Shown piece by piece: positions 1-18,172 of a stretch of 18,172 nt of DNA (positions are counted from its first letter, which is position 1; each line of letters opens with the position of its first letter). Under the pieces are notes generated by a model. The model was given only the letters and a program-made list of their open reading frames with translations, had not been told where the DNA came from and searched no databases. Source of the stretch: Chlamydiota bacterium (GTDB lineage Bacteria > Auribacterota > Tritonobacteria > UBA1439); contig JBAXOY010000060.1 in NCBI GenBank assembly GCA_037133055.1, forward strand, positions 1-18,172, given 5' to 3'. A program made the translations under genes and the position numbers.

Positions 1-15
1 CGGGCTACTTCAAAG

Positions 16-64
16 CTGGATCCCGGCTACAGTTTACCCCTGCGAAAGCATGGGCTGGGATGAC
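16..64. repeat. REP-like hairpin (CTGGATCCCGGC ... GCTGGGATGAC) with inner CCCTGC-GAAA-GCATGG hairpin
   Basis: ATCCCGGC/GCTGGGAT arms pair with one G-U; inner GAAA-loop hairpin; resembles CTGGAT..C..GGGATGAC palindromes I associate with GIY-YIG nuclease neighbourhoods. Confidence 0.5.
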
Positions 65-142
65 AAAATAGGAGTTGTACCCCCCAAGAGTATCCCCTTA
101 CGGGCTGTAACGGGTTACATATGGGGGGTAACAATACCCCCT

Positions 143-206
143 CCGCGGGCTCCGTGCGCTCCGTGGTAAAACATTGATCCCGCTTTTTACCACGGCAGAG
201 CCGCGG
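143..206. repeat. Imperfect inverted repeat (CCGCGG..CCGTGGTAAA / TTTACCACGG..CCGCGG)
   Basis: CCGTGGTAAA at 161-170 is the reverse complement of TTTACCACGG at 186-195; flanking CCGCGG on both arms. Confidence 0.6.
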
Positions 207-216
207 CAGTGCCTTC

Positions 217-245
217 TTGCCGCTCCCGCCGTGATGGGATAGAAT
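217..245 (+). promoter_or_regulatory. Putative sigma70 promoter of the lipoprotein/TPR operon
   Basis: TTGCCG (217-222), 17-bp spacer, TAGAAT (240-245), 12 nt before ATG 258; implies a very short leader. Confidence 0.5.
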
Positions 246-257
246 GGTGTCCGGCCA

Positions 258-1226
258 ATGAGTATTCCGCGCGGCGCCATCGGCGTTCCCCTCCTCCCCC
301 GGCCATGTCGGCGGCGGACAGGGGCCTTGTGTGCCGTCCTCACGCTCCTTCTCGCGGGGCTCCTCCCGGGCTGCGCCCGCAACCCCCGGCCCGTCGCCGA
401 CGGCCGCTACGAGCCGTATGAGAACCTCCTCGAGATTGCGAGCGATATCCAGCGGCACGCCAACGACAACACCTACCGCTTCCCCGCCCCCCGGGACCCG
501 AGCGGGCAGAACCTCTACAAGGCGAGCCTCATCCGCCTCATGAACTTCGAGAAGATCTACCCCCGCCGCATGACCGATATCGTCGCTTTTACCAAGGGCA
601 TCTGCATGGAGCGGCTCCACGATTACGAGGGGGCGCTCAGGGCTTTCAAGTCGGCCGCCGAGAGCGATTCTCCGCTCAAGGAGCGGGCCCAGGCGAAACT
701 CCCCGTCCTTGCGAAGTTCAACGATCTCGTCAACTACCGCATCGAGAAGAACAACGTCGGGGACTACCTGACCGAGATGGAGTTCAAGCTCGACGCATGG
801 CGCAAGTTCGTCGAGGAGGTCAGGGGCACTTCGTACGAGTGGCTCGCGATCGAGGACGAGGAGAAGGCGGAGCAACACCTCGCCGAGTTCGTGGCACAGA
901 ACTACCTGATCATCCGGAACGGCGCTGAAAACGCCCTGAACCTCTACCGCCAGCTCACCATAAAACACGCCCAGAGCAAAAACATCAACATCCATTACCT
1001 CAACTGGGCCGACTTCTGCGCCCTCCTCACAAAGCGGTACGCGCAGGAAAAAGACCCCCGGAGCCTCGACTTCGACATGCCGACATTCAACAAGTCGGCC
1101 GACGCGGCTATACGCCTTTACAGCCTCGTGGCGCAGAAGGACGGCGCCGAGGAGAAGGTGCAGGCCCTCGGGAAGCTCCAGTCATTTAACGCCTACGTGG
1201 CAAAAATCCAGGGCGAAAGCGAATGA
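258..1226 (+). CDS. Hypothetical alpha-helical (TPR-like) lipoprotein
   Basis: 322-aa ORF with basic N-region, hydrophobic stretch and lipobox-like LLPGC; TPR-like segment AFTKGICMERLHDYEGALRAFK; ATGA overlap with next gene. Confidence 0.8.
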   Translation: MSIPRGAIGVPLLPRPCRRRTGALCAVLTLLLAGLLPGCARNPRPVADGRYEPYENLLEIASDIQRHANDNTYRFPAPRDPSGQNLYKASLIRLMNFEKIYPRRMTDIVAFTKGICMERLHDYEGALRAFKSAAESDSPLKERAQAKLPVLAKFNDLVNYRIEKNNVGDYLTEMEFKLDAWRKFVEEVRGTSYEWLAIEDEEKAEQHLAEFVAQNYLIIRNGAENALNLYRQLTIKHAQSKNINIHYLNWADFCALLTKRYAQEKDPRSLDFDMPTFNKSADAAIRLYSLVAQKDGAEEKVQALGKLQSFNAYVAKIQGESE

Positions 1227-3364
1227 GCGGAAGACGTTCGGGAGCCCCCTGCCCCCACAGGCTCCTCATCCTCGCGGTGCTCGGGGCACTCTCCCTTTCC
1301 GCCGCGCGGCGCGTCGCGGCGCGCGAGGAGGCGAGCCCTTCCCCCTCCCCGGCCCCGGAGGCGCGCGCCCCATCCGACATCGAGCAGCACGTCGAGCGCG
1401 CGATCGCCTTTGCGTACCTGCATGACTCCGAGGCGATCGAGAAGGAGTACCTTTTTTTCAAGGGGATGGACACCTTCATGAAGTCCCGCCGGGCGCCCGG
1501 CACGGGACTGAGCGACAACGTCCTTGACCTCATGGTGAGCACCATCAGCGACCAGGACGAGTTTATCAAGGCCCAGCGCGGCATCCTGGACGAGTCGCCC
1601 GACCCGGAGCTCCGCGAGCGGGTCGAGCGCCGTCTCGGCGACGAAGCGCGGAGCGCCGACTCGCTGCTGCTCACAGACCGGTACAACCGTTTCGCGTTCA
1701 TCTTCAACACGTTCGTGCGCCCCCTGAGCCTCCTCGCGGTCGGCTATTTCCCCGCCATGATCGACGCCGGAGTGGCGACGCTCCTCAATTTCGACAAGCT
1801 CACCGAACTCAGCGTGGAGGAGAAGAAGGCCCTCGTGCTCTATCGGCAGTTCCTGGACAAATATCCGGAAAGCGACAAGGCGGAGCTATTGCGGCAGAAG
1901 GTCACCCGTCTCGACCGGAAGCGGCTCACAACCGCCCACGCGCGCGAACTCGGCCTCGCGCAGGAGGAGCTGGCAAAAAGGAATTACTGGCAGGCCCAGC
2001 AGCATTTCAAGAACGCGCTCGCCTATGCGCCCGGCGACGCCGCGGCGACGAAGGGGCTCGCCCGCGCGCGCGAGCTCGAGGCGGAACTTAACGCGCTGAA
2101 ACAGAAGACGCTCGAGCCGGCCGATATGCCGGGCGCCCCCCCCTCCGGTGACGACGAGCGCGCCTACGAGCGGGTGCTCTACGCCGCCGCCCTCGGCAGC
2201 CCCGAGCTCATGATCTTCGATGCGGAGGAGCTTATCAGGGGCCATCCGCGGAGCACCTTCGTCCCTTCGGCCCGCTACACGATCGCCGTCGCCCATGACA
2301 TGAAGGGGGCGCATGACACGGCGCAATCCCTCATGCAGGAGCTCGCATCGCGCGACCGCGGGACGCACATCGGGAGGCGCGCGTCTGCCTACCTTGCCGA
2401 CGCGGAGTACAACCCGCGCCTTGCCTTCGAGCTTTCGAAGAGACAGCACGCGCAGGACACCGCGAAGTACGTCGCGCTCGGGGACGAGTTCGTGAAATCG
2501 AACGTCATCCTCGGCACCTCGCGGATCATCACGCAGGGGTTGCAGGCCATTCAGGGCCTCGCCACGTTCAACTTCATGGCCCTCGGCATCCGCGGGGCAA
2601 GCTCGATGATGAGCGCCCCCGTCTCCGAGCAGGAGATCATCGACAGCGGAGTCGCCTTTCTGCGCCGCTACCCCGATTCGCCCGCTGCTCCCGACGTCCA
2701 CATGACCCTCGCGCGCGCCTATGGCAGGCGGCAGAATCTTGCGAAGGCCGTCTATCATTTCAACAAGAGCGGCAGGGTTTCCGAGAAGCAGCTCGCGAAG
2801 CTGCGGGAAAAGGCGGCAAAGCAGTATCTCGACTTCGCCGAAGCGACGGACAGCGCCGAGGAGAAGATCCGCTGCTGCGAGACCATCCTCGACGACTACC
2901 CGGGGACGGCCGCCGCGACAAAGGCGCTTGAGCGCCTCGCGCTCATCGAGAAAACGAAGGAGCCCCTCTTCAGCCTCGACAAGAAAACCCTGGGGGAGAA
3001 CCCGATCGTATTCACGCTGACGGCGCTGCACCTTGGGCCGCACCTGCTCGACGGCGATCCCGAGAACGGGGAGCTCTCCCCGAAGGGGCTCATTTCCACC
3101 CAGAGGGGCAAGATCACCCTCGTCTACATCGATGGAAAGAAGGAGCGGGAAGAGACGATCGACATCGATTACCCGACCTACAAAAGGCTCATGGCTTTTG
3201 CGGAAGAGATGAAATACCGGAACGGGCTGGAAAAGAACAACGCCTATACCGGCGGGAAGGTCCCGATCGAGCTGCGCGGCACCGTGGGCGACAGCGGGGT
3301 GTACGTCTACCCACGGATGAAGATCAAGGAGTACCAGGATAAGGACCTGTACCTCTACAAATAA
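1223..3364 (+). CDS. Secreted TPR-repeat protein of unknown function
   Basis: 713-aa ORF, signal-peptide-like N-terminus, several TPR-like units and repeated F/I-x3-YP-x-S/T motifs (FLDKYPES, FLRRYPDS, ILDDYPGT). Confidence 0.85.
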   Translation: MSGRRSGAPCPHRLLILAVLGALSLSAARRVAAREEASPSPSPAPEARAPSDIEQHVERAIAFAYLHDSEAIEKEYLFFKGMDTFMKSRRAPGTGLSDNVLDLMVSTISDQDEFIKAQRGILDESPDPELRERVERRLGDEARSADSLLLTDRYNRFAFIFNTFVRPLSLLAVGYFPAMIDAGVATLLNFDKLTELSVEEKKALVLYRQFLDKYPESDKAELLRQKVTRLDRKRLTTAHARELGLAQEELAKRNYWQAQQHFKNALAYAPGDAAATKGLARARELEAELNALKQKTLEPADMPGAPPSGDDERAYERVLYAAALGSPELMIFDAEELIRGHPRSTFVPSARYTIAVAHDMKGAHDTAQSLMQELASRDRGTHIGRRASAYLADAEYNPRLAFELSKRQHAQDTAKYVALGDEFVKSNVILGTSRIITQGLQAIQGLATFNFMALGIRGASSMMSAPVSEQEIIDSGVAFLRRYPDSPAAPDVHMTLARAYGRRQNLAKAVYHFNKSGRVSEKQLAKLREKAAKQYLDFAEATDSAEEKIRCCETILDDYPGTAAATKALERLALIEKTKEPLFSLDKKTLGENPIVFTLTALHLGPHLLDGDPENGELSPKGLISTQRGKITLVYIDGKKEREETIDIDYPTYKRLMAFAEEMKYRNGLEKNNAYTGGKVPIELRGTVGDSGVYVYPRMKIKEYQDKDLYLYK

Positions 3365-3392
3365 ATCCCAAATCCCAAACCCCAAATCCCAA
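3363..3392. repeat. Heptamer tandem repeat (AAATCCC)x4
   Basis: AAATCCC AAATCCC AAACCCC AAATCCC AA starting at the stop codon of the TPR gene, in the gap between convergent genes. Confidence 0.85.
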
Positions 3393-3415
3393 AAGCATAG
3401 GTCCTGAAGATACAC

Positions 3416-4639
3416 TCACGCGCGCGCCAGGTCCGCAAGCCGATAACGGAACGGCGCCCGCACCAGCTCTTCGACGACGGGCAGATCAAGGCCGAGCGCC
3501 CGCGCCATCCGCACGATCTCCCAGGTGAGCTTCGTGTGCGAGATCCAGCGGTTGTCCGTGCAGATCGTCACCGGAACGGCGTCCGCGAGGAACACCCTTA
3601 TCGGATGCTCCGCGAGAGACCCGATATTGCCCGTGTGGATGTTGCTTGAGGGGCACACCTCCACGAGGATGTTCTCCTTCCGGAGCCTTGTTCTCAACGC
3701 GCGCTGCCGCGCGGAGATCAGTTTCACCCGCTTCGCGGTATAACGCCGGCCGCGCAGATCCTCCGTTCCGACAAGGCGCCCCGCGTCCAGCCCCGCCGCC
3801 AGGCCGTGCCCTATCCTCTTCGCCCCCAGCATGTCGATGGCGTCCTCGATCATGGCGATACCGTCTTCGATCGAGGCAAACGCCTCCCCCGCATGGTAGA
3901 CGACCGCGAGCCCCGCGTTCCGGGCGGACTCGAATGCCTCCGCGTGCTCCGCGATTGAGAAGCCGACCTCGTTCCCCGCGCTGTCGACCCCCTTGATCCT
4001 GCCCCGCAAGGACGGATCCTCGTTCGCCTCGAGGACATCCGCGACGATGCCCCGGACCACCTCCGCGTCGTAGTCCTTTACCAGCGAGAGCAACAGGACC
4101 GCATCGAGGTCGGGGTACCGATCCTTCGCGCGGTCGAGCCCTCGGGCAAGCGCCCGGATATAGGGCTTTATCTTTACGCTCCCGGTGAGCATTCGCGGGT
4201 TGAACCGGACCTCGAGATACCGGACCCCCTCGAGGCGGGCGTCCTCGCACACCTCGAAGACGACACGATCGAGCGCGTCCTCCGTGGCAAGCACGGTCTT
4301 CGGCAGCGAGTACGAGAGCATGTAGTCGGAAAGGCTTCCCCGGGCTTTCCGGTACTCGAGCAGGCGAGTGACCTCATCAAGACTCCCCCCGGAGATCCGC
4401 GGGGCGACCGGATACCCGAACCCCGAGTCGCAGAAGCTCCAGTCAAGGTCCGGCACGGTCCGGGCAAGGTCCCTCAGGGTGCCGGGACGCATCGATCCGG
4501 CGAGATGACAGTGAAGGTCCGCCTTGGGCATCGAAGCCACCGCGTCGAACACCCCCCTCCACCGCGCCTTCTCTTCGGGATTCATCCCCGCGCACAGCTT
4601 GCGGATAAACACCCGATCGCTCTCGTCGCCGTTTTTCAC
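3416..4639 (-). CDS. add: Adenosine/adenine deaminase family protein
   Basis: Motifs DLHCHLAGS, YLEVRF, DSAGNE, YHAGE, RIGHG, VCPSSN, ICTDN; start placed at GTG 4639 behind GGAGGGGGAG (ATG 4585 is an alternative). Confidence 0.85.
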   Translation of the reverse strand: MKNGDESDRVFIRKLCAGMNPEEKARWRGVFDAVASMPKADLHCHLAGSMRPGTLRDLARTVPDLDWSFCDSGFGYPVAPRISGGSLDEVTRLLEYRKARGSLSDYMLSYSLPKTVLATEDALDRVVFEVCEDARLEGVRYLEVRFNPRMLTGSVKIKPYIRALARGLDRAKDRYPDLDAVLLLSLVKDYDAEVVRGIVADVLEANEDPSLRGRIKGVDSAGNEVGFSIAEHAEAFESARNAGLAVVYHAGEAFASIEDGIAMIEDAIDMLGAKRIGHGLAAGLDAGRLVGTEDLRGRRYTAKRVKLISARQRALRTRLRKENILVEVCPSSNIHTGNIGSLAEHPIRVFLADAVPVTICTDNRWISHTKLTWEIVRMARALGLDLPVVEELVRAPFRYRLADLARA

Positions 4640-4682
4640 CGTGGCTGATCTCCCCCTCCGGCGCCGTACGCCGGGGCCAATC

Positions 4683-5762
4683 CTACCGGGCCGAGATGGG
4701 TATCGGAACGAAGCACAGCACGAGGACCCCCGCCGCCGCGCACGCGACCAGTCTTCTTCCGTTGTCAAGCGGCGTCACGTCGTCAAGCGGCGGCGCGTGG
4801 CCGGGCCCGAGGGCCAGGATGAGGAGCACCCATATCCACCATGGCCACCACGCGAACCCGAGCGCAAAAAGGACCGCGAGCGCACACCGCGCGACCAGCG
4901 CGTGCGCGCGCCCCGCGAACGCATACGCGATGTGGCCCCCGTCAAGCTGCCCGACGGGCATGAGGTTGAACGCGGTCACGAGCAGGCCCACCCACCCCGC
5001 GAATGCGACCGGGTGGAGGATGACGTCCTGCCCCTCCGCGATCCGTCCCTTGACGAGAAACGTCATCAGGCGGACGATGAGCGAATCGCCGAAATACTCC
5101 ACCTGACCCGTCCTGAGGAGGGGGCCGATATCCGCGACCTCGGAACTCGCAAGCCCCACGCCGAGCGCCACGAGGGCTACCAGGAAACCGCAGAGCGGCC
5201 CCGCGGCCCCGATATCGAGCAGGCTCTTCCTGTCGGGGATAAAGGATTTGGTCCTGATCACGGCACCGAGGGTCCCGATCGCGGTCGGCGCCGGGATAAA
5301 ATAGGGGAGCGTTGCCTTCACGCCGTGGAACGCCGCCATCAGGTAGTGACCGAACTCGTGGACGATAAGGATGGCCAGCAGACTTGCGGCGAACGGGATC
5401 CCCGCGGCGAAACGCTCCGGATGCGCGATAATGTCGACACCGGCATTGGCCGCGCCGACAACGAGCGTCGAACAGACGGTGAGCGCGAAGAGCGCGAGGT
5501 TGACCAGCGGATTCGACCGGGCCGCGGGGGCGTCCCGCACCACGCGCACCTCGTACTCTCCGCCGCGCCGTGAGACCAACGGGACGAACCCCATCATTCC
5601 CAGTCTTTCCCTGAGGACGGCGATGGACTGTCCCGGGGGAAGAAGGAACAGCCCGCGGAATACGATCCCGCGCCGGCTGAGAGCCGCATCACGGATGCTC
5701 ATGGTCTCCTCGACCAGCACCCGCAACCGGAGCGCGAGAAGCGTCAGGTCGTCGGTGTCCAT
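4683..5762 (-). CDS. Site-2 protease (peptidase M50) family membrane metalloprotease
   Basis: HEFGH zinc motif, IGAAGP, FNLMPVGQLDGGH, multiple TM segments; start at ATG 5762 (MDTDD). Confidence 0.92.
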   Translation of the reverse strand: MDTDDLTLLALRLRVLVEETMSIRDAALSRRGIVFRGLFLLPPGQSIAVLRERLGMMGFVPLVSRRGGEYEVRVVRDAPAARSNPLVNLALFALTVCSTLVVGAANAGVDIIAHPERFAAGIPFAASLLAILIVHEFGHYLMAAFHGVKATLPYFIPAPTAIGTLGAVIRTKSFIPDRKSLLDIGAAGPLCGFLVALVALGVGLASSEVADIGPLLRTGQVEYFGDSLIVRLMTFLVKGRIAEGQDVILHPVAFAGWVGLLVTAFNLMPVGQLDGGHIAYAFAGRAHALVARCALAVLFALGFAWWPWWIWVLLILALGPGHAPPLDDVTPLDNGRRLVACAAAGVLVLCFVPIPISAR

Positions 5763-5767
5763 CAATG

Positions 5768-5797
5768 AAATCCCAAATCCCAAATCCCAAATCCCAA
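5768..5797. repeat. Heptamer tandem repeat (AAATCCC)x4
   Basis: Four perfect AAATCCC units, with a single inverted GGGGATT at 5802-5808. Confidence 0.85.
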
Positions 5798-5841
5798 TGA
5801 CGGGGATTCAGAGATCCGGGGCAGGCGGCGGATGCGGGACA

Positions 5842-6477
5842 TCAGTCGCGGTCTTCGGGGCATTCCGCCCCGGCCTTGTACAGATACTTCTCGATCATCA
5901 TCAGCGCCTTCTCGATCGCCCGCGCCCTGTGGCTGATCCTGTTCTTGATGCTCGGGGAGAGTTCGGCGAAGGTCTTGTGGTACTCGATCGGCTGGAAGAG
6001 CGGATCATAGCCGAATCCCCCGCTCCCCCGGGGCTTCATCATGATGGTCCCCGCGCAATTCCCCTCGGCGATGTCGATTACCTTCTCGGGATTTGCGAGC
6101 GCGATGAAACACGCGAAGCGCGCCTGGCGCCTCCGCTCCGGGACATCGCGGAGCAGTGCAAGGAGCTTCTCGTTGTTTTCCTTGCCGGTCGCATGCTCGC
6201 CCGCGAAGCGGGCGGAATAGATCCCCGGGCGGCCGGCGAGGGCGTCGACCTCGATCCCGGAATCGTCCCCGAGCGCGAGCCTCCCCGTGGCCTTCGCCGC
6301 GAACAGGGCTTTTTTTTCGGCGTTCTCGCTGAAGGTTCTCCCGTTTTCGGGTACCGGCGGGAGACCGGGGAAGTCGGCAAGGCACAGCACGGAAAGATCG
6401 AGCCCGGAGTTCCGGAGCATCTCCCTGAACTCCCGCACCTTGTCCTTGTTGTTGGTCGCGAGCACAAGATCGTTCAC
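5842..6477 (-). CDS. rdgB: XTP/dITP diphosphatase (RdgB/HAM1)
   Basis: LATNNKDKVRE, ENAEKKA, DDSG, PGIYSARF, GFGYDPLF, KNRISHR; GTG start overlaps rph stop (GTGA). Confidence 0.95.
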   Translation of the reverse strand: MNDLVLATNNKDKVREFREMLRNSGLDLSVLCLADFPGLPPVPENGRTFSENAEKKALFAAKATGRLALGDDSGIEVDALAGRPGIYSARFAGEHATGKENNEKLLALLRDVPERRRQARFACFIALANPEKVIDIAEGNCAGTIMMKPRGSGGFGYDPLFQPIEYHKTFAELSPSIKNRISHRARAIEKALMMIEKYLYKAGAECPEDRD

Positions 6478-7205
6478 GGCCTCCCCCCGAACACGCTCTT
6501 CTGCGTCTCGATGAGCGCGGCGATGCCGGCGCGCGCCATGGCCGTCATGGAGGTCATTTCCTCGGACGTGAACGGCTCCGATTCGGCCGTGCCCTGTATC
6601 TCGATGAACCGCCCGCCCTCCGTCACGACGAGATTCATGTCCACCTGGGCCCGGCAATCCTCCTCGTAATTGAGGTCGAGGAGGAGCTCGCCGTTGACCT
6701 TGCCGACGCTCACCGCCGCGAGCGCCTCGCGCACGGGATTCCGCTCGATGAGCCCCTCGGCCGCCAGCTTCCCCATGGCGAGCTGGAGGGCGACGAAACT
6801 GCCCGTTACGGACGCGGTCCTTGTTCCCCCGTCCGCCTGCAGCACCTCGCAATCGATCCAGAGGGTGCGGGACCCGAGCTTCTCAAGGTCGACCACCGCC
6901 CTGAGGGCCCTTCCGATCATGCGCTGGATCTCATGCGTCCTGCCCCCGATTTTCCCGCGGGTGGCCTCCCGCACCATCCTCACGGGCGAGGAAAACGGCA
7001 TCATGGAGTACTCGCAGGTTATCCACCCGCCGGGCCTTTTCTGCTCCCTCATCCAGCGGGGCTGCACATTCTCCACAGAGGCCGCGCAGAGGATTTTCGT
7101 GTCGCCAAACTCGACCATGACGGAGCCGCTCGGGTACTTGACGAAATCCGGCGTGATCCTCACCGGCCTCAGCTCGTCGTTCCTCCGCCCGTCCCTCCTC
7201 TGCAT
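6474..7205 (-). CDS. rph: Ribonuclease PH
   Basis: RRDGRRNDELRPV, GRTHEIQRMIGRALR, QADGGTRTAS, DMNLV, EIQGTAE; start at ATG 7205. Confidence 0.96.
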   Translation of the reverse strand: MQRRDGRRNDELRPVRITPDFVKYPSGSVMVEFGDTKILCAASVENVQPRWMREQKRPGGWITCEYSMMPFSSPVRMVREATRGKIGGRTHEIQRMIGRALRAVVDLEKLGSRTLWIDCEVLQADGGTRTASVTGSFVALQLAMGKLAAEGLIERNPVREALAAVSVGKVNGELLLDLNYEEDCRAQVDMNLVVTEGGRFIEIQGTAESEPFTSEEMTSMTAMARAGIAALIETQKSVFGGRP

Positions 7206-7277
7206 ACCCGTCTCTCGATGTGCGTGTTCGTTGGTTTTTGCCGGTACCCAGCGACCAGAAACCAGTAACCGTAGTAA

Positions 7278-7354
<77 letters not shown>

Positions 7355-7661
7355 ACCCGACTCTTGTGCCATGCGGCGCGGCATGCGGCGGTCGCCGCCT
7401 GCATCTCAAAGGGGGGCACCGCTACGGCGAGGCGTGAAACGGCCGGAACCTCGCGATGAATAGTTGCTCGCACCCATCACCGGCCCACCCGCAGCGCGGG
7501 CATTGCGCGACTGCGGTGCCACACCCCCACGCTGCGGGTGGCCGCATCCGCGTCTTCCCGTCCGCCTGTTTACACCACGCCACGGCGCGGCATGCCGCGA
7601 AAAGATGGGGCGCTCCGTCGCGGATTCAAGAATTGCTGCGCGAGATGATCCTTCAGGCTCG

Positions 7662-7790
7662 CTATTCCTTCTTCAGGAAACTCGCGAGCGCGATGCTATC
7701 CAGGGAGATAAGGAAACAGAGCATCAGCAAGTCATTGGGCGCGTCGATCTTCCCGATAAGCCGCGCCAGAATAAAAAGGATCGTTCCCAT
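7662..7790 (-). CDS. Small hydrophobic protein, 42 aa (MGTILFILARLIGKIDAPNDLLMLCFLISLDSIALASFLKKE)
   Basis: Absent from the ORF track; strong AGGAGAGG SD immediately upstream, promoter-like motif upstream, two hydrophobic segments and KKE tail. Confidence 0.65.
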   Translation of the reverse strand: MGTILFILARLIGKIDAPNDLLMLCFLISLDSIALASFLKKE

Positions 7791-7840
7791 GTCCTCTCCT
7801 CTCTCGGCCTTGTCGGCCTGGTGGTGTAAATCCGGGTAAA

Positions 7841-7870
7841 GCTATACCACAACAGGAAGAATCCGGTCAA
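7841..7870 (-). promoter_or_regulatory. Putative sigma70 promoter for the sORF (possibly extending to tRNA-rph-rdgB)
   Basis: TTGACC-N18-TATAGC with extended -10 TG, preceded by an AT-rich tract. Confidence 0.5.
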
Positions 7871-7892
7871 TCGTAAAAAAATATCCGCCCTG

Positions 7893-7916
7893 CCCTTCGG
7901 CTGCGCTCAGGGTAAA
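7893..7916. repeat. REP-like half element CCCTTCGGCTGCGCTCAGGGTAAA
   Basis: Matches the CCTTCGAC-n4-GCTCAGG palindrome type I recall from many bacterial intergenic regions; CCCT/AGGG arms. Confidence 0.45.
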
Positions 7917-7924
7917 TTCGAGCC

Positions 7925-8268
7925 GGGATTCAGCGCTACACGCTTCAACGCCGGGACGCAGATAAACGCAGATCGTCAGGATTGACAGGATATACAAGGC
8001 GGAAAAAAGCGGCTGGATACCAAAATTGGACGCAGATTTCGCAGATGAACGCAGATGGGGGAACAGCCCAGGTCAAAGGTTCAAAACCCAAGGTTCACAA
8101 GTGCTTTTAGCTTTGGACCTTGAACTTTCAACCGTAGTCCGATCTGCGTGCTCTGCGTTCATCTGCGTCCCGAATGCCGTTTCCCTTTAGCCCTTTATGC
8201 CATGGCCTTATCTGCGTTCATCCTGACAATCTGCGTTCATCTGCGTGCTACGTTAACGCTGGATTCCC
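7925..8268. repeat. Nested multi-layer imperfect palindrome made of nonamer (ACGCAGATR) and heptamer (AAGGTTC-like) repeats
   Basis: Arm pairs: 7956-7994 with 8209-8246; 8028-8059 with 8139-8170; 8071-8100 with 8105-8133; outermost GGGATTCAGCG with CGCTGGATTCCC. Confidence 0.85.
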
Positions 8269-8306
8269 ATGTCACTGATCCATTCCCATCCGCGGGAAAA
8301 CTGTTC

Positions 8307-9401
8307 TCACGCGAGCTCGTTGAGAATCTCCACCCCCCGGCGCAGCGTTTCATCGGGCGCGGCGAACGAGAGCCTGAAGTGGGTGTCCCGCTCCGAAAAG
8401 ACCGAGCCGGGGACCAGGATGAGTTTCCTCCCGACCGCCGCATGGACGAACGCGGCCCCGCTTCCCCCCGGCGCCTCGGGGAAAAGGTAGAAGGCGCCCT
8501 CGGGCCGGATAAAGCGATACTTCCCCTGCAGCCCCCCGCACACCATGTCCCGCTTCTTCCGGTACGCGTCGATCGTAGCCCTCATGTCCACCCGGTAGGC
8601 CCCGATAACGCCGTGCTGGAGCACCGAGGGCGCGCAGATGAAAGAATACTGCTGGATCTTGATCATCTCGCGGAGTATCTCCCTCGGCCCCGCCGCATAG
8701 CCGACGCGCCACCCCGGCATTCCGAACGACTTCGAGTAGCCGCCGACGATCAGCGCATCGGGCGAAAACGCTCCCATGCTTTCGTGCGGGCGGTCGTAGG
8801 CGAAGAAATCATAGACCTCGTCCGAGAGGATGTGCGCCCCCGTCCGCGCCGCGATCGCGGCGATCTCACGGAGGCGGTCCCCGTGAAGGATCATCCCGGT
8901 CGGATTGGAGGGGCTGTTGAGGATGACGAGTGCCGCGCCCTTCCCGATGGCGCGCTCGAGCCGCTCGGGAGTGACCGTAAAATCAGGATAGGTGTCCAGA
9001 AAGACCGGCTCGGCGCCGACAAGACGGCAGAGGTGTTTATAGATGACGAAGTACGGGTCGGGGATGACCGCCCGGTCCCCGGGGTTGAGGAGCACGAGAA
9101 AGGCGAGCATTATGCCGCCCGCCGCGCCCGAGGTGACCATCACCTCTTCGGGGGAATATCCCTTTTCTTCCTCGAGATGGCGGCGGATCTCGGCGCGGAG
9201 CTCGTCGATCCCCTGGGTGAGCGTGTAGCGGTGGTGCCCCGCGCGGATGGCGCGGATCGCCGCCTCCTTGAGCGCGTCCGGGACATCGAAGTCCGGCTGG
9301 CCGATGCTCAGGTTGACGGGGTTTTCCATCTTCTGGGCGAGATCGAACGCATTCCGGATGCCGGAGGAGTCGATCTGCCGCATGCGGTCGGCGATGCGCA
9401 C
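8307..9401 (-). CDS. PLP-dependent class I/II aminotransferase (aspartate aminotransferase-like)
   Basis: NLSIGQPDF, YTLTQGIDELR, NSPSNPTG, LSDEVY, GYSKSFGMPGWRVGY, PEGAFY; GTG start at 9401 behind AGGAGA. Confidence 0.92.
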   Translation of the reverse strand: MRIADRMRQIDSSGIRNAFDLAQKMENPVNLSIGQPDFDVPDALKEAAIRAIRAGHHRYTLTQGIDELRAEIRRHLEEEKGYSPEEVMVTSGAAGGIMLAFLVLLNPGDRAVIPDPYFVIYKHLCRLVGAEPVFLDTYPDFTVTPERLERAIGKGAALVILNSPSNPTGMILHGDRLREIAAIAARTGAHILSDEVYDFFAYDRPHESMGAFSPDALIVGGYSKSFGMPGWRVGYAAGPREILREMIKIQQYSFICAPSVLQHGVIGAYRVDMRATIDAYRKKRDMVCGGLQGKYRFIRPEGAFYLFPEAPGGSGAAFVHAAVGRKLILVPGSVFSERDTHFRLSFAAPDETLRRGVEILNELA

Positions 9402-9447
9402 AGTATCTCCTATGGCTCTCTTCTTCTGCGCACTGGTTATGCTTTTT

Positions 9448-9490
9448 TCCCCTCCCCCTCCTGAAGGGGGAGGGTTAGGGTGGGGGTGAA
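9448..9490. repeat. G/C-tract REP-like element, copy 1
   Basis: CCCCTCCCCCTCCTGAAGGGGGAGGGTTAGGGTGGGGGTGAA; same family at 12181-12222 and, inverted, at 17968-18014. Confidence 0.8.
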
Positions 9491-9526
9491 ACACTAACCG
9501 TGAAACGCCCTTGCGCGCACACGCCC

Positions 9527-9919
9527 TCACGCCCCCACGAGCTGTACTTTTTCCTGTGGGTCCGTCCCGCTCTCCCTGTCGCTGAAGCAGACGATGAAGG
9601 TGTCCTTCTCCCCGATGTTGACAAACGCGTGCGCGATGCCCGGGGAGACAATGACCCGGACGCATTCCCCATTGTTGAACACGAACTCCTCGCGCTTCCC
9701 CTCCCGATCCTGGGCCAGGAGCTTGATCTCGCCGGAGAAGACGATGGTCTCGGTGGCGCCCGGGTGCCGGTGGTTGCCGCGGATTGCGCCGGGAGCCATG
9801 GTGGCCGCGTGCGTGTTCCGGAGCGTTCCGGACCCGAGAATCTCGGGGCCGAGCGGCTCGAACACCTTGCCGCGGGCGTCCTGGTGCATTGTCAGGCGTT
9901 CTATCGTCAGTCCCTTCAT
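9527..9919 (-). CDS. Cupin-domain protein (WxcM/sugar epimerase-isomerase-like)
   Basis: HQDARG.VFE, IRGNHRH...E, VSPGIAHAFVN cupin motifs; ATG 9919 behind GAGGGGAAGGA. Confidence 0.8.
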   Translation of the reverse strand: MKGLTIERLTMHQDARGKVFEPLGPEILGSGTLRNTHAATMAPGAIRGNHRHPGATETIVFSGEIKLLAQDREGKREEFVFNNGECVRVIVSPGIAHAFVNIGEKDTFIVCFSDRESGTDPQEKVQLVGA

Positions 9920-9964
9920 TCTCTGATCCTTCCCCTCGTTCCCGGGTTGTCGATTGCGCAAAAC

Positions 9965-10134
9965 GAAACGGCGAACGGGGCATCTTTTGCGTTCATTGAT
10001 CGCCGGTTCGCCGACACGCCGGTTCGCCGCTTCATGGCGAGTCACCCACTACGTATGAATCGGCGAATGGGCGAAACGGCGAGGGGGCGACTTCTGCATT
10101 CAATGATCGCCGACACGCCGTCTCGCCGGCTCAT
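9965..10134. repeat. Two tandem ~75-bp hairpin elements built from octamer repeats (GGCGAAAC / GTTCGCCG type)
   Basis: Copy 1 at 9965-10035, copy 2 at 10055-10134; loops CTTTTGCGTTCATTGATCGCCG versus CTTCTGCATTCAATGATCGCCG. Confidence 0.8.
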
Positions 10135-10136
10135 TT

Positions 10137-11030
10137 TTACATCGCCTCCAGCGCCCTGATTCTCTCCTCGATCGGGGGATGGGTCGAGAAAAGCCGGTTC
10201 ACCATCCCGCCGTACTCCTTGAGCGGATTGACGATATACATGTGCGCGGTGGCCTTGTTCGCGGCCTCGAGCGGGTCGGGGTCGGCGTCGAGCTTCCGGA
10301 GCGCGTCGGCGAGCCCCTTCGGGTAGCGCGTGAGCATCGCCCCGCTCGCGTCCGCCAGGAACTCCCGCTTCCGGGAGATCGCCAGTCGGACGAGCTGCGC
10401 GATGAGCGGGGCGAGGAGCGCCAGCAGTATGCCGACGATCATGAGAATCACCGCGGCCTGTCCGCCCCCGTCTTCGTCCCTGCGCCTCCGCCCGCCCCAG
10501 AAGTAACTCCGCATGATCCAGTCGCTCAGCAGCGTGACGACCCCCACCATCACCACGACGAGCGAACCGAGGAGGATATCGTAGTTTCCGATGTGCGAAA
10601 GCTCGTGTGCAATGACCCCCTCGAGCTCGAGGCGGTCCATCTTCTGAAGGAGGCCTGTGGTCACGCAGACGACCGCGTGCGCGGGGTTGCGCCCCGTGGC
10701 GAAGGCGTTCGGGGCGCTGTCCTCGATCACGTAGACCTTCGGGACGGGTATCCCGGCCGCGATCGCGAGCCCCCCGACGGCGTGGAAGAGGTGGGGAAAC
10801 TCCTCCTTCTCGAGCGGCCGCGCGCCGCTCATGGCGAGGACAATCCGGTCGCTCCAGTAGTAGCTCCCGAAGGTCCACACGAGGGCGATGACCATCGCGA
10901 GCACGACGCCGCCGTTCCCAATCGACGAGACCTGCCCGAACACCCAGCCCATCGCTGCGACAAAAACGATGAAGAGGATGCAGAGGATGACGGAGTTCCG
11001 CTTGTTTTTCGCAATCTGCTCGTAAAGCAT
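10137..11030 (-). CDS. htpX: Zinc metalloprotease HtpX (peptidase M48)
   Basis: PNAFATGR, HELSH, ISRKREFLAD, LFSTHPP; downstream of lemA. Confidence 0.95.
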   Translation of the reverse strand: MLYEQIAKNKRNSVILCILFIVFVAAMGWVFGQVSSIGNGGVVLAMVIALVWTFGSYYWSDRIVLAMSGARPLEKEEFPHLFHAVGGLAIAAGIPVPKVYVIEDSAPNAFATGRNPAHAVVCVTTGLLQKMDRLELEGVIAHELSHIGNYDILLGSLVVVMVGVVTLLSDWIMRSYFWGGRRRRDEDGGGQAAVILMIVGILLALLAPLIAQLVRLAISRKREFLADASGAMLTRYPKGLADALRKLDADPDPLEAANKATAHMYIVNPLKEYGGMVNRLFSTHPPIEERIRALEAM

Positions 11031-11071
11031 AAGTAAGCCGTAAGTTGTAAGCTGTAAGCCGTAAGCTGTAA
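11031..11071. repeat. Heptamer array (GTAAGCY)x5, downstream arm of the four-helix-bundle cassette
   Basis: GTAAGCC GTAAGTT GTAAGCT GTAAGCC GTAAGCT GTA. Confidence 0.9.
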
Positions 11072-11100
11072 AACGTGAAATCAGAGGATAACCTAACCTA

Positions 11101-11364
11101 TTAAGCGCCGCTCAAGGTCTTCTGGAAACCGTATAGCATCCGTCCAACTTCATCCGCTAATACCGACAACCTCCCATAGTCACCCTTCCCTACATAAGTA
11201 TGCCCCTCGACAATGTTCGTGGCCACCGATGCCGCCGACCTTCTTAGCTGTGCCGTTAACCCGTACTTCTCCTCAATTGGAAATCTTTTTGTGACCTTAT
11301 ATATCTCCAGCACCAATTCATGCGCTTTCTGCCACACCTTTATATCCCTAAACGTGTAAGCCAT
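11101..11364 (-). CDS. Four-helix-bundle protein (23S rRNA IVS protein-like, TIGR02436), apparently internally deleted
   Basis: FRDIKVWQKAHELVLEIYKVTKRFP.EEKYGLTAQLRRSAASVATNIVEG signature; only 87 aa, lacking the usual F..FL.IA.GS..E helix; alternative ATG 11382. Confidence 0.85.
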   Translation of the reverse strand: MAYTFRDIKVWQKAHELVLEIYKVTKRFPIEEKYGLTAQLRRSAASVATNIVEGHTYVGKGDYGRLSVLADEVGRMLYGFQKTLSGA

Positions 11365-11390
11365 TTTCGCCCTCTTGTGCATCTCATTTG

Positions 11391-11414
11391 GCTTACAGCT
11401 TATAGCTTACGGCT
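11391..11414. repeat. Heptamer array, upstream inverted arm of the four-helix-bundle cassette
   Basis: GCTTACA GCTTATA GCTTACG GCT, reverse complement of the 11031-11071 units. Confidence 0.9.
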
Positions 11415-11418
11415 GGTG

Positions 11419-11973
11419 TCAGAACTTCACCTTCACCGGCTCCCGCGCCGCCTCCTCCCCCGTCTGGAAATATTCCTTCTCCGGGAAGTTGAACATCCCC
11501 GCGATGATGCTGGAGGGGAATGTCTCGCGTGTGGTGTCATAGGTCATCACCGTGTCGTTGTAGAACTGGCGGGAGTAGGCGATCTTGCTCTCCGTTCCCG
11601 AGAGCTCCTCCTGGAGCATCAGGAAGTTCTGGTTCGCCTTGAGCTCGGGATAGTTCTCCGCCACGGCGAAGAGGGACTTGAGCGCCCCGGTGAGCACATT
11701 GTCCGCCTGCCCCTGGGCCATGGCGCCCGAGGCGTTGATCGCCTTCGCGCGCGCCTCGGTGACCTTCTGGAACACCTCCTTCTCGTGGGCCGCGTATCCC
11801 TTCACCGTTTCCACGAGGTTCGGGATCAGGTCGTACCGGCGCCTGAGCTGCACGTCGATCTGCGACCATGCGTTCTCGATCCTGTTCCGCAGGCGCACGA
11901 GCCGGTTGTACGCCACGATGACGTACAGCACGATGACCGCGAGAAGAACAAGGATGATCCATCCGATCGACAT
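11419..11973 (-). CDS. lemA: LemA family protein
   Basis: N-terminal [53 protein letters not shown]. Confidence 0.96.
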
Positions 11974-12011
11974 GGCGAGCCTCCTTTTGCCGAGGGTCTA
12001 TTTACTGCCAC

Positions 12012-12040
12012 ATTCTACCATGCCCCGGCATGGTTGCAGA
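12012..12040 (-). promoter_or_regulatory. Putative lemA-htpX promoter with palindromic spacer
   Basis: TG-G-TAGAAT extended -10 (12012-12020), weak -35 (CTGCAA); perfect ACCATGCC-cc-GGCATGGT dyad at 12017-12034. Confidence 0.5.
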
Positions 12041-12062
12041 TTCTATTTCCGTGAGGCCCCGG

Positions 12063-12086
12063 GAGGCCCTGATCACCGAGGGCCTC
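12063..12086. terminator. GC-rich hairpin GAGGCCCT-N8-AGGGCCTC downstream of the hydro-lyase gene
   Basis: Perfect 8-bp stem but no clear U-tract. Confidence 0.3.
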
Positions 12087-12112
12087 GTCAGTGCCCGATG
12101 GCTCTCATATAT

Positions 12113-12222
12113 TCCCCCTCCCCCCTTGAGGGATATCTCCCTTCTCTCCCCCTCCCCTCTTGAGGGATATCTCCCTTCTCTCCCCCTCCCCCCTTGAGGG
12201 GGAGGGTCAGGGTGGGGGGGTG
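12113..12222. repeat. G/C-tract REP-like element, copy 2, preceded by two 34-bp tandem partial duplicates
   Basis: Units at 12113-12146 and 12147-12180 (TCCCCCTCCCC[C/T]CTTGAGGGATATCTCCCTTCTC), then the full element at 12181-12222. Confidence 0.85.
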
Positions 12223-12252
12223 CAAGTATCCAAGAGGGATCACATCCCCTGC

Positions 12253-12786
12253 CTATTTCCTCTGGTACAAATCCTCTCCCCTGCAATCGGTCGCAACAAT
12301 CGCCGGGAATTTCTCCACCGTGAGCTCCGTGATCGCCTCGGCGCCCAGGTCGGCATAGGCGACCGGCTTCGCCGCCTTGACGCATTTCGCAAGCAGCGCC
12401 CCCGCCCCGCCCACGGCGGCAAAGTACACCGCCCCGTGTTTCTTCATCGCCTCGATCACTTCCTTGCTCCTCGGCCCCTTCCCGATCATCCCCTTCAGAC
12501 CGAGCTCCATCGTCTTCGGGGCGAACGCGTCCATCCGGTAGCTCGTGGTGGGGCCGACGGACCCGATCGGCTTCCCCGGGGGCGCGGGCGACGGCCCGGC
12601 GTAGTAAAAGATCTGCCCCTTCAACTCGACCGGCGGCTTTTCGCCCCTCGCCACCGTCTCCGTGAGCCGCTGGTGCGCCGCATCGCGAGCCGTGTAGATC
12701 GTGCCCGTGATGAGCACGCTGTCCCCGGCCTTGAGTTTAGCCACAACCTCATCCGTGAGCGGTGTCCGTATCTCGATTGCCGGCAT
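12253..12786 (-). CDS. Fe-S hydro-lyase (class I fumarate hydratase / tartrate dehydratase) beta subunit
   Basis: TGTIYTARDAAH, YYAGP, GPTTSYRMD, GMIGKG, DLGAEAI; GAAAGGAGG SD. Confidence 0.93.
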   Translation of the reverse strand: MPAIEIRTPLTDEVVAKLKAGDSVLITGTIYTARDAAHQRLTETVARGEKPPVELKGQIFYYAGPSPAPPGKPIGSVGPTTSYRMDAFAPKTMELGLKGMIGKGPRSKEVIEAMKKHGAVYFAAVGGAGALLAKCVKAAKPVAYADLGAEAITELTVEKFPAIVATDCRGEDLYQRK

Positions 12787-12798
12787 GCCTGCCTCCTT

Positions 12799-13020
12799 TC
12801 ATCCTGCATCGTGCGGTTTTAAGATTTCGTTTGCGAAGATCACGCGAAGAACGGCCTGCCGCTGGTGCAGCCACAAGGATTCATACTTCCCCTCCGGAGC
12901 TTCCACCTCCAGATGCAAGAGATAATCCCGCACCTGGTCGAGCACCGCCGGGGACCGAAACGATCCGGCCACCCAGTTCTGATATGCCTTGAGTGTTGCG
13001 CCATAGAACGAGTTGAACAT
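12799..13020 (-). pseudogene. Probable N-terminal stub of a type III-like restriction (Res) DEAD/DEAH helicase
   Basis: 73 aa with AAGGAG SD; LWLHQRQAVLRVIFANEIL resembles the Q-motif region preceding Walker A, but the ORF stops there; lies downstream of methyltransferase remnants. Confidence 0.45.
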
Positions 13021-13222
13021 CAGCCGCTATCTCCTTGCCGCAGGCCCTGTCGGGAACGTGTCGCAACGTCGTGGCATTATGTAATGCTGATCATGTTTCA
13101 TACGACCCGTGTGGCTTTCTGGCTTTTCTCAATCTTGAACATCACTTATTGAACGAAATCGCTCTTGTTTATCACTTTTATGCATAAACTGATGCACAAA
13201 TCGCCTTGTTGCTCACGAGTAA

Positions 13223-13409
13223 TCATCTAAAAGCATCGCGTCCTTCCACAATGTTCAGGAGTTCGCGAAAAGCCAGGACCGCCGGTCGCCGGCCACTGGA
13301 TTCACCGCGCCAAAGCAGCGCTGGTTGGCCCGATGAGGGGAATCAGGAGTTTCCAGTCGATCTCTTGCGGTGGAAACTTGCCGTAATGGTATTGAATGGG
13401 TTGTGCCAT
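13223..13409 (-). pseudogene. Fic/DOC family gene reduced to N- and C-terminal stubs
   Basis: 13409-13302: MAQPIQYHYGKFPPQEIDWKLLIPLIGPTSAALAR*; different frame 13306-13223: GESSGRRPAVLAFRELLNIVEGRDAFR*; both match termini I recognise from ~370-aa Fic proteins; AAGGAG SD. Confidence 0.75.
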
Positions 13410-13415
13410 TGCAAA

Positions 13416-14012
13416 CTACTCCTTCCCCGCCAGTCGCCGGTTCACCGCGTCCAGATCGAACCGCTCGGGATCGTAGCCGCCTACCAGCCATTCGAGCAGT
13501 TCCTTCTGCTCCTCGGTCTTCTTCGGCGCCTTCAGCGCCTCCAGTATGTCATAGTAGCCGGGGAAACTGCCGCAGTCTTCCGGCGGACACGCCCGCGCAC
13601 CGGCCAGACACGCAGGATACTTTGCCTGTAGATCAATCGGGAGCATCTTCTCAACCATCACTTCATGCTCCCAACTGTCGCCGAAGTCGTACTCGTACAC
13701 GAACTTCTGCTTCGCGCGCGTGACCACGCGACTCAGGAACACGGTTTCTTCGTTTTCCATGTCCATCTCGCCCATCTCTAATGCTTGCTGACTGGTGTAG
13801 TGAACCTCGCCGAACCGAAAGGCGTGCATATGGTAGTCCTGCCATCCCATCGTCACCTGTATGACATCGTGTAACTGCCCGAGAGTGAAGTTGTCCGGCA
13901 ACACCACTCGCCGCCAGATCTGCGGCCGGATATTCCGCAACGCCACCTTGAACTGAATTGCCTTTTCCGCCGGCGGAACCCACATCGCTCTCAAACTTTT
14001 TCTCTTTGCCAT
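13416..14012 (-). CDS. Plasmid pRiA4b ORF-3 family protein
   Basis: IWRRVVLP..TLGQLHDVIQVTMGWQDYHMHAF, YEYDFGDSWEHEV, GARACPPEDCG; ATG 14012 behind AGGAGA. Confidence 0.92.
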   Translation of the reverse strand: MAKRKSLRAMWVPPAEKAIQFKVALRNIRPQIWRRVVLPDNFTLGQLHDVIQVTMGWQDYHMHAFRFGEVHYTSQQALEMGEMDMENEETVFLSRVVTRAKQKFVYEYDFGDSWEHEVMVEKMLPIDLQAKYPACLAGARACPPEDCGSFPGYYDILEALKAPKKTEEQKELLEWLVGGYDPERFDLDAVNRRLAGKE

Positions 14013-14063
14013 TGCGGTCTCTCCTACCTGGCATCTTCGCGTCATTGCGCGAGTCTCTTTGTC

Positions 14064-14318
14064 CTATCCCACCCTCAACTTCATCACTTTCATTCCTTCG
14101 CCGCCGAGATCGTCCTGCACCCGGCAGGCAAACGTGATCTCGGTTCCAAGCTCAACGTGCTTGAATGTGTATTCGACGGTCATATCTCCCTCGAATCCGC
14201 TTTCTCCCCTGCCCTTCTTCTCCTTCCGGCATAGCTGGCAACCCTGCGTCGTCGAAAAAATACCCTCGCGGAAATCGAGGTCCCATTGCACGTTGACGAT
14301 TTTGCCGCCGGTATTCGT
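14064..14318 (-). pseudogene. C-terminal stub of a site-specific DNA methyltransferase (Mod-like, PKD-like tail)
   Basis: TNTGGKIVNVQWDLDFREGIFSTTQG...VEYTF...FACRVQDDLGGEG; no start codon or SD for the full stub, in-frame stop shortly upstream; family by motif recall. Confidence 0.6.
14300..14312. repeat. Direct repeat at the downstream boundary of the helicase cassette
   Basis: TTTTGCCGCCGGT(ATTCG); 12/13 identical to 17639-17651. Confidence 0.6.
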
Positions 14319-14394
14319 CTGGTTGTCGCGTTGCCGTCATCCTGCTCTGCGAGACCTCCAGTCACAACGGGGGCTGCTGATTGCCCTCTCTGTC

Positions 14395-17300
14395 CTACGC
14401 CGGGTCTCCAGGTACAACTTTTTCACCTGGACAATCTCTTGGGTGCTTCGGGCATTGCCAGACTTCACCCCTTCCACGCCTCACATGCCGGTACTTGGTG
14501 CGACCGTCCACCTTGCACACAGGAGCACTTTTGAACGGCGGTCTTTCGTCGATGTTACGCAAGTAACCTTCGCAATCGGGATTGGTACAGCCAACTTTCA
14601 TTGCTTGGAAATCCCATGTGCCATGCTGCTGGCGCTGATTTACAACCTGTACTGGCCAACCGCAATCTTGAAGAGGGCAGATACGGGGCGTGCCATCCTC
14701 GTGGATTGCAGCTTGGCGGATATGCTTTGCCTGCATCAATTGAAGGCAAAGCTTTGCATATTGAGGAGCGTGAATCCTATGGACTTCCTCGGAACGACCG
14801 CGATTGCTCGACCAATTCATGCTCCCGGTGTAAATCACTTGCTCATCTATTATGACATCCTTCCCATGGACTCCGCTTGCTGACACAACAACCGCCCCTA
14901 ATTCCCGCAGGTTCTTGATAACTTTTTCGACATAGCTTCGGTTTTCTGCCTCAGAAAGTGGTGGCGTGACTAACGTCACTTTAACGCCACGGGCAAGCGC
15001 TGCTCTGATTATGGGCTGAATTCTCGGCCAGCGGTACTCTCCAAAGTAAGGAGCGAGACCAAAAATGGTGTCTGACGCCGCGTTAAGGTCTTTGGTGAAT
15101 CGTTCGAAAAATGAAGTTTCGTCTAAGTGCTCAAACGTGTAACCAGTGTCCCCGCGCGGGACGTTCCATCCAGTCTCGGGAATGTATTGGTCAAACACTC
15201 GCCGGAAGCGTTCGAGTTTGACCAACTCAAGTGCTGAAATCAGATCAGCTTGGTTTGTAAGAAATTGCCACATCTGGCCGAGACCACTTACGGGTTTTGC
15301 ATGTTTATTTAGCCACTCTGAGGAACCGATGAAAATGAATTTATTCTTCGCCCGCGTAACTGCCACGTTCAGGTCGCGTTTGACATCACACGCATCTCGT
15401 GGATTGCACAGGCGGGCTGCGTAGTAAGGTTCATCGAGCACTGAATCAAATATAATTAAATCAGCTTCGCCTCCTTGGAAGGTGTGGACTGTTCCTGCTG
15501 CTACCCAGTCATGCAAATCTAAATCGGCAATCAGCTTGGTAAGAAGTCGTCGTTGAGCCGCAAACGGCGTGACGATGCCGATTGGTTGCGGGCTACCGTC
15601 AGGAGGCTTTTGGAGTTTCGCAGCAGCCATCGCCGCAATTTCTACAGCCACCGTAGCCGAGCAAAAATTGAAGCGACTTAGACTGCCTGGCTGTTTCCCG
15701 CTCCAGCAATGCAGATCGGCGGTGTCCACTATTATGAGAGGATTTTCCGGAAGGAACTCTAACCAATCGGGCGATTTTCCTTTGGGTCTCTCTGGACTGT
15801 CATCCAAGCCACCCACTGCAGTATAAACGAGATGCCGAGCGACGTCTGCGATTTCTGTCCGCATCCGTCGTTGAGTTCTAAGCTGGGGGAGAACATGACG
15901 ATAATCGGGATTAGGCTTCAGGTCTTTAGCTACTCCAGCAAGGTGGTAGGTGTCTGTGCCTAGCCTTGCATTACCGAGCGGCGTGTCACCTCGGACAATG
16001 GGTGGAAGTTGTAGGAAGTCACCAACGAGGATTACACGCCGTGTCGCGCGCCCTGCTGCCAAGAAAATCAGTGGAGGCAGCGCCATCGAAATCTCATCGA
16101 CAATGACGGCATCAAAGCTTTGTCCTTCAAGCTGTTTTCCAACATAGCTCTTGGTCAACGTGCAGAAAATCGCACGGGCCTCAGTGATTACCTTCTGCTC
16201 CAATTGCGAGATTTCGTCCTGAAGCGCACGTATCTTTTGCTCAAGGGTCTCAAGTTCCAAAGCTAGTTGTGAAAGTTCTTGCTCTATCATTTGCCGAGCT
16301 GGGCACTTGGCACAAACGGTTTGTTGGTGTATCAGCGCGACTTCAATCTCACTGGTGAGTCGTTGCGCCTTCGCAATTTCCTGTGCAGACAATCCAAGGG
16401 CCATTTCTGCTCTTTGAAGTTGCGCTTCGCTGTCTTGGAGCGCCTGTAGCGCGCGCGCGGTTTTTGCCGCGCGTCGAAACCAAGCGCGCTGCGCCCGTTC
16501 AAGCTCCGCACGCCGCTGCTGTAAAAGGAACTTGCAACTCGTGATCGCTACCTCAGCTTCTTTTCGCTTTGCCTCCTGCAGCTCAATGAGGACACGCACC
16601 TCCTGAAGACGATTGGACAATTCGCTAAGACGATCCCACTCCGAAATGACAGCGAGGCATTGACTGCGCCGGTCGGCCAGCGGCTTCGCTTTCCTCTCGA
16701 GGTCCAAGATTGTGTCGACCAGTTTTCGTCCTTTCGTTTCCACGACCGCGTCAAGTCGAACGCTCGGAGGAATCTTCTTATCGGCAGTCATCCCGATCCT
16801 TAAAACCTTGCCGTCATGGACTGCCGAATGCCCGGCCAGCGGTCCTTCCTTGTCCTTCTCGCATTTTACGGCCTCGTAAAGGGCTTGATCAACTGCCGCA
16901 CGAGTGTGACTAGAAACAAGAACGCGCTCGCCAGCTTCGACGAGTGCCGTGACAAGGTGGGCAATCGTATAAGTTTTTCCCGTGCCCGGCGGCCCCCAGA
17001 TATACGTCAGTGTGGAACCGCAGGCTTGTTCGGCAACCCGGCGGGGTTGGCCGTTGAATTTTACTAGAGTGGACGTGGCTTGCAGGGTGGCGAATCCCAC
17101 GTTGGCTTTAGCTGGGTGAAACGCCACTATTGCCAAGGGGCTCACAAGTGTAGGCTTTTGGGCTGTCTCATCTAGAACCAGCGCAAGCTTACGGAGTAAA
17201 GCAGTGTCATCGATTATAAGCATTGCTCGATGAATCCCTGGTGAGAGCGGTGCCGTGCCTTTGACGCAAAGGTCAATGCGGTCAGCCTGTTGACCGATCA

Positions 17301-17574
17301 CTGTCACTGCATATTCATCGCTTGCGGTCTTGAGTCTTCCAGTAGCCTCTTCTGAAATTCGTATACCGTCCGCTATGATAAATTGGAAGATGGCCTGGGT
17401 CTGGCTCCTCTTCTCGATCAGTTTTCCCGCGAGAACTTCGTAATTCTGTGAGCCGCCGTCCTTTTCCAGGGCGACAAGCTCGGCACGAACACCCTCGGCG
17501 AACCATGCTGCGAGTGTATTCGCGTCCGTAGGTGGATGATCCGTACTCAGGTTAGCTGCCATCTTTGCTCCCAT
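14395..17574 (-). CDS. SF1 (Upf1/DNA2-like, AAA_11/AAA_12) helicase with coiled-coil insertion, PLD-family nuclease domain and C-terminal Cys-rich zinc ribbons
   Basis: WGPPGTGKT, VIVDEISM, VGDFLQLPP, QRRM, VTPFAAQ, TVHTFQGGE, NVAVTRAK; HGKDVIID (HxKx4D) plus TGSMNW; CPLQDC, CTNPDC, CPKHPRDC; alternative start 17562. Confidence 0.93.
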   Translation of the reverse strand: MGAKMAANLSTDHPPTDANTLAAWFAEGVRAELVALEKDGGSQNYEVLAGKLIEKRSQTQAIFQFIIADGIRISEEATGRLKTASDEYAVTVIGQQADRIDLCVKGTAPLSPGIHRAMLIIDDTALLRKLALVLDETAQKPTLVSPLAIVAFHPAKANVGFATLQATSTLVKFNGQPRRVAEQACGSTLTYIWGPPGTGKTYTIAHLVTALVEAGERVLVSSHTRAAVDQALYEAVKCEKDKEGPLAGHSAVHDGKVLRIGMTADKKIPPSVRLDAVVETKGRKLVDTILDLERKAKPLADRRSQCLAVISEWDRLSELSNRLQEVRVLIELQEAKRKEAEVAITSCKFLLQQRRAELERAQRAWFRRAAKTARALQALQDSEAQLQRAEMALGLSAQEIAKAQRLTSEIEVALIHQQTVCAKCPARQMIEQELSQLALELETLEQKIRALQDEISQLEQKVITEARAIFCTLTKSYVGKQLEGQSFDAVIVDEISMALPPLIFLAAGRATRRVILVGDFLQLPPIVRGDTPLGNARLGTDTYHLAGVAKDLKPNPDYRHVLPQLRTQRRMRTEIADVARHLVYTAVGGLDDSPERPKGKSPDWLEFLPENPLIIVDTADLHCWSGKQPGSLSRFNFCSATVAVEIAAMAAAKLQKPPDGSPQPIGIVTPFAAQRRLLTKLIADLDLHDWVAAGTVHTFQGGEADLIIFDSVLDEPYYAARLCNPRDACDVKRDLNVAVTRAKNKFIFIGSSEWLNKHAKPVSGLGQMWQFLTNQADLISALELVKLERFRRVFDQYIPETGWNVPRGDTGYTFEHLDETSFFERFTKDLNAASDTIFGLAPYFGEYRWPRIQPIIRAALARGVKVTLVTPPLSEAENRSYVEKVIKNLRELGAVVVSASGVHGKDVIIDEQVIYTGSMNWSSNRGRSEEVHRIHAPQYAKLCLQLMQAKHIRQAAIHEDGTPRICPLQDCGWPVQVVNQRQQHGTWDFQAMKVGCTNPDCEGYLRNIDERPPFKSAPVCKVDGRTKYRHVRRGRGEVWQCPKHPRDCPGEKVVPGDPA

Positions 17575-17618
17575 TACCCAATCGGGAATCAGAGCCCGAG
17601 TGTCTCAGAAGAACGCTT

Positions 17619-17846
17619 CTAGTCACATTCGTACCGCTTTTTGACGCCGGTTTCGACCGTGTCCACCAGTTGGAACGGCAATTCGATGCGCGGGTAGTGT
17701 TGTTCGAAGCGCCGTTCATGGTCGTAGCCCAGAGGTTCCTCCGCCACCGGCACATGCCCGAACCGCGCCGGGATTTTGAAGAATGCCTTCTGCTCGGGCA
17801 ATTGAATTTGCCCCTGCGACAGATTGTTCCGTGATGCCGTGCTCAT
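17619..17846 (-). pseudogene. N-terminal stub of a site-specific DNA methyltransferase (Mod-like)
   Basis: 75-aa ORF with AAGGGG SD; GHVPV..EPLGYD...YPRIELPFQLVDTV resembles the leader preceding the GDNL/DPPF core in one Mod family, but the core is absent. Confidence 0.55.
17639..17651. repeat. Direct repeat at the upstream boundary of the helicase cassette
   Basis: TTTTGACGCCGGT(TTCG); 12/13 identical to 14300-14312. Confidence 0.6.
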
Positions 17847-17967
17847 TCGGTTTCCCCTTTTGGGTTCACATCATTCTCTATGTCAGATGTGAGAATTGCA
17901 GGAAGATTATAGTGCACTATGCTGCGGGTTACTTCTCGTTTCGTAAGGGGGTACTTACAGTGGATGC

Positions 17968-18014
17968 TTTCACCCCCCACCCCAACCCTCCCCCTCAAGG
18001 GGGGAGGGGAAAAA
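17968..18014. repeat. G/C-tract REP-like element, copy 3 (inverted relative to copies 1 and 2)
   Basis: TTTCACCCCCCACCCCAACCCTCCCCCTCAAGGGGGGAGGGGAAAA. Confidence 0.8.
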
Positions 18015-18040
18015 GGGTATGAGCCACCTATAAGTAAGAG

Positions 18041-18139
18041 ATGGGGTTTGGCCATCTCCTCGACGAGGATTCGTTGATCCAGCTTGCGCCTGTTTTCTTT
18101 GCCCATCCACGTCAGCTCTAGCCTTTGTTTATTACTCAT
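18041..18139 (-). pseudogene. N-terminal stub of a type III R-M Mod methyltransferase
   Basis: MSNKQRLELTWMGKENRRKLDQRILVEE matches the widespread KLELTWIGKE.RPKLEPRILLED Mod N-terminus; the ORF then runs into the REP element with no catalytic motifs. Confidence 0.75.
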
Positions 18140-18172
18140 CGTTCCATTTCGATGCGTGACAAAGGACGGTCA

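Follow-up and report, generated by a model that had tools for sequence, protein, structure and literature searches.

A mod gene whose middle has been replaced

The window, 18,172 nucleotides of one contig, contains an old mod (DNA methylase) gene whose middle has been replaced by a helicase-nuclease gene of anti-phage type. The parts of this arrangement are:

17628..17846, minus strand: N-terminal stub of a type III-like N6/N4 methyltransferase, corresponding to roughly residues 1-78 of the full protein, with the ORF running on to 17619
14320..17627, minus strand: foreign piece of about 3.3 kb, in the place of about 1.6-1.75 kb of mod middle
14395..17574, minus strand: intact gene for a Upf1-like SF1 helicase with a C-terminal PLD nuclease, of Mokosh type II-like architecture; the start may be 17562
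14064..14319, minus strand: C-terminal stub of the same methyltransferase family, decaying, the last 82-84 residues

A preliminary description of this DNA had taken the two stubs for the termini of one Mod-like family whose catalytic middle is absent, and searches with each stub agree with this. In 73 of the 105 proteins recovered the N- and C-stub matches fall at opposite ends of one protein; 72 of these are 602-748 aa long and one is 147 aa. The N stub is up to 97% identical to PF01555 proteins of 650-750 aa, its DNA homology reaches 17628/17629 in the five loci compared, and it carries no change at 41 conserved columns. The C stub is 70-85% identical to close family members and has changes at 4 of 48 conserved columns, as many as or fewer than in 2 of 58 intact proteins. 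A search of viral contigs for the C stub returned 13 pattern matches, none of which was confirmed. The window's stubs retain no catalytic motif, all having been lost with the middle of the gene. The intact relatives belong to the beta class of type III-like mod genes, with PF01555 and with DPPF (motif IV) preceding FxGGG (motif I), and are accompanied by a ResIII partner and a separate TnsA-like nuclease. Misassembly is ruled out by contigs from two sequencing runs that match the window without a single difference. One contig of run X1, which may be the source of the assembly, spans 12500-18011, and contigs of run X3, from another study, cross both edges (14213-15241 and 17398-18135).

The cargo has the Pfam domains AAA_11, AAA_12 and PLDc_2, and its PDB matches are to Dna2/Upf1. 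It matches the PADLOC profiles MkoA (9e-57) and MkoC (2e-38), the latter with no stated cut-off and with a best stretch of 821-1106 of 1136. Walker A (at 194), DEIS (493) and HxKx4Dx6GSxN (903) are all intact, and of 119 homologs 117 have the HKD motif and 112 have Walker A. In Millman et al. (10.1101/2022.05.11.491447) Mokosh type II is likewise encoded by one gene, in which a Upf1-like helicase is N-terminal and a PLD nuclease C-terminal; the cargo differs from that system in its partial cover of MkoC, an additional long helicase insertion and a Cys-rich tail. The cargo may have an anti-phage function. Elsewhere the helicase stands alone as a gene, with neighbours that vary and are often housekeeping genes, and the 46 plasmid records that matched it were all less than 60% identical, none covering 80% of the query. 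In the foreign piece the helicase is the sole ORF longer than 100 aa and there is no other mobile element; the GC3 of the piece is 0.52, compared with 0.70-0.73 for the stubs and 0.86 for fumB.

The edges of the replacement

Four short features lie at or near the ends of the foreign piece.

17639..17651, minus strand: 13-bp repeat, copy 1, native ETG[VI]K codons, stopping 11 nt before the homology edge
14300..14312, minus strand: 13-bp repeat, copy 2, native TGGK codons, beginning 7 nt inside the retained C stub
17627..17632, minus strand: left copy of the 6-bp edge word ACGAAT, with 5 bp native and the final base possibly derived from the cargo
14313..14318, minus strand: right copy of ACGAAT, with ACG where intact genes have ATG

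The preliminary description drew attention to near-identical, in-frame 13-bp repeats around the helicase gene, and recomputation bore this out. The minus-strand sequences ACCGGCGTCAAAA (17639-17651) and ACCGGCGGCAAAA (14300-14312) are identical at 12 of 13 positions and lie 3339 bp apart, a multiple of 3, with the 1059-aa helicase ORF (14395-17574) between them; removal of the segment between them yields a single open frame of 147 aa. The further claim that the repeats bound the exchanged segment was not confirmed: DNA homology to intact genes ends at 17628 on the N side and 14319 on the C side, that is, 11 and 7 nt inside the repeats. Neither a crossover within the repeats nor their duplication would leave native sequence inward of both, and we reject them as crossover site and as target duplication. 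They are T-G-x-K codons of the intact gene, only 4-11 of 13 positions being alike in eight intact genes; they are native to the old gene and were probably bystanders in the replacement. A pair of this quality arose in 6.1% of 1000 shuffles of 300 x 350-nt windows and in 1.0% with windows of 125 x 145 nt, and the chance that both edges would fall within 25 nt of some 12/13 pair in the intact gene is about 0.15-0.5%. By these figures the closeness of repeats to edges exceeds usual chance, though it was chosen for attention after the fact.

A search for the empty or excised junction that exchange at the repeats predicts came out negative in each collection. There were no matches to the exact degenerate pattern, which diverged codons would escape, in the JGI metagenome collection, no 147-aa stub-stub hybrid among the proteins compared, and no joint at the repeats in the contigs (which drop rare variants) of 4 of the 21 listed runs. 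Protein P0082 was considered as the predicted 147-aa junction and rejected; its length is coincidental and its breaks lie at residues 51, 124-146 and 703. As to related genomes, the expectation of alternative alleles was borne out in part: intact, empty-hollow and hollow-with-filler alleles exist, and no different cargo between the same two repeat sites was seen in 21 loci and further genome searches.

At the true edges it is the word ACGAAT that recurs, and we regard it as a more telling trace than the 13-bp repeats. ATG stands at the position of the right copy in 7 of 8 aligned intact genes, the exception being the distant L026, and the ACG of the window puts T in place of M at a column that at least 90% of 58 proteins conserve. 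This ACG could instead be a point mutation, because the C stub has three other changes at the 48 conserved columns. An exact word of at least 6 bp at both edges was obtained in 1.5% of simulated random replacements. This value must be read with the knowledge that the edges were placed by eye against relatives of 81-89% identity, that the word was spotted in the window after the fact, and that a stricter first definition gave the window a score of 0, because the right word begins one base inside the edge, the allowed slop then being widened for the simulation figures. No empty junction at the 6-bp word was found in 118 loci compared. The duplicated words, 5-6 bp here and 7 bp in the G347 allele described below, are far shorter than long target duplications (>30 bp). 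Ligation mediated by a restriction site cutting at both edges was ruled out for G347, in which the native C side is without the word. Protein P0080 departs from the family sequence after the same residues, KKRYE (at the protein level only), and run X10 contains a joint that connects 14129 and 17634 across unknown letters; each of these two observations could point to a left breakpoint that recurs. The X10 records also include a joint of 14129 to 17710.

A variable site between fumA and fumB

The split gene lies in an island whose other members in the window are:

18053..18139, minus strand: first 29 codons of a canonical type III mod, a separate relic of another family than the split mod
17973..18009, no strand assigned: REP-like palindromic repeat with many genome-wide copies
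17812..17932, minus strand: upstream segment and first 12 codons of the split mod, common to the same locus of G005 and partly repeated on the adjoining contig C138
13416..14045, minus strand: pRiA4b ORF3-like gene (PF07929), native cargo behind this mod
12799..13020, minus strand: first 73 codons of the partner Res-like helicase, with a short shared word at the junction with the ribosome-binding site of fumB
12253..12786, minus strand: fumarate hydratase beta subunit (fumB), the downstream anchor of the site

The canonical relic matches PADLOC MTase_III at residues 1-29 (E 3.7e-6) and is 73% identical over 33 aa to an intact mod at the same site in G007. The upstream segment is 83% identical over 121 nt to G005 and 86% over 66 nt to C138. 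The mod end and the pRiA4b gene are colinear with the intact locus L021 (74% over 929 nt), and the res remnant is 49-81% identical to the res starts behind eight intact mods, the intact partner having ResIII and REase_III matches. The fumarate hydratase alpha subunit (fumA), the other anchor, is on C138. Other junctions of the island also fall at short shared words, of about 10 bp on C138 and of 4-5 bp between res and fumB. None of the island's genes was recognised as an integrase or transposase ORF, in agreement with the preliminary description, and a scan for promoters and terminators gave a chance result (3 found, 3.1 expected). A Fic-like reading of positions 13200-13420 was considered and set aside, and the 25-aa piece searched gave no Pfam match.

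Comparison of one genome per species located both anchors in 6 of 7 family genomes, with fumA-fumB gaps in the relatives of 58, 83, 170, about 2100, 3600 and 9500 bp; three sites are near-empty (58-170 bp) and three filled (2.1-9.5 kb). Neither anchor is present in the seventh genome, G001, which is 80% complete. Conserved anchors, changing content and empty sites in some relatives mark the fumA-fumB gap as a variable defence site of the whole family.

Other alleles of the mod family

At the same site G007 has an intact type III R-M system, and in G005 the same mod is present as an empty hollow allele, with about 12 codons joined to residues 704-736, together with an ATPase-DUF4276 pair. In G347 (locus L107), an independent allele, a mod piece to about residue 30 is followed by about 600 bp of foreign DNA, after which mod resumes at about residue 670; here a 7-bp N-side word recurs at a right-edge position that has another sequence in intact genes (simulated chance 0.5%). 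The ORF in this filler had no Pfam or plasmid match, and its Atlas scores were below 0.9, with a weak DUF3320 lead. The hollow allele of L031 has a 39-nt filler and a 5-bp word (simulated chance 4.8%). An N-side word of 5-7 bp is repeated at the right edge in all three filler-bearing hollow alleles (window, G347, L031), which come from three lineages. The breakpoints vary among hollow alleles, those of G005, G347 and L031 all lying elsewhere than in the window. Searches of 33 and 241 genomes added no new hollow allele, the C stub was absent from the genomes of L025, L029, L035 and L036, and the same species yielded no pre-insertion allele. In the intact members the cargo between mod and res varies (Ppl-like, HEC-01-like, Schlafen or none), and the content of this slot differs in 7 of 8 intact loci.

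How the replacement may have arisen

The explanation that we favour, and consider reasonably likely although well short of assured, is a recombinase-free insertion with a short target duplication and a microhomology deletion, in a decaying R-M hotspot at fumA-fumB. A type III-like mod-cargo-res system at this site would have been inactivated and then overwritten. Illegitimate recombination without a recombinase would have brought the lone helicase-PLD gene into the 5' part of mod and duplicated a target word of 5-6 bp, and the middle of mod would have been lost by a microhomology deletion between the duplicated word and a near-identical ATGAA in the 3' part. These may have been two steps in either sequence or a single template-switch event. 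This route of duplication plus deletion is our inference. The stubs would be remnants whose survival is probably due to the usefulness of the operon's expression signals and of the cargo downstream. It counts against this explanation that the nearness of both edges to a 12/13 repeat becomes a coincidence for which it offers no reason.

One alternative, which we think unlikely, is that two related mod cassettes were stacked around the helicase and that two independent deletions left the start of the first and the end of the second. The start of this mod does occur again about 0.9 kb upstream on C138, the slot behind mod is, as noted, differently filled in most intact loci, and the C stub is more decayed than the N stub (4/48 versus 0/41 columns, too few for significance). 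Stacking, however, leaves the same word at both edges of the window, G347 and L031 without a reason, and this mod was near none of 51 helicase loci. Somewhat less likely still is delivery by a transposon or integrative element that made a 5-9-bp target duplication and lost its transposase and ends, with a later deletion of the mod middle. The cargo starts with TGT, like Tn7-type ends, and there are six tyrosine-recombinase matches elsewhere in the genome. Target duplications below 10 bp are typical of DNA transposons according to the accessible part of PMC2853133. None of the six matches, however, is on contig C60 or C138; no terminal inverted repeat was seen on reading the edges or in the list of the 25 longest pairs; the helicase ORF has no more than about 55 and 75 nt of non-coding DNA at its sides, and its homologs diverge 6 nt past the stop codon; and no transposase was recognised among the helicase neighbours scanned.

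The preliminary description had itself proposed that the hollow mod is a standing landing pad, with the 13-bp repeats as the sites at which cargo is exchanged by recombination. In its favour, the repeats exist, keep the frame and lie improbably close to both edges; hollow alleles with both ends recur (G000, G005, G347, L031); and TRD exchange between type III mod genes is driven by short identities of 8-117 bp at the flanks (PMC3467074). As regards the position of the crossover this proposal is largely refuted by the edges 11 and 7 nt inside the repeats. The poor likeness of the repeats in intact genes, the different edges of the other three hollow alleles and the failure to find an empty junction in the collections given above also speak against it, and we consider it very improbable.

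The favoured insertion with duplication and deletion might be generalised to a recurrent, recombinase-free overwriting of R-M loci, which we put forward only tentatively, as an unlikely reading. Foreign DNA would be copied into the 5' part of mod with duplication of a 5-9-bp word, and the replication or repair machinery, as part of that event, would slip from the right copy of the word to a microhomology near the 3' end of the gene. The methylase would be destroyed and its promoter-side and cargo-side ends kept, so that the newcomer would take over the operon.

Relation to known systems and significance

Furuta, Abe and Kobayashi (2010; PMC2853133), in the portion available, describe R-M genes replaced or deleted at one locus with short remnants (a 125-bp ORF in Xanthomonas), and insertions with target duplication but without a mobile element, one of the repeats lying within an M gene; their target duplications are long (>30 bp) and the target is otherwise whole. 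The window resembles these cases in that an R-M gene was replaced, remnants were left and no mobile element is present in the insert. It differs in its 5-7-bp word, the loss of about 1.7 kb and a cargo that is not R-M. In the accessible text of Furuta and Kobayashi (2012; PMC3467074) the middle of beta-class mod genes is exchanged by recombination at identities of 8-117 bp, and the mod of locus 4 is substituted by a hypothetical gene or a type II system. Such TRD movement keeps the catalytic motifs and a working enzyme, whereas in the window all motifs are gone and a whole foreign gene lies inside. The immigration control region of E. coli (PMC12707154) and the minimal mobile elements of Neisseria (PMC3787668), as far as those excerpts go, have variable defence content between conserved anchors with empty sites in relatives, and in the former no mobilising gene at the anchor. 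The anchors here are instead two subunits of one enzyme, and we draw the likeness from content, not from anchor recombination. The available part of Payne et al. (10.1101/2024.01.29.577857) treats defence genes embedded between intact genes of multi-gene systems, with pseudogenes excluded; the intact mod family, with its varied cargo between mod and res, is similar, while the cargo of the window is inside a destroyed gene. In the main texts of the largely open-access literature that our search covered, we found no paper on a short duplicated word combined with loss of the methylase middle; the supplements of PMC2853133 may hold similar junctions.

Substitution of R-M genes is already known; what deserves to be followed up is the edge signature. 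It is an open question by which route defence genes come into hotspots that lack an integrase, and at this locus the overwriting of one such gene by another has left a clean footprint that is mapped in full. It also marks a family-wide defence site at fumA-fumB and a mod family whose cargo slot may supply candidate systems. If the edge word holds in a larger set, it would provide a signature that can be searched for genome-wide and a testable mechanism for the turnover of defence genes without transposases.

Residual ends of a methyltransferase and their intact relatives

The helicase-PLD gene lies between two remnants of a type III-like methyltransferase gene (mod):

17628-17846, minus strand: N stub, start of mod
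14395-17574, minus strand: helicase-PLD gene
14064-14319, minus strand: C stub, end of mod

The preliminary description likened both stubs to the ends of the same Mod-like family, and the searches bear this out. The N stub matched 82 of 88 candidate proteins (search limited to 133-2000 aa), the C stub 80 of 110 (159-2000 aa), and 73 of 105 proteins were matched by both. These 73 comprise 72 N6/N4 methylases (PF01555) of 602-748 aa and one 147-aa relic. About residues 1-78 of the methylase are kept in the N stub, and the last 82 in the C stub.

Twenty-one mod loci were examined. Eight are close and intact; the remaining 13 are distant but full-length (5), frameshifted (1), ended by the contig (1), or truncated or hollow (6). 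A Res-type helicase follows mod in all 8 close intact loci. Among the intact loci checked, a separate TnsA-like nuclease comes next in L016 (by Pfam), with similar ORFs in L017 and L026; the system is therefore type III-like, and its Res is split. The gap between mod and res holds differing cargo in 7 of the 8 close intact loci and none in the eighth. The genes found there (L016-L026) are a radical SAM pair, AAA_16 plus Schlafen, and Ppl-like, HEC-01-like, DUF3800 and pRiA4b genes. In locus L020, small repeat-like insertions (8230-8350), about 80 nt in all, interrupt a truncated mod copy, and a type IIG-like R-M gene comes after it.

The 13-bp repeats are native codons

As originally described, the 13-mers at 17639-17651 and 14300-14312 (minus strand) agree at 12 of 13 positions and are spaced 3339 bp apart, and deleting the segment between them in silico fuses the stubs into a 147-aa frame. 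Among 1000 shuffles, a comparable pair arose in 6.1% when wide windows were used and in 1.0% with narrow ones. The proposal that homology ends at these repeats, so that they bound the cassette, did not hold, since the homology edges fall inward of them. On the left, homology to intact genes extends 11 nt beyond the repeat and stops at 17628/17629 (5 loci); on the right it resumes at 14319 (6 loci), 7 nt ahead of the repeat. Both 13-mers are conserved T-G-x-K codons; the same two sites are alike at 4-11 of 13 positions in 8 intact genes, each of which contains 1-4 pairs of like quality. Neither a crossover in the 13-mers nor their duplication upon insertion would account for the native DNA that lies inward of both.

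The predicted empty 147-aa junction had no match in the JGI metagenome collection, its joint was absent from the contigs of the 4 runs compared, out of 21 listed (contigs drop rare variants), and the hybrid protein expected from it was absent from the collected family proteins. Nor did the same stub pair appear with other cargo in further genome searches, in which matches numbered 6 in 301 genomes (all long open frames), 2 in 79 (the present genome and its relative G005), 3 in 401, 2 in 33 and 2 in 241. What favours dedicated 13-bp recombination sites is that the chance of both edges lying within 25 nt of a 12/13 pair is about 0.15-0.5%. We noticed this nearness post hoc and take it for a coincidence that we cannot explain otherwise; we consider such sites very improbable.

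The window is one entire contig, and the genome measures 2.99 Mb. Misassembly is ruled out by run X3, which belongs to another study than X1, the possible source: its contigs span both edges with zero differences (4 of 21 listed runs compared).

Edge words and variable breakpoints

Two copies of the word ACGAAT mark the edges, one at 17632-17627 and the other at 14318-14313; their spacing of 3314 bp is not divisible by 3. In the right copy, ACG takes the place of the ATG present in 7 of 8 intact genes, the trace expected of an insertion with a 5-6-bp target duplication coupled to a deletion between this word and the native ATGAA. Alternatively, ACG may be a point mutation, because the C stub appears to be decaying (conserved columns changed in 4 of 48, versus 0 of 41 in the N stub).

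An independent test was provided by a C-stub search of 301 genomes, which returned 3 matches. One, G347, has a hollow allele that follows mod to about residue 30, continues through about 600 bp of foreign DNA, and rejoins mod from about residue 670. Its 7-bp N-side word AAGATTC recurs at the right edge; at that place, GGCAT[TC] is present in 7 of 7 intact genes. The filler of a third hollow allele, L031, is 39 nt long, with a 5-bp edge word in the corresponding position. Random replacement, simulated 40,000 times, gave a word of 5 bp or more in 4.8% of trials, 6 bp or more in 1.5% and 7 bp or more in 0.5%; these figures are to be read in view of edges placed by eye and a slop that was widened after a stricter first statistic gave 0 for the window and 7 for G347. 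The edge words of these three lineages are the lead to follow; that they mark a distinct overwrite route is doubtful. We found no paper on a short duplicated edge word in the incomplete body of literature searched. The G347 allele (L107, 6565-7411, contig C105) lies behind a Fic gene and encloses a foreign 185-aa ORF of no family, which gives the impression of a possible fusion between the first and last parts of a larger gene.

Hollow alleles keeping both mod ends (residues before and after the break)
Window: 78 / 654
G347: ~30 / 670
G005: ~12 / 704, no filler
L031: breaks at 51 / 124-146 / 703

Relics with only the N end stop near residues 36, 45, 68, 74-85 and 111, and short database proteins depart from the family at residues 42 to 229 (some are frameshifts or contig ends). 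Preferred breakpoints are nonetheless conceivable, though the edges vary, because protein P0080 departs after KKRYE as in the window, mod resumes near 703/704 in both G005 and L031, and run X10 contains ambiguous joints that link 14129 with 17634 and with 17710. In both G005 (L090, 5956-6094 of contig C29) and L031 (6725-7089), which are distant genomes, the genes behind the hollow allele are an AAA_21 ATPase and one of DUF4276 type (HEC-01-like).

The fumA-fumB gap and its surroundings

The gene for the alpha subunit of fumarate hydratase is on the adjoining contig C138, which overlaps the window end by 55 bp. The one for the beta subunit lies at 12253-12786, leaving a gap of about 7.3 kb with these contents:

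DUF2130 gene
second start copy of the split mod, fused to a canonical type III mod end and DUF1016 start
two type III mod starts
split mod with helicase
pRiA4b ORF3
res start

The whole region (window 12253-18172 plus 1-2844 of locus L089 on C138) is packed with gene starts and ends. Where the second split-mod start (L089, 557-627) meets the canonical mod end and DUF1016 start, the two sides share a word of about 10 bp. Both anchors are present in 6 of 7 family relatives, at spacings of 58, 83, 170, ~2100, 3600 and 9500 bp, and the gap is near-empty in 3 of the 6. It holds an intact type III R-M system in G007, and an empty hollow allele, pRiA4b and the ATPase-DUF4276 pair in G005. Comparison of these genomes shows the gap to be a family-wide variable defence site. 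Besides the allele edges, two junctions fall on short shared words: the C138 fusion just described (~10 bp) and the join of res to the fumB ribosome-binding site (4-5 bp). The island is a patchwork built by short-homology recombination.

Other features of the window are:

7278-7354, minus strand: tRNA-Arg(CCG), 5 kb away from the island, which it does not anchor
9445-9491, 12113-12219, 17968-18014: REP-like palindromes, many copies genome-wide
11036-11414: 93-aa four-helix-bundle gene (TIGR02436, about half of the profile) between 25-bp inverted repeats, apparently internally deleted
12113-12214: tandem 34-bp array
13200-13420: broken frames that resemble a Fic-family gene start; no Pfam match to a 25-aa piece
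17846-17932: frame upstream of the mod start, which we take to resemble a RhuM-type protein fragment, as does its G005 counterpart

The helicase-PLD gene

The 1059-aa product has AAA_11, AAA_12 and PLDc_2 domains with intact motifs. Its best PADLOC matches are MkoA and MkoC, its PDB relatives are Dna2 and Upf1, and its architecture is that given for Mokosh type II in 10.1101/2022.05.11.491447 and 10.1101/2022.12.12.520048. Homologs numbered 244 among 8000 scored candidates. Neither this mod nor its res was near the homolog in any of 51 loci, of which 16 include 2 kb or more on either side. The neighbours are diverse and often housekeeping genes, and the gene is often alone (L037-L086). A leader of about 60 nt is common to close homologs, whose sequences part about 6 nt past the stop codon, so the gene moves as a minimal unit, without mod arms. 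The leader is promoter-like, and degraded in the window.

Origin of the hollow allele

The identity of the stubs, the edge positions, the native 13-mers, the edge words and the variable site are established. Insertion of a foreign gene with a short duplication, together with a microhomology deletion, is the reading we somewhat favour. The gene would have entered mod with a 5-6-bp target duplication, and a deletion joined to the insertion would have run between the duplicated word and the native ATGAA. That two stacked mods were each trimmed separately seems unlikely, and a decayed transposon a little more so. The mod ends may have been spared because they help to express the genes downstream; a promoter scan gave chance level only.

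Earlier papers describe R-M gene substitution, the presence of short remnants, and insertions that carry a long target duplication (PMC2853133), exchange of the mod middle at 8-117 bp plus one substituted mod locus (PMC3467074), illegitimate crossing-over at 1-3 bp (PMC3031569), anchored defence sites without integrase (PMC12707154, PMC3787668) and embedding of defence genes (10.1101/2024.01.29.577857). The present locus is a real, clearly resolved case of a defence-type gene overwriting a methylase at a hotspot of this family. The cargo slot between mod and res is a source of candidate defence genes.
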